64,000 nt of DNA from contig OY970393.1 of the NCBI GenBank assembly GCA_963720465.1, positions 1,632,001 through 1,696,000 on the forward strand. Reading direction: 5' to 3'. The position numbers and the translations under genes were made by a program. Under the pieces are notes generated by a model. The model searched no databases and had not been told where the DNA came from. It saw only the letters and a list, made by a program, of their open reading frames with translations. Source of the stretch: Methanobacteriota archaeon (GTDB lineage Archaea; Halobacteriota; Bog-38; Methanoflorentales; Methanoflorentaceae). Positions 1 through 64,000 of the stretch are shown here, in pieces (the stretch's first letter is position 1; each line of letters begins with the position of its first letter).

Positions 1-643
1 CGGTCAGAGGCGCTTTGCTTGTCGGCTTGAACACCACGGTGTTTCCGGTGAGAAGTGCCGCTGCGACCATTCCTGCTGCGAGCACGAGTGGGAAGTTAAA
101 CGGTGAGATAATAGCCCACGCCCCATATGGCTTCATCGCACTGACGCTTCGCTCTCCAGTGACCTCGGACATGGGAACGGTGAAGCCCTCCCTCTCTTCA
201 TAAGTAGTGCAGTTATACCGAAGCATTTCGATTGTTTCACATACCTCAGCGAGAGCTTCAAATCTATTTTTTCCCACCTCATAGGTCATGAGAGCGGCAA
301 GGAGGAAGCTCTGCTTCTCGATGCCGTCCGCGATGGCGCGAATGATCCGAACGCGTTCTTCCCAGTCAGTTTGACTCCACGCGGGAAACGACTCTGTCGC
401 CTCGGCGACCGCGGACCTAGTCTCGGCCTCCCCGCCTTTTTGAAACGTGCCGATCACGAGATCGGTATCGATAGGGGAGCGGGTCTCAAACTCCTCAATA
501 GCTGCGACGCGCCGACCGCCGATATACATGGGATAATGCTGCCCAAGCTCTCTTCGGACCGTTTCCAGCGCCTGTTCGTAGCCGCTATGAATATCTTTGT
601 TATCGAGAAGCGAAGTGTAGGTCAGCTTTTTCTTTTTTGCCAT
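1..643 (-). CDS. Aldehyde dehydrogenase family protein, probably 1-pyrroline-5-carboxylate dehydrogenase-like; runs off the window start
   Basis: Not in the ORF track. Manual translation from ATG at 643: MAKKKKLTYTSLLDNKDIHSGYEQALETVRRELGQHYPMYIGG...WEERVRIIRAIAD...PYGAWAIISPFNFPL...ALLTGNTVVFKP, with ALDH motifs PFNFP and GNTVVxKP. GAGGAG RBS upstream. Confidence 0.85.
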   Translation of the reverse strand, partial: MAKKKKLTYTSLLDNKDIHSGYEQALETVRRELGQHYPMYIGGRRVAAIEEFETRSPIDTDLVIGTFQKGGEAETRSAVAEATESFPAWSQTDWEERVRIIRAIADGIEKQSFLLAALMTYEVGKNRFEALAEVCETIEMLRYNCTTYEEREGFTVPMSEVTGERSVSAMKPYGAWAIISPFNFPLVLAAGMVAAALLTGNTVVFKPTSKAPLT

Positions 644-925
644 GGTCGAGTGCTCCTCATCGTCTCATTGGAGAGACCAACACTGCTGCACCCCCGATTC
701 GTGCGCCTGTATAATACGCTATCGGTTATGAATAGGTAAGTGCGTGGTTGGCTGCGTTGAGCCAGATAGCCCGGATGGTTTCTTTGCAGTAAGGATGACC
801 CGACTCGCAAAACGCGGCACGGCGCCGGGCGCGACTCGTCGCGAAGTGAGAACGTTAACTCCGTCTAACCGAAAGATACTTGGCGTTGGCGGCGTTGAAA
901 GGAGTAGTACGAACGTGGAGGGGAA

Positions 926-1597
926 GTGACGGCAGACCCTGTAACCGGCGAACCCTACAAGCGCATAAAGCGCACAATGGAATCTATTTCCGGACGAGTG
1001 CGACAAGAGGCAGGCTCGCTTGATCGTTCAGAGGTGAACGCGTTTGTCGCTGAGATCATTGAGACGCACGAAGATCGCCATCGCATATTCCTTCTTGGCG
1101 AGGGGCGGTCGGGGTTGGTCGCCCGCTCCTTTGCTATGCGCTTAATGCATCTGGGTTTCGACGTCTACGTCTTTGGCGAGGTAGTCACCCCTGCCGTCAA
1201 AACAAACGATCTCGTGATCGCCGTTTCCGGGACAGGCGAAACAGGTCCGGTTAACGAGACAGCGAAGATCGCCAAGCAACACGGAGCTAGAATTGCCGTC
1301 GTCACCTCGAATACGGACTCATCGCTCGGCAAGATTGCGACCAACACCGTGACCATCCGCGGCCGAACGGAAGCCGACGAAACGAGCTTCTTAGAGCGTC
1401 AGGTCACTGGCGTATCAATTTCACTCACGCCACTTGGAACGCTGTTTGAGATCAATGTGATGGTGTTCTTAGACAGCGTTATTGCCGGCCTGATCGCAGC
1501 TTTGGAAAAGAAGGAGGAAGAAATAGCCGAGCGGCATTCAGATCTAAGAGCGCGACGAGTAACGGCAAATCCGCACGACGCCCACGGCGAGTCCTAA
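926..1597 (+). CDS. hxlB: 6-phospho-3-hexuloisomerase (SIS domain, RuMP pathway)
   Basis: GEGRSGLVARSFAMRLMHLG, SGTGET and PLGTLFE motifs. The C-terminus after HSDL is probably extended by a 1-nt insertion. Confidence 0.92.
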   Translation: MTADPVTGEPYKRIKRTMESISGRVRQEAGSLDRSEVNAFVAEIIETHEDRHRIFLLGEGRSGLVARSFAMRLMHLGFDVYVFGEVVTPAVKTNDLVIAVSGTGETGPVNETAKIAKQHGARIAVVTSNTDSSLGKIATNTVTIRGRTEADETSFLERQVTGVSISLTPLGTLFEINVMVFLDSVIAGLIAALEKKEEEIAERHSDLRARRVTANPHDAHGES

Positions 1598-1728
1598 CGC
1601 GTTATCGTCCAGGCGCCCAAATACGAACCCCCTTTTTTTAGACGCTGCTCATTGCCGCACCTATCGGACCCAACACGGTTAAACCCTCGAGACGAATCAA
1701 GAGCATAGAGCTGAAACGGGAGGTGACT

Positions 1729-2096
1729 ATGGCTTGGACAGCATAATTCTGTACGTGCTCATTGGAGCGTCCGCCGGAGTTTTAAGCGGCTTGTTAGGAA
1801 TTGGAGGCGGTCTCATCCTGGTCCCGGCGCTCGTGCTGCTCGTCGGGCTCACCCAGCAACAGGCGCAAGGCACCACGCTGGTTTTGCTGGCCGCGCCTTT
1901 TGGGTTGCTAGCTGCCTTGACGTACTACCAAAGCGGCTACGCGGACTTGAAGATTGCGGCGGTTCTCGGCATTGGCTTCTTTTTCGGAGCTTTTCTTGGG
2001 GCGAAGATCGCAATAAATATCCCTAATGTCGTTTTGCAAAAGGTTTTCGGTGTAGCGCTGTTGGTAGTCGCGGTGTACCTGCTGCTAAGCAAATAG
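1729..2096 (+). CDS. Half-size TauE/SafE (TSUP) family membrane protein
   Basis: GASAGVLSGLLGIGGGLILVPAL...AQGTTL signature. The RBS GGAGGTGA precedes ATG at 1729, which is out of frame with the TTG-started ORF (1734) by one base. Confidence 0.85.
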
Positions 2097-2385
2097 AGGC
2101 AAAGCGTCGAGTCTCACATCGCTATCGCAATCATCTTGGCGGCTGCAACAAGACGGCGCACGACGCCAATGTGCTTTGTTAGGCAGGGAAAGGATTATAA
2201 AGACACGAAAGAAGACCAAAGTAGTAGGCAAATTAAACGCTCTGACAAGCCGAAGTCCGCTGTAGAGCCTATGGTGGTCTCTAGGCACGTACAAGGTTCA
2301 GTGTTTGCACGTCTGTGGTTGGCTATGCGCAGAACCAGAGAGTTTGAGGCGTCGAACTAAAACAGAATCAAAGCGAGGCAAAAGA

Positions 2386-2682
2386 ATGGGTCTTTTTAAA
2401 TTGATGTGTCTGCCTATGAAAATGATGATGATGCCTATAACAGGGCCGGTCCGTATGATGATGATGCCGTTCAAGATGGCGTTGCGTTTCGCGACGGTAA
2501 TGCTGCTGTTCGCGCAACTGATGGTAATGCTGTTCGTTGCTGCAGCGTTCGTCCTGTTCACCGTCGTGCCGGCCGTTATGTTCGCGCTGTTTTTCGTGAA
2601 GAAAAAAATGCACATGGGAAAGAAGGGGCCGCACGGAAGAATGCACATGCACATGCCCACGCCACGGCGCTTTAAGCCCTAG
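2386..2682 (+). CDS. Small Met/His-rich membrane protein (98 aa)
   Basis: MGLFKLMCLPMKMMMMP...RMMMMPFKM, a long hydrophobic stretch and an MHMGKKGPHGRMHMHM tail; 21 Met in 98 aa. Confidence 0.65.
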   Translation: MGLFKLMCLPMKMMMMPITGPVRMMMMPFKMALRFATVMLLFAQLMVMLFVAAAFVLFTVVPAVMFALFFVKKKMHMGKKGPHGRMHMHMPTPRRFKP

Positions 2683-3051
2683 GCGTATGGAAAAGGCAGC
2701 TCCTCACAAAAAAGCAACGAACGAGGCGAAAGCCGGCGCTGACACGCGAGTGCCATCTTTTTTGTTGTTGTAGTCGCAGCTAAGTTCCGCCCAGCGCGTT
2801 CGCGCTGAGAATCAAATCCCGCAGCGACGCGATCGTTAGGCGCAAGGGAATTATTACACGTGAGCACTCGCAAACCGACTGCCATTCGCCGCGTCTCCAC
2901 CAATGTGGCAACCGCTGTGGTTGCAGTCGAGCTTCTTTGCACAACTTAACGCCGGATATCTCAATCCTTCGGTTCTGATACGCCTCGACCAAGTAACTGT
3001 TGCGCTTTAGACGCGTCGCAGCTTTTAGTATGCGCGGGAACAACAACTTGA

Positions 3052-3180
3052 CTATTTAGGTATAAACGTGCGTGTAGGACACTGAGTAGTCTCTCGGTCG
3101 CCTGGCACGTCGTGGCCAAAGCAACTGCCTTTGCTGTCGTCGATCGGCTCATAGAACTTACATTCTTTGCATGTAGGCAC
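3052..3180 (-). CDS. 42-aa four-cysteine miniprotein (BssC/TutF gamma-subunit-like, putative Fe-S or Zn binding)
   Basis: GTG start after a GGAGGGTGAG RBS; MPTCKECKFYEPIDDSKGSCFGHDVPGDRETTQCPTRTFIPK*. Below the ORF-track length cutoff. Confidence 0.75.
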   Translation of the reverse strand: MPTCKECKFYEPIDDSKGSCFGHDVPGDRETTQCPTRTFIPK

Positions 3181-3386
3181 AACTCACCCTCCTTTGGCTG
3201 TTAGAAAAGACGTGGTGCCGTGTTATATGTACTCTCTGTTGCCGCTAGGTAATAGCCCGAACTGTGTGAACGTCGCTGAAGCCTTTAGAATTGACATGCG
3301 CTTTAGCTCCCCGAAATAAGGACGCTATGTGGCTTCTTCTTGGGCATCCATAAACTACCAGTGCGGACGTCGTGCCAGCACCGCGT

Positions 3387-3815
3387 TCAATCTGCCCAGC
3401 CATTATTGACAGGGGCCTGACCCGTTGTTTCCAACGTCTTCATCAAACGCGTTGTAATTTCCTTGCTTTTCTGCTCACTGAAAATCGTTTGCAGCACGCT
3501 GGTGAGCCGGTTGCGGGCTGTTGCGACGTTTGCCATGTCGACCATGCGGTCAGCGTCTTGGAGGATGCCGAGTGTGTGGTACACGAGCGCATGAATCATA
3601 CACGCCTTGAGATCGCACTCAAATTGCGACTCCGTCTCGCGGCGCCGGTCGTCGTACTGCGGCGCGCAGAACCTGCATCCGCTTCCCGGAACCATCACTC
3701 CCATTTTCGGAGCATCAAGAGTATTGCGCTGCAGGGCAGCGATCAGCTCGTTAGCCGTCAGCCTATCCATTTCGGCGGCGATGATATCGAAAACAGCGTG
3801 CTCCAAGTCGATCAT
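3387..3815 (-). CDS. Hypothetical protein
   Basis: 142-aa ATG ORF with helical composition; no family recognised. Confidence 0.5.
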   Translation of the reverse strand: MIDLEHAVFDIIAAEMDRLTANELIAALQRNTLDAPKMGVMVPGSGCRFCAPQYDDRRRETESQFECDLKACMIHALVYHTLGILQDADRMVDMANVATARNRLTSVLQTIFSEQKSKEITTRLMKTLETTGQAPVNNGWAD

Positions 3816-4596
3816 TGTCTTTGCACCTATGGTCGTTGATGACTATTTATCTATGTGCCTCTTTGCCGTTACCACATTTGACTCGTCGAAGGATGGCTTG
3901 CCGCACATAGCTCAGCCATAGGCTACAGAGGGTTAAGCAGAGTCTTGCAATATCGAATGTGACGCCTCGCACGCGGAAGTACGCCAAAACTAAGCCAAAA
4001 ATGTACCACAATTTCGCGCGGGAACTAAACACCGTTATTTCCGAATCGACACATCTTTTAGCCACGGCGTGTGCAAGGCCTAGCACTCTAAAAATGTTAT
4101 TATCTTAATTCTAGTATAATTTAGAAAATATATTTTGAAAAACTTGCTCGTCGGGCGGGACGCCTGAACTTCGTTTAACACCGACTGCCCCGCACTACTC
4201 TTAGACGGTTGTGGTGAGATTAAGGTGGAAGAGAACGACGCACGATGAGAGTAGCGACAAGCGAATAAGGTAGGGATCTCACAATCGGACGTGCATCGAT
4301 CTCTGCGAGGGATAACTAATCATCCAACATAAAGCACGTTGGCCGTCTCAGTCGGGCGACAGCTAAAATGGAGCCCCAACATTCATTTACTATGACGTCT
4401 GAGTGAGATTAAGGCTTAGAAGTGAAAGCAGGCCGCGCAGTTGACGCCAATCAAAAACGGCCTGCTCTCACGCAAAGTAAGACGCAATTCAAAGTGACTG
4501 GACTATAGTATATAGTTTTGGATGTTTGTCTGCGTCTTTCTTTGTGTGATCCTTCGCTTCGAGCATAGCTGCCGTCGTACGACGGAAGGTAAACCC

Positions 4597-5085
4597 ATGA
4601 AAGGAGAACATACAAGACAAAAATTCCTGGAGCTGCGAGCTCAGGGGAAGTCGTTTCGAGCTATTGAAATCGAAATCGGTATAAGTAGAGGCACGTTGGC
4701 AAAATGGGAGCAAGAATATAGAGAAGAGCTCACGAACCTAAAGGCCATCGAACGTGACGCCATGCGCGAAAAGTACTTGCTGACCAACCAGGCGCAGCTG
4801 GAACTCCTCGGGACGCAGTTCACGCGCCTGAAGGAGGAGCTGGAAAAGCGCGATCTCTCAGACATTCCTACGCCCAAACTCTTTGAGTTGGTCTTAAAGT
4901 ACAGCACACGGCTTACAGAGGATTTTCCCGCCCAGTGGATTGGCACCGAAGAGCAGCTTGCTAAAGAGAAGGCTAGTCGAGAAGAGATGCGAGAAGCGAT
5001 GCGTGGGTTGAAAGCCTCCATGCCGATAAGAAGCCGCAATAGCTACGACGCTCTGCTGGGAAGCATCGATACGTCAAAGCAGTAG
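4597..5085 (+). CDS. Helix-turn-helix protein with coiled-coil, of a type seen in mobile elements and phage
   Basis: KFLELRAQGKSFRAIEIEIGISRGTLAKWE HTH followed by a coiled coil (LKEELEKRDLSDIPTPKL). Confidence 0.75.
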   Translation: MKGEHTRQKFLELRAQGKSFRAIEIEIGISRGTLAKWEQEYREELTNLKAIERDAMREKYLLTNQAQLELLGTQFTRLKEELEKRDLSDIPTPKLFELVLKYSTRLTEDFPAQWIGTEEQLAKEKASREEMREAMRGLKASMPIRSRNSYDALLGSIDTSKQ

Positions 5086-5329
5086 AGAAGAACGCTGGTA
5101 TTGACGAGGAGTTCTGCCGGGAACCGGGTTGCTCGTCGAATTCACGGGAGAAGCATAGAGCACTCGGTGTCGATAGGCAAAAATTTAGCTTCCATAGCCA
5201 GGGCACCGCTGTGCCCGAGCCCCCGACTACATAGTGCCCTCCAGGCGAGTGCCGAGTCGTTCGTGTGATCTTACCGGATGGTTTATCTAAATGCAATTCT
5301 TGCGCTAAAATCCCCCGGTGCCTAAGTGC

Positions 5330-5602
5330 GTTTACACGTGGTCCCGGGGTGTTGTGGGTAGGGGGGTTCGTTTAACGGGTGGCATCGGCGTAATTGAAGC
5401 GAATATGCCCGGTGCAGAACAAGGGTTGAGTTTGGAGTAGATGTAGAGGCTGCCGTTGCCACTCTCGTTGCTGCTGTTGACGTACGTCGTCGCTGCTGCA
5501 CCGGTCGTAGGTCGGAGAAGCGGTTTGATTGGTGGTGCGTCCCGCCCCTGTAATCAGCAGCACGAACGCGGCAACCACTAAGATGCGCACTGCTTGTTTC
5601 AT
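5330..5602 (-). pseudogene. Degenerate secreted or lipoprotein-like gene
   Basis: Signal-peptide-like MKQAVRILVVAAFVLLITGAG(R)TTNQT, then a frameshift into a Thr/Pro-rich frame. Confidence 0.35.
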
Positions 5603-5817
5603 ATCGTTTCGTATCTAACACGCGGTACGTGACGCGAATCTTTTTGGATCAAGCCATACGGTGACGAAACCGTGGAGCGTAGAGCTTTGACGCTAGTCGC
5701 GCGCGCGAAAAGCCCGCTTTGGTGCGCGAGAAAAGTCTCCGGCAGACGCAAAGATTGATCGGCTCCGGTCTAACGGACGAAGCGAAAGGTACCGATGATG
5801 CAACGAGGAACGAATCG

Positions 5818-6345
5818 ATGAAGAATAAGAAGGTGTATCAGACGACGCTGCCGCTCCATGATATCAACCACCTTTTTGATGACCCGAACATTTCACCATT
5901 TTCTGACTACTACCAACCGTACAGTTTCAAAACGGGTATGGACTACGTCGTCGATGAGTTGTACAGCCACCCATCAGTGGAGGAGATTAAACTTACAGTG
6001 CTGCTTCCTGCAGAGCAGATAACGCCTGATCTGGAGGCGAAGACGCTGAAAGCCGTCCGTAAATACTCTGAAGCCTGGGCACAGAATGCACGACAGGCAG
6101 GATATCGCACGATACAAAGGCCTGCGCACGCTGCGAGTGGGCATCCTCGCTTTTCTTGTGTTGAATGGGCTCGCGCTGTGGTTCGGATCGTATGCGAATT
6201 TTGGGATCAGGCTGTTGAGCGAGGGTCTGCTTATTGGCGGGTGGTACTCTTGTGGTGGCCGCTTGACGCTTTGGCCTTTGGCGTACGGGAGAACCGGCTG
6301 GAAGAGAGCGCATATAAAGCGCTAAAAAACGTGCAGCTCACAATT
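5818..6345 (+). pseudogene. Frameshifted two-TM membrane protein, 3' end overlapped by a repeat-family ORF
   Basis: Coherent protein only after two frame changes (...AWAQNARQ / DIARYKGLRTLRVGILAFLVL...LLIGGW / VLLWWPLDAL...KNVQLTI). Confidence 0.6.
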
Positions 6346-6585
6346 TTTCTGCGGCTTTGTTATGAGGCGAAACAACAACGAGAAACGCAAGCGCCCCGTT
6401 GTGAACCGTTTGATAGATGCAGGTAGGCAGCCCTGCAAGCCTTGAGAACCTATAAGGCAACCTAATAGTTGGGTACTATAATGAGCTTTTGCTCGATGGA
6501 GCGAGATCTTGCTGCGGTGGACTTCTAACAGCTCATAGTTTGACATCGCAGCATTATAATATGGGTAATGTTCAGAGGCTAGCAT
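6338..6585 (-). pseudogene. YPxIRLP-family small ORF, copy 1 (one frameshift)
   Basis: ...KISLHRAKAHY(fs)YPTIRLPYRFSRLAGLPTCIYQTVHNGALAFLVVVSPHNKAAEKL*; near-identical in protein to 48811-49035. Confidence 0.75.
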
Positions 6586-6859
6586 AGTTTGTGTGTGGAG
6601 GCGTTGCACACTAATCATTCTGTTTTGACCTCCTTGACTGAGCATTGCACGAAGAAAAGCCTGCAACAAAGAGGATGCGCCAGGGAAGCGGCTTCGAAGA
6701 CCGTGGAAAAAAGAAAGGCGATCAAACGGAAGTCTGTCAAGGTTGAAGTGGCATCCACTGTCTGAAGATGTCTATGATGTGAACGCCTCTATTGGAAGAA
6801 TGCTAACTCCAGCCACGAATGAGGTCGTTGTTTGGCCAAGACTAGTTCGACAGCATCTC

Positions 6860-8496
6860 TCATTTACCTTCAGCCGGTAAGGTGATGGTGAACGCCGTTC
6901 CCCTACCCTTGACGCTCTCAAAGCTAATCGTCCCACCGTGCGCGTCAACGATCCGCTTAACCACCGCCAGTCCCAGTCCTGTGCCCTTCGCCTTGCCGGT
7001 AAAGAGCGGCCTAAAGAGCTTGTCTTTGAGCTCATCAGGGATGCCTACACCCGTATCGTGCACGCGTATTGCTACCGATCCATCTTGAGCAGAAGCGCTC
7101 ACAGAGAGCGTGCCGCCATCGGGCATCGCCTGTATCGCATTGAGAATCAGGTTGCCGAACACGCGGTGCATGAGGTGCGGATCAGCCATCACCGTAAGAT
7201 CGGGGATGTTCGTGATGATGCGTACGCCATCGGCGTGGGGTATCGATTTAAGCACATCTGTGATGAGCTGTCCGACCGAAAGCGGTTCGTACTCTGGCGT
7301 AATCGGACGGGCGTAGTCCTGCAGGTCGCCGACGATCTTGTCCATATAGAAGATCTGCTCGCTGATTTTGTCAAAGAGCACTGCCACCTTTTCCCAGTCT
7401 TGGACACCGCGTTTTTCAGGAGGAGGCGGTCGGAGCGCATTCTTTGCAGATCGACGACGTATTGGAGTCCTTGCAACGGGTTGCGCAGGTCGTGACCGAT
7501 CATCGTGGCGGTCTCGCCGATGCCTGCCAAGCGCTCCGCGCTTTTCAGCAGTATTGTGCGCTCTTCTACGAGCTCCTCGAGGTGCTCTGTCTGACGTTCG
7601 AGTTGCTCGGCGTAGCCCTTTGCCGCCTCTTCTGCCTGCTTGTGCTCGAGCACCTCGGCTCGCAGCAGCGCCGTTGTCTGAGCCAGATCAGCGGTGCGTT
7701 CTTTGACCCGCTGCTCCAACTCGTTATGCGCTTGTTGGAGCACATCTGCTGCGTGTTTCTGCTCGGTCACATCAACGATGATACCGCGCACGCCGACGAC
7801 AGCACCGTCTCGCCTGATCGGGACAGCACGGACTGAAATGGGGAACGTGCTCCCGTCTTTCCGTCGCCCGGTGTACGCGACCCAACCGAGCCGTTGAGTG
7901 TCCATCCTCTGTCGGAAAACCTCTCGACCCCGATTACGGTCGTCAGGTGCAAGAAGGTCGAATGCGGTCATTCCCGCCTGCAGTTGCTCTTTCGTATAGC
8001 CGAACATGTGCAGGCACCCGGCGTTCGCAAAGGTGAAGACGCCTGTTGCATCCGTTTCGTATACGACCTCTGGCAACGCGTCGGTGAGTTCCCGGATTCG
8101 TTTTTCGCTCGCAAGCGCATTTTGCTCCTTTACATGCCTGTGGAGCGCTACGTCAATGGCAGCAATGAGCTCCCGCTCATCTAACGGGTTGAGAAGAAAG
8201 CCGGCAGGTTCAGCCGCAATTGCCTTCTGAACTGTCGCCACATCCGTGTCGGCGGCGATGAAGATGCTCGGAATGTTGTGGCGTTTCTTAATCTCTCGAG
8301 CGGCTTCGATACTGTTCCTGTCGCCCTCCATCTTGATATCCATAAGGATGATGTCAGGCTGCAAATCGTTTTCGCGCTCTATAACGTCGCTGACTGTCGC
8401 AGCGGTTGCGACGACGTCGTAGCTCACGTGCTGCAATCGACTCTGGATATCCTGAGCACTGGTTGGATCAGCTTCGACCAGAATAATGCGAATCAT
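6860..8496 (-). pseudogene. Receiver-PAS-histidine kinase hybrid with a 1-nt frameshift near 7420
   Basis: Receiver domain (DIILMDIKM), PAS, H-box GHDLRNPL in ORF 7189-8496; HATPase N/G1/G2 boxes in ORF 6860-7387. One added base restores LPPEKRG as in the paralog at 9745. Confidence 0.88.
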
Positions 8497-9205
8497 TGTT
8501 TCCTCGTGTGATGCAAATGCTGAGTAAAAAGAGCTCGATCAGGCATATTAAGGCTGATAATAATTCGCAGCTGATTTATAAATATTTGTCGACATTCATT
8601 AAGTAAGCGCGCGCACGACGCCTACGGCACTATCTACGAGAGAGCCTCGTTGTTGTCCACGGGTTATCCTAGTGCGGTAGCTTAACTGCTAAAACAAAGA
8701 ACGGCTGTTAGGCCTGGCTCACGCAAATAATGGACGTTAGTTTTCCCGATCGCATTCGGTATGGCATTAATCGGTGAGAGCATCCACGGCATCGTGTGGT
8801 TTAAAAAGCCGGCTCTCATCCCAACGTCTATTGGCACTGCGTTCCGTTCCTTTCGTTCTCCCGATCTGTGTTGTCTTCTTGGCTTTTTGACGTGCGCCAA
8901 AGGTAGTCCGCTTCAGCTGCGACTGGCCGGTATTATCGCAACGCTATCATGATTCTTTTCTCATTTGTCTGCTCCTCCTATACTCTAAAAAATCTCCTTT
9001 CAATCATCGGTCATTTTTCTTTTTCGATAAACCCGTTTGCATTCTCATCGTTTGTCCATTATCAAATGCGTTTTGGGGACTACATGGGAGTTTAACAGTC
9101 TTATCGTATGACCCCCGTGGGTTATCGAGCCATATTCGACAACGCATCTAAGCGATCATCGGGCAAAGAATATACGCATCAAACGCGCGACTATCGAGCG
9201 ATGCC

Positions 9206-9571
9206 ATGACGCTCCCGATACGTATTGAAAACGATGAAATCCCATCTTTCATCGCAGGCTGTGCCGTCGAAGCAACAGAGTGGGAAGTTGAGGGAAAGCG
9301 ATACGAGCAATGGTATGCCGAACATGAACATACGGACGACCCACCCTCTGCCTGGCGTGACGAGGTCATAATACCCTATCTGCAGCGACACTTTGAAGCG
9401 CTCGAAGTGCACGAGGATGGCCGTCTCTTCGGCATCCGACGCAATACCGAAGAGCAGATCGACCAAGGTTTTTACGATCCAGAACTGCTCGAAGAGTGTT
9501 TGCTCGCAAAATGTCCTGGACAAGGATGGCGGTTTGCGTTAGGATGCTGTCGCAAACAACACGCGAAGTAA
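9206..9571 (+). CDS. Acidic hypothetical protein
   Basis: 121-aa ATG ORF with protein-like composition; no family recognised. Confidence 0.5.
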   Translation: MTLPIRIENDEIPSFIAGCAVEATEWEVEGKRYEQWYAEHEHTDDPPSAWRDEVIIPYLQRHFEALEVHEDGRLFGIRRNTEEQIDQGFYDPELLEECLLAKCPGQGWRFALGCCRKQHAK

Positions 9572-9744
9572 CGCGCCTCCATTAAGGGCCGGTCTTGAGG
9601 CAGCCCCTAGTCATTCGCCAGGCGTTGTGCACTTAATCATTATGATGCGCTTTGGGCCGACTAAGCGTTTAAACAGGTGTCGTTCACTAACACGTCCGAA
9701 GATGTTGCGACAAATGCCGCTTTCATCGGCAAAAACTTATTCAT

Positions 9745-11241
9745 ATGCGTCCCCATATGTCCACCGCAACGCCGCCTGTCCTATGGGTTTCTAACATGGC
9801 TACCGAGCAGAAGTTTGGAATGGATTTTGTCGGCGATATACCGTGGGGAACACACCTTTGTCAGTTCTACGAAACGAAGCGCGATTTGAGTGACATTTTG
9901 GTGCCCTACTTCGCTGAGGGTTTGAGAAGCAACGAAGCGTGCATGTGGATAACATCCGAGCCGCTGGGGGTAGAGGAGGCTACCGCGGCGCTCAAGAAGG
10001 CAGTCCCCGACATCGATCGGTTTATTAAAAGCCGGCAGCTTATCATTCTTCCCTATACGGAGTGGTACTTCAAAGGTGGAACGTTTGACGCAGACCGCGT
10101 CCTGCAGGGGTGGATTGAGAAGGAGAAGGAGGCATTGAACCGTGGCTTCGAAGGTTTGCGCCTCACAGGCAATACCTTTTGGATTGAAAGAGGCCTCTGG
10201 AACTATTTTGCCGACTATGAAGAGGTCATAAACAATGTCCTTGGAGCGCATCGGATCATCGCGGTATGTACCTATAGCTTGAGAAATTGCAATGGCAGCA
10301 ACGTCATAGATGTACTACGGAACCACGGCGGCACGATCATAAGAAAGGGCGCGACCTGGTCAGTGGTCGAGGATGTGGTCGTCCGCAAGGAAGCCGAGGT
10401 GGCGCTACAGGAAGCGCACAAAGAGATGCAGTCCCTCAACGAGGCGCACGAGGAGGTGCGCTCGCTCAATGAAGCGTTGCAGTCGACAAAAGAAGAGCTA
10501 ATGCACTATTCACAGCATCTCGAGGAGCTCATTGCAGAGCGTACTTCCCAGCTGAGAGGCGTCGAGCGCCTTGCTGGCATCGGCGAAACAGCAGCGATGA
10601 TCGGGCACGACCTCCGCAACCCGTTGCAGGGACTCCATTACATCGTCGACCTCCAGAAGCTACGGTTTGAGCGGGTCCCTCCTGAAAAGCGAGGTGCTGA
10701 CGATTGGAAGAATGAAGAGAAACTCTTTGATCGCATCAGCGAGCAGATCTTCTATATGGACAAGATTGTCGCGGATTTGCAAGACTATGCTCGGCCCATC
10801 GCCCCCGAGCGCGAAGTCGTGGCAGTGAGCGCGCTTATCAAAGACGTCCTCGCGTCACTCCCATACACTGACGACGTAAAGATCGTGTCCGACGTGAGCG
10901 ATCTCGAAGTCACCGTTGACCCGCATCTCGTGCACCGCGCGTTCGCCAACCTGATCCTAAACGCCCTGCAGGCGATGCCGGAGGGAGGTACGCTCACCAT
11001 TAATGCCTCTGCCTCCGATCACGCTGTTGCTATAAGCGTGCGCGACACAGGTGTGGGCATTCCCGAGGAGATGGAAGACAAACTCTTCTCCCCGCTTATC
11101 ACCGGCAAGGCGAAGGGCACCGGGTTGGGTTTGGCGGTGGTTAAGCGGATAGTCGACGCTCACGGCGGGACGATCACCTTTGAGAGCCAAGAGGGAAAAG
11201 GGACGACATTCACCGTTACTTTGCCCGAAACGAGTGAATGA
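9745..11241 (+). CDS. MEDS-domain sensor histidine kinase
   Basis: PWGTHLCQFYET...GLRLTGN...CTY (MEDS), coiled coil, GHDLRNPL H-box, GTGLGL G2 box. The true start may be 9796 (MATEQ). Confidence 0.92.
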   Translation: MRPHMSTATPPVLWVSNMATEQKFGMDFVGDIPWGTHLCQFYETKRDLSDILVPYFAEGLRSNEACMWITSEPLGVEEATAALKKAVPDIDRFIKSRQLIILPYTEWYFKGGTFDADRVLQGWIEKEKEALNRGFEGLRLTGNTFWIERGLWNYFADYEEVINNVLGAHRIIAVCTYSLRNCNGSNVIDVLRNHGGTIIRKGATWSVVEDVVVRKEAEVALQEAHKEMQSLNEAHEEVRSLNEALQSTKEELMHYSQHLEELIAERTSQLRGVERLAGIGETAAMIGHDLRNPLQGLHYIVDLQKLRFERVPPEKRGADDWKNEEKLFDRISEQIFYMDKIVADLQDYARPIAPEREVVAVSALIKDVLASLPYTDDVKIVSDVSDLEVTVDPHLVHRAFANLILNALQAMPEGGTLTINASASDHAVAISVRDTGVGIPEEMEDKLFSPLITGKAKGTGLGLAVVKRIVDAHGGTITFESQEGKGTTFTVTLPETSE

Positions 11242-11487
11242 GCGGCGTTGTGCGCAGGCTAATCCTGACTAACTGTGGCACCGCGCAGGGCTTTCAGGAA
11301 CCCGTTGCACAAGTTTTTAATATGAGTATGGCAAACTTTGGTAGGAAGTAAGCAACCTATTTCCGACATTAGCACTCCTCTCTATATAAGCTCACGGAGC
11401 TCAAAACGGGTCGCGTATGAAATGTCCTTTTCCTGACTGGAATTTTTTGCCTAACGGCGCCGCATTTAGTTTTTACCAATCACGGTT

Positions 11488-11937
11488 TTGCGCATGCTAA
11501 GTCGACGTGAACGCGAATTTCTTAACGACCTTGCGACTTTTCGTGACGATTTTCGACGTTTCGGCGGCGTTCGAGGTCTACGCATAACAGAAGAAGAGTA
11601 CGTCCGCGGAAAACTCGACGATATATACGGAAGTCGCTACGTTCTCGTACTGCGGAACCGGATTCGAAAGAGGGGCTCCGCAGCGTTGGACGACCTATTA
11701 GAACTCGCAACAGTAGACGCAGACGACCCTACCGCGGGACGGTCAGGGCCGCGTTCACTTGTGCCAGACAGATTTGAGTACAGGCTTCTCGAGATTATCC
11801 GAGCGTATCGGAAACGCACTGACTTCCGCGCATCGCGCCAGGTAGAAACGCTGATAGAGGAACTACAAGCTAGTGCCGACGAACTTCAACTAATCGACGC
11901 GATGGAAAACGGCGATGTTGCGGGCTTGAGGGAGTAA
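11488..11937 (+). CDS. Hypothetical protein
   Basis: 149-aa charged helical ORF beginning MLSRREREFL. Confidence 0.55.
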   Translation: MRMLSRREREFLNDLATFRDDFRRFGGVRGLRITEEEYVRGKLDDIYGSRYVLVLRNRIRKRGSAALDDLLELATVDADDPTAGRSGPRSLVPDRFEYRLLEIIRAYRKRTDFRASRQVETLIEELQASADELQLIDAMENGDVAGLRE

Positions 11938-12430
11938 AGTCATAAATTAGCTGCGCGTTTCCTTGTCTTTTCTGGACGAATGAACAATGAGCTGGTTCTT
12001 GTTCCAATACCGCGCTAGCGCGAACTCGCACTGCTAGCGTGTAAATCACCAGCAAGATTCCTCGGCGGTCGAGTGCCGAGCATAGAGATTCCAGTATGTT
12101 TCTTCGTCGATCTCCCTCGCAATCGAACCACGCCCTGCAGAAGCTTGAGCCGCGGCCGTGAACGGACCGCGACAGTTTGCGACACCACTGCCCGTAAGGA
12201 GAAGCCGTCGTGGTGTTGCAAGCGTAAGTTTCGGCGGTGCGACATAAGTGTTACCGCAGGAGCTAGGCTTTGGGTCAAATCTTACCAAGTACGCGAGGTG
12301 AAAAGCCAGAGCCGCCACTTACCTATAGTTTTACGACAGAAACAGTAGAAGCTACAAGACAACTGTGTTTTAACGGTTGATCGCGGGTCAGGAACGTGCG
12401 AAAGTCATACTGCAGCAGTGAGGCGTCAGC

Positions 12431-12943
12431 GTGACCGCGCGAAGCGCCTCGCGGGTCATTTGGTGGATCATCATTGCGTTCGGCCTTGGGGTAGGGGCTG
12501 TGCTCCTCCTACTGGGCTATTACCTGTTCGGAGTGATCATCGGCGGATTTGCTGTCTTGCGCCTGATGTATTCGCTTTCTCTACCCAATAGGCGTGGGCC
12601 GACGTGGTTGCCGCCTGTGAGTGATTCTGAACGAGCCCTGCTGCGGTCAATGGCTCGAGATGAGTTTCTTGTTGCTGCGGGCGCGATGGGGATGAGCGGT
12701 GGGCAGCTACTACAGGACTTCAACGGTGGCATGTCCATCGCCGAGATGGCTGCCAGCGCGAGCGTAGGGTTGGAACCGATAATCGATGCTATTGTCAACT
12801 ATGCTTCAGGCCGGATCGACCGAGCGGTCGCGCAGGGATCAGTCGAGAAGGATGAGGGTAATTCAGCAAAATCTAAGTTACGCCCGTGGGCCGGGCGACT
12901 GGTCAACATCCGTAAGCGGGACCTCCCGAGTAGCCGATATTGA
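12431..12943 (+). CDS. Hypothetical membrane protein (2 N-terminal TM helices plus a helical soluble domain)
   Basis: Hydrophobic N-terminus followed by a GMSIAEMAA-type helical segment. Confidence 0.65.
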   Translation: MTARSASRVIWWIIIAFGLGVGAVLLLLGYYLFGVIIGGFAVLRLMYSLSLPNRRGPTWLPPVSDSERALLRSMARDEFLVAAGAMGMSGGQLLQDFNGGMSIAEMAASASVGLEPIIDAIVNYASGRIDRAVAQGSVEKDEGNSAKSKLRPWAGRLVNIRKRDLPSSRY

Positions 12944-13067
12944 AGGCAGCAGTTAATTCCAGCGAACCCTGATCGGCAACCGCGTAGGAGCAGAACTTTG
13001 GCCCTTTTCCGTCGTTTAACAGCAGTTAAGCTTTTATTTGCACTCGGTTTCTTCTTAAGCGATCGCT

Positions 13068-13382
13068 ATGTTGTCTATTGACGTGTTGTATTACGAGGAC
13101 TGCCCGCATTACAAAGAGGCAGCAGACACCCTCAAACAAGTTCTCGAGGAGGAGCACGTTGAAGCGAGGGTGAATATGGTAAAAGTCGCAAAAGGCGGGG
13201 AAGCAGAGGTGGTTGGCTTCCTTGGCTCGCCTACGATTTTGGTCGACGGGCACGATGTGCAGCGAGGAACGGACCGCACGTCCCCGTTTCAAGGACACTG
13301 CAGGATTTTCACATACAAGGGACACGTATTTGAAATTCCGCCAAAAGACATGATTCGAGAGGCGGTTAAGCGGTTCGCGTGA
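13068..13382 (+). CDS. Thioredoxin-fold protein (DUF2703-like)
   Basis: IDVLYYEDCPHY...GFLGSPTILVDG...CRIF pattern. Confidence 0.8.
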   Translation: MLSIDVLYYEDCPHYKEAADTLKQVLEEEHVEARVNMVKVAKGGEAEVVGFLGSPTILVDGHDVQRGTDRTSPFQGHCRIFTYKGHVFEIPPKDMIREAVKRFA

Positions 13383-13545
13383 GCGAGAAACGCGACGGCG
13401 ACCGGTACGGCAATTTATAGAGATAGACAACAGCTAGAGACTTGCTATCATGCCATGGCGAATATGTTTCGCTTACGAAATGCCTGAACCTTCGTGAAAG
13501 CTTGGCAGAACATCTTGAGGCGCTCGCGAGAAAAACGCACGGGTG

Positions 13546-13977
13546 CTAAAGAGAACCAAAAGTTACAATGATCCATTCCCTTATCTCGTCACGCACGCGC
13601 CTAAAAGACGTGCACGGTGCACTTTGAGGCCCCGCATCTGCAAGGGGATCGTCAAAAGCGTGATGGATGTACTTGGTCCCTCCGGGGATAATGGCTCCGG
13701 GGAAAATGGGGCATCTCTCTTGGGCGTCAGCACACATGGTCACGACGTAGTCAAAGGATGCGTCGAGATACTCGTCGAGTGGCTTTGCGCGTTGAGAGGC
13801 AATATCGATGTTCTTCTCTGCCATCACTTCGATAGCACACGGGTGGACTTCTGTCGGTTCGCTGCCGGCGCTGTACGCCTCGTAACGATCACCGTATAAG
13901 GCGTTTACGAACCCTTCAGCCATCTGCGAGCGTGCTGCGTTGTGCGTGCATAAGAATAGAATTTTCCGCTTATTCAT
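13546..13977 (-). CDS. arsC: Arsenate reductase, LMW-PTP type
   Basis: P-loop CTHNAARSQMAE, SAGSEP, VVTMC...CPIFPG, FDDP, FRRVRDEI. Confidence 0.9.
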   Translation of the reverse strand: MNKRKILFLCTHNAARSQMAEGFVNALYGDRYEAYSAGSEPTEVHPCAIEVMAEKNIDIASQRAKPLDEYLDASFDYVVTMCADAQERCPIFPGAIIPGGTKYIHHAFDDPLADAGPQSAPCTSFRRVRDEIREWIIVTFGSL

Positions 13978-14826
13978 TTTCTAATACCTGTCAGGCACAG
14001 GTTCAATATCGGTACAAATAACCTCTGAGCCCAAACTACGTAGTCTCTATAGAAGAGTGCGACCAACGCACTGGGAACCTTGTCGGAGCTTACTGAGGGA
14101 AAACGATCGCTATGTCAAGACGGGGGATTTCGCGTAACGGTTCTGCATGCATCAGCATTGCTCGCACTGAGCGACACAAGCGTTGGGATGAACAAGACAA
14201 ATTCTGAAGCTCCTCCGGTGCCGCACCCGAGAATGGAGGGTACCATCCAGGCATAAACGTCTCCCTAATTAGCACAAAACAAGGTCATTTGCGTGATTCT
14301 AAGTTGCTTAGCGTTTCATACAGATCGGCACGCGTACGCCGTGTCTGCTGTCGTTCGTAATCAAAAATATTGAAGAAAGGGAGCTAACGCGAAGAAAAGC
14401 TCTAAAATCAAGGGGGGCTCAGTAATCCGTGGGAATCGCCTGACGAACACGTTTAGAGGTTAGCCACGTATGATATCGCTGAGCAACGAGAGCGAAGCTG
14501 CGGTAACAAAAGGTTTCGATTCGCGATCGTGGTTGCGACGATGCAGTTCGCAACGACGGTCAGGGCTCCCGGAGATCTAGCCGGACAAATTCTTTTTTGC
14601 AGATCGTTTCCGCGAGCCATTTCTGAAAAAAGCGACGGATACCCCATGCACTGCCCCGCCGCTTCCAAGGAGATGATATCACTCCTTACAAGTCTCTGGG
14701 TCGGTAAGGGTACTTAGCGATGTCGGTTTGGCTGCGGTGCCGACAGGGTCAAGCCAGCCGACGTGCGCGCGATTGCACACAAACGTCGGTGCTGAGCGTT
14801 GACCTCGGGGCATGCATGCGCCGCAA

Positions 14827-15702
14827 TTACTTGAGATATGTGCCGAAGAAAGTGCATACCTTCGCCCACGCATCATCTCTCGCGGCGGCATTTGCGCTCT
14901 CAGTGCCGCCAATGGCCATGTCGCCGGCACCGATCGGCCTAGCCGGCGCAAGTCGGCTCGGCCCTGCAAGTAGGTGCCCCGCGCCATCGTAAGAGAAATG
15001 GTGAAAGGGAAAGACGAACTGACGCTTTCTGAGTCGTTCGACGACGTGCTCGCACATCGTGCTCGACGGCCAAATGGCGTCATCCGTCCCAGAAACTATC
15101 AAAATGGGGCCGTTGATGCGTTCGACGGGAATGAGGGCGCGCTCGACCGCTGGCCAATCCTGAAGGCTGCCGAGATACAACCCCAAGTAAAAGCCATATC
15201 GCTCTATGAAGTCGTCGTCAATTCGGAAGGGCACGAAGGGCACCGGCTTTCCATCTAGTGTCCAGGATGATTTCGACGCCGATGCATCCGACCACCTCTC
15301 ATCGATACCCTGCCAGACAACGTGACTCGGGGAGTACGCCACGACTGCACGGATCTCTGCGTAGGTGGCGCCTACCAGCAGCGCAGCTTCGCCGCCTTTC
15401 GACGTGCCCACAAGACTGATGTTGCTTGAATCAACCGACGGCTGCGCGCGCATCCATTCTATTGCCCGCTTGAAGTACTCGAGCGGTATCTCCTGAAGCT
15501 GATCGGGAAGGTGCTCCAGCCCAAAGTACGCGAGCGCGAGCGCCGCGTATCCCCGCTCTGCGAGGAGCGAGCCGACCGCGCTCGGACTATTCAAGCCGCC
15601 GCCCGCGCCACCTAAGATGATAATTCCTGGGCGCGTGCCAGACGTTGACGGTCGGTGGAAGTTGGCCACCAGGCCATTCTCTCTCACTGCGCTAGGTTCC
15701 AT
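14827..15702 (-). CDS. Acyl-CoA thioester hydrolase / BAAT C-terminal family alpha/beta hydrolase
   Basis: LAYFG...EIPLEYF, nucleophile GTSKGGE, DDAIWPS, GAGH. Confidence 0.88.
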   Translation of the reverse strand: MEPSAVRENGLVANFHRPSTSGTRPGIIILGGAGGGLNSPSAVGSLLAERGYAALALAYFGLEHLPDQLQEIPLEYFKRAIEWMRAQPSVDSSNISLVGTSKGGEAALLVGATYAEIRAVVAYSPSHVVWQGIDERWSDASASKSSWTLDGKPVPFVPFRIDDDFIERYGFYLGLYLGSLQDWPAVERALIPVERINGPILIVSGTDDAIWPSSTMCEHVVERLRKRQFVFPFHHFSYDGAGHLLAGPSRLAPARPIGAGDMAIGGTESANAAARDDAWAKVCTFFGTYLK

Positions 15703-15892
15703 AAAACCACTGGCCCGCCATACGTTTTGACATGGTAAAAGCCTATGTGAAGAGATCGATGCACAGGAGTCTCCGCACAACAAACAGAGTCGCGGTTAGT
15801 TACTCGTGCATCACTCCAGACATTGGCAGTCCACTTTGACGGCGACGGCAAACTGTTTAATGGAAAAACTCGCTATGCTGTGCAACGCAAAG

Positions 15893-16699
15893 ATGAACGA
15901 ACTTCAGAGCCGATGGGCGTTACCCGACTTACAAAGCGCAGTCGCTTGGTGTTCGCGGAGGAACACTCAAAACATCCGGTGTGTCATCGACGTGCTCGGG
16001 GAATACGCGCGCGAAGAAAGCCAGGCTGCTAGCTCTGTTGAGGCTTATATGGCTGCTGCGAAGGCTATTGCCAACTGCAGGTTAGCTTCATCGTTAACCG
16101 TCAAATTGAGCGCTTTGGGGGCGCTCTTTGACCATGAACGCTGCTGGAAAAACGTGCAGACAATCGCCCGAGAGGCGGCACGCCGTGGCGTCGGATTCGA
16201 AGTCGATATGGAAGGGCAAAGCCTCGTCACATACACAATTGACGTTGCCGCAGCGTGCGCAGAAAAGCGGCGTATTAGCCTGGCGCTGCAGGCATACCTT
16301 GACCGCTCACGTGATGACGTTTTGCGCGCGTCGGAGTCCGGTATCACCGTTCGGATCGTAAAAGGAGCGTACTCTGGATCAACTGCGGACTTTGCTGATA
16401 TTCAGGAGCGTTTCAAGCAGCTATCAAAGGTCCTGTGCGCGACGGCTACTTTTTTTACTGTCGGAACACATGATCCAGACCTGATTGAGTGGATGACTGC
16501 GAAGATGGAAGGGAAGAAGGACTTAATCGAGTTTGGCTTTCTCAAAGGTCTCGCTGATCGCACGAAGGTTGCGATGGCCAAGGAGGGGTGGCTCGTCTCG
16601 GAATACGTGCCGTTTGGCAAGAATCGCACGGCGTACGAGGCGAGGCGGCGAAAATACCTTAAGGAGCTTGAGAGTTTGGGACGTATCCCCGCTCCATAG
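15893..16699 (+). CDS. Monofunctional proline dehydrogenase family protein
   Basis: DVLGE, VKLSALG, VDME, LQAYL, RIVKGAY, GTHD and EYVPFG motifs. Confidence 0.85.
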   Translation: MNELQSRWALPDLQSAVAWCSRRNTQNIRCVIDVLGEYAREESQAASSVEAYMAAAKAIANCRLASSLTVKLSALGALFDHERCWKNVQTIAREAARRGVGFEVDMEGQSLVTYTIDVAAACAEKRRISLALQAYLDRSRDDVLRASESGITVRIVKGAYSGSTADFADIQERFKQLSKVLCATATFFTVGTHDPDLIEWMTAKMEGKKDLIEFGFLKGLADRTKVAMAKEGWLVSEYVPFGKNRTAYEARRRKYLKELESLGRIPAP

Positions 16700-17016
16700 G
16701 CGCCACGAAGGCGCGCCTGGAAATTTTGGCGCCCGGCGACACGTCTCAAGGATCTAGGGCGCCAATTTTCTTAGAAGGCCGTACCCTCCCGTTCCGAACG
16801 TAAACGCTGCTGCCGCAATGAGCTTGCGATTTCAGCGAAGTGTTTCTGCTTAGCCCAGCTGTCCGTTTGATTCTAGCGTGTCGCCGACGCGCGAGGCGTG
16901 CTTTCGGGCTATTAGCGTTTCTGTGCATGCGCCTTGATATAAGCTCCGCTCATTTGTAGTTCAGTGCGTCGATGCGGACGTTTAAGTACGTGAGCTCGCG
17001 CGCAGGAGGAGATAGG

Positions 17017-17532
17017 TTAGACCCATCGCCCAACTATGCCTGAGATTATCGACTCTAATCCGAAGATTATCAGGAACACCGCGAGCAGGAACACGAGCGT
17101 TGCCAAGCCGAGCCCTGGGAATATTATCACGACAAAGCCTATGATAATTCCGAGTATCCCGACGATGATGCCTCCTGCTGTACCGCGCGCAGCGCTCGCT
17201 ATTCCGGCGAACAACAATGCTAAGCCCAACAGATAGACAAGCGTCAGTGATCCGTAGATTAACGGATTGTCGATTACCAAGGCGGCGATAATAATCGTTA
17301 GTACTGATAGAATCAGGTTGAGTAGCCGTCGCCATCCGGAAATGCCTTTTGCAAATACTCGTATGAAGTAAGCAATTCCTAGAACGATCAGCGCGATTGA
17401 TAGGAATAATATGAGCGTTAGTACTGCCACTCCTGGATATGCGATGACGTAGCCGGCGAGGACAAGAATGATAAGACCTGCAATGATCTCAAGGATTCGC
17501 AGCCATATGGAGCTCTTTTTTTCGTCAGCCAT
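17017..17532 (-). CDS. HdeD/DUF308 family membrane protein, copy 1
   Basis: WLRILEIIAGLIILVL...YPG repeats, about 6 TM helices; RBS GGAGGTGA. Confidence 0.85.
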   Translation of the reverse strand: MADEKKSSIWLRILEIIAGLIILVLAGYVIAYPGVAVLTLILFLSIALIVLGIAYFIRVFAKGISGWRRLLNLILSVLTIIIAALVIDNPLIYGSLTLVYLLGLALLFAGIASAARGTAGGIIVGILGIIIGFVVIIFPGLGLATLVFLLAVFLIIFGLESIISGIVGRWV

Positions 17533-17577
17533 TTCAATTTTCACCTCCCTTCACGTTCTTTGTAAGTCAAGATTCAA

Positions 17578-17607
17578 TTTATGGGTTGCCGCGCTTATAT
17601 TGGTTCC
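17578..17607 (-). promoter_or_regulatory. Conserved TATA-containing promoter upstream of HdeD copy 1
   Basis: Minus strand GGAACCAATATAAGCGCGGCAACCCATAAA; 26/30 identical to 18365-18394. Confidence 0.65.
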
Positions 17608-17768
17608 GGTTTGCACCGCGCGGCGCATAGTGCTGGCTTTGCGCTACTCTCTTCGCCGTTCTCTTAGTGCCAGAGGCCCGCTGATGGCTACAGCAAACGG
17701 AACAACTGAGACTGTCGCATAAAGGATTCGTGCCTATTGCGAAAAAAAGAAAAGGGCAAGCGGCGTGG

Positions 17769-18320
17769 TTAGCCGCCGCTTCTACTGCCAGCTCCTGCGA
17801 CGATGAGTTGAATCCCAAACAGGAGGAAAACTAACGCCACTAAAGCGACTAAAAGCGCAGTGCCGATGCCGGGGAATACGATGACGGCAATAGCAACTAT
17901 GAGCGCTATTATTCCGAGACCCATACTGCCCCAGCGGACCCACGAAGGTGCTCCTTCTGCCGCAGAATAGCCTGCAAACGATATCCTTCCTATCGCGTTG
18001 AGCAACAACGCTACAGCGAACAGAAATATAAGGGTCGCTTCGCCGAAGCTCGTGTAAACGATTGCTGCAATCCCCAAAATCAGCACGATAATGCCGAGTA
18101 TGAGGTTGAGTATTTTGCCAGCCGTCGAAAGTGCCTGTGAAGTAGCTCCGCGGATCGCAAGAGCGAGACCTAGGATGATCAATCCGACGCCTAGAAGGAC
18201 TCTCAGCAAGCTTATCGCAACGTTGGGATTGAAAAGAATGTACACTGCTAAAATAAGAACGATAATACCGGCAATGATCTCTAGGATTCGAGCCCACATT
18301 GGGGTACCTCTTTGTGCCAT
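17769..18320 (-). CDS. HdeD/DUF308 family membrane protein, copy 2
   Basis: WARILEIIAGIIVLIL...FNP; close paralog of both neighbours. Confidence 0.85.
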   Translation of the reverse strand: MAQRGTPMWARILEIIAGIIVLILAVYILFNPNVAISLLRVLLGVGLIILGLALAIRGATSQALSTAGKILNLILGIIVLILGIAAIVYTSFGEATLIFLFAVALLLNAIGRISFAGYSAAEGAPSWVRWGSMGLGIIALIVAIAVIVFPGIGTALLVALVALVFLLFGIQLIVAGAGSRSGG

Positions 18321-18364
18321 TTTTACTTGTCACCTCCATTGATTTTTAGAACTCTAAGTTAGTT

Positions 18365-18394
18365 TTTATGTGCTGCCGGGTTTATATTGGTTCC
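18365..18394 (-). promoter_or_regulatory. Conserved TATA-containing promoter upstream of HdeD copy 2
   Basis: Minus strand GGAACCAATATAAACCCGGCAGCACATAAA. Confidence 0.65.
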
Positions 18395-18557
18395 TATTTG
18401 GCCGCAGCCTGTTTGGCGGCCTTCTAAGTAACCCCCGAGCGCTCGTTTTCCTTAAGAGACCACGCCTGAATAAATGGCCTAATGTGGAATCTGATGTTTC
18501 GCGCGAAAAAACCGCAACTGAGAAGCCGTAGAAAAAAAGGAAGCGGTTATAACCGCT

Positions 18558-19097
18558 TCAGCTCGCCGCCCCAGAGACAATGAGCTCAATCCCTAGCAAG
18601 AGCAGGGCCACAGCGACTAAGACGACGAGAAGTGCAAAGCCAATCCCTGGGAAAACGATTACGGCTATAGCGATTATGAGCGCTATGATACCAAGGGCGA
18701 AGCTCGCCCCTCGTACCGATGCTGGAAGTCCGGCACCAGTCGCGTATCCGGCGTACGATATCCTACCAATCGCGTTAAGCAATAACCCGATGGCGAAGAC
18801 GGTAACCAAGAGCGCAGAGCCGAACCCTGTATCAAAGATAGCCGCAACCCCCAATACTAGCACGATAATCCCTAGTATGATGCTTATCACTTTGCCGCCC
18901 GTAGCAAGCATCTTTGATGTTGCCCCGCGAACAAGAAGGGCGAGGCCCAAGATCACTAATGCGACGCCTAGAATGATTCTGAGTGAAGCTATAGCAACAC
19001 TAGGATTGAAAATGAGGTAAACTGCAAGAAGAAGAACAATGATACCGGCGATGATCTCTACAATGCGAAGCCAGATTGGGTGCGTTTTCTCTGCCAT
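18558..19097 (-). CDS. HdeD/DUF308 family membrane protein, copy 3
   Basis: MAEKTHPIWLRIVEIIAG...; RBS GGAGGTGA; aligns end to end with copy 2. Confidence 0.85.
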   Translation of the reverse strand: MAEKTHPIWLRIVEIIAGIIVLLLAVYLIFNPSVAIASLRIILGVALVILGLALLVRGATSKMLATGGKVISIILGIIVLVLGVAAIFDTGFGSALLVTVFAIGLLLNAIGRISYAGYATGAGLPASVRGASFALGIIALIIAIAVIVFPGIGFALLVVLVAVALLLLGIELIVSGAAS

Positions 19098-19873
19098 TTT
19101 TCTTTCACCTCCTTTTGGATGGGTTTGGTCATAGGATGGCGTCGCGAGTTTATCTGTGTTTACCATTTCCTTCAGAAATACAACCCACTTCCGCTGCGTT
19201 TTCGGCGCATTCAGAAGTGCATCACAAGCCCGGCATAGCACGCAGTAGTTTTGAACATGGCTACTTCATTGCCCTCCGCAGCTGTCGTTGTGTGACATCA
19301 CGTCACTGCACTTCGCATTCACACAAAGCGTGACAGACAAGTGTAACAAACCTTCTTATACCGTCGCGCAAAAAGAAACGTGCCAAGACCGCTCAACGCG
19401 GTATTGTTGCAGCGCCACACGTGATGTTGCTTCCTTAAAAAGTGTTCTTAAAACGAACCATGACCTCAGTTTGGTAGCACTGCCCCAAAGGAGAAGTTTG
19501 AATATGTGGCGCTGCCTCCTCTCTTTTTTTGCGGCCGTTAAGGCCTTTTCTGATTAGCGCGAAGAGCGGGAGCTGTGACTCGCTGTCAACGTCATTTTTA
19601 TCGAAATCAAACTTGCTTACTTGTAACACTTTAGACAAAAGCTAGCGACTGACATGCCCGTTAGCTCGCGCCGAGTGTGCCGGTCCCTCGACACACGCTC
19701 AAAAACTGAGGGGGTAGCTACTTGCACGCAATTGTTACATGGCAATTGCAATCAAAAAAGGCTCTGGCGCTCGGAGAATGCAATTTAAAGCAATTTTTAG
19801 CCTCCAAGTCGTTTAAGACGTCCAAATAGACAGACTAATAAAGTACGTTGACGATACAGCGGTAAGTGATCTA

Positions 19874-20209
19874 ATGGACACAGTGGATATCGAGCAAATC
19901 TACAAGAAGCTGCAGACGGATTGGGCCGACTGGACTGATGCTGACGATCAATGCATATCAATATGCAAAAAAGAGCTTATGGCTTCAATACAAGCAATAA
20001 ATGCTTACCTCGTCAGGTACGATCTCAAGACGAGAATAGAAGAGGACCCTACCCCTAAAGTGTGCGAGTTTTGCGGGAAGACGTACAAGGGGGCGGATCC
20101 AGTGTGCAAGAATTGTCTACTGAACATTAAGTTCAGACTCCGCAGGCTCAGCTGCTTGTTGAACGAAGATGACATACGAAAAGTATACACGGAACCGGTA
20201 GTACTATAG
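19874..20209 (+). CDS. Hypothetical protein with a CxxC-x10-CxxC zinc finger
   Basis: CEFCGKTYKGADPVCKNC. Confidence 0.6.
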   Translation: MDTVDIEQIYKKLQTDWADWTDADDQCISICKKELMASIQAINAYLVRYDLKTRIEEDPTPKVCEFCGKTYKGADPVCKNCLLNIKFRLRRLSCLLNEDDIRKVYTEPVVL

Positions 20210-20706
20210 GTCAGCCCCCCCTCAGAACTTTCGGATCCTCCAAAAAATTCCTCCTCATTTTTCGATGGGTCTAAAAACAGTGAAGTTGCGCCTATGCACA
20301 CCTCGATCACACTTGGCCACGACCTGGGTTCAGATCTAAGCCTGCGTCTGTGGCTGGGTTTTCATAGGAGCGCGACAGCACGTGCGGGGTGTCTAATGAA
20401 GCCGTTTTTGTGGAGCAAATCGACATGGTGGAATCGGCCTGATCGCACAGCAAAGGCGTAAAGGACTTGCTATAGCCGCGATAGCCATAATTTCTGGTCT
20501 GGTTCTCATCTACGTAGCCAACAATATATTGAGCGCCGCCGCCCTAAGCCAAGCGTTTGCCGCCTATATCGGGGTATTTGCGGTCGCAGCGGGGATACTA
20601 TACGGCACAAGCACGCTCCTCGTCTCTGAGTGAGTTCATTGGATTTCGCAGACCCTCTAGCCAACGGTTGGGATTCTCTATCCGAGACGGGAAAAAGCGA
20701 ACGCCC

Positions 20707-21795
20707 CTACTGCTTTGACACGACATGCGGTAAATCATCGGACTCGATGGTGGTGGCGTCACCCCCAAGAACATCCACAAGCCAGCGCGCCTCCGTAAAA
20801 TTGCTCAGCAAGACTCGAATCAACAACGTGATCGGCACTGCAATAAGCGTACCCAGCGGCCCGAGAAGCCAGCCCCAGAAAAACACCGAAACAAGCACGA
20901 CCCACGGCGGGGTGTTGAGCCCTTTGCCTGCGTATCGAGGGAAGAGCACGTATTCGGCGATGACGTTGAGTATCACAAAAACGATGACGACTGCAATCGC
21001 CCCAATAGGTCCGTACTCTATCCACCCTAACAACGCCGGTGGAATCGTCGCCAACGCGAACCCGATGTACGGAATGAAGCTGAAGACAAAGAGCAAGACC
21101 CCCCACAGTAAGGCCAAGTCGATGCCCGCTGCGACGAGGAAGATCGTGGCGGGAATCGCCATAAAGGCGTTCACTTTAGTGCGAATGACTAAGAAGTTCC
21201 ATAGGTCTTGCCTCACCGCCAGCAACGGAGCAAATAGGGGGTTCGAGTCGACGTGGTCCGCGAGCTCTGTAGAACGGAACCTCGGAAAGGCGAGCAAGAA
21301 AAAGACGACCAATGTGATCAGGATGACCAATTGAAGGACCGCACTGCTGACGGCGCGCAGGATCGCGCCGCTCGCCTGAAGTACGAACGTGTTGCTGAGG
21401 ATATTCGCCGGTTCCAGTGTCCCGTTAAGTCCGAGGCCCGCGAGCTCGTCGCTCGCGGTTCCAAGCGCGCCAGTGTTTACGGCTGACGGAAGAATGAGGA
21501 GCTGGCGAACCGAGAGGTAAATGAGCGCGACAAAACCGCCGCCTAGCGCTAGCGTTCCTGCGATCATCACTGCCAAAGCGCGGGCCGTGGAGAGCCCCCG
21601 ATTTTCGAGACCTTGGAGCAACGGACTCGCAAGTGTCGCGAGGAAGATCGCAAGAAGAATGGGTGCTGCAATCTCGGCTGCCGCCTTTAGGCCGGCGAGG
21701 ATGATTATGACGCTTGCTGCGATGACTAGAAGGCGTGCCAGCGGCGATAGGCGCGCGCCTAGTAACTCATCTCCTTTGTCACTGGCCGTCTGCAT
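20707..21795 (-). CDS. AI-2E family transporter
   Basis: LLWGVLLFVFSFIPYIG, FWGWLLGPLGTLIAVP; RBS GGAGGTGA. Confidence 0.9.
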   Translation of the reverse strand: MQTASDKGDELLGARLSPLARLLVIAASVIIILAGLKAAAEIAAPILLAIFLATLASPLLQGLENRGLSTARALAVMIAGTLALGGGFVALIYLSVRQLLILPSAVNTGALGTASDELAGLGLNGTLEPANILSNTFVLQASGAILRAVSSAVLQLVILITLVVFFLLAFPRFRSTELADHVDSNPLFAPLLAVRQDLWNFLVIRTKVNAFMAIPATIFLVAAGIDLALLWGVLLFVFSFIPYIGFALATIPPALLGWIEYGPIGAIAVVIVFVILNVIAEYVLFPRYAGKGLNTPPWVVLVSVFFWGWLLGPLGTLIAVPITLLIRVLLSNFTEARWLVDVLGGDATTIESDDLPHVVSKQ

Positions 21796-22735
21796 TCACC
21801 TCCCTGCGTTGACGCGCCCATATTGTGTTTGTTCCGAAAGCAACGTTGCGCTGGATTAAAAACGGCGGTCGAGGAAACCCGCAGCTTTGAGGACAGTTAG
21901 TTAGTCGCTCACTTAAACTTGACGATTTTGCGCTTGCGGCGCGTGTTCGGCTTTTGCAGCCCCGTTTGCTGCTGGCGAGTCTTTGCCAGACAACGACCAG
22001 CTCTTTTAACCAAAGCGTAAAAAACGAGGGGGAAAAGGGCGCCAGAGGTTAAGCTTCCAGAGCAGGCACATCTGCACAGACATGCTCGATAGGGCGGGCG
22101 ACTCACCGTTCCCTCAGAGAACGTATCAAAGCATCTTTTGTGCACGTGCTCGGTAGGTTGTCAGTGAGTTACGCGCCAGTGATCCGAATGAACGTGCTCT
22201 GAATCGCAATGACGATGGCAATTATGCCGACAGGATATTCTTGTGCCAGTCGCCAGAGAACATTAGGCTAAGAAAGCAGAACAGAAATATCGCGACGATG
22301 AGGCGCACAAAGGAGTATTGCCAAGTGCTTACGTGCAGTCAAGTCAGGCTTGCGCGCTGCCTTCACGTCTTTAAACGCATATAAAAAGAGCAGTTGTAAG
22401 AATAGCGTATATAACGAACTTCGCCACTTTTCTTCCGGTTTTTGCAGAGGTTTCCCTCGAAGTTTCGAAAAAAGTACATATGCGCACAACCCACCTAAGG
22501 ACGTACGCTTACGGGATATGTGAAGCACTGAAAAGAAAGGGTGTGCTCGCCAGTGGCATTCTGGGTTAAGCTACGGTCCTAGTCCAGAAGCAGCGGTAAA
22601 AAACAGGTGACTAGCCATTCGCGATCAGCCTCTCCAGTGGCTTCACACCTCCCGCACTCACCGCCCGACCGCTTTAAGCGCTTCTAAAAAACGGTTCTTT
22701 TTCGTGTAACTACGCTCTTTTAGCTCTGATAGCGT

Positions 22736-22945
22736 TTACTCCATAAAGTAGTCGAGTGCCTCCGGACAGCGGACCGTCAGTTGTTCGTAGAATCTCCGCG
22801 TGAGCTCTCGCGTGCTCGTGTCGAGAGCGTGCTTGTACGCTTCGACCAGCGGGGCCGGAAGCTTTCTCTTTCGCTTCATAATCGTAACGATCGCCTTAAC
22901 GGATACGTCAACCTCCTCGACCGAACTCCAATCGCTGTTTGGCAT
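22736..22945 (-). CDS. Small hypothetical protein
   Basis: 69-aa ATG ORF downstream of alkA on the same strand. Confidence 0.5.
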   Translation of the reverse strand: MPNSDWSSVEEVDVSVKAIVTIMKRKRKLPAPLVEAYKHALDTSTRELTRRFYEQLTVRCPEALDYFME

Positions 22946-23101
22946 ACTAGCAAAGTTAATCCGTCTTCATACATAAGACCGCGTTTCCTTCCTTGTGCGG
23001 TCGCACACGCCCGCAACCCGCGCCGAAGCGTAGGGGTCGAGTTTGTCTCCATTGATCATGTGTCATACGATTATTGTGATAGAAAGGCGTCAACGCGCTC
23101 G

Positions 23102-24046
23102 TTACGTCGCGTTTTGTACTTTCGGCGCGATGTTGAGAAGTCCTGCGACCACCAGATAGTAGCCGGCTAAGCCTTTCCATTTGCCCCACTGCTCCGCAAT
23201 GCTCCTAGCCTGTGCGCTTGTGATCGTTTTTTCGCTGCAGTAGTAATGGGCAATCCATCTTCGCAATCCAAGATCATCAGCTGGAATGACGTCTAGTCGA
23301 CTAAGGCCGCGTATAGCGGTGAGTTCGGCAGTCCACAAGCCCACTCCGCGCAATGAGCGCAAGCTATCTAGGATCGTCTGCGTCTCTCCGAACCCTCTAA
23401 GTTGTTCCAAGTCGACTGATTGCGCGGCGATGCGTGCGGCGATGCCAGTAATGTACTCTGCCTTCATTCGGCTCAATCCGCAGCGTCGTAGGCTGTCAAC
23501 CGAAGCGAGTGCCATTCGCTCTGGAGCTGGAAATGCGTAATATGTATTCCCATCCACGATCAAAACGTCGCCAAACGCCTTTATCACGCGTCGCTGAAGA
23601 ACGTGCGCCACGTTGAGTGAGATCTGTTGTTCGATAATCGAATCGGAGAGCGCCTCAAAGACTGTCGCAGTCGCCGGATGTTTCAGCCCGCGGAGCCTTC
23701 CACTGAGCTCAGCCATGACAGGGTCATTCCGGATCGCATGATAAAACGGTTTGACATCGAGATATGCGTTAAACACGGAACTCATGACAGCGTGTGCCTC
23801 AGTTGCATCGCGATCAGTGAGCGAACGATCACTCGTCAAGGTTACATGCAGTTGTGGGGAGTCTATGGATCCTACAGGGGCGACGGTTGCAAGCAGTAAA
23901 TTACCGCCGACCCGCACCACTTGTCGATATGCAGTCCCGTCGTATTTTGCAATTTGAGGGTCGCCATCAGCGAGAATATATGCGCTCAATGCGAAATCAA
24001 ACGGGGGCGTGCAGTCAATGGTGAGGATTCGCGTTTGTTCCGGCAT
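23102..24046 (-). CDS. alkA: DNA-3-methyladenine glycosylase II (HhH-GPD)
   Basis: IIEQQIS, LRGVGLWTAE HhH, PADDLG. Confidence 0.88.
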   Translation of the reverse strand: MPEQTRILTIDCTPPFDFALSAYILADGDPQIAKYDGTAYRQVVRVGGNLLLATVAPVGSIDSPQLHVTLTSDRSLTDRDATEAHAVMSSVFNAYLDVKPFYHAIRNDPVMAELSGRLRGLKHPATATVFEALSDSIIEQQISLNVAHVLQRRVIKAFGDVLIVDGNTYYAFPAPERMALASVDSLRRCGLSRMKAEYITGIAARIAAQSVDLEQLRGFGETQTILDSLRSLRGVGLWTAELTAIRGLSRLDVIPADDLGLRRWIAHYYCSEKTITSAQARSIAEQWGKWKGLAGYYLVVAGLLNIAPKVQNAT

Positions 24047-24112
24047 GTCTCACTCTCGATAATGTTCCGCTAAATGGACACAAGTCGCCTCTTCGGTTGG
24101 TTTTGCGAGATT

Positions 24113-24847
24113 TCAGGTCTGCTCTGCTAAGACCACCGTGATGTTGTCAAAGCCGCCCCCGCCTCGTGCGAGCTGAATGAGTCGTGCGCACTTGCTTTGC
24201 AGCGCGCTGGCCTTTTCTGAAACCACCGCGTAGATCGTTTGATCTACGATCGCATCAGTAAGCCCATCGGTGCAGAGCAGCACGTAATCCCCTCGGTTCC
24301 AGGAAGAAGAACCAAGCTCCACGTTCGTGAGGACGTCAATGCCAAGCGCTCGAGTAATTATGTGTCGATACGGGTGTTCTCGCGCTTCTTCAGGACTGAT
24401 GCGGCCTGCGGCGACCAGTTCTGCTACCAGCGAATGATCTCTCGTCAGATGCGTAATTCCACTTAGAGTTATCAGGTAGCCGCGACTGTCTCCAACGTGA
24501 GCTGCAAAAACGCGGTCGTTGGTCAAGAGGCACGCGACAACGGTCGTTGACATGCCTGCCAGTGACCGGTCTTCGCGACCCTGCTGATAGATGACATCGT
24601 TTGCCAGCGTCACGGCGTGGTCGAGGGTCGAGAGGGGGCTCCCCTCACCGATGTGCGACGTTACGTAGCCTTCAATCTGCTCAACGGCCAAATTACTTGC
24701 TATTTCGCCTGCCGGTTCGCCTCCGACGCCATCTGCTACCGCGATAAATCTTAGACGCTCATTTACGCGAAACGCATCTTCGTTTTTTTCTCTTCTGTTT
24801 CCCTTGTCGGTCTGAGCTGCGATTTTCAGGTCATCCACCTTCGCCAT
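24113..24847 (-). CDS. PP2C-type Ser/Thr protein phosphatase (Stp1/PrpC-like)
   Basis: REKNED, VADGVGG, HVGDSR, DHS, LLCTDGL, DNITVV. Confidence 0.92.
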   Translation of the reverse strand: MAKVDDLKIAAQTDKGNRREKNEDAFRVNERLRFIAVADGVGGEPAGEIASNLAVEQIEGYVTSHIGEGSPLSTLDHAVTLANDVIYQQGREDRSLAGMSTTVVACLLTNDRVFAAHVGDSRGYLITLSGITHLTRDHSLVAELVAAGRISPEEAREHPYRHIITRALGIDVLTNVELGSSSWNRGDYVLLCTDGLTDAIVDQTIYAVVSEKASALQSKCARLIQLARGGGGFDNITVVLAEQT

Positions 24848-25198
24848 GTTGTTTGGCCTACTTCAGTTGTCTCACACAATAGAGTGTATACATAAAAGTA
24901 TTCTTACTCTCTGGCGCCTCTCTGACAGCATCCGCCTGACGTGTGGTTTGTTTGTCTGTTGAAATTATGCCGTAGTTTTTATGCTTGAATCCTCTGGGCC
25001 TTTCTAAATGCCGGGCGCTCAGCTCGCGCGCTAACGCGTGACTCGTTGGATCGCGCACGTCGCAACTCCTCGTCTCGCACACATCAGATAGGAACGCTTT
25101 AATCTTTGAGCCTCATTACAGACAAGACAATTGGAGAGAGCGAATACGATATAGGCGGCAAGGTCCCAAGGTGATGAACTTATGGTCAGGCACATAGA

Positions 25199-26926
25199 TT
25201 GCTGCGTAATCTGGAGCACGCGCGAGCGGAGGTCATTCGGATGAATGAAGTTAACGCCGACAACGTGACGCTTGACGATGGAACGCTGGAACACATTGCT
25301 AACGCGCTGTGGATGAGCGCATACGACCCTACCCGCATTCCTGAGAGCATTGCTGAAAAGATATTCAGCAAGAACAACAGCAGCGTTGCGTTCGGGAGCA
25401 GAATGCGCACGTATTTGGACTGGCTAATCGCCCACCCACAATCGCATAACCCGAACTACAAACGACGCTATGAAAAATTAAAAGCCCATTGCTCCAAACT
25501 GACTGCACATCAGGCGTACGTAATTACGAGCAAGTTTCTCGGCCTGAACGCGAGTCAGGGATTCGAGCCGATGTCAAAAGCAGCGGATCTGCAGTTCCCT
25601 CGTGACCACTTGCCGCAGCTTAGAACGTCTGTTGGTTGGCATTTCTTCGTCGGTAGCTGTTGGGATGAGGTGGGCAGCGAATACGGCGTGGAATGCATGT
25701 TCTTCCGCGTAGCGCTGCTACCGCCGGGCTTGGCTGCAGAGCTCGGTCTAAGCGACGTCGAGAACCAAGTCGTCGAGCTACAACTCGGCATAAGCGAGGC
25801 GGGCGGTCGGCACTACCAAGCGGATCCGGTCGTTATCGCGGGCACAACCGGCCTCATCAGCTGCGGTCTCGACCCATTTCGTTACGAGCTCGGGAAAAAT
25901 CGGATTGCGAGTGTCCGAAAAGAGTCGTTCTGGCCCCTCACCGTCGAAGCGTGGGGTCTGCAGAAGGCGGCCGAAGGGCCAGTGGAGCTCTCAATTAACC
26001 TGACGTTTGATGCAGGCAAGGAATACCTGTGCCAGGGCGACAACGGCTGCATGCCGTGCGTGGACGGTATGGGTACCCTTTATTATTCAATTCCAAATAT
26101 CACCCTAGCCCAAGGCAGCGAGTTGAGCCTTAATTCGAGGACGATTCCGCTTGATAAAGGGCTCTTCTGGTTTGATCACCAGTGGGGCTTCCTCCTAGGA
26201 AATCCGCGTTCTGCAGTCCTGCGTGCTGCAAACAATACGAAAAAACCAGACCCTCCCGGCTGGGACTGGTTTATGGCGCAATTTGGGGCCGATCGCCAGC
26301 TAACGATGTTTGCCGCGCACCGCAGCGAGTACGCGTCGTACTACTTTCGAACCGGACCGGAGCCCCCGGGCACGATGCGGGTCGCTACCGCCGGAAAATA
26401 CATGAACGAGCACAAAGAGCTGGTTAACACGGGGGGAACGCTCACGATCAGCGAGTGGGTCAAAGGGGAGCTATCGCCAAACCCGTCCCTGTACCCCGTG
26501 ACCCATACGTGGCACCCAAACAAATGGGAATTCGCGTTTGATACCAATCTGCCCGAAGATCTCCGTTGTTTCACGATGACGCCGATCGTCGATTCTGGGC
26601 AGACGAACTTCTTTGCGAACGGGTCGCAGTATTCCGAAGGCGCCGTCTATATACGGGGGAGCAATGAGGCCGATATCGGTCGCGGATTCGCTGAGTCAGT
26701 GGAGTACGCTGATACGGCCGGTGCGATGTTTTCGATAGCGGGTATTGACGACGTGCGCTTGCAGCGACTCATACGCCAAACGTCGAGTTCTTGGCCACGC
26801 CGTTTTTGGAGCCTCCTCTACGTTTTTGCGCATCGATCGCAACTTAAAGCAGTGCTTGCGTCGCAGAAAGGACTGGAGTTCTTCGCAAAACCAAGCCCTT
26901 CCCAAACACAAACGCCCCGGCATTGA
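25199..26926 (+). CDS. AttH/CrtC-like lipocalin-domain protein with an N-terminal extension
   Basis: FPRDH...GWHFFVG, YYSIP, WFDHQWG, GWDWF, YSEGAV, GRGFAE. Confidence 0.75.
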   Translation: MLRNLEHARAEVIRMNEVNADNVTLDDGTLEHIANALWMSAYDPTRIPESIAEKIFSKNNSSVAFGSRMRTYLDWLIAHPQSHNPNYKRRYEKLKAHCSKLTAHQAYVITSKFLGLNASQGFEPMSKAADLQFPRDHLPQLRTSVGWHFFVGSCWDEVGSEYGVECMFFRVALLPPGLAAELGLSDVENQVVELQLGISEAGGRHYQADPVVIAGTTGLISCGLDPFRYELGKNRIASVRKESFWPLTVEAWGLQKAAEGPVELSINLTFDAGKEYLCQGDNGCMPCVDGMGTLYYSIPNITLAQGSELSLNSRTIPLDKGLFWFDHQWGFLLGNPRSAVLRAANNTKKPDPPGWDWFMAQFGADRQLTMFAAHRSEYASYYFRTGPEPPGTMRVATAGKYMNEHKELVNTGGTLTISEWVKGELSPNPSLYPVTHTWHPNKWEFAFDTNLPEDLRCFTMTPIVDSGQTNFFANGSQYSEGAVYIRGSNEADIGRGFAESVEYADTAGAMFSIAGIDDVRLQRLIRQTSSSWPRRFWSLLYVFAHRSQLKAVLASQKGLEFFAKPSPSQTQTPRH

Positions 26927-26992
26927 TCACATGCGAAGCAAAGTACTGAGGTCAGCGAGGTTAAGAAGCAAGCTTAAAAAAGGAAGAGATGA

Positions 26993-27436
26993 ATGCACGT
27001 CGTTAACATCTTAGTCGGATCCGACGGTACGTCGCTTATGGAGGCGGTCTTTGATCAATGTGCCTATCTGGCGCAGCTGACGGGAGCGATGGTCCACGTC
27101 GCGCACGTTTTAGACATGACAGTCTTTGGTGCCCGGCCGGTTGACGCCTCGTGGGAAGAAACGTACGTAATTATCAAATCGGAAGCGAGGCGGATTCTCG
27201 ACGCAGCGCGAGAGGCCCTGACAAAGAGGGGGGTAGCCGAAGCCACAATCATAGACGTTTTGCTTGAGGGGCACCCAGCCGAAGAACTCAACGCGTACGC
27301 GAGGAGCCACGCGATCGATCTCATCCTCGTCGGAACATATGGGAGAAAAGGCTTAGATCGATTGCTCATTGGCAATGTGGCTGACAAGGTTATCCGAACG
27401 GCTTCGGTTCCCGTAATGGTCGTGCACGGCGCATAG
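26993..27436 (+). CDS. Universal stress protein
   Basis: ILVGSDG, GHPAEE, GTYGRKGLDRLLIGNVADKV. Confidence 0.9.
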   Translation: MHVVNILVGSDGTSLMEAVFDQCAYLAQLTGAMVHVAHVLDMTVFGARPVDASWEETYVIIKSEARRILDAAREALTKRGVAEATIIDVLLEGHPAEELNAYARSHAIDLILVGTYGRKGLDRLLIGNVADKVIRTASVPVMVVHGA

Positions 27437-28039
27437 ACGTGCGTTCTCGAGAATAGCAGCTTTGCGGTTTTGTGACTCTTTACGTTGTAGTGAAGTTTCG
27501 GGCGGCGAGCTATGTATGCGTCCCATTATCCGCGCAGCTAGGTCGAACGCGCGTATTCCACACTTTGCGACGCATATAGTTCGCACAAGAACTTCATCCA
27601 GTATCGTATGATAAATATTATTGGATAATTATATTAAATATGAATGTCATTATAGCACATGTTAATGGGCACTACCTCGGTCGGGGCGTAGCGTGCACAT
27701 GTGTTGCACGGTTGCCTCGTTTCCTTACACCTGCCTGCTTCTTGCTTGATTCACCTCCCTAGCTACAAGGCAAGGTCTAGAAACACCGCGCCCCGCAACT
27801 TTTGCCCATTAGCCCCCCTTTTTATAGTTCGGGAAACGACATTCGCGAATGGTTGTCGCCCACGAGATCAATGTGCGCGCAACCTGTCAAGCGAGTGAGC
27901 GCCTTCGTCAATCAAACACGGCACTCTAAATCGTTTTCGTAACTCGGAACACAGGACGATGCCAGAAACGCGCGTCGCCAAAGGATCCGTCGCCGCCGTC
28001 CGGTGCAACATCTATAAAAGCGGCAACGTGCCGTTAAGA

Positions 28040-28789
28040 CTAGCTACGCTCGAGTTGGAGCCGTGAACGTAGCACCCACCCTGCGTTCATTCGCTCGAGC
28101 CGTTTCTTTTTCAGATTCTCCCTCATTATCCAGCGTATGTCCCTGTCCGCACTCGAAAACCAGTGTTCCATCAAAGGCATCCCCGTGGCGGGATTCGCAG
28201 CGACCGCCACGCTCCAACAGTATCCCATGCTCTTCTTTAGGGCCATGAACTCGTCGGTATTGCGATCGTTCGAACTCGAAATCGACGCCGTAATCCGATC
28301 TAGCAGTGCGAGCGTCTGTTTTGCGTATTCTTTCTGCTTCAGTAACCGAGGCTCGCAAAGCGAAGCGGCTGCCGCTCGCATCTCAAGGAAGTTGCCCCGA
28401 CTCCAACGCTCCATTTCGCTGAGAAGCCGGCTCATATCGGTGTCGCCGAGGCGTTGAAGGGCCATCGCCACGCCCTCGCGGACGCGCCATCGTGAATCAG
28501 AAGCACATTCTCGGAGCGTTTCGAGGACGCTGCAATCCCCTTGCGCGAGCAGTCGCCCCAGCCCCACCGCACCGCATACGGCTAGGAACTCGCCTGGTGT
28601 GTTGGCCGGGAATCTCTCTGCGTCAAACGTCAAAAAGTGTCTAAACTGGGTTTCAGTCCCCTCATTGGCAACCATGCTAGCCAACTCTAGATTTGCTCGG
28701 GGGCCTGGCAATCTCGACTCTCTTAGCAAGAAGTCATCCCAGTCAGCTAGTGAACGCAGTGTCGTGCGATGGTCCTCGGTCTTGCTCAC
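28040..28789 (-). CDS. HEAT-repeat / DNA-alkylation-repair-like protein
   Basis: SRLPGPRANLEL, DSRWRVREGVAMALQ, WIMRENLKKKRL. Confidence 0.75.
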   Translation of the reverse strand: MSKTEDHRTTLRSLADWDDFLLRESRLPGPRANLELASMVANEGTETQFRHFLTFDAERFPANTPGEFLAVCGAVGLGRLLAQGDCSVLETLRECASDSRWRVREGVAMALQRLGDTDMSRLLSEMERWSRGNFLEMRAAAASLCEPRLLKQKEYAKQTLALLDRITASISSSNDRNTDEFMALKKSMGYCWSVAVAANPATGMPLMEHWFSSADRDIRWIMRENLKKKRLERMNAGWVLRSRLQLERS

Positions 28790-28935
28790 ACGGATCCCCG
28801 TTCAAGAATGCCGAAAGCGTCTATTAGTAGTCAGCGGTGAGCCAGACATTGTGGGACCGGCAAGTTAAAATTTGTCTTACAATGCATGTAGATTTGTGGA
28901 ATGGAAGAAAGATAGTGTAATGATGAGGCAGCGGG

Positions 28936-29472
28936 ATGGATGCAAAGAAAAAACTGTGCACGTATTGTAAGTTGATTCTCCCGGGCGAGTTTCAATATTG
29001 CCCCATGTGCGGAGAACCCGTCACGGATGGTGCCCCTCCTGCCTACGCGCCACCTTACGAACCGCCGCAGGAGGATGACAATCCGCTATTGCTAGAACGA
29101 CTAACTGGCGCGCTTTCGGGCAGGACACTCCTCATTATAGGTGCAGTCGTCGTCGTGCTTCTGCTTATAGCAGGCGCAGTCGTCCTTAGTCAAAGACCCC
29201 AATCCAACCCGATACCTGTCTCTTCAGCGACTCCGACGCCATCCCCGAGTCCCACACCGACGCTGTCCCCCACACCAACGCCGACCTTCGTCCCCACACC
29301 GACTCCGAGCCCCTCGCCGACCTTCGTCCCCACACCGACTCCGAGCCCCTCGCCGACCCCCACACCAACGCCGACCTTCGTCCCCACACCGACTCCGAGC
29401 CCCTCGCCGACCTTCGTCCCCACACCGACTCCGAGCCCCTCGCCGACCACCGTTATCCGCATAATCAGGTAA
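28936..29472 (+). CDS. Zinc-ribbon + TM + Pro/Thr-repeat surface protein
   Basis: CTYC..CPMCG, one TM helix, then (PT)n repeats. Confidence 0.8.
29281..29447 (+). repeat. Coding tandem repeat: 36-bp unit x4 within a 90-bp higher-order duplication
   Basis: CCGACCTTCGTCCCCACACCGACTCCGAGCCCCTCG at 29281, 29317, 29371 and 29407. Confidence 0.95.
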
Positions 29473-29577
29473 GCGAGTCGCGGCTTCGCTGGTACTAGAA
29501 TGGCTCGGTTTGACGCGCTTCGCACTGCAGGCGCCGCTGAGCACCCTGCTTCTGACAGACGATGTGGGCGCTGGCGC

Positions 29578-29946
29578 TTATGAAAAAGGTTTTGCAGGCG
29601 CAGTGATGGCCAGCACGTGATCAATCATCTTGAGCAAGTTTTCGACGCGCTGGCGCCGTTCGAGCGCCCCCTCTCGGAGAGTCTGCCTTCCGTGCTCGGT
29701 GATTTCGTAAACGATCTTTTCGCGCCCCCCAGTCGGCTCCTCAGCGCGGACGTCGCCCGCCTCTTTCAGTTCGTGAAGACGCGGGTAGACATTGCCGGCA
29801 GTCGCCCGGAAGTGCCCACGACTGCGTTCCTTTATGAGTTGCGCCAGTTCGTAGCCGCTCATGGGGCCTTCGGTGAGCAGAAAGTAGAGCACGAAGAGCG
29901 AGTACACTTTAAGGGCGTGCCGCTCAAGCGGTTCTCGTTCGATCAT
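29578..29946 (-). CDS. PadR family transcriptional regulator
   Basis: GPMSGYEL, AGNVYPRLHEL, YEITEHG. Confidence 0.9.
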   Translation of the reverse strand: MIEREPLERHALKVYSLFVLYFLLTEGPMSGYELAQLIKERSRGHFRATAGNVYPRLHELKEAGDVRAEEPTGGREKIVYEITEHGRQTLREGALERRQRVENLLKMIDHVLAITAPAKPFS

Positions 29947-30089
29947 TATTCAAGCATGCGTCATTTTTTATATATAACATTTGCTGATATATCAGACTGA
30001 TATACAAAGCTATCGCTCAATATGCTGCATAACGGTTATTAGAGCGGTCTAGACGAATATTAAGAGGCAAAGCATAAGCCAGAAATTTG

Positions 30090-30447
30090 CTCTAGTGGCA
30101 TCGGCTTTATGATGGTGTTGGTAATAAACATCATTATTCAATCTGTGTGCAAGGGGGGAACCGGTATCGCGACGGCGATGAACACACTGTTCAGAACTGC
30201 TAGTGGTGTATTGGGACCGACCATAGCAGGCGCCCCCCTCGCAGAGTGCGACTCGCCGCTCGTGATTCAGACGCCACGAGGTCCAATCCCCTGCCCACTC
30301 TTACCGAATGCAACGGCGTTTGACGACGTCTTCTTCACTGCGCCTTGCATCTCATTCGTGGGGGTGGTTGTGACGCTATTCGTTACGAGCCGAGTGGCAG
30401 AGATAGAGGCGTATGAGCCTGTCAAAGAGGCAGCTGCAGCCGTATGA
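30090..30447 (+). pseudogene. C-terminal remnant of an MFS transporter
   Basis: TGIATAMNTLFRTASGVLGPTIAG matches last-helix MFS motifs. The rest of the gene is absent; it lies divergent from PadR. Confidence 0.65.
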
Positions 30448-30905
30448 TCGTTGGTGATACGATGGAATACAAAAACATCCTGATCGGAACCGATGGTGGG
30501 GACCTGATGACCCCCGTGTATGACAACGCGGCCTATCTCGCGCGACTGACCGATGCGACCGTCCACATCGCGTACGTGCTCGACGTCGCTGGGTTTACCG
30601 CCTACCCCGTCGACTCATCGTGGGAAAACATGTACGACGTGCTCCTCGTTGAGGGAAAAAACATTGTCGCGAACGCCAAAAAAGACCTGGCGTCGCGCGG
30701 CGTAAATGAAGACCGGATCCTTACCACAGTGCTCGACGGACACCCCGCAGAAGAACTGGACACGTACGCCGGGAGCCATGATATTGACCTCATTGTCATC
30801 GGATCACACGGGCGAAAAGGTTTAGACCGTCTACTGATCGGCAGTGTGGCTGACAAGGTCGTGCGGGGCGCTAAGGTTCCGGTGCTGATAATCAGGAGTC
30901 GGTAG
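30444..30905 (+). CDS. Universal stress protein
   Basis: YKNILIGTDG, GSHGRKGLDRLLIGSVADKVV; paralog of 26993. Confidence 0.92.
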   Translation: MIVGDTMEYKNILIGTDGGDLMTPVYDNAAYLARLTDATVHIAYVLDVAGFTAYPVDSSWENMYDVLLVEGKNIVANAKKDLASRGVNEDRILTTVLDGHPAEELDTYAGSHDIDLIVIGSHGRKGLDRLLIGSVADKVVRGAKVPVLIIRSR

Positions 30906-31161
30906 AGCCCCGTCCAACGTTCGCGCAAACGAGCGCCGCCCTCTGCTAGCCATCGTATTAAACGCTGGGCGCGGAGGGGACCCGTCGGTCCCTGTTCGTC
31001 GGTTTGGCGTTTCGGTTTTGGCTTGCGCGACAGGGCTTTTTAGCCTGAGCCTGTAGACACCAAATGGGCAACTGAGTCAGAGCTCCGATTTGGCCTTTTA
31101 GCCAAGCCTGTCGCACCGCGCGCCGCTATTATTAAGCACTTCAGGCCATATTGATTATGCG

Positions 31162-32859
31162 ATGTATTTTAAGCAGCTTGTCTCCCTGTTCGATGAGCTA
31201 AGCGCCTATTCGTCGAGGCTTAAGAAGGCTGAAATCATAGCTGGTTTTTTGACTGGCGCTTCTGAAGACGATATCGAAATTGTCTGCACATTTCTGACCG
31301 GTCGCATATTTCCGGCGTGGGACACGCGCGACATCGGCGTGGCTGGTAAGACGCTGGTCAAAGTAATTGCGAACATCAGTGGCAAGAGCAGCGAGGAGGT
31401 CGTTGAGAGCTATCGCGACACGGGGCATCTCGGCAAAACTGCAGAACAGCTTCTCGGGAAGAAAGTCGCGATGAGCCTTGCAGCGTTTGAGGAGCCCCTC
31501 ACTGTGGCCGATCTGTACCGTTATTTCGAACAGCTGGCCGCGACGACGGGAAAGGGGTCGGCCCAGAAGAAGCAGCGAATGCTCTCGAGTCTGTTAAGCA
31601 GGGCCGCGCCGAGAGAGGCGTATTATGTCGTCAGTCTTGCCACTCGCAACCTCCTCACTGGCTCAAAGGAAGGCGTAACTGAAGATGCTATCGCCCAGAG
31701 CTTCGGCGTGCCGGCCGATGTGGTGCGGCGCGCGTGGATGCTCGCCAATGACATCGGTCTTGTCGCGCGAATCGCCAAAACAGAGGGACTATCAGGGTTA
31801 CAGGCGCTCAATATCGAACCCATGCGACCTGTCAGGCCCATGCTTGCGCAGAACGTCGCCGGCGCCACCGAAGCGTTGGACGCGATGGGCGGCCGGGCAG
31901 CATTTGAAACGAAGTATGACGGGGCGCGAATTCAAGTCCACAAGACCGGGCCGAAGATTAAGCTCTTCTCTCGCAAGATGGAGGACCTTACCGAGGCGCT
32001 CCCTGACATCCGCGCTGCGGTGAACGAAAGCGTTCACGCCAATTCGCTCATCCTCGACTCCGAGGCGATAGCCGTGGACAAGGACACTGGCAAGGTGATA
32101 CCGTTTCAAAACGTCCTCAACCGCATCCGGCGTAAGTACAGGGTCAGAGAGCTCAGCGATCAGATCCCGATGCAACTGCGCCCCTTTGATATCCTCTATT
32201 TAGACGGAGAAAGTCTCGTCGACCGATCCTTTGCCGAGCGACGCGCACTCCTTGAGAAGACGGTGGCGCCGCTCGATAAGCGATGCACGCCCTCTGAATT
32301 CAAGATCCTCGACGACCCCGAAGCCGTGGCTGCGTTCTTTAGGCAGTCGATCGATGCGGGACACGAGGGGCTGATGGCGAAGGATCTCGACGCCGACTAT
32401 AGCCCGGGCATTCGCGGGCGGAACATGGTGAAGCTCAAGGAGACCCTCGAGAGCCTCGACCTTATCATCATCGCCGCGGAGTACGGCCATGGAAGAAAGG
32501 CCGGCTGGATCACCTCGTACGAGCTCGCCGCGCACGACGAGGACAACGAGCAGTGGGTGCCGGTAGGGCGCGTCTCGAGCGGTGCTTCCGATGAACAGCT
32601 CAAAGAACTGACAGAGCAGATAAAACCCCTCATCATCGGCGAGCACGGGCGTATGGTGGATCTCGAACCACAGATCGTGCTCGAAGTGAAGTTCAACGAG
32701 ATTCAGAAAAGCCCGAACTATGCCTCGGGCTTCGCGCTGCGATTTCCGCGTATCGTGCGGATACGAGACGATAAGGGTCCAGACGACGCTGAAACGCTCG
32801 AGCGCATTGACGCACTATACCGGCTGCAGTTCAAACTCAGAGAGCCTGCCCCGACGTAG
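31162..32859 (+). CDS. lig: ATP-dependent DNA ligase (archaeal)
   Basis: Motif I ETKYDGARIQVH, EGLMAK, ALRFPR; DBD-AdD-OB architecture. Confidence 0.96.
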   Translation: MYFKQLVSLFDELSAYSSRLKKAEIIAGFLTGASEDDIEIVCTFLTGRIFPAWDTRDIGVAGKTLVKVIANISGKSSEEVVESYRDTGHLGKTAEQLLGKKVAMSLAAFEEPLTVADLYRYFEQLAATTGKGSAQKKQRMLSSLLSRAAPREAYYVVSLATRNLLTGSKEGVTEDAIAQSFGVPADVVRRAWMLANDIGLVARIAKTEGLSGLQALNIEPMRPVRPMLAQNVAGATEALDAMGGRAAFETKYDGARIQVHKTGPKIKLFSRKMEDLTEALPDIRAAVNESVHANSLILDSEAIAVDKDTGKVIPFQNVLNRIRRKYRVRELSDQIPMQLRPFDILYLDGESLVDRSFAERRALLEKTVAPLDKRCTPSEFKILDDPEAVAAFFRQSIDAGHEGLMAKDLDADYSPGIRGRNMVKLKETLESLDLIIIAAEYGHGRKAGWITSYELAAHDEDNEQWVPVGRVSSGASDEQLKELTEQIKPLIIGEHGRMVDLEPQIVLEVKFNEIQKSPNYASGFALRFPRIVRIRDDKGPDDAETLERIDALYRLQFKLREPAPT

Positions 32860-32937
32860 AGTTTTTTATCCGGAATGCGTTAGCTCGCCTCGTCGAAGGC
32901 TGACATCTTTAACGTAAATTGACGCAAGTGGAATGTC

Positions 32938-33243
32938 ATGAGTGGGAAATATAGCGTCAAGACGCTGAGGCCGTGTGTTGGTGGGGGATTGGCCATACAG
33001 GCGCACTTTGAAAAAGGATTCTCCATGGAAGCGCTGTGCAAGCTCTTGGAGGGTATCGCACAATGCTCGGCAAGGCTCGGCGTTGCACGATTTTCCCACG
33101 AGGGATGCACGTTCACGCTGTATAGAAGCGGGCGGGTAGACGTGCACCGTGCCGAATCAGAAGAGGAAGCGATTCGACTGATCGATGAGATCAAGCCGAT
33201 CGTTGAGGCCGCGTTCGTCGAGCAACCGTCGACGTTACTCTGA
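32938..33243 (+). CDS. Small hypothetical protein with a TBP-like helix-grip motif
   Basis: LRPC...FTLYRSGRVDVHRAESEEEA. Confidence 0.65.
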   Translation: MSGKYSVKTLRPCVGGGLAIQAHFEKGFSMEALCKLLEGIAQCSARLGVARFSHEGCTFTLYRSGRVDVHRAESEEEAIRLIDEIKPIVEAAFVEQPSTLL

Positions 33244-33471
33244 CTTCTTACAGATCATCGTCATTTTCCTGTGCAACTCTTTCCCGGTCGGCGTGAGTTC
33301 GACGCCTTTGTCGCTTTTCACAACATAGCCCGCTTCAGTTAGGCGCTGTACCTCCTTGTCGACTAGCTGGTCCCGCGCCACGCCGTAGCTTTCGCGGTAG
33401 GCCTTTTTGATCCCGAGAGACATACTGCGCCAGAGAAGATCGTGTGCCTCGATGTTGATGTCGATCTCCAT
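33235..33471 (-). CDS. Small winged-helix-like protein
   Basis: EVQRLTEAGYVVKSDKGVELTPTG wing motif. Confidence 0.6.
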   Translation of the reverse strand: MEIDINIEAHDLLWRSMSLGIKKAYRESYGVARDQLVDKEVQRLTEAGYVVKSDKGVELTPTGKELHRKMTMICKKSE

Positions 33472-33750
33472 CTTTAAAGCTCCATGAATGGTGGGATATA
33501 TCTTAACGGCGGAACGATTAATATATTGCTCGTCGATCTTGAGAACGCGAACGGGCAGCCAGTGCTGCGGGGCGATCGGCACAGAAATATGTGCTTGCCA
33601 CAATTCGACATCATCGTTTTAAAAAAGCGTAGATAACGTGCGCGGGGGCAGTACGGCGCGGAAGCTCGTGAACCGAAAGTGTCATTCGTGCAGGGCAAAA
33701 CATATCACGGCGTGCAATTATTTCTTTCGCAATCTTCAAAAAAGCAGAAA

Positions 33751-34354
33751 ATGGAGCACACGACTGTGGTTGAGACTCCCCAATACAAGGTTGAAAAAAA
33801 GCAAGATAGTTTTGAGATTAGAACGTACGCAGCATATATCCTAGCCCAAATTGACGTCGAATCAGATTTTGATGGAGCGTTAAGGAACGGGTTTGAGATT
33901 CTTGCTCAAGCATTTTTGGAGGAAACAGAAAAAAGGAATCAATCGCTATGACGGCGCCGGTTTCCGAGGAAAAATTGTCGGGCTCCGAGGAAATCCCTAT
34001 GATGGCTCCTGTGACGTCAGAAAAGATATCGATGACTGCCCCTGTAACCGAAGAACAAGCGGGAGAACGCGTTCACCGAATCTCCTTTGCCATGCCGTCG
34101 AGGTTCGCGCTCGAAACGCTGCCGGAGCCACTAGACAAGCGGATCACGTTTAAGGTCGTTGAGAGCCGGAGAACCGCCACAATACGATTCGCAGGGCGTG
34201 TGCACGAGAAGCTTGCGGCTCAGAAAACCGAAGAACTGAGGGATTGGCTCGGAGGAATGGCGTTGTGCCAAAATCAAACTTTGTTGTCGCGTTATACAAC
34301 CCGCCGTTCATACCGGGCATCTTTAGAAGAAATGAGATCGTTGTTGATATTTGA
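33751..34354 (+). pseudogene. SOUL heme-binding protein, multiple frameshifts
   Basis: ETPQYKV..FEIRTY, GF..LA/FGGN, IAMTAPV, FAMPS, YNPPFIPGIFRRNEIV spread over several frames. Confidence 0.85.
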
Positions 34355-34447
34355 CGTACGTGCCGATGTAATGCAATGCTCAAAGCAACCGCGCGGTAGA
34401 GCGGCAGCGCAACGTGCGTGGTGCCCGCGGCGCGGGAGGCCTTGAAC

Positions 34448-35401
34448 GTGTCTTACGTAATAAAGCTCATATCAATCCGACGCAAGCAGGAATTGGCCGA
34501 TCAGTTCCGCGCCCAAGTTGTGTACGAGGTCAAATCGGACGTCTACGGGTGCTGTATTAAGCTGCTCACTGGCACGCAATCGGTCGCAACTCGCTGGGGC
34601 GAAAGCTTCTATTTTATGTCGCAAAACATACGGTCGCACGGACGCCTTTATGTCGTCACCGGCCCGGCAGAAGAGACGAATGAAGTGTACTATGACCCTC
34701 GATCTAAGACCGCGTTCCTCTTAAACTTCGACTACTACGGCTGGATCAAGTCGCTGGCGTTGAGCGTCGCAGGAGATGTCCTCGAAGACGAACACGACAT
34801 CTATTCGCTGCACGGCGCGTGCCTCGACGTGAACGGGCAAGGCATGTGCATTCTCGGTGAACCAGGAGCTGGCAAGACGACACACACGTACGGTTTGTTG
34901 AGGCATCCAGAGGTACGCGTTGTTTCAGATGACTGGTTTTTCGCGCGAGTCTACGGGCCAGACATACTCGCCTATAGTTCGGAAAAGAATTTTTACATAC
35001 GCGCTGACCTCGCTAAGATCTGGAGCGAATTCGACTGGCTGGTTGAACGGGCGGAGTTTGACGGCGAAGGCCGCGCCGTCGTCGATCTTCGACTGGCAAT
35101 CGGAAAAGGACGCATCCTGCCCTTGACGACGCTTAAAAAGATGATCATCTTAAAACGCGACGCAAGTGATCCGGAATTCGTTCGAGAGCTCACAGCGGCA
35201 CAGGCATTGTCCATTCTTGAACGCCACGACTATTTCAATCCGCACCTGCTCGTAAGCACTCCGTTCAAACGAAGGCTTCGCAAGGCGTTTTTTGGCGCGC
35301 TACTTGAACGGATCACAGTCTACGAGGTCAATACGACCGAGCAGCCTGAGCAAAGTCAGATGCGGATACGAGAAATCATCTTTCCGGTAAATGCTCTGTA
35401 G
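34448..35401 (+). CDS. HPr-kinase/PEPCK-like P-loop protein
   Basis: HGACLDVNG, Walker A GEPGAGKTT, VSDDW. Confidence 0.78.
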   Translation: MSYVIKLISIRRKQELADQFRAQVVYEVKSDVYGCCIKLLTGTQSVATRWGESFYFMSQNIRSHGRLYVVTGPAEETNEVYYDPRSKTAFLLNFDYYGWIKSLALSVAGDVLEDEHDIYSLHGACLDVNGQGMCILGEPGAGKTTHTYGLLRHPEVRVVSDDWFFARVYGPDILAYSSEKNFYIRADLAKIWSEFDWLVERAEFDGEGRAVVDLRLAIGKGRILPLTTLKKMIILKRDASDPEFVRELTAAQALSILERHDYFNPHLLVSTPFKRRLRKAFFGALLERITVYEVNTTEQPEQSQMRIREIIFPVNAL

Positions 35402-35621
35402 CCTTTTGGAAGGCATTGCGCAGTTGTCGGGGCAGCAAGCGTCGCCGATTTTTCCGGGAAACGATGCACTTCCACGCTGTCAGGACCTGCAGTGCCGAGT
35501 GGAGAGTCCTCCGTGTGTATGCAAAAAATGAAAATAACCACGCTGAAGACGGGAAAAGCATAAGAATCCGACGCGACTTATGCATCTATCTTAAAAATGA
35601 GGAGGAGATAGCATAGCAGCA

Positions 35622-36134
35622 ATGTATAAACAGCTTGTCCTTGCGATTTTCCCGAATGAAACCGCCGCCGACCGGGCAGCCGGAGAACTCAAAGGATGGG
35701 AAAAAGCGAACGACGAGATAAAAAGGGGAGCGGTCGGCGTCCTAGTTAAGGACAACGACGGTAAGATCAAAGCGCATAAACTAGGTACGCGAGAGACCAC
35801 CAGAGGCGCAGGCGTCGGTCTGGTTCTCGGCATTATCGCAACGGTGCTTTCAGGAGGGCTAGCCCTTCTCGCCGGCGTCGTGGGCGGCATTATCGTCGGA
35901 GGCATTCTCGGCAGCTTCGTCCATCGTGGGCTTGGCATGTCTGATGAAGACTTGCGGCTTCTCGGTGAACATCTCGATGCCGGGCGGGCAGCTGTTGGAG
36001 TACTCGTCCCTGATAATGAGGCCGCAGCGACGAGTGCCGAGCTAAAGAAGCTGGGCGGCGACATCACCACTTACCAAGTTAGTGAAGAGGCGCTGCAGCA
36101 GGCTGCGGAAGCAGCGAAAGGCGCAGGCGCGTAA
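35622..36134 (+). CDS. DUF1269 family membrane protein
   Basis: LVLAIF..E..AD, VLVKDNDGKIK, Gly-zipper hairpin. Confidence 0.8.
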   Translation: MYKQLVLAIFPNETAADRAAGELKGWEKANDEIKRGAVGVLVKDNDGKIKAHKLGTRETTRGAGVGLVLGIIATVLSGGLALLAGVVGGIIVGGILGSFVHRGLGMSDEDLRLLGEHLDAGRAAVGVLVPDNEAAATSAELKKLGGDITTYQVSEEALQQAAEAAKGAGA

Positions 36135-36494
36135 GAGGTCTAACCTGTTCTTTGTTCAGTAATGAGCGGGCAGTCGCTCTGTGCGGACTTGTGTTCGTGG
36201 TCAACGCAGGGCGCCGGGAGCACGCCTCCCCTTTTTTTTCTTCACAGAAAAGCGTTTTGAGGTTTTTTTGGTGCATTGGCGATCACACACACGGATACAG
36301 TGAGACGAAAGAAAAGATGCGATCACTCTATAAACCGAGTTCAATCTCGCGGTTTTCGCCTTGCTAGGCATTGTTCTCAGGAGCGTTTTTCGCACTCTGA
36401 AGTTGGAGATCCGCAACGGGAAGCGCCAGCAGGTGGTCCCAATCCCCCCTCAAGCCGGCACCCAGTCGAACTCTCCGTCGAAAGTCCTCCTGGG

Positions 36495-37964
36495 CTAAAG
36501 CAAACCTGAAAACAGGCGCGCGATCGACTCCTTAAGTTTAATGATTACGGAGCGGTTTGCATAACGTTCAGGGGTAAGCTCGGTAGAAACGCCCATGTCT
36601 TTGACGAACGCCTCCTTTAAGCGGCGCGCAACAGTGGTATCATAAATAACTGCGTTCGTCTCAAAGTTGAGACCGAAGCTCCGCCTATCCCAGTTTGCGC
36701 TCCCGACAGATGCGGCCACCTCGTCCACTACAATCGTCTTTGCGTGAAGGAACCCGTTGTCGTTGTCGTAGGTGTACGCCCGGATGCCCGAGTCGAGCAG
36801 CTGCCCAACGAAGGAAAGCCCTGCCCAGTACACGAAGGGATGATCTGGTCGGTTTGGAATCATAATACGCACGTCAAGGCCAGAAAGTGCTGCAATTCGG
36901 AGTGCGTCCCGAACACTGTCGTCAGGGATGAAATACGGGGTCTGAAGATAGATGGTGTCTGTCGCGGAGTTGATCATCTTCAGATAGGACTCCTTAATTG
37001 GGTTCCAATAGGTGTCCGGCCCCCCTGAGACGATTTGCACGGACGCGCCAGCGGGCGTGGTGACATCAGGGAAATAGCGGTGCTCGTAGTCGAGGTGCCG
37101 CTCCTCTAGGTGCTGCTCCTTTACCGCATAGTTCCAATCGAAGAAGAACCGGAGTTGGCACAACAAAACCGCCGATCCGGCAATTCGCACAGCGGCATCG
37201 CGCCAGTATCCCCATTTCCTGACCTTTCCGAGGTACTCATCGCCGATGTTGAACCCGCCGACGAAGCCGATCTTACCATCAATAACGGCAATCTTACGGT
37301 GATTTCTGAAATTAGACCGAAGATTCAAGAATCGTAGCAGCGAAGGGAAGAAGAACGCCACTTGGCCCCCCGCATTCTTCAACTCATCAAAAAAATGCCG
37401 AGGCAGAGGCGCACAGCCGAACCCGTCGCACAAGAGCTTGATTTCGACTCCCGCACGCGCGCGTTGCGTAAGCGCTTCTCGCATCTCGTGACTGAGCGCG
37501 TCATCTCTCCATAAGTAGTACTCGAGATGGACGTGATCGCGGGCTGCGTTGATCGCCGCAATCAGATCTGCGAATTTCTCACTGCCGTCCGAGTACACCT
37601 TGATCTGGTTGTTCGTCGTGAGTATTGAAGCGCCGTCTTCGATTAGCATCAACACCATACGGCGGAACGCGGCAGGAAGATGATCCGTCGCCGGGATTTC
37701 ACTTGCTTTCAGTTCACTTTTCTGCAATTCGATGAGGCGCCTGAAGGCCATATCCGCATCGTGCTTCAACCGAAACATCTTCTTTTTGCGGTAATTCTGG
37801 CCGAAGAATATGTAGAGAACAAACCCGAGAACGGGTAAGAAGTAAAGGACCAACAACCAGGCCCAGACATCAGCCGGATTTTTCGTGTCAAAAAAGACAA
37901 TGGTGATAGCGAAAATTAGATCCGCAACAAGAATGGCGATCAGTGCGAGGTCAGTAATAGTCAT
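36495..37964 (-). CDS. cls: Cardiolipin synthase (PLD family)
   Basis: Two HKD motifs (HRKIAVID, HAKTIVVD); N-terminal PLDc_N TM pair. Confidence 0.94.
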   Translation of the reverse strand: MTITDLALIAILVADLIFAITIVFFDTKNPADVWAWLLVLYFLPVLGFVLYIFFGQNYRKKKMFRLKHDADMAFRRLIELQKSELKASEIPATDHLPAAFRRMVLMLIEDGASILTTNNQIKVYSDGSEKFADLIAAINAARDHVHLEYYLWRDDALSHEMREALTQRARAGVEIKLLCDGFGCAPLPRHFFDELKNAGGQVAFFFPSLLRFLNLRSNFRNHRKIAVIDGKIGFVGGFNIGDEYLGKVRKWGYWRDAAVRIAGSAVLLCQLRFFFDWNYAVKEQHLEERHLDYEHRYFPDVTTPAGASVQIVSGGPDTYWNPIKESYLKMINSATDTIYLQTPYFIPDDSVRDALRIAALSGLDVRIMIPNRPDHPFVYWAGLSFVGQLLDSGIRAYTYDNDNGFLHAKTIVVDEVAASVGSANWDRRSFGLNFETNAVIYDTTVARRLKEAFVKDMGVSTELTPERYANRSVIIKLKESIARLFSGLL

Positions 37965-38545
37965 GTCTTCTTTTGAGGAGCTCTTCCGTGGTGGCGCGCT
38001 GTCGCCGTGGTTTGATGTTTTCAGAGCAGAATCTCAATCTCTCTTAATTAGGATCAGCTTGTTTTTTCTTCATCTTAAAAGTGGTGATTGTCGGCTCGAA
38101 TCTAAGACGCTTTGTGTTCTGCTATTATCAGCAGTAATAGCGTTATCAGCCACTACACTTCTATTATCAGTGCGCTCGTGCTGATAGGACTCGTTGCTTC
38201 TGCTGCGAAGATCAGCCCACTCCATCGCTGCCCCTTTTTGACAACGCTGTGCTAGGACAGCAATCCGCATTCGGAGAATCCACGTGCTGTTCTGCTTGGT
38301 CGCATAACAACGACAAAAAGTGTAACACGACTCGCTATACCAGTTTCTTTAAAAAAGCGGGCAACTTGCGCTCCGATTAAACTTGCTCCCTCTTCAGGCT
38401 TTACATCAATGAGTTCAGTTAGCTCATAGAAATCACAGCGGCAGATGCATTCGCCCTGACTCTGTCGAAGGTCTTGGGCCGTGACGGCTTTAGGAAAAGT
38501 GAGGAAAGGGCGCTGCCACGTGCTATAGTGGGCTCCTGCAAATTT

Positions 38546-38895
38546 TCAGCAAACCGGTCGTCTCGAACCTTTTTTTCCCGTGGAATGTATATCCGAAAGT
38601 TCGTCATCGATTTTCGGCGCTACTATCCCGCTCTCCTCGAAGAGCTTGAGGAGATAGGCCTGCTTGAGGTTGATGACTAGAGCCCGCTCAGTTTGTTGTG
38701 CGACTTGAAAGAAGCTACGCATGCGGTCAGTATCTTGCTCAGGAAAGTTGACGACAGCAAGGTTGTCTGTCTTGCTGATCACTTCTGCGGACGCGTCTCG
38801 CACCGCTTCTTCACTTAAGTAGGCCGATCATTGATCCTAGTGCCTTCGCAGATGAACACCACCGGATCGACTTCTGCGGCGCGTTCAGCGAATTT
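38546..38895 (-). pseudogene. Internal fragment of an RNase J-like metallo-beta-lactamase
   Basis: KFAERAAEVDPVVFICEGTRI / SEEAVRD...VVNFPEQDTDRMRSFFQVAQQTERALVINLKQAYLL. Confidence 0.65.
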
Positions 38896-39180
38896 TTGCG
38901 TCAAGTCTCCTTTATAACCGTGGAAACGAAAATCTCCGGCATAGACGACGGAGCTGGAACTGGTATCCAGAATATAAGAGTTTGCGCCTTCGCGAGTGAC
39001 TTACTCGGAGGGCCTCACAGCGCAGGGCTCCCACAACGGACGGGTCTTCGACGCCGTGGTGCGTCCTCGGATTTTTTTTGGGTCTGCTCGCAAAAAAGGG
39101 GGGGGATAACACCCCTAACATCTGCGGGGTGCGACCCAACACAAACTGTAGCGTCCACCGACGAGATACAGATTCACTCC

Positions 39181-39846
39181 TCAACTGGGCTTAACGTAGA
39201 AGGTTGTCCGCTTGGTGCTAATGAGCTTCTGTTCGTGATAAAGGCGCGCGGTGAGGTGGTACAAGCCGTCTTCAATCGCCAAGTACTTGCTTTCGAATCG
39301 CTTTATGCCGTGTTTTTTTATGAAGTCGATATCGGTCTCGTCTATGAGCTTAACGGCTTTCGACGGGGGAGTTACGCTGACTTCGAGCCGCAGATCCGAC
39401 ACGTCGCGGTGGGCGTGCACGACCGTTTCCGTCTTGATCATCTCGTTAAGTGCCCAATAGGGCTTATTCACGAAGAACATCTGGATCTCGGCGGGATCCT
39501 CAGTGACGCGAATCTCATAAAATGGGGAGAACCAGCTCACGTAAGCACCGTCGATGTACGCCGAGACATCCAGATAGACCGATCCGGTGTGGCTCGCATT
39601 GACGTGAAAGTTGAGCACCTCCGTGTCTTGTGGGGCTAACTCTTTCACGAAATGGAACTCGCCGCTCGGCAAGACGTCGATATCGTACGAGTTGTAGGCA
39701 TACAGCGTCGCGCTTATGTCGACGAAGCGCTCCGTTGACACGTTCTTCAGCCGCACGGTAATCCAGTGGCGCCCCCGGCCGAGCACATCCGGCGTAACGG
39801 TTGCCTCAAAGGGAAAATTCCGTTTTTCATCATTCATAAACTCCAC
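39181..39846 (-). CDS. Hypothetical beta-sandwich (Ig/CARDB-like) protein
   Basis: ITVRLKNVS...KELAPQDTEVLNFHV beta-rich pattern; divergent from TetR. Confidence 0.7.
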   Translation of the reverse strand: MEFMNDEKRNFPFEATVTPDVLGRGRHWITVRLKNVSTERFVDISATLYAYNSYDIDVLPSGEFHFVKELAPQDTEVLNFHVNASHTGSVYLDVSAYIDGAYVSWFSPFYEIRVTEDPAEIQMFFVNKPYWALNEMIKTETVVHAHRDVSDLRLEVSVTPPSKAVKLIDETDIDFIKKHGIKRFESKYLAIEDGLYHLTARLYHEQKLISTKRTTFYVKPS

Positions 39847-39969
39847 TCACCTTCTGAATCTGTTTTTTTGTTGTATTCCATATTGTTTTCTCCTGGCGAA
39901 GTGCAGCAGCCAATGCGTCTCCGCGTAAGCTTCAGCAACACCTGCATTTTTATGTCGATACAAAATTAG

Positions 39970-39996
39970 TATCGATACGGTATCGTATTATATTAT
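39970..39996. promoter_or_regulatory. Putative TetR operator 1
   Basis: TATCGATACGGTATCGTATTATATTAT with an ATACG-N4-CGTAT palindrome; 25/27 match to the reverse complement of 40208-40234. Confidence 0.75.
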
Positions 39997-40207
39997 AAGT
40001 AATAAAGCTTTCGCTCAATCTCTTATAATTAAGACCCACCTACGAACAACTCATAAAAAAGTATTCAAATTAAGAATCTGGCTGCAACAGCAGAACAATA
40101 TCTCATAAGAAACACATAACTCGATGCCCTGCTTTCACTCATCACAAGAAAGAGCACAGCCTTGTTAATTTACGCACAAATTGCAACCGCAAACTATATT
40201 ACAAATC

Positions 40208-40234
40208 ATAATATAATACGATTCTGTATCGATA
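40208..40234. promoter_or_regulatory. Putative TetR operator 2
   Basis: ATAATATAATACGATTCTGTATCGATA, an inverted copy of operator 1, upstream of tetR. Confidence 0.75.
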
Positions 40235-40296
40235 TCATATATCAATGATGACTAAGCGCTTAAAAGCAAGAAAAATCGAAAGAGAACACTGATACT

Positions 40297-40935
40297 ATGA
40301 GTGTTGAAGAACCCAAACCCCCACGGCCTGTTGGCCGTCCGCGAAGCAATGAGGTGCACTCAGCCATTCTCACAGCGGCGATTGAGTTATTTGCCGAAGA
40401 GGGATTTGATGGCCTGAGCATCGAAGCGGTCGCGAACCGAGCGGGTGTGGGTAAAACGGCGATCTACCGGCGGTGGTCGTCGAAGGAGGCTCTCCTCCTT
40501 GACGCGCTGAAAGTGCTCCGCGTGGAGGTTCCGATCGTCGACACTGGGAACTTCCGTGAAGATGCAACGGCGTTTCTACGCGACACCGTTCGTGCGTATT
40601 CGCGGCAAGCCAACCGGCTGTACGTAAAAGTATGGTTGAGGATTGTTGGTGAGCTTTACGAACATCCTAACTTGTTCAGCACGCTCTATGCCCGGCTCTT
40701 TGAGGAACGCAATCGGCAGCTTGAGCTCTTGATTAGACGAGCGCAAGACCGCGCGGAGTTACGCCATGACCTTGACGCGGCGTTTATAGAGGACCTTGTC
40801 GCCGGACCAATCATCATTCACGCACTTCTCTCTTTAGTTCGATCCACACCATACACGCTCCACGAATTGACCACAATGATTGTTGACGTCGTAATATCTG
40901 GAATCGAACCCCGTTCTCAGCCTCCTTCGCCGTGA
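40297..40935 (+). CDS. TetR/AcrR family transcriptional regulator
   Basis: GRPRS...[27 protein letters not shown]. Confidence 0.94.
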
Positions 40936-41095
40936 CGTGCAGATAGGCCCATCCGGTGTGATCCGCAGAAACGTTAAAGCTGAGGTCTGTCGTTTCTTGA
41001 GGGGCCAGCTCTTTCACGAAATGATGTGAGCCGCCTGTCAGGACGTCGATGTCGTATGAGTTAAAGGGCCACAGCGTCGTGCTTATGCCGTCGAG
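40932..41095 (-). pseudogene. Fragment of a paralog of the 39181-39846 gene
   Basis: [51 protein letters not shown] vs ISATLYAYNSYDIDVLPSGEFHFVKELAPQDTEVLNFHVNASHTGSVYLDV. Confidence 0.85.
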
Positions 41096-41242
41096 ACGGA
41101 TCGTGCCAAGAAGCTGCATAAACTCTTGATCCCCTGGGACAAGCTGTCCGAGGAGGAAAAAGAAAAGGATCACGACCTCGTGCGTGGCATCCCAGACGTT
41201 TGAGCCCGGGTCGGGTTCACTATCGTCAAATCCAACACGTAG
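41093..41242 (+). pseudogene. C-terminal RyR-domain remnant
   Basis: ETDRAKKLHKLLIPWDKLSEEEKEKDHDLVRGIPDV*ARVGFTIVK fits the RyR H-x-x-L-x-P-W-x-x-L-x-E-x-E-K-x-K-D motif. Confidence 0.75.
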
Positions 41243-41251
41243 GTAGTAGAC

Positions 41252-41405
41252 ATGGCCCAATCCTCACGCACCTTTCGTGTCTTCGTCAGCTCCACGTTTG
41301 GCGACCTTATTGAGGAGCGCAACGCCCTGCAACACGAAGTCTTCCCGCGCTTGCGGACGCTCTGTCATGAGCACGGCCGCCGTTTCCAACCCGTCGACAT
41401 CCGGG
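41252..41405 (+). pseudogene. N-terminal DUF4062-domain remnant
   Basis: RTFRVFVSSTFGDLIEERNALQHEVFPRLRTLC..HGRRFQPVDIR, truncated at the usual DLRWG. Confidence 0.8.
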
Positions 41406-41763
41406 GGCAGCGGGAGAAATCATCACACGGTCGTGACGGTTTGCTTATATCGCCAGGAGATGCGTTAGTGCTCATGAGTTATTGAAGTAAATTAACGCAG
41501 AATCGGCAATGCTTGCTCGAAATGAGCCGAGCGGCTCGCAAACGCTACCAGTCCCTCCCGACTTGGGAAGGGTCTATGTATGCGATTCGGACTTTTTGGA
41601 ATGAACTCGCAGATAACGCTCCGTTTTGAGTAACCGAGGATTACTCACTACATCTTTGACTAGTTGTACAAAACTCTTTACAGCCATAACGTCACACCGA
41701 AGGCCGTTAAGCCTGGAAAAGTTATTTAAGGATCTAAAATGAACGTTTCCGCGGTGATTATGC

Positions 41764-42060
41764 ATGGTGGAAAAAAAAAGACATCCTAGTGTGCCGAGAG
41801 CTTCTGTGAGTCACGAGAAGGACGCCTACACGATCGAAGTCGAACTGCCCGGCGTGGATAAGAAAGACGTCGAATTTGAAGCCTCCAAGCACAGTTTCTC
41901 TGTCAGAGCGCCGAGAGATGACAAGAAATACTCCTGGAGCTGGCCACTTGCGCACGCCGTTGACCCAGACAAGGCAAACGCTACGTTCAGTGATGGACTT
42001 TTGAGGGCTACGCTACCGATCGTAGAACGTGAGAAAGGCGCAAAAATACCAGTAATGTAA
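41764..42060 (+). CDS. Hsp20/alpha-crystallin small heat-shock protein
   Basis: IEVELPGVDKKDV...VDPDKANATFSDGLL. Confidence 0.88.
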   Translation: MVEKKRHPSVPRASVSHEKDAYTIEVELPGVDKKDVEFEASKHSFSVRAPRDDKKYSWSWPLAHAVDPDKANATFSDGLLRATLPIVEREKGAKIPVM

Positions 42061-42668
42061 GCTTGAAACGATGGGCCCGCAAAGGGCTTGTCAATCTTTT
42101 TTTGTCTCTAGCGCAAACGCGGCGATTGCGCAGTGCTCCGTACATCCCGCCCGCGCACGTATCGTGGCTTCTGAGACTTTTGATAGTTGCTCAAGGCGCG
42201 AATATATGAGGTTGCGGCGTGCGCTATGCGCGCAAAACCTTCGGCATCGCTTTTGAGGTGTTAAGGCGGGAGATTGAAGCCTATGGCCGCGTAACGACCT
42301 TCGTTGCGTGAAAGGATTGTCAGAAGCTAGCCTTCTTGGGACGTTACTCGAGCTGTTTTAGTATCGAGTGGTATCAGCGGTCCAACTCCTTGTTCTCTGT
42401 CTTCAGTTTGTCGTTCTCCTTTTTCAGGCGTGTGCACATCACCTGTCGCAGCGCAGCGCGCTCTATTCCCTCGATGAGCACACTGCTTTTGCGTATTTCT
42501 CCTTCGTGATCTTTTTTTTCGTTGCGTAAACCTTATTGTCCCCCGTGCGCTACACGCTAATACGTAAGGCCATCGAACTATCGCGCATACATCCTTCTTT
42601 TTGCCGCCTCCGAAAATCTGGCTCCGAGAATCGCAATCGTTATGCGGAAACGACGCGGTGTAAGATGT

Positions 42669-42839
42669 ATGCGATCGATCTGCACGCACAAAATAAACGT
42701 TCAAAGCGCGAAAGCGTCGCACGCGTATCCGATTATCAGATTGCCGCGCGAGTATCGCGAACTAGCCGGTGCGGCTGCGACAATTTACAAAAACGACGCA
42801 CAATGCTGCGCGTTTCTAATCTTGTCTAAGTCGTGCTAA
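42669..42839 (+). pseudogene. YPxIRLP-family small ORF, copy 2 (truncated)
   Basis: MRSICTHKINVQSAKASHAYPIIRLPREYRELAGAAATIYK... Confidence 0.65.
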
Positions 42840-42887
42840 ATACTATGCCCGCATCTGGATATGCTCGTCAGATTCGCGGGTATTCGC

Positions 42888-42980
42888 TTATATCCATCCG
42901 GCCAGGTAGAAAGCCAAGAGGCCGAACATTAGCATGACGACTACGATTACCGCCATTACCTTGGTCTGGAGTGAGTTCAT
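42888..42980 (-). CDS. 30-aa single-TM peptide
   Basis: MNSLQTKVMAVIVVVMLMFGLLAFYLAGWI*; below the ORF-track cutoff. Confidence 0.5.
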   Translation of the reverse strand: MNSLQTKVMAVIVVVMLMFGLLAFYLAGWI

Positions 42981-43095
42981 TTTACACACTTCGCTTAAAG
43001 ATCTACTCGTGCCGTTACCTGAAAAAACATTTGCTTACGCTAGTACTACAATATCAATAGCTTAATACGAAACAAGGCTGTATATCTCGGTTTGT

Positions 43096-43518
43096 ATGCC
43101 GCTATCACGTATGTCTATCACGTTACCCGTCGAACTGTTAGACGCCATCATCAAACGTGCGGAGCGCGATAACGTAACCCGTTCTGCCCTAACGATTAAA
43201 GCTCTGACTGCCTATCTCGAAGATCGCATTGTCGAACCTGATACACAAGATAATATTGAAGTAATACGCCTGCGTGCAACCTTGCAAGGTAAAGACGAAA
43301 TTATTCACCGCGCTGACGAAACAATAGACGCATTAAGGTTAGCTTTGAATATGCGCGACTTAAAAGGCGAGCTCCGCGAGATAAAGGGCGATAAGGCGGA
43401 TCGCGACATGAAAAACTATAATTTACAATTCTTAGAAGCAAATAACAGCGCCAACGATTCTATTAAGGAAATAAAGCGCCCGAGTCGCGATTTGAACCCG
43501 AGTCGGAGCCTCGACTGA
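43096..43518 (+). CDS. Ribbon-helix-helix + coiled-coil protein ending in an antisense tRNA fragment (Int(N)-like)
   Basis: RMSITLPVELLDAI...VTRSALTIKALTAYL RHH; C-terminal KRPSRDLNPSRSLD* is the antisense translation of a tRNA 3' half. Confidence 0.75.
   Translation: MPLSRMSITLPVELLDAIIKRAERDNVTRSALTIKALTAYLEDRIVEPDTQDNIEVIRLRATLQGKDEIIHRADETIDALRLALNMRDLKGELREIKGDKADRDMKNYNLQFLEANNSANDSIKEIKRPSRDLNPSRSLD
43477..43515 (-). mobile_element. Orphan 3' half of tRNA-Asp(GTC), att-like
   Basis: GTC GA GGCTC CGAC TCGGG TTCAAAT CGCGA CTCGGGC G: anticodon, variable loop, T-arm (1 mismatch), acceptor 3' strand and G discriminator. No 5' half. Confidence 0.8.
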
Positions 43519-43590
43519 CGCAATAATAGCCACTGCGATGCTAAATGGCCTAAAAAAGGCGCTTGTGGATAAAGGCGATGTGAGCCGCGC

Positions 43591-43812
43591 TCACATCTTC
43601 TCTACCCACGTTTTCAGCGTCTTGAGCATGTCGTTTTGGTGCTCTATGTGCTTCATCTTAATTTCGTTCATTAGAACGCGCTGGTCGAGCGCCATCATCG
43701 CGAGTGCCTTTTTCGCTTCGTCGGGAAGCTTGTCCCAAATCGTCTTCATCATCATTCCGGCTTTTTCCAAGCCCTCTATATCCGGCATTGGTAAACCTTC
43801 AGGTTTGTCCAT
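43591..43812 (-). CDS. Small Met-rich helical protein (73 aa)
   Basis: GMMMKTIWDKLPDEAKKALAMMALDQRV...; 11 Met; GGAG RBS. Confidence 0.65.
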   Translation of the reverse strand: MDKPEGLPMPDIEGLEKAGMMMKTIWDKLPDEAKKALAMMALDQRVLMNEIKMKHIEHQNDMLKTLKTWVEKM

Positions 43813-43942
43813 TGTATTTCAACTCCTTTGTGACGCCTTTCACGGGCGACATTCGAGATATTCAGACTGAGGTGAAACACGTTTCCCTTTTTTTTCTACA
43901 AAAGCAATTCCAATTTTGCTTTTTTTCGCGACTCAATTGCAG

Positions 43943-44190
43943 GCTGTATTCCCCCGACTTCAGAATGTCGCCCCCTGGTCGCTGAAGCCTATGAGAAAGA
44001 CCACCGGGGTTTGGATGTGGCATTTGACGAGTTGGATCGGTCGTACTCTTCACGCGACCCTCAAAAACAGCTAGGGCCACCGCCGCGTTTCGTTTTCATC
44101 TCAACATGCACTTCGACAAGGAAGACACGCACCTCTACCGGCTTTTTCAAGGAACGCGTCCCCTTGCCCGAGCAAGGGAGGGCAGTGTGT
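43943..44190 (+). pseudogene. Hemerythrin-like (HHE) domain fragment
   Basis: Across frameshifts: VAEAYEKDHRGLDVAFDEL...TARATAAFRFHLNMHFDKEDTHLYRL / FKERVPLPEQG, with HxxxHxxxE. Confidence 0.6.
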
Positions 44191-44355
44191 CCCTATGATA
44201 GGCCGCCACACAGTTTAGATTGTCAAGGTAAATAATGAAAGCTGTCTGTTGATGGCCCTTATAATCTTATATATTCTGGCTGTCAATTTTAGCGCAGGAG
44301 CTCGAACTGCTTGGGTTCGTTGACATACGCCGCATCGGGGCCGCAAGCACGTGGA

Positions 44356-46377
44356 TCACGAAGTCTGTTGCTGTGCCTGTTCTGAGTTCAATTTGCTCTT
44401 AAGCAATTCATGCAGTTTTTCCGCACCAATGATCTCTGTATGACCCAGCTCCCATTCTGCAGGACACAGCACAAACGGCGAGCATTGGGTGCCACCTAAA
44501 CCGCCGTGACTCCCGATTAGCTCTTCGAACGCGGCGATCTCGTCGCTTTGAGGGTCGTAGAAGCTATTGACCAAGATGTCAGGCGCGTGCCGGAAGCCGT
44601 CCGTGCGCCGCAAGTGGTCAGCTGCGTGTGGGCCAAAATTAGCGAGCGGGTCCTCTCCTTCGAAATGATCGTCCCGCAGAAAGTACGTGCCGTGGCTGCC
44701 AACGATAAGAGGTCCGTGCGCATTCGATCGCACCATGACGAAACCTATCCACTCTTGCCTGATAAGTCCTGGGATGAGCAGGGGGAAGGCGCTACTAATC
44801 TGCTCGTAGCTCATGCGCTCCTGACAATCTGTGAGGTAGATCAGACCCAAATTGCCCGAAGCCAATATTATAGCCTGTGCCTCTTCACGACGCGTGGAGC
44901 GCTCTTTTTCCTTGCGTCTGACTAAGTCAACGAGTGGCGACGTTTTTTGCGTCACGTAGTCCTTTCGCTGAAGAAAGGGATCAGCTACGGCTTGGCCAAA
45001 GTGGTCTAGATTTGAGTCAAGGGCGCTATATATTTTGACCCCGTCACCCATCAAATGCCTCACTAAACTTTCGAGATCGTGGCCAGAGCGCTGCTTGAAC
45101 GTCGCGCCGTTCGCTTGGCCATGATCAGAGAGCACGACCAACTGATAAGGACGTGGCGCGTAGCCTGTCGCTAGCTCAAGTCGGTGAAACTGTTTATCTA
45201 GCTGCTTGAGTGCGCGAAGTGAGGCGCTGTCTGAAATTCCGTTGTGGTGTGCTATTTCATCGTACGCAACGTAAGTCGCATACGCCACATCGATGCGCCC
45301 CGCAATCAGGTCACCGACCAACGTATCAGTAGTGACCTCGCGCAAAAAAACGTTCGCAGCGGCGCGGGTCAAGTAGTAAATAAAAAGCCCCTTGATCAGG
45401 CGTGGCTTCACTCTGAAAACGAGTTGCCGCACGCGACCTACGAACTCTTCGAAGATGTCCCAGAAAAAAAGCGCGATAATACGCGGGATGTTTGAGGGGT
45501 TTGAGTACAAATAGAGCCATGATTTGGTGTAGAAGTGCCTCATCTCCTTCAATCGACTGAAGGTGAAGATATTGTCTGCAGCGTCTCCTGAAAAGAGATT
45601 TGTACGGCTCGCGCCGTTTTTTACCAGAAGCCCCCGCCTATTCGAAATTCGCGTTTCGATTTCAGGCGCGTCAGAGAGGCCCGTCGATACCATGATTCTG
45701 TTGCCGTGTTCTTTTTCGACCCACCGAAATGCTGGAAGATCTTGGTTATGTCCGTGCAAGATGCCCGCTTGGCTGGCGCCGGTTTGACTGGACAAGTCCG
45801 TTTCCCACGGGGTAATGCTATGGCTTCCACTCGCGAGCCATTTGGCGAGCGTCGGCAGGTATCCATTGTTGATCGCTCCGCGAAGTACCGATTCAGCAAG
45901 GCCGTCGATCTCCAAGAATACAGTGCCTTTGCGCTCTGTCCGAATCGCTCTTACGGTCTTCTTGATCTCTCTGCGTAGAATGTTGCGGTAATACCACGCA
46001 TCATCGTTGTTTGTAAGCAGGCTAGCGAGAACTACGTTAATCGCTGTTAACCCCATCGCCGTCAAAACAAGGGCAAGTCCTTCGACGCTGGCGCCTGGCA
46101 CCAGCTTGCTTGTAAACCAAATTAACAACGCATTGAGCAGCAGCACTCCTATTCCAAAGGTGTACGTCAAGAACCGCAGCGTCGATTGCGTCAATATCGG
46201 CCACAGAAGTGCGTTAGCAATTCCTAGAACCACTACTAAGGCGAGTGCTGCGGCAAAACTGTTAAGGCTCAGTCCTGGAATCACGTGTGCCAGAAGTGTG
46301 AGGCCGGCAGCTTCGCCGACCCACACTACGAGCGTACGATACAAGAAACGCCAATTGCGTTTCGTTTTGTCTTCCAT
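44356..46377 (-). CDS. 4-TM 'phage holin 4_2/DUF360' domain fused to an alkaline-phosphatase-superfamily phosphodiesterase
   Basis: N-terminal ANALLWPIL...TFGIGVLLLNA; FLEIDGL, SQTGASQAGILHG, YDEIAHH, LSDHGQ, GSHGGLGG. Confidence 0.85.
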   Translation of the reverse strand: MEDKTKRNWRFLYRTLVVWVGEAAGLTLLAHVIPGLSLNSFAAALALVVVLGIANALLWPILTQSTLRFLTYTFGIGVLLLNALLIWFTSKLVPGASVEGLALVLTAMGLTAINVVLASLLTNNDDAWYYRNILRREIKKTVRAIRTERKGTVFLEIDGLAESVLRGAINNGYLPTLAKWLASGSHSITPWETDLSSQTGASQAGILHGHNQDLPAFRWVEKEHGNRIMVSTGLSDAPEIETRISNRRGLLVKNGASRTNLFSGDAADNIFTFSRLKEMRHFYTKSWLYLYSNPSNIPRIIALFFWDIFEEFVGRVRQLVFRVKPRLIKGLFIYYLTRAAANVFLREVTTDTLVGDLIAGRIDVAYATYVAYDEIAHHNGISDSASLRALKQLDKQFHRLELATGYAPRPYQLVVLSDHGQANGATFKQRSGHDLESLVRHLMGDGVKIYSALDSNLDHFGQAVADPFLQRKDYVTQKTSPLVDLVRRKEKERSTRREEAQAIILASGNLGLIYLTDCQERMSYEQISSAFPLLIPGLIRQEWIGFVMVRSNAHGPLIVGSHGTYFLRDDHFEGEDPLANFGPHAADHLRRTDGFRHAPDILVNSFYDPQSDEIAAFEELIGSHGGLGGTQCSPFVLCPAEWELGHTEIIGAEKLHELLKSKLNSEQAQQQTS

Positions 46378-46384
46378 TGACGTT

Positions 46385-47233
46385 CTATCCTGCGCAGGCT
46401 AAAGTAAAAATCGTGATCTCAGGTGGGCAATTAACCCGTAACCAGAGCACGTTGGTGCCGAGGCCGCGACTTGTGTACTGGACCATGTCGCCGATTTGAT
46501 ATCGCCCTAGCGGGTATTTCCTGGCGTGCGGCGCTCGCACCAAAGTCCCGATACCAGGCATGATGAGTTGCCCGCCGTGCGAGTGACCCGATATCTGCAG
46601 GCTAAATCGTCCCGTTGTTGCGCTAACGTCGGCGAAATCTGGTTCATGAGCCAACAGAATCGCGGGGCCCGACGGCGGAAGTTTGGCGAGCACAACGTCC
46701 AAGCGATGTTTGTTGAGCATAACGCTATCGACGCCGGCGATGTGCAACGCTGCGTCCCCTCGACGCACCGAGTGAACGTCATTGCTCACGTCGAGGATAT
46801 CGCTGCGTCTCAGTATCTCTCGCACCGCTGCCTCGCCGACCCAGTGGTCGTGATTCCCAAGGACCGCGACGCTTACGTCCTTTGGACATAGCCTGCTCAG
46901 TGATCGCACCATTTCCTCCGAAAGCCGATCAACCTCGTACGAGAAGAGGTCACCGATAATGGCGACAAGGTCAGGTTGCTGCTCGTTGATCAGGCCAACC
47001 ACGCCGTCGAAGCGCGCAGGGCTGATCCACTGGCCTAAATGGATATCGGCGATGCTGGCGATCTTATACCCGTCGAACGCTGCGGCCAAGTCAGGAATAG
47101 TTACAGACACCGGCTCGATTTGAAAGGCGCTCGGCTCGAAGCGATCGCTGCCTATCTTTTCCGACAACCTCGCCATTGTAAGCTGTAGATTTCGCCTGAA
47201 GGCGCGATGTCGCGTGTAGCGATGCCTCTTCAT
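46385..47233 (-). CDS. Metallophosphoesterase (YkuE-like)
   Basis: ADIH, GD, GNHD, AHEPD, SGHSHGGQ, SRGLG. Confidence 0.9.
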   Translation of the reverse strand: MKRHRYTRHRAFRRNLQLTMARLSEKIGSDRFEPSAFQIEPVSVTIPDLAAAFDGYKIASIADIHLGQWISPARFDGVVGLINEQQPDLVAIIGDLFSYEVDRLSEEMVRSLSRLCPKDVSVAVLGNHDHWVGEAAVREILRRSDILDVSNDVHSVRRGDAALHIAGVDSVMLNKHRLDVVLAKLPPSGPAILLAHEPDFADVSATTGRFSLQISGHSHGGQLIMPGIGTLVRAPHARKYPLGRYQIGDMVQYTSRGLGTNVLWLRVNCPPEITIFTLACAG

Positions 47234-47502
47234 TGTTCTGTTTCTCTGCTTGTGGCTCGTCAACTTCATAGAGCAGTGTTTCATGTGATAAGCGCATTTT
47301 AAGTTTTTTTGGTTCTTGGCGCGCAGGGACGGGACACGCAACACGAAAAATGGGATTGGTTTCACTCGATGGCATCTGAAAGAGTTTTAGCCGTGGTGTT
47401 TGAAATTTACCAGTGCATTTCCTACGAAATCTGCTCCCAGTTATTGGGCGGTGGCTAACTCGTTAGCTGGCGACAAAGCGGAACGCTCGCTAAAAAAAGG
47501 CG

Positions 47503-47579
47503 TTAAAGCAACCCTGAAAACAGGCGCGAGATTGACTCTCTCAGCTTGATTGCCACACTTCGGCTCACATAGCGTTCTG
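47503..47579 (-). pseudogene. 3'-terminal remnant of a second cardiolipin synthase gene
   Basis: ERYVSRSVAIKLRESISRLFSGLL* vs the cls end ERYANRSVIIKLKESIARLFSGLL*. Confidence 0.85.
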
Positions 47580-47766
47580 CTTCCGTTGTTTATCGTCAGA
47601 TTATGATTTGTTGTGGTTTTATAGATGCTGGCGTTAAGCTTCGGCTGATAAGACGTAGTGGAAGCATCAGCCGTGAAGCTGCCGCACAGAACTATCTTTG
47701 TAGATTTCGAGCACGGAAATAGCAAGCTTTTCTGCGTCGTGTGCACACATCACCTGCTGCAACACG

Positions 47767-48417
47767 TCAATGATCTGGCGAACGATGTGCTCTAACGCGT
47801 CTCGCAACCGTATAAAGTGTGAATATGACAGGCACAAGAACGAATACTAAAAAACTTCCTGCTGGACTTATAAAAGAAACCATAATTGCTATTATGGCCA
47901 AAACTGGCAATGAAAGGTTCGATCGCCTGATGAGGTCGGCATAAGGCAGCACTTTCTCAGCTACGAACCCCTTTTTCCAGGCATAAGAGCAGTTAGCGTA
48001 CCATAAAAGACCTATAATAAGCATGTTTACATCAAATATGACTTGTGCAAGCTGGAATTCACCATATTTACCAATAATTGACGTAGAAAATGGCACAATG
48101 GCAATTGACATGAGCCAGAGGATATTTATCCAGAGAAGCGTGGTGTTGCTGTGTTTTATTATGTAGAATAGGTGATGATCCATCCAAAAAACAGCCAGAA
48201 GGATGAAGCTGATAACGTAAACGAATATCTGCGGCAGAATACTTGTAACGTACGCGCTGAACGCAGCGGGAGTTACGGGGGCTTGTAGTGTGGGTACTGC
48301 GATACTCAAAACCAGCAACGTCATAGCTATGGCAAATATCCCATCTGTTAGCTGTTCAATTCTGCCCGTAGGAATTTTCAGCGCGGGTATTTCGTACCGG
48401 TGCATCGGCAACTGCAT
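47767..48417 (-). CDS. TMEM175/DUF1211 family ion channel
   Basis: RIEQLTDGIFAIAMTLLVL, YVISFILLAVFWMDHH, PFSTS. Confidence 0.9.
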   Translation of the reverse strand: MQLPMHRYEIPALKIPTGRIEQLTDGIFAIAMTLLVLSIAVPTLQAPVTPAAFSAYVTSILPQIFVYVISFILLAVFWMDHHLFYIIKHSNTTLLWINILWLMSIAIVPFSTSIIGKYGEFQLAQVIFDVNMLIIGLLWYANCSYAWKKGFVAEKVLPYADLIRRSNLSLPVLAIIAIMVSFISPAGSFLVFVLVPVIFTLYTVARRVRAHRSPDH

Positions 48418-48474
48418 GTAAATTCTATCGGCTTAAAGTTGCGGATTTGATGTGAAGGGCAGGGGAAGCCAATA

Positions 48475-48694
48475 ATTAAAAAAATATTTACTACTAAGAT
48501 ATCGCCTCAATCGTCCAATCCCACGTTTTGTTATCCAATCATTCGCTTGCCGAGACAGCTCAAAGAGCTGGCAGACATTTGCAAATATCTATCAAACAGA
48601 GATTGACGGCGTTCAAGGGTTTTTCGTTGCACTTCAATTAGACAAATTACACAAAAGCGTGGAAGGTACGGTTCAGGATGATCAAGAGCTATAA
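48475..48694 (+). pseudogene. YPxIRLP-family ORF, copy 3 (start lost, one frameshift), reading toward the tRNA fragment
   Basis: IKKIFTTKISPQSSNPTFCYPIIRLPRQLKELA(fs)ANIYQTEIDGVQGFFVAL...QEL*; the frame continues KAPIDQKRLKNQWARPDSNRRPP through the antisense tRNA. Confidence 0.7.
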
Positions 48695-48730
48695 AAAGCT
48701 CCAATCGACCAAAAAAGGCTAAAAAACCAA

Positions 48731-48777
48731 TGGGCTCGGCCGGATTCGAACCGACGACCTCCGCGGTGTGAAGACGG
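48731..48777 (-). mobile_element. Orphan 3' part of tRNA-Val(CAC), att-like
   Basis: CCGTC TTCACAC CGCGG AGGTC GTCGG TTCGAAT CCGGC CGAGCCC A, followed by a T-run; D-arm and acceptor 5' strand absent. Confidence 0.85.
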
Positions 48778-48810
48778 AGGATTCTGAGCTTTTTTAGGTT
48801 TTTCGTTACG

Positions 48811-49035
48811 CTAAATAACAACAAGAAAGGCGAGTGCCCCGTTGTGCACTGTTTGAAAGATCCTTGTTCGTAGCCCTGCAAGCATAGAGAACTTGTAGGG
48901 CAGCCGAATCGTTGGATAGCTGTAATCTGCTTTTGCGCAATGAAGCGAGATCTTGGTTTCGTGAACTTCGAGTAGCGCGTTTGTGTAGGGTCGCCGCGCA
49001 CCGTAATGTAATGGATAAGATTCGGCAGTTATCAT
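48811..49035 (-). CDS. YPxIRLP-family small ORF, copy 4, reading toward the tRNA fragment
   Basis: MITAESYP...LLEVHETKISLHCAKADYSYPTIRLPYKFSMLAGLRTRIFQTVHNGALAFLVVI*. Confidence 0.72.
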   Translation of the reverse strand: MITAESYPLHYGARRPYTNALLEVHETKISLHCAKADYSYPTIRLPYKFSMLAGLRTRIFQTVHNGALAFLVVI

Positions 49036-49594
49036 AATGGTGAAGAGGTTCACGCAGAGAGTTTAATCGTTGTGATTTGCACCGGGGCGTAGGCGAGTTT
49101 AGCGCTAAGGAAGATGTGCACTCAAATCACACCCTTTATCGGCTCTGCTTCTGCTTTTTAGGCGCGAAATCCTTACCGAGGCATGGAGTTAAATAATGGT
49201 TGATTGGAGCTCCGTTCTCGCAGCCCTATTGAGTGTCGGCGTGGGCACTGTCGTGACATATGTTGCGGCAGTGCGTTTAAACGCAAGCGCAAACAAACCA
49301 CTGGCTTCCCAGTGAAGATATCCGGACCACGTGCGATTGTTTCAGAACAACGGAAGCTTTTTAGACTGCTAACGTTCTAGTGAATATATTTGAGCGTTTC
49401 ACAACGTGTGCGGCACAGGCTTTGGCTCGCCTCGAGCGAACTAGCTACTTCAACCCCTTGCTCGTGAGTGCGCCGTTCAACGAAGGCCCCGCAAGAGACT
49501 CTTTCTTGAGCTGGCGGCGGCGTACGAGGCCAATACAAAACCGCAGCCTGACCAAACTCAGACGCGGATTCGAAAAATTGTCGAAATGACCAGC

Positions 49595-50995
49595 CTAGTA
49601 CAAGAGAGTGAGGTTCTCCTTGCCCTTTGCGCCTTCTTCTCGCTCAGCTTCTGACTGTTCGAGGCTTTGGTACGCCTTCATTACGTCGCTGAAGAGCAGC
49701 TCCACCATATCTCTGCTGAAGTTCTCCTTGATGACCATCCGCATCACGGCGACGTCCTGGGCGTTCTCGGGAAGATAGTATGCAGGCACGATCCAGCCTT
49801 CTTGCCGGAGCTTATCGGACAGCTGGAAGACCGTGAAAGGTGCATCCTTCAAACGAAATGCCACGAGAGGGAGTGTTTTTTGTTTGTTGATGATCTCAAA
49901 CTTGCCGGTATCGTTCAATTTTTCGGCGAGGTAATGGCCGTTGTTCATCATGTTCGTCATAATATCGGTGTAGCCGCTTCTGCCCAGCCGAATGAAGTTA
50001 TAGTATTGCGCGATAATGGTGCTGCTACTCTTAGAGAAGTTGAGCGAGTAGTTCGTCATCTCTCCTCCCAGGTAATTAATACGGAACACCAACTCGTCAG
50101 GGAGATCGTTTTTATCCTTCATGACGAGCCACCCGATGCCGGGGTAAACCAGGCCATATTTGTGCCCCGACGCGTTGATTGATCTCACCTGTTCGAGCCT
50201 AAAGTCCCATTCGAGATCGGGCCGGACGAACGGTGCGACAAACGCGCCGCTTGCCCCGTCGACGTGCAGGGGTATATCCCAGCCTTTCGTGTTCTTTATG
50301 TTAACGAGCAGGTCGTTGATCTCCTTGATCGGGTCCATCTGTCCGGTAAAGGTAGTACCGAGAACCGCGGCGACGCATATGGTATTTTCGTCAACTTGGG
50401 CAGCTACTTCATCGGCGCTGATAACGTACGTGTCCTCTTGGAGTGGAATCAGCTTCAGTTCGACGTCGAAGTAGCGGGCGCTTTTCTCCCACACCGTGTG
50501 GACGTCCGCCCCCATCACGATATTCGGGTTGTCGCACTGCTTTCCCTCTGCCTGTCGGCGCTTTCTCCAGGTCCACTTGTACGCTAACACAGCGAGCATG
50601 ATAGCCTCTGATGATCCTATGGTCGCAGTCCCGACGGATTCGCAGTCTTCAGGAGCGTTGAACAAGCGGGCTAGCATGTTTACCACGCGTTCCTGTATGA
50701 TTGTAGTCTGAGGGTACTCATCATTGTCGACGTAGTTCTTGTCGAGGCTTTCCGCGATGAGCTGGTTCGCCTCCGGCTCCATCCACGTGGTGACAAAGCT
50801 GGCAAGGTTTAGCGAGGGGTTTCCATCGAGGTTCAGCTCATCGTGAATGAGCTGGTAGGCGGCTTGGGCAGGCATCCCATTGTCAGGCATTACGTATTTC
50901 GGCACCGGTTCGCCGAAATAGCGACGGCCGTATGCCGTGGTGTGATCTGTCTCCGATTCTTTCTTCGTGCTTAGATCTACCTTCTTTGATAACAT
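49595..50995 (-). CDS. gadB: Glutamate decarboxylase (PLP-dependent)
   Basis: [44 protein letters not shown]. Confidence 0.94.
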
Positions 50996-51288
50996 GAAAA
51001 TCTCCTTTTTGCATTAGAGCGGTCTTGTCTTTGATGGGGAGAACCCCCTCAGTTTCAGTCGAACGCTCCTGAGTCTGCCGTTTTCAATTTCGACTTAGCT
51101 CGAGCGCGTCCACGACCGTCGGGCAGAAAGTATAAACCGTCTTGCTTGTTAAGGTTTTTTGGTGTTTCCAGCGCCAATATTTAGGGATTCGACCTGACAA
51201 ATCAAAACGAATGTGGACGGGAAAAACGGGTGGGAGCGTTCACCTCCATATACGAGGATCCTAGTCTCTAGCTTGCTGCCTGAGGGTC

Positions 51289-52089
51289 GTGTATGCCTTA
51301 ACGGAAGTATCGTCTATGACAAGTGAGCTCCTCGAGGAGTCAGATCGATTCCGCGCAGCGCTGACGTCACGCGCACGGCGCAAGCGTTACTCGCATCTAA
51401 ACGTCGATCGTGGGTCGACGCTGTGGGCGCCACGCGCAATCGGCTGGTGGATTGGCATTTTGTTTGCGGTAGGATCTACCTGCTTCGCGGTAGGCGCTCT
51501 CCCTGCATATCTCTCGGCGGTGGGTCCTGAGGCTGATGCACTCACTTTCTTTGTCGGATCCTTATGGTTTACAAGCGCTGCATTCCTGCAAGTCGTGGAG
51601 TCGGCAAACGTCGATGACATTGAGGGGCAACCTGAAGTTTCGTCCAGAATTCGCCTATTGGCGTCGTTACCGCGTCGAATTGACTGGTGGGCGACGATCG
51701 TGCAGTTCGCAGGTACGCTGTTTTTCAACGGCACGACGTTCAACGCTTTGCGTGCCAACCTTACGACACATCAGCTCAATCGGCTCGTTTGGGCGCCAGA
51801 CGCGTTTGGCTCGACGTGCTTTCTTATCGCAAGTGGGCTCGCGTGGTTTGAAGTGTGCCGCGCGGTCAGCTGTTGGCGATTGCGAAGCCTGCCGTGGTGG
51901 ATCACGGCCCTCAACCTGTTGGGCTCAATCGCCTTCGGCATCTCTGCAGTCGCGTCGTTTGTGTTGCCGACGACGGGTGTTCCGATAAACGTCGCTCTCG
52001 TAAACTTGGGCACGTTCGTGGGCGCGGGGTGTTTCTTCATCGGTGCGGTATTGCTGCTGCCAGAGCGCACGCAAACTGATTCTAATTGA
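51289..52089 (+). CDS. YrhK-like multi-TM membrane protein
   Basis: WWIGILFAVGSTCF, FFVGSLWFTSAA, QFAGTLFFN, WAPDAFGS; start may be 51316. Confidence 0.75.
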   Translation: MYALTEVSSMTSELLEESDRFRAALTSRARRKRYSHLNVDRGSTLWAPRAIGWWIGILFAVGSTCFAVGALPAYLSAVGPEADALTFFVGSLWFTSAAFLQVVESANVDDIEGQPEVSSRIRLLASLPRRIDWWATIVQFAGTLFFNGTTFNALRANLTTHQLNRLVWAPDAFGSTCFLIASGLAWFEVCRAVSCWRLRSLPWWITALNLLGSIAFGISAVASFVLPTTGVPINVALVNLGTFVGAGCFFIGAVLLLPERTQTDSN

Positions 52090-52159
52090 AAGCAGAATCC
52101 CACCCCCAATAATGTCTGCGGGCTAGCGACACCTTCGGCTTTATCAACGTGCCGCGTGA

Positions 52160-53811
52160 CGTCATTCTCTGCGTTGTAGCCAGTCGTTGGCCCGCTTAAA
52201 CGCCTCACGCGTCGATGAGCCGACCTCGTCTCGCGCCAAAAAGATATTCTGAGCGCCAAGGACCTCCCAATATTTTGACCGTCCTAGCTGCTCTTTGAGA
52301 GCGTCACTCACGCCCGTGAGTACGAGCTTGTGCCGTTGCTTTGAAGCTCTTGTGCATAGCGTCCGAGCACCTTGAGGAACGTGCTACCGAGTTCGCGGCG
52401 CCCACGGAGGCGCAATATTACTACAGCGCGTTTCGACTGCTTTGCTTCGGGAAGGAGACCCTGAAGGGTTGGTGCTGAAGCAAAGAACGCGCTCCCGTAG
52501 AAATCGAGGACCGTAACGCGATCACTCGGGAGAATCGCAGGCGGCTTGCGCTCGCGGACCGAACCGTCCTCGCTGACCGTGAGTTCGACTAGCTGCATGT
52601 CTAGTGATGTTTTGTAGAGATGAAGAATGACAGAGACGGTGACGCCGAAAAGCACCGCGATCTGTATCGGCAGTACCAAGGTCGCCCCAAAGGTAAGCAC
52701 CAAGACCGTGCGCGAAGAGAGGCTGGTCAGCCACACCTCGCGAATCTGTTGACCCTGAATGATTTCGGCGCCAATAAACACAAGCAGTGCAGCAATCGTG
52801 GGGAGGGGAATGATTTTTAGCTGCGCGCCAAAAATGATGATGAGGGCCGCCACGAAAACACCCGTAAGGATATTCGTTATGTGTGTCTTCGCTCCGGCCG
52901 CCATTACAACGGCCGTCTGTGACACCGAGCCGCCGAGCGGCATGCCTTGGAAGAGGTCCGCAACAATATTGCTAAGACCCTGTCCAGCGAAGTCGCGCGA
53001 TGCGTCCGGATGCTCGCCGTCAGGATTCGGGATGGATGCTGCTGCTCACACCAACCCCCTGAATGAGTCCTATGATGGCGACGGCAAGAGCCGAACCGAT
53101 GACGACTGGGCTCAGCAATAGATTAGGAAGTGCAGGTAAAGGCGGGCCGATAGAGATCTCTGCGATGCTGCCAACGAGCGCTACGGTACCTAAGCCCAGG
53201 AGCTGAACAACAGCGGTCGTAACGACCACCGCCGTGACAGCGGCGAAGTTGCGCAGGCGGGTCCGGCGAATCGCGATGATGATGGCGAGCGTGGCAATCC
53301 CGATGGATGCTGATATCGGGTTAATCAGGTTCAGGTGCGTGAACAGATCGAGCGTTTGCATCAGCGTGCTGCCTCCAGTAGCGCTGTAGCCGGTGAAACC
53401 ACAGCTGTCCAAGGATGATAAGCACGGCAACGCCGCTCAAGAATCCGGTCATTACCGCATTCGAGACGAAGCGAGTGAAGCGCCCCAATTTCAGTAGCCC
53501 CGCTAACAGTTGAAACGCGCCAACGAGGAAAGTGAGCACGAACAGCGCCTCAATGCGGACGTTGCTTGCCACCCCGGAAAGTGACGCGCCGACGATAAGA
53601 GCTGTCGCGGCAGTGGTACTCACCGACATTAGCTCCGAGCTCGTTGAGAGACCAGCTACGGGAGTACCGACGATTATCGCGCGTAGATCGGGTTAACGCC
53701 GGCAAGAACTGCGTCAGCTATCGCGCTTGCTATGTTTACGATGCCGTTCGTCAAGCCAGCGATCGTGTCGGCACTGAGACTTTCTGTGTAACGTTTCGGA
53801 ATGGAAAGCAT
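52160..53811 (-). pseudogene. SulP/SLC26 anion transporter with STAS domain, several frameshifts
   Basis: ADTIAGLT..AGVNPIY, KLGRFTRFVSNAVMTGFLSG, SRDFAGQGLSN, GGSVSQT, YGSAFFASA, VVILRLR split across frames. Confidence 0.85.
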
Positions 53812-54063
53812 CCGCTCACTTTTTGCTGCGTCCCTGAACACGATCTACGTCTAGCTCCGCACAGCCCTGGTAAGCTTAGGCGTGTTAAACAACTCTTATT
53901 GGGCTTAGCTGCAATCGTGCGATCGTACTCACGGGCTTGAGTGCCGATTTTTGGTGGAGGACGGTAGCTCGAACGGCTTTTTGCAGCTCTGCCGATCACG
54001 CGACCGCGAATGGTTGCGAGTATCTAGTGAGATTGCGACTCTAAGAATTGAAAATAGAACGTT

Positions 54064-55164
54064 TCACGTCCCGCTCGCCTGAGTGACTGCCGGTGGTTGG
54101 GCTTCCTGCTCTTTTTGGATGTCCTTCCACGTTCTCCACATAGCAAGGGCGAAGCCGACGATCGCAGGACCGATAGCAAATCCGACGACGCCAAACGCCA
54201 CGAGAGCGAACGTGAACGCGATGAGCGTAAGCGGGCGCGGCACCTTGCCGGTTCGTTCCATCCACCGAGGTTGGATGGTGTACCGAAGGATCCCTTCAAA
54301 AACGATGATGCTAACAACAAGCACGATAAGCCCGGTGATCGCATGCCCTGAAATTATGAGCCAAAGCGCGAGAGGGACATAAATAAGGGCACGTCCGATG
54401 GAAGGAATGAGGCCCACGAAAACGATAAAGACTGCGAATGTGACGAAAAACGGTACGCCTAGTAACCCATATATGATGGCGGCAAGTATGCCGCAGATGA
54501 TGGCCACGGCGAAGTATATGACGAAGAAGCTGTAGTAGATCGGGTTGAGATGGTCGAAGAATCGATTGGTGAGGGACCGATACTTTAGTGGAACAGCACT
54601 CTTGAAGTCGTTGACGATGATATCCCCTCTGCCAAGGATACCAAGTAGCAGGAAGAAGACGATAATAAGCTGGAGCAACAAAACGGGGATGCTGACCAAA
54701 ACTTGCCGGACAACGTCTCGTGCCGTGTCAACGAACGTGGCTGTTATGCCGCCACCGCTGGTTGCAAGAGCGGCGATGAGTGCGGCGATGGGTCCCGCTT
54801 TTGCGAGGCCTGGGATGACATTGAAGGTGCCTATAAGTCCCGTATCAATAGATGCGCTTGACGCTGACGCTGCCGAAGCGAGTTGTACGAGTTGCTGCGC
54901 GACGATGACGGTTACGCTGACGAGAGCCAGCGCCAGAACAACGCCAGTGACAATGAGAACGATAAGGGCCGCTAAGTAACGCCGGTGAATGTATTTTTCC
55001 AGCCACACCGTCGGCCAGTACAGGACGTACGCGCCCTAGAGGGTTAGTATCAAGGGATACTTCCACGGCCAGACCATATACAAAAGAAAGAGCAGAATCG
55101 CAATGGCTACAAGAATGAATGGAAGGCTACTCCACCTCTTTTCGAAAAACGAAAGGTCAACCAT
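54064..55164 (-). pseudogene. AI-2E family transporter with a disrupted N-terminus
   Basis: Body intact (IPSIGRALIYVP, FGVVGFAIGP). An upstream in-frame TAG at 55036-55038 replaces Trp (TL*GAYVL vs TLWAAYIL in the paralog), plus frameshifts. Confidence 0.8.
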
Positions 55165-55744
55165 GGCTCAATGGCTCGGCCGCTTGTCCAGCCCAACGCC
55201 TAGCTGCGGCAAAGTTTAATACTAAGATGAAAAAACTTTTATTTGAAGTTTTTGATTTTGTTTCGCGTTCGCTAGCGAAAACCTGCCGGTATGCCGGTCG
55301 TGCGATGCGGGGCATTTGCCACCTCTCGTTCTTATTCAGCGTAGCGACGGCTAGAACATATCAACTAGTATATTGGCCTTGCAACCGCAACGGCGCTCGG
55401 GATAGGGGCGGCTGTCGGGCAGCGGATTGCGCACGTGCTGCACGGCAAGACGGGCCTACGGAACGTGACTCGAACTGACTTCTCACGATCGAACGGCGAG
55501 GGCTGGGCACATTTTAGAAACCACGGCAAGAGTTGCATGATTAGCCGCGCGAGACGTCCCAAGGTTGTGGGCGTGCCGGAAATTGGACGACGCGCTCACC
55601 TCGTGTCTGCGTTCGATAAAATCTCTATTCTGTGCGAGCTAGCCGCAAAAAAGGTGGAGATGGGTTACACCCATCTTCTCGCGCTAGCAACTCTAACCCC
55701 ATTAGTAGAGCCTGCTTTTCGCGCACTCATTTTTCAGCCTGCCT

Positions 55745-55999
55745 TTATATTCCTAGGATCTTCTTCTTCGACGCCGCGAACTCTTCATCTGTTAGCACGC
55801 CTTGGTTGTGGAGCTCGGCCAGTTTCTTCAACTGGGCAGTCGGATCGTCGCTAGCTGGTGCCGCAGCTGGTGCTGCAGCTGGTGCCGCGGCCGCAGGCGC
55901 CGGGGCCTCCTGTGCGGCAGCCTGCTGTGCTTGAGCCTGCTGGGCTCTCCGTTCTCCCGCTCTCATTCCTACAACAAGCGCTGCTCCTCTTCCTCTCAT
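55745..55999 (-). CDS. SHOCT-domain protein
   Basis: Ala/Gln/Pro linker then QLKKLAELHNQGVLTDEEFAASKKKILG. Confidence 0.88.
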   Translation of the reverse strand: MRGRGAALVVGMRAGERRAQQAQAQQAAAQEAPAPAAAAPAAAPAAAPASDDPTAQLKKLAELHNQGVLTDEEFAASKKKILGI

Positions 56000-56002
56000 T
56001 GT

Positions 56003-56446
56003 TCAGTCACCTCTTTTTGCCATATCTTGCGCTACCTTTTGGATATTTTCCGGGGGGATCCGCCCCATGTCGATCACCTCGGCATTCATTTCAAGGAGAT
56101 CCTCCTTCAATTTGATGGCCCAGACGTTCTCGAACAGGAGCAGGCCGGCCGAGCTATTGTTGGGCAACGATGCGGCGATCTCCTCTATATCGCCTTCCGA
56201 GAACCATTCGCGGGTATTCTTTGAGAGTTCATTGAATGCTGCACGCGCTTCCCCTGGCAGGTCGACTGCCTCGGATGTGACCAGTTTCCCGTTCTCATCC
56301 TTGACAATGAAAACCATATCGATCACCCGGATGATACCTTGTTTTTCAAGTTTCAAAAGCTCAGGGGCACCCTTACCACTGAACTTGCTCCCGGGAAACC
56401 TAACCATAAGGTAGTCCACCGGACCCATCATATTTGCTTGTGTCAT
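56003..56446 (-). CDS. DUF6325/DUF1269-like protein
   Basis: MGPVDYLMVRFPG..F.G, GIIRVIDMVFIVKDENG, LLLFENVWA, GRIP. Confidence 0.82.
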   Translation of the reverse strand: MTQANMMGPVDYLMVRFPGSKFSGKGAPELLKLEKQGIIRVIDMVFIVKDENGKLVTSEAVDLPGEARAAFNELSKNTREWFSEGDIEEIAASLPNNSSAGLLLFENVWAIKLKEDLLEMNAEVIDMGRIPPENIQKVAQDMAKRGD

Positions 56447-56726
56447 AATGCTCCTTCATATGCGCCCCCACGAAGAGGATGCCATAGGGTAACTGGTAGC
56501 CTCCATTTAAAATATCTTCCCCGACGATTATATCGCATCGCTGGAGAGGCGGGAAATCTTTCGATAGCACATGGCAGCAGCTACGGCCTACGCAAAAAAC
56601 GACTTTAGTGACTCTAGCGCGAGCACAGTGGCATTGAAATAAATAGTTAAAGCACAAAAAGAGAGGCGAAGCGGTAGCTGAAAAAGCGCATCGCCAGTTA
56701 CTACGTAGATAACGGAGGTGAAAAAC

Positions 56727-56855
56727 TTGGTAGGACCAGCGGGAAAAGCCGCAGCCGTTCATCATCACAGAGACAAGAAGGATGATGATAAGAAGGATAA
56801 CGACGTCATAGAACACAAGGGAGCGGCGGTTGCAGCAAGTCGAAGACGCAAATAG
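56727..56855 (+). CDS. 42-aa hydrophilic peptide
   Basis: TTG start after GGAGGTGA; MVGPAGKAAAVHHHRDKKDDDKKDNDVIEHKGAAVAASRRRK*. Confidence 0.6.
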   Translation: MVGPAGKAAAVHHHRDKKDDDKKDNDVIEHKGAAVAASRRRK

Positions 56856-57571
56856 AGGGAGACGGGCCCTCAAAACAGCAGCATAGAGCACCGCGTGTTC
56901 TAATAAGCTCTTCTTTCTTTTTTTACCTTTATTCTTAGGAAGGCATGATCAAGGTACCTAATGACGGCTTTCTGCGTGAGGAACTGACCGGGCTAGGAAT
57001 ATTATGGTCAGTAGCAACAAAAAAAGAGTATATATCTATGCGTTATCAGAAGGAAAAACAAAACAGGCTGCGGAGCGAGAAGGCAGCGACTAACGAACAC
57101 GAACTAAATGTACTTGCGCTCCTCGGCATGGGCAAGCAGGGCATGTCGTATGGGCGCATTGCTGCTGAACAAGACGCTACCGCAATCCACAGCTATGGAG
57201 AATCGCCCAATATAAGCCTCATTACTGCCTTTTGGATGGCAACATCCGCCGCGCGAAGCTGGGAGGTTTGCGGGTCTTAAGCATCTTCTATGGGCGATAT
57301 CAGCGAGAAATGCCAATGATCCGTCGCAAATAGTCTGATAGACTTACGCGCCACGCCTCGCGAATTCGTTCTGGCTAAATGCCCTCACACCTGCAACGAT
57401 CAGAAGCGCGGCAATAGCTGCCAATGGACCCCACTAACCCCCAAGCGAGAATCGCGAGCGCTAGAAAAACCGACGCTGCTGCACTGCTCAAGGCGGCGGC
57501 GGTTCGCCGCACAAGTTCAAAGGAGACGATATCCTGACGATTCACGAAGGATCAACTTCTCAACCGAGCCA

Positions 57572-57634
57572 GGGCTTTATGTAACGGTGAAAGAGGCGTA
57601 CGAGATGTGGAAGGCCGAGCCCTCGCCAATATAA
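57572..57634 (+). pseudogene. Short rhodanese-like N-terminal remnant
   Basis: GLYVTVKEAYEMWKAEP, typical of the helix preceding the rhodanese IDVR motif. Confidence 0.45.
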
Positions 57635-57893
57635 CAAGAGGACTTTCAATTTCTTTCTCTAAAGCTTTTTGAGTGTTTGCCGGGTTTGCAAGCGGTTACG
57701 CGTTTCTTGAGTCACCTCGCGCCTTTAGAACATGCTGGGTCGCCGATATTAAGCTTTGACTCTGACAGCCTCTCGGACGTTTTGAAGCCCTGAGGGCATA
57801 TCATCCAAGAATTGACCAAAATCAGAACCTTGATATAGACAAAAGCCGCCTTACTTGTGGCTGTTCACGGCGCGATCGCAAAAACCAAGCAGG

Positions 57894-58997
57894 ATGGTAG
57901 AAGTGATTGACATTGGCCGGTTCTTTGCAGAACGACGCTATGCGGCGATAGTTTTGCTTATCGCAGTCGTTACTGCGTTCCTGGTGCTTCTCATTTCCTG
58001 GCCGTGGATCAACGTGATTCTCATCACGCTGTGGGCGGCATATATCCTCTGGTTTCCTGCACGGTGGCTCGAGCGGCGCATCCACAGGCGCAAATTATCG
58101 TCGTTTCTCATTATACTCCTTATCATCGTGGCGTATGTAGGGATGGTGTTTCAGGGCGTTTACATACTCGCAGATGATCTCACAAGTTATCAGGTCACTT
58201 TCGGAACTTCGAACACGACGATTACCAGCGCGTTATCGCATTACCTTGGTGGCGCCCCCGCAGTCACTAACGTTACCGTAGATGCGGGACAGGCGGGATC
58301 CACTATCCTCACCGCGTTCGCTAATGCCACATTAGCCATCGTTCAAGGTGCGATTAAGTCGGCGCCGATCTTTCTGTTTCAACTTTTCATTATCACGCTT
58401 TTAGTTTGGTTTTTGTTGGTCAACGGCGATCGCATTGTAGCAGAGTTCAAGTCACTGGCCCCGCCCACGCACCAGAACACCGTGGATGCCTTTTTAGGGC
58501 ACGTTGACGCGATATACCACGCGCTCTATGTGAACTATATCTTCGCGGCGGTTATCAGTTTCATCATCGCGCTCTTCTTCTTCCCGTTGATTGGCGTGCC
58601 CTATGCGCTAACAGCGGCCTTCCTCATGCTCACCATCGGCATCATCCCGATCATCGGGCGGGCGCTTGTGTACGTTCCTGTCTCGCTTTACTTCTTGGTA
58701 ATTGGTGACCCAGTCAAAGCGCTGTGGGTGCTCATTGTTAGCGTTATCTTGTTCCAAATCATTGTAGGGCTTTATATCATTCCCTTCTTGGGACATAGGG
58801 GAAGAGCTGGCATACCAAAACCAGTCGCTCTCCTCGCCTACGTCGTTCCATTTGCGGCCCTCGGCCTTATAGGGGTAATTGTGGGCCCAGCGGTATACGG
58901 GTTTGCTCTCGCCCTGTACCGAACCTATCGCGGCCAGCGAATGGAAGAGGACGCGGTAGCCGAGCAATCCTCCCGCGCAGGCGCAGCACCTCCTTGA
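57894..58997 (+). CDS. AI-2E family transporter
   Basis: IPIIGRALVYVP, LGLIGVIVGP; paralog of 54064. Confidence 0.88.
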   Translation: MVEVIDIGRFFAERRYAAIVLLIAVVTAFLVLLISWPWINVILITLWAAYILWFPARWLERRIHRRKLSSFLIILLIIVAYVGMVFQGVYILADDLTSYQVTFGTSNTTITSALSHYLGGAPAVTNVTVDAGQAGSTILTAFANATLAIVQGAIKSAPIFLFQLFIITLLVWFLLVNGDRIVAEFKSLAPPTHQNTVDAFLGHVDAIYHALYVNYIFAAVISFIIALFFFPLIGVPYALTAAFLMLTIGIIPIIGRALVYVPVSLYFLVIGDPVKALWVLIVSVILFQIIVGLYIIPFLGHRGRAGIPKPVALLAYVVPFAALGLIGVIVGPAVYGFALALYRTYRGQRMEEDAVAEQSSRAGAAPP

Positions 58998-59316
58998 GAT
59001 GCCGCTCATGTTAGAAAGTATGCGCTAGATACGCAGATTGGTGACCGATCGGATCTGTTGAGCAATATTGGAGCTATAAGTACGTCTGTTCGGAGGTTCG
59101 CTTGAGCCGAGTTCTAGTGCCCTTCAACGTGAAGCTCGTCACGATCGCTTTTGTCAGCATGGCGAGGACGTCGGTTTTTTTAAAAAAATAGCAATGCGGC
59201 GGCCAAATGCTAGGTTAAGCACTAACCCAACAGTATTCTTACTAGAGCTTAGAGCCCGAAAAACTGTTTCTGCTTCGCTCAAAACTGTCGCTGTAGGGCC
59301 GGATCAAGCGGCCTTG

Positions 59317-59700
59317 CTACAAGACGTGAAGCGGCCAGAATTGTCGTAGGACTACAATCCCTACAACCAGAGAGAGCGTCCAGCTCGCAACGAGAAGTGC
59401 TATCACTGTTTTGTTAACTGGATTCACGCGCGAGATGTCTCGTGCCTGCTGGCGGCAAATATCGAGAAGTTCACAAGGGATCATCCTCTTCATCAATGCC
59501 AAACCGAGCAGGGTTACAAGCAAATCGTCCAGTTGGCCAAGCACTGGAATGCAATCAGGGATGAGATTCACGGGGCTTACGTCATAAGCGACTGCGCCTG
59601 CTGCGCAGGCTTTGGCGTACCAGGGGACTTCCGGGTGTTTTAGTGCCGTGTAAAGCACGGCGAGCTCTTGCGCGAGACGGTTCGGGCATCTCCTCCAGCC
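59317..59700 (-). pseudogene. YkvA/DUF1232 family protein, degenerate
   Basis: LYTALKHPEVPWYAK...YDVSPVNLIPDCIPVLGQLDD; start unclear and conserved positions altered. Confidence 0.7.
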
Positions 59701-60402
59701 GGCGAATGCGGAGCTTTTCCGTGCCGCCCCCGTCGACTCGGCGCGGAATAACTCGTGCAAGAGTGGTGCCTTGTGAGTGAACCCTGAACCGCTCATACCC
59801 GCCTCCTCGAACCCTTCACGGGCCACTTACGTCGCGGACAATAAGGTTGCCTTAGTCAGCTGGACCGACCGAGTGTCGGTTCTCCTAAGCCGCCGTTGAA
59901 ATGCCCAGATTTGACGTATTCGTCGCATCGCAAGCAACTCCTGCTCATCATCCGAGCCGTGATACTGCCGATATGGCCTTTTTGCGCCAGCGAATGCTAA
60001 CGACGACCAGGTTTTTTGTAATAGCGTTGTCATTCTATTTTAACGTTCCACGCTGCGACCGCTTGACTGCGGCACCGCCAAAGAACAACCGCGGCGTTTT
60101 CTCGCTCTCAGCTCGTACAGTAGTTTTCAGGATCAAATTCAGGGAAAAGCGAAAGAAATTACGCACTATGGAGCTGTCCCGAATTTAACGGGCAAATCTT
60201 ATTAACGGAACAGCCTCCTTCGTTGTAGTACGCAGTTGTATGCTCAGTACAAGCAGCAGAATAGCGAGGGGGGGGAGTTATGTTGTTGGGAACGTGCTGC
60301 TCAAGGACCCTCCTGTCTTTCACGCTCTCACTCAAGCACGACGAGAAAGTTGCGCGCCGTACCGGCTAAGGTCGGGAGCCATTTTTCTAGATGGGATGAA
60401 TT

Positions 60403-63318
60403 ATGAGCAAAGAAGAGAAGCAGACAGGAGATAATCTGGTCATTATGGCCGGTTATCAGGCCATAGAACCGGCCGAGAAGAACTTCGACCAGCTCACGCA
60501 GCTGATAAAGGAAAAGAAAGTCACATGTGATGGCATGATCCTTGTCGAGCGCGACAAGGAGGGCCAGTCGAAGATCGCAGCCACCGTAGACCGCCTCGGT
60601 CGCCAGGGGACGGGCTGGACGGGGGGCGTCGGCCTCATTGTGGGCCTCGTCTCGCCACCCCTGCTGGGATCGGTTGCCACAGGGGCCGCGACCGGCGGAC
60701 TGATTGGTAAATTCGCCAAGCGCAAGGTAGAGAGCGGCATTGAGAGTGGGCTTGGCGACAAGCTCAAGCCGGGCACCGCCGCCATCATCGCCATCGTCGA
60801 CAGCAAAGACCGGCTCGCAGCCGAGCAGGCGCTAACAGACTCGCCGGCTAAGTCGGTCGCGCAGATGGACGAGAAGGGCATTAAAGGCCTTAAGGAGAGC
60901 TTGGCAGAAGCGGCCGGCAAGTTCACCCCCGACCGCACCGTGCTGCCAATCCCCGATCGGACCTTCGGCGGGACAATCGGGCGGACGATGGATACGTCTG
61001 TTGCCGATTGGACAATCGTCCCCGGACCCAAGGCGCCGGATGACGCCCCTAACGTCCTCGTCATGCTCATCGATGACGCTGGGTTCGGCAACCCAGACAC
61101 GTTTGGCGGTCTGATTAGAACTCCAAACCTCACGCGGGTACAGGAAATGGGCACCACCTATACCAGCTTTCACGTAACAGCCTTGTGCTCCCCGACTCGT
61201 GCCGCTCTGCTGACTGGCTGCAACCACCATCGGGTGGGATTCGGCTCGGTAGCCGAGTTTCCGGGTCCGTTCCCGGGCTATTCAACAGCGAGGCCACGAA
61301 GCTGCACAGCATTCCCCCGCATCTTGCAGGAGAACGGGTACGTTACAGGCGGGTTCGGCAAATGGCACCTTACTCCAGACAATGTCCAGGGTGCCGCAGG
61401 ACCGTTCGACCACTGGCCGCAGTCGTGGGGCTTCGACCACTATTGGGGGTTTTTGAGCGGGGCAGCAGGCCAGTACGATCCCATCATCACGCAGGACAAC
61501 TCCATTTTGGGCGTGCCGGAGGGTAAGAACGGCACACAATACTACTTCCCCGACGACTTGACCGATAAGGCCATAGAATGGTTACACGCGGTGCGCGCCC
61601 AGGACGCTAGCAAACCGTGGTTGCTCTACTATGCCACGGGCTGCAGTCACGCACCTCATCACGTCGCGAAGGAGTGGGCCGATAAGTACAAGGGCCAATT
61701 CGACAAAGGCTGGGACAAACTGCGCGAGGAAATCCTCGCCCGGCAAAAGCAGCTGGGAGTCGTCCCCCTGGACACAGAGCTGACGGAGCGGCCCGACATC
61801 TTCCCAGCGTGGGAATCGCTCAACGATGCGGAGAAGAAGCTCTATGCCCGACAGATGGAAGTGTACGCCGGCTTCTCGGAGAACGCCGATTGGAACGTCG
61901 GCCGATTGCTCAATGTCATCGAGGATATGGGTGACTTGGACAACACACTCATCTTTTACATCTGGGGCGACAACGGCGCTAGCATGGAGGGAACGCTCAC
62001 CGGTTCGTTCAACGAGATGACGTTCCTCAACGGCGTTCCTCTCGACGCCGAGCAGCAGTTGAAACTCATCGATGAGTACGGGGGCATGGAAGCACTCGGC
62101 GGGATTCAAACTGCACCGCACTACGCTGCGGCGTGGGCACACGCTGGTAACGTTCCATTCCAGTGGGGCAAGCAGATGGCAAGCCACCTCGGGGGAACGA
62201 GAAACCCCATGACCGTCGCGTGGCCGAACCGGATCAAGCAACGAGGCTTGCGCACGCAATTTACGCACTGCATCGACGTGGGTCCGACCATCCTCGAAGC
62301 AGCGGGAATCCCCGAGCCCAACATAGTTGACGGCATCCCCCAGGTACCTATGGACGGCACGAGTTTCTTGTATACCTTCGACGACGCCAAAGCCGACGAA
62401 CGTCACACTGTCCAGTACTTCGAGATCCTCGGCAGCCGGGCCATTTACAACGACGGCTGGTGGGCGTGCACAAGACTTGACAAAGCACCGTGGGACTTAT
62501 CGCCTGAAACGATCGGACGATTCGCACCTGGGGTCTACGATCCGGAGAACGACCTGTGGGAGCTCTACTACCTTCCTGACGACTTTTCACAAGCCAAAAA
62601 CCTCGCCGCTGCGAATCCCGACAAGCTCAAAGAGCTGCAGGACCTGTGGTGGAAAGAGGCCGAGCGCAACAAGGTGTTGCCGCTCCTCGGCGGCTTATCC
62701 ATCTTCTTCGGAATACTGCCACCGCTGCCTACGATAACCCGGTTCAGCTTTGCTGGCGACGTCCAGAACGTTCAGCGCGGCATGATCCCGCGCATCTTCG
62801 GCCGCTCGTACGCCATCGAAGCCGAGCTCAACGTGCCTGAAGGGGGTGCCGAAGGCGTGATCCTCGCTAACGCCGACTTCATCGGCGGGTTCGGCTTGTG
62901 GGTCGATGACAAGGGGCTGCTCAACCACACCTATTCGTTCCTAGGCGTCGAGTCTTATAAGCAAACCGCTACCGAGAAGCTGCCGACAGGCGACATCACC
63001 GTGCGCATGCAGTTCGCGGCCGACGAAAACAAGCCTGGCACCGGAGGGCACGTCATGCTGTTCGCGAACGGCAAAAAGATCGGCGAGGGCACAATCCCGC
63101 GGACGGTGCCCATATCCTTCTCAAGCTATGCAGGCATGGATGTGGGCCGCGACAACGGTTTGGTCGTTGACCGGGCGTATGAAGATAAGGCCCCGTACGC
63201 TTTTACTGGCACCGTCAAGAGAGTAATATTCGACCTCAAGCCCGCGGCGCACGAGGACGAGAAAGGTCTGCACGAAGCCGCGCAGCACGCCGCCCTTGCT
63301 CACGGAGCTGCAGGCTGA
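60403..63318 (+). CDS. Arylsulfatase with an N-terminal DUF1269-like domain
   Basis: PNVLVMLIDDAG, ALCSPTRAALLTG (CxPxR), GKWH, GDNG. The first ~170 aa resemble 35622 (LVERDKEG, Gly zipper, LKPGTAAI). Confidence 0.92.
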   Translation: MSKEEKQTGDNLVIMAGYQAIEPAEKNFDQLTQLIKEKKVTCDGMILVERDKEGQSKIAATVDRLGRQGTGWTGGVGLIVGLVSPPLLGSVATGAATGGLIGKFAKRKVESGIESGLGDKLKPGTAAIIAIVDSKDRLAAEQALTDSPAKSVAQMDEKGIKGLKESLAEAAGKFTPDRTVLPIPDRTFGGTIGRTMDTSVADWTIVPGPKAPDDAPNVLVMLIDDAGFGNPDTFGGLIRTPNLTRVQEMGTTYTSFHVTALCSPTRAALLTGCNHHRVGFGSVAEFPGPFPGYSTARPRSCTAFPRILQENGYVTGGFGKWHLTPDNVQGAAGPFDHWPQSWGFDHYWGFLSGAAGQYDPIITQDNSILGVPEGKNGTQYYFPDDLTDKAIEWLHAVRAQDASKPWLLYYATGCSHAPHHVAKEWADKYKGQFDKGWDKLREEILARQKQLGVVPLDTELTERPDIFPAWESLNDAEKKLYARQMEVYAGFSENADWNVGRLLNVIEDMGDLDNTLIFYIWGDNGASMEGTLTGSFNEMTFLNGVPLDAEQQLKLIDEYGGMEALGGIQTAPHYAAAWAHAGNVPFQWGKQMASHLGGTRNPMTVAWPNRIKQRGLRTQFTHCIDVGPTILEAAGIPEPNIVDGIPQVPMDGTSFLYTFDDAKADERHTVQYFEILGSRAIYNDGWWACTRLDKAPWDLSPETIGRFAPGVYDPENDLWELYYLPDDFSQAKNLAAANPDKLKELQDLWWKEAERNKVLPLLGGLSIFFGILPPLPTITRFSFAGDVQNVQRGMIPRIFGRSYAIEAELNVPEGGAEGVILANADFIGGFGLWVDDKGLLNHTYSFLGVESYKQTATEKLPTGDITVRMQFAADENKPGTGGHVMLFANGKKIGEGTIPRTVPISFSSYAGMDVGRDNGLVVDRAYEDKAPYAFTGTVKRVIFDLKPAAHEDEKGLHEAAQHAALAHGAAG

Positions 63319-63572
63319 GTGAGTTAAATTAGCAGGCGTTCGACCGCAGGCCGTTAGGGAGAAGGGTGGACGTAATAGCTCTAGCGTTTTGTCCGCTCGA
63401 AGATCGAAAATGTGGTGTTAAACTGGAAGTAGTTTTTTTGCAACAAGAGACAAGCAAATTCGCTGCTAAATACACAAAGTGGTAAGCATGGTACAGCACG
63501 TGATGAGCTTTGTAAGCATTATACTGTACGTGAAGCTCGAGCAATTCGGCCCTCTGTGAGACGGCGGTTGTG

Positions 63573-64000
63573 TCAGAGCCTCGGCCACACAAAAAAGAAC
63601 GGGGGTGGGTGGTACATCCATCTTCCCAAAAGGTCTGCTGTTATCAACTCTAACCCGAATATGATCAGAGCTAGGGCTAGCAAGAGTACTGCAGTGGCTC
63701 CGCCCAGCGGGGGATATACCAGCACGACAAAGCCGACTATGACTGCGATGATGCCGACTACGATCATCCCCCGAGTGGCGCGTGCGACGGTCACGAATCC
63801 CATCAAGATAAACGCCAGTCCTACCAGCCACGCGAGAGTTAATCCTCCGTAAAAGACCGGGGCGAGTATCGTTATTGCGAGTAGAAATACAATCGCTGAT
63901 AGAATCAAGAGCAGAAGTCGCTGCCATCGTCAGATGCCTTCTGAAAATCCGAGCCAATTGGACAAAGCTAGGATTTTCCGGTAACCAGGGCCGTAGTGGT
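63573..64000 (-). pseudogene. HdeD/DUF308 family membrane protein, copy 4 (partial, apparently frameshifted)
   Basis: Aligns with copy 1 (YGGLTLAWLVGLA..ARATRGMIVVGII...LIIFGLE..GRW); start lies beyond the window or is disrupted. Confidence 0.7.

Follow-up and report, generated by a model that had tools for sequence, protein, structure and literature searches.

The suicidal integrases of archaea have been reported from the Sulfolobales, Thermococcales and Archaeoglobales, together with five from the Methanosarcinales (PMC8371274; Badel et al. 2020, PMC7253208). According to the excerpted text of these two studies, all of them carry PF16795, the domain of the three known families, and a single origin has been proposed. 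One split SSV1-like integrase has been described in a thaumarchaeon (Krupovic et al. 2019, PMC6563490). The picture that the excerpted text conveys is that of a single-origin trait, found mainly in hyperthermophilic archaea and tied to one Pfam domain (PMC8371274, PMC7253208). In the literature searched, we found no description of self-splitting integrases headed by a ribbon-helix-helix (RHH) or an AbrB-type domain; supplementary integrase tables might list members of the present family.

The DNA analyzed here, referred to as the window, is a stretch of 64,000 nucleotides that corresponds to positions 1632001–1696000 of a single-contig genome of 2.31 Mb and 51.7% GC. An open reading frame (ORF) at 43096–43518 of the window is probably the stranded N-terminal half, Int(N), of a tyrosine integrase with an attachment site (att) inside its own reading frame.

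The Window ORF Ends in the Antisense Strand of a tRNA-Asp 3′ Part

The ORF and the tRNA-derived segment at its 3′ end are located as follows.

43096–43518, plus strand: RHH ORF, putative Int(N)-type moiety of 140 aa, comprising a likely RHH head, a long helix, a linker and an att-encoded tail, ended by TGA
43476–43515, minus strand: att, the 3′ part of tRNA-Asp(GTC) from the first anticodon base to the 3′ end

The C-terminal end of the ORF reads KRPSRDLNPSRSLD, followed by the stop. The sequence-only reading of this DNA had taken the tail for the reverse complement of the 3′ half of a tRNA-Asp, and the host tRNA bears this out. In a comparison specified beforehand (blastn-short), the minus strand of 43476–43515 matches linear positions 35–74 of the sole tRNA-Asp(GTC) gene of the genome (347125–347198) at 39 of 40 positions (E = 3e-14), linear position 35 being the first base of the anticodon. 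The lone mismatch, C to G, disrupts a T-stem pair. Immediately 5′ of the anticodon, the att copy has A and the tRNA has T33, and the TGA of the ORF occupies 43516–43518, adjoining att, so that the tRNA similarity stops at the anticodon with the stop codon directly next to it, as had also been read. ARAGORN finds no tRNA gene in the window and Rfam no tRNA in 38000–52000; the att copy is therefore a fragment and not a gene.

An overlap of this kind could in principle come from a chance ORF or an assembly chimera. Nothing other than the small size of the ORF speaks for such an origin, and we consider it vanishingly improbable in view of the E value of the tRNA match, the purifying selection on a conserved protein family and the independent contigs that bridge the junction. 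The junction at 43515/43516 is spanned at ∼98–99% identity by contigs of two other studies (X5 record 10, covering 42769–43872, and X7 record 19, covering 43378–44011), and the arrangement is thus no assembly artefact but real and common to close strains.

The ORF Belongs to a Conserved Family with a Likely RHH Head

Four further features make up the gene and its 5′ flank.

43020–43095, plus strand: conserved, promoter-like 5′ region of the RHH gene, with palindromes in relatives
43108–43218, plus strand: putative RHH DNA-binding head, residues about 5–41, from sub-threshold HMMs and a model
43252–43362, plus strand: long helix, residues 53–89, predicted to form a parallel coiled-coil dimer
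43419–43475, plus strand: pre-att linker (LQFLEANN...KEIK), common to integrases with the YPxIRLP head described below

A word-indexed search returned 39 proteins related to the window ORF at E ≤ 0.01, of which 36 score below 1e-15 and are mostly 139–148 aa in length, with 60–97% identity. The window query was aligned with 31 of the 39 relatives to give 32 rows. The segment RPSRDLNPSRSLD is present in 21 of the 32 rows, that of the window included. Sixteen of these rows run on as DRA..., which corresponds to reading into the anticodon stem of an intact tRNA-Asp; two end like the window ORF, two continue as (M/S)LG..R before a stop, and P0013 continues as DRSY. Pairwise dN/dS values for 10 copies are 0.19 for the RHH head, 0.27 for the long helix and 0.77 for the linker. 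The window ORF is a real, conserved gene of a family of ∼140-aa proteins, and it is under purifying selection.

The head of the protein is likely a ribbon-helix-helix domain, although it is not certified by any curated cut-off. Pfam RHH_5 (E = 0.021, 15 bits vs a cut-off of 26), Pfam RHH_1 (E = 0.082, 13.3 bits vs 20.5) and NCBIfam YlcI/YnfO_N (E = 2.9e-5, 24 bits vs 30) all score below their thresholds, and all cover residues 4–44. The monomer model of the window ORF is poor (mean pLDDT 53.5), with helices at residues 12–25, 29–41 and 53–89. For two copies of residues 1–100, the dimer model has an ipSAE of 0.52 (0.00 for the best control), a mark that 20 of 30 solved pairs attain, as against 1 of 23 single chains; the runs share at least 93% of contacts, with a partner pLDDT of at least 80. 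Residues 4–9 are paired in this model as an antiparallel ribbon, and the coiled coil is predicted to form the contacts 59:59, 70:70, 73:73, 77:77, 80:80 and 84:84. RHH dimers are well represented among solved structures, and the dimer model thus shows likeness only, not binding.

Upstream of the RHH start, ∼75 nt are kept across loci and include two short palindromes, which in relatives read CGATATCG and GATAGTATC; both are degraded in the window copy.

Split Integrases Are Found Elsewhere in the Genome

A BLAST search of all tRNAs against the genome reveals many tRNA fragments far from their own genes, mostly 3′ parts that start at positions 23–35. The motif YPxIRLP is common to ∼30 small ORFs of the genome, many of which run into tRNA fragments, and about a dozen genome copies of an ORF family of ∼300 aa, Int(C), lie ∼200 nt from tRNA fragments.

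At tRNA-His, an Int(N) with the YPxIRLP head (2277124 to 2276606) runs antisense into the intact tRNA and ends in KSKAEGEIRTRVVASTGP. At a distance of about 22 kb, an open frame of 370 aa (2298613 to 2297501) begins with KSKAEGEIRTRVVASTG, which is encoded by a tRNA-His 3′ copy, and continues into Int(C) without a stop. The pair reads as the signature of an integrase with attP inside its ORF that is cut on integration. At tRNA-Asp, a YPxIRLP-headed Int(N) (347542 to 347147) ends in KKERPSRDLNPSRSLDRAP and shares its frame with the window ORF, and an Int(C) (365976 to 364846) reads a slipped att copy in the frame of this Int(N). The tRNA-His and tRNA-Asp pairs each have Int(N) at attL and Int(C) at attR in one frame. 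An att within the integrase ORF is also seen in L032:1-1308 and P0069, both uninterrupted and both in the order YPxIRLP head, LQF(I/L)EANN tail, att and Int(C); the tRNA-His frame of the own genome likewise reads through. Another Int(C), at 387 kb of the own genome, has att in a second frame, APESGFEPESEPRQ.

An element of a third type carries a tRNA 5′ part with its upstream flank in sense orientation (329679 to 330953). The 5′-type att stops at linear position 40 and the 3′-type atts begin at 33–35, from which strand exchange would be placed in the shared 6–8 nt around the anticodon. This position matches reports for the SSV1, pTN3 and pT26-2 integrases (excerpted text of PMC8371274).

The RHH ORF Occupies the Int(N) Position in Related Loci

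In the same-genus genome G019, a 71%-identical ORF runs antisense against an intact, identical tRNA-Asp, and decayed Int(C)/att remnants follow 1.3–1.7 kb (att remnant 2.0 kb) and ∼9.4 kb further on. The order tRNA-Thr/Gly/Asp is kept at the RHH ORF in a same-genus genome. We examined 27 related loci (L015–L041), not all of which are independent, since several come from near-identical strains. The RHH ORF is antisense to an intact tRNA-Asp in 7 of the 27 (L015, L024, L025, L026, L029, L030 and L032) and is accompanied by a tRNA 3′ part only, starting at position 32–34, in 11; three loci have a slipped att, five have no detectable tRNA piece, and in one (L033) the RHH head stands at an intact tRNA-His. 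That homologues should neighbor tRNAs and integrase domains had been set down beforehand, and the seven loci at intact tRNA-Asp agree with it. The same seven loci, in which the ORF takes the attL position of an Int(N), the pre-att tail and frame that are common to L032:1-1308 and P0069, and the tRNA-His tails support the earlier identification of the ORF as an Int(N) half.

Locus L032 has the RHH ORF at the tRNA and, 9 kb off, an uninterrupted 436-aa frame composed of a YPxIRLP head, LQFIEANN tail, att and Int(C). By the standard logic of tandem arrays, the Int(C) of this frame would belong to the element of the RHH Int(N). The two share the same att frame, so that excision would yield one RHH-att-Int(C) ORF. 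Among the observations made, this arrangement favors a fusion most strongly, albeit indirectly. L032 is the only one of the 27 loci with a frame-compatible Int(C) for the RHH Int(N). The cargo between the two comprises GYD, RDD, flavodoxin, DUF4386 and similar genes, and no hallmark mobile-element genes are present in it.

Int(C) Has the Predicted Fold of a Tyrosine Recombinase

By sequence, Int(C) has no family match in Pfam, NCBIfam or the solved structures of the PDB, even with a 72-sequence profile. PF16795 (Phage_integr_3) has no match in the whole genome at E ≤ 0.01 and none in L032:1-1308 at E ≤ 1. PF00589 (Phage_integrase) does not match L032:1-1308 and gives P0121 a score of 16.2 bits, below the gathering cut-off of 27.1. 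A match to the PHROG 216 family, "integrase," is obtained at E = 1.2e-4.

The AlphaFold model of L032:1-1308, which includes the C-terminal domain, has a pLDDT above 90 over most of residues 130–400. A Foldseek search with this model returns the Tn1549 integrase, lambda Int, XerA, Cre, XerH and an integron integrase at E values of 1.6e-5 to 4e-3, with the Tn1549 integrase, lambda Int, XerA and Cre at 1.6e-5 to 1e-3 and a probability of 1.0. There are 21 matches to the PDB at E ≤ 0.001, and nearly all among the matches listed are tyrosine recombinases; the match to SSV1 Int is weak (E = 0.9). As modeled, Int(C) has the fold of a tyrosine recombinase, with a core-binding and a catalytic domain. 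Across 72 Int(C) sequences, the candidate catalytic residues R290 and K322 show no variation, and conservation is at least 90% for the candidates R382, H405 and Y415; the first H of the HxxR motif is G in this family. We take the spacing of the conserved residues to resemble that of lambda Int.

At E ≤ 1e-5, the protein collection contains 522 members of the Int(C) family, and none of the 120 matches listed of these 522 has a precomputed Pfam domain. Several of the relatives are named "integrase" by JGI or are put by NCBI in "Halobacteriota archaeon" MAGs. Across the phylum, 45 of 401 sampled genomes contain members of the Int(C) family, and so do 22 of the 23 other genomes of the host's own family. 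In the first-look screen, a single genome yielded up to 78 candidate stretches.

Heads and Tails Are Exchanged

Two more pieces of the window bear on how these genes are assembled.

42642–42839, plus strand: remnant of an integrase head of the YPxIRLP type, lying 256 nt upstream of the RHH ORF
48731–48773, minus strand: second att-like piece, corresponding to tRNA-Val(CAC) positions 32–74

The RHH head is found on three tails: the first-frame tRNA-Asp tail of the window family, the second-frame tRNA-Asp tail of P0019, and the tRNA-His tail of P0021, P0034 and L033. The YPxIRLP head is found on the same first-frame LQF(L/I)EANN..KRPSRDLNPSRSLD tail in P0037, P0038, P0069 and L032. Judged from their sequences, the heads and tails of these integrases combine freely, in line with the earlier proposal of swappable heads on att-containing genes.

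The upstream remnant suggests how one such exchange took place. Window positions 42700–42769 are 80% identical to positions 2–71 of L032, in the head of the L032 integrase, and 43419–43515 are 84% identical at the DNA level to L032 219–315, in its tail, with ∼650 nt between them (promoter region, RHH head and helix) that have no counterpart in L032. The whole of 42700–43515 is colinear with positions 77–792 of L029, in which the head remnant is followed by the RHH ORF as well, beside an intact tRNA-Asp. It looks as though an RHH cassette was inserted into an integrase gene already bearing the YPxIRLP head, since the remnant of that head is still present upstream.

The second tRNA piece, which had been noted ∼5 kb from the first, is confirmed as a 95% match to tRNA-Val(CAC). 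It is flanked by two facing ORFs with the YPxIRLP head, at 48451–48606 (plus strand) and 48811–49062 (minus strand). Pfam gives no match at E ≤ 10 for the YPxIRLP head, searched as four head-bearing N-terminal pieces and two full-length proteins, and the model places two strands in it, 27–34 and 37–44, at low pLDDT. Of the proposed contrast between an RHH and an AbrB-like head, the first member is backed by the sub-threshold HMMs and the dimer model, whereas "AbrB-like" is unconfirmed for the YPxIRLP head.

Int(N) Half or Separate Gene

Full-length RHH-att-integrase homologues, for which the sequence-only reading had proposed a search, were not recovered intact from the protein, viral-contig or 24-genome searches. 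A word search of proteins of 246–2000 aa for RHH-att-Int(C) gave nothing, and an exhaustive search of 1.84 billion representatives gave 14 matches, none of them longer than 144 aa. The RHH head (phmmer) is absent from all 120 matches listed of the 522 Int(C) relatives. A scan of viral contigs produced 35 pattern matches, none confirmed as RHH-att-Int(C), and in 24 genomes of the class the RHH head occurs in four, never contiguous with an Int(C) match. As no uninterrupted RHH-att-Int(C) ORF was found, we infer the translational fusion of the RHH head to Int(C) from one tandem array, that of L032.

At L016, L017–L023, L031, L040 and L041, RHH-att is followed on the same strand by an Int(C) that is out of frame and mostly deleted. 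In our interpretation, different elements have probably been joined at these loci, since it is in the second att frame that their Int(C) pieces are open. A shared frameshift favoring separate translation was considered as well and was rejected, the pieces being open in the second frame, APESGFEPESEPRQ. This second frame is used by P0050, P0052, the RHH-headed Int(N) P0019 and the 387-kb copy of the own genome.

The lack of an intact fusion in these searches also fits a different explanation, according to which the RHH ORF would be a CopG-like gene of the integrated elements in its own right, small and encoding a product such as a repressor or directionality factor, whose 3′ end overlaps att and which is never translated within the integrase. 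Such a gene would account for an ORF that is intact in most loci, with a dN/dS of 0.2–0.3, next to Int(C) copies that have decayed, and for a conserved upstream region of its own with palindromes, like that of autoregulated RHH genes; the protein would also outlast integration, which alters no more than a few residues at its end. We nevertheless regard it as unlikely, because the linker and att frame are those of the uninterrupted integrases with the YPxIRLP head (L032 and P0069), the RHH ORF lies exactly at the Int(N) position, its three att tails parallel the Int(N) tails of the YPxIRLP head, and a remnant of the latter head lies just upstream. The stranded Int(N) is the reading that we prefer.

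The Window Copy Is a Relic

The DNA beyond att in the window is occupied by the following features.

43574–43946, no strand assigned: unrelated DNA, 67% identical to genome positions 1304206–1304573
43941–44186, plus strand: fragment of a multi-copy gene (∼216 aa) with paralogues elsewhere in the genome
44186–44244, minus strand: diverged tRNA-Asp 5′ piece, D-arm region, 18 of 20 positions counted by eye, with a promoter-like upstream stretch

What remains in the window is a relic that keeps the promoter region, head, linker and att and is missing Int(C) and an adjacent tRNA 5′ half. No Int(C) is present anywhere in the window, as had been claimed. The accompanying claim that the tRNA 5′ half is missing has to be modified, since the diverged piece at 44186–44244, which has homologues in L037 and L024, is located 0.7 kb beyond att; the 5′ half has been displaced or has decayed and is not simply absent. 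The intervening segment at 43574–43946 contains a 73-aa ORF on the minus strand (43591–43812). Full copies of the multi-copy gene, which is presumably hemerythrin-like, are located at genome positions 1704231–1704881, 714469–715116 and 802193–802987.

The att boundary in the window lies within 1–2 nt of the boundary in bona fide att copies, which suggests that the copy was stranded by recombination at the att edge and not by random deletion. We also considered whether the window ORF could be the Int(N) that the second element at the tRNA-Asp array of the genome lacks; this assignment was rejected because the frames differ: the Int(C) of that element is in the second frame and the window ORF is in the first. 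The flanking HSP20-like and phosphodiesterase genes are 69–76% identical to those of same-genus genomes, and the intervening 17 kb of G018 maps to 1753173–1772702 of the own genome at 82–90%. The corresponding stretches of G018 and G019 contain no tRNA or integrase pieces, and no clean pre-insertion site could be defined by synteny with these two genomes.

The stranded copy might at present serve the host or the island as a free-standing RHH regulator, a role that would be compatible with its origin as an Int(N). Its ORF, start and upstream region are intact, the arrangement recurs at 98–99% identity in the contigs of two other studies, and there is a 97%-identical protein, P0001. The palindromes of the relatives, however, are degraded in the window copy, and the changes relative to P0001 are mostly amino-acid-altering, and we judge such retention to be very unlikely.

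Proposed Mechanism

From the tRNA match, the protein family, the attL position in relatives, the YPxIRLP split pairs, the Int(C) fold and the head/tail combinations, the following course of events can be proposed. Transcription in the free element would start from a promoter ∼75 nt upstream and cover a single gene, in which the RHH head, the dimerising helix, a loosely constrained linker and att precede an Int(C) with the core-binding and catalytic parts of a tyrosine recombinase. The attP would consist of 13 codons antisense to the tRNA-Asp 3′ half, and recombination with the chromosomal tRNA-Asp, presumably with crossover within the anticodon loop, would cut the integrase gene in two. Int(N) would remain beside the regenerated tRNA, reading antisense into it and ending in ...SLDRAP before the stop, and Int(C) would land at the far end of the element, behind a tRNA 3′-half copy. 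The dimeric RHH head may bind DNA near att or at its own promoter and so unite two catalytic protomers. In the window relic, unrelated DNA takes the place of the tRNA 5′ half at the att boundary.

Taken as a whole, the data could describe a lineage of self-splitting integrases that has gone undescribed and is negative for PF16795, in which heads of unrelated folds are swapped by inserting cassettes into int(N) and the RHH halves stay alive as regulators. We advance this combined proposal tentatively, as one that has less than an even chance of holding in all its parts. Under it, the lineage may be very abundant in one mesophilic archaeal class, the att-inside-gene design may have arisen independently, and the RHH Int(N) may act after integration, for example as a repressor or immunity factor at att or at its own promoter. 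If the RHH halves are functional alone, integration would turn an integrase gene into a regulator gene. The head/tail combinations, including the remnant of the replaced head, illustrate in concrete terms the reshuffling of target-site choice and DNA-binding modules. The att copies, numerous and dispersed as they are, suggest that the genomes of these archaea have a strong source of rearrangement.

Comparison with Known Systems

Like the CopG/Arc/MetJ RHH regulators, the window protein is modeled with an N-terminal strand and two helices and is predicted to form a symmetric dimer with a paired N-terminal ribbon. It differs from them (RHH_1, RHH_5 and YlcI/YnfO_N) in that every HMM score falls under the curated cut-off and in that it adds a coiled coil of ∼37 residues and a tail encoded by the antisense strand of a tRNA.

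With the heterobivalent lambda Int and the Tn1549/Tn916 integrases, the present family shares a core-binding and catalytic body behind a linker-joined N-terminal DNA-binding domain, and lambda Int and the Tn1549 integrase are the best fold matches of the Int(C) model. In those systems, by contrast, att lies outside the gene, the gene is unsplit, and the N-terminal domains are not RHH.

The resemblance to the type I, suicidal integrases of the SSV1 type, including those of pTN3 and pT26-2, is one of design, as far as the excerpted text describes these enzymes (PMC8371274, PMC7253208). In both cases attP lies in the integrase ORF, which is split into int(N) and int(C) on integration; the target is the 3′ part of a tRNA, with the boundary of identity at the anticodon loop; and there are tandem integrations and mixed int(N)/int(C) moieties, as a published model of chimeric integrases describes. 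The present family differs in that it is without PF16795 and has no sequence match to any solved structure, and in that its fold match to SSV1 Int has an E value of 0.9, as compared with ∼1e-5 for Tn1549, lambda and XerA. Its members occur in a small class of "Halobacteriota" whose MAGs come from soil, peat and freshwater sediment, and not in hyperthermophiles; their N-terminal heads are predicted to differ in type and undergo exchange. With the self-splitting design common to both and PF16795 found in one only, we do not file the family as a member of the SSV type, though it appears to work like one. The self-splitting design is encountered here in a recombinase family for which sequence profiles show no link to the PF16795 integrases.

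Elements around the tRNA-Asp gene and the two frames of its att

The tRNA-derived attachment site (att) of tRNA-Asp is translated in two frames by different integrases, as RPSRDLNPSRSLD or as APESGFEPESEPRQ, in a comparison covering the RHH loci L031, L017 and L016, the 387-kb site of the own genome, the RHH-headed protein P0019 and the integrases P0050 and P0052. Because both frames are in use, a junction within a tandem array may either keep the frame or break it, according to the pair of elements brought together there. In the own genome, integrated elements lie on both sides of the tRNA-Asp gene (326-387 kb; loci L001-L004):

Upstream, 17 kb: element whose att, read in sense orientation, comprises the tRNA 5' part (1-40) and 60 nt or more of the flank upstream of it
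Downstream: two elements in tandem
365863-365887: end of one downstream element, a slipped att copy with 18 nt missing between two GACTCGGG repeats
387178-387219: end of the other downstream element

DNA beyond the RHH ORF and its flanks

Two pieces were located in the window beyond the RHH ORF:

43941-44186: gene fragment (full length about 216 aa)
44186-44244, minus strand: D-arm piece of a tRNA-Asp, diverged in sequence, whose upstream stretch is AT-rich

The fragmented gene, which we take to be hemerythrin-like, is matched by three full paralogues elsewhere in the genome, and four genomes of the same genus also carry copies. Pieces homologous to the D-arm piece are found at two RHH loci, L037 and L024, where they lie 47 nt from a tRNA-Asp 3' part, with a hairpin-like insert between. 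The HSP20-like and phosphodiesterase flanks (window 41404-42431 and 44342-47313) are just 69-76% identical to same-genus genomes; in one of these, G018, their counterparts are 17 kb apart, and the intervening 17 kb maps to 1753173-1772702 of the own genome at 82-90%. This flank comparison points to a duplication or rearrangement in the neighbourhood.

A tRNA-Val piece, further heads and long-intron tRNA calls

The other head type of the integrase family, YPxIRLP, also occurs in the window:

48451-49062: two YPxIRLP-head ORFs facing each other
48731-48773, minus strand: tRNA-Val 3' piece between them, sense in one ORF and antisense in the other
6374-6532 (genome 1638338-1638532), minus strand: additional YPxIRLP-head copy with an internal stop

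The C-terminal integrase half, Int(C), is absent at 48451-49062. The same arrangement is repeated at genome 1277699-1278313, and it too is distant from every tRNA-Val gene. With introns permitted, ARAGORN called "tRNAs" whose introns would span hundreds of bases (e.g., own genome 747219-747795 and 2112483-2113724); at least some of these look to be false calls, since integrase heads or att fragments lie inside them.

Palindromes upstream of RHH ORFs

About 75 nt upstream of the RHH ORFs at loci L015-L032 are two conserved palindromes, CGATATCG and GATAGTATC. A TATA-like stretch precedes them and the start codon follows, and they are candidate operator sites for an RHH dimer.
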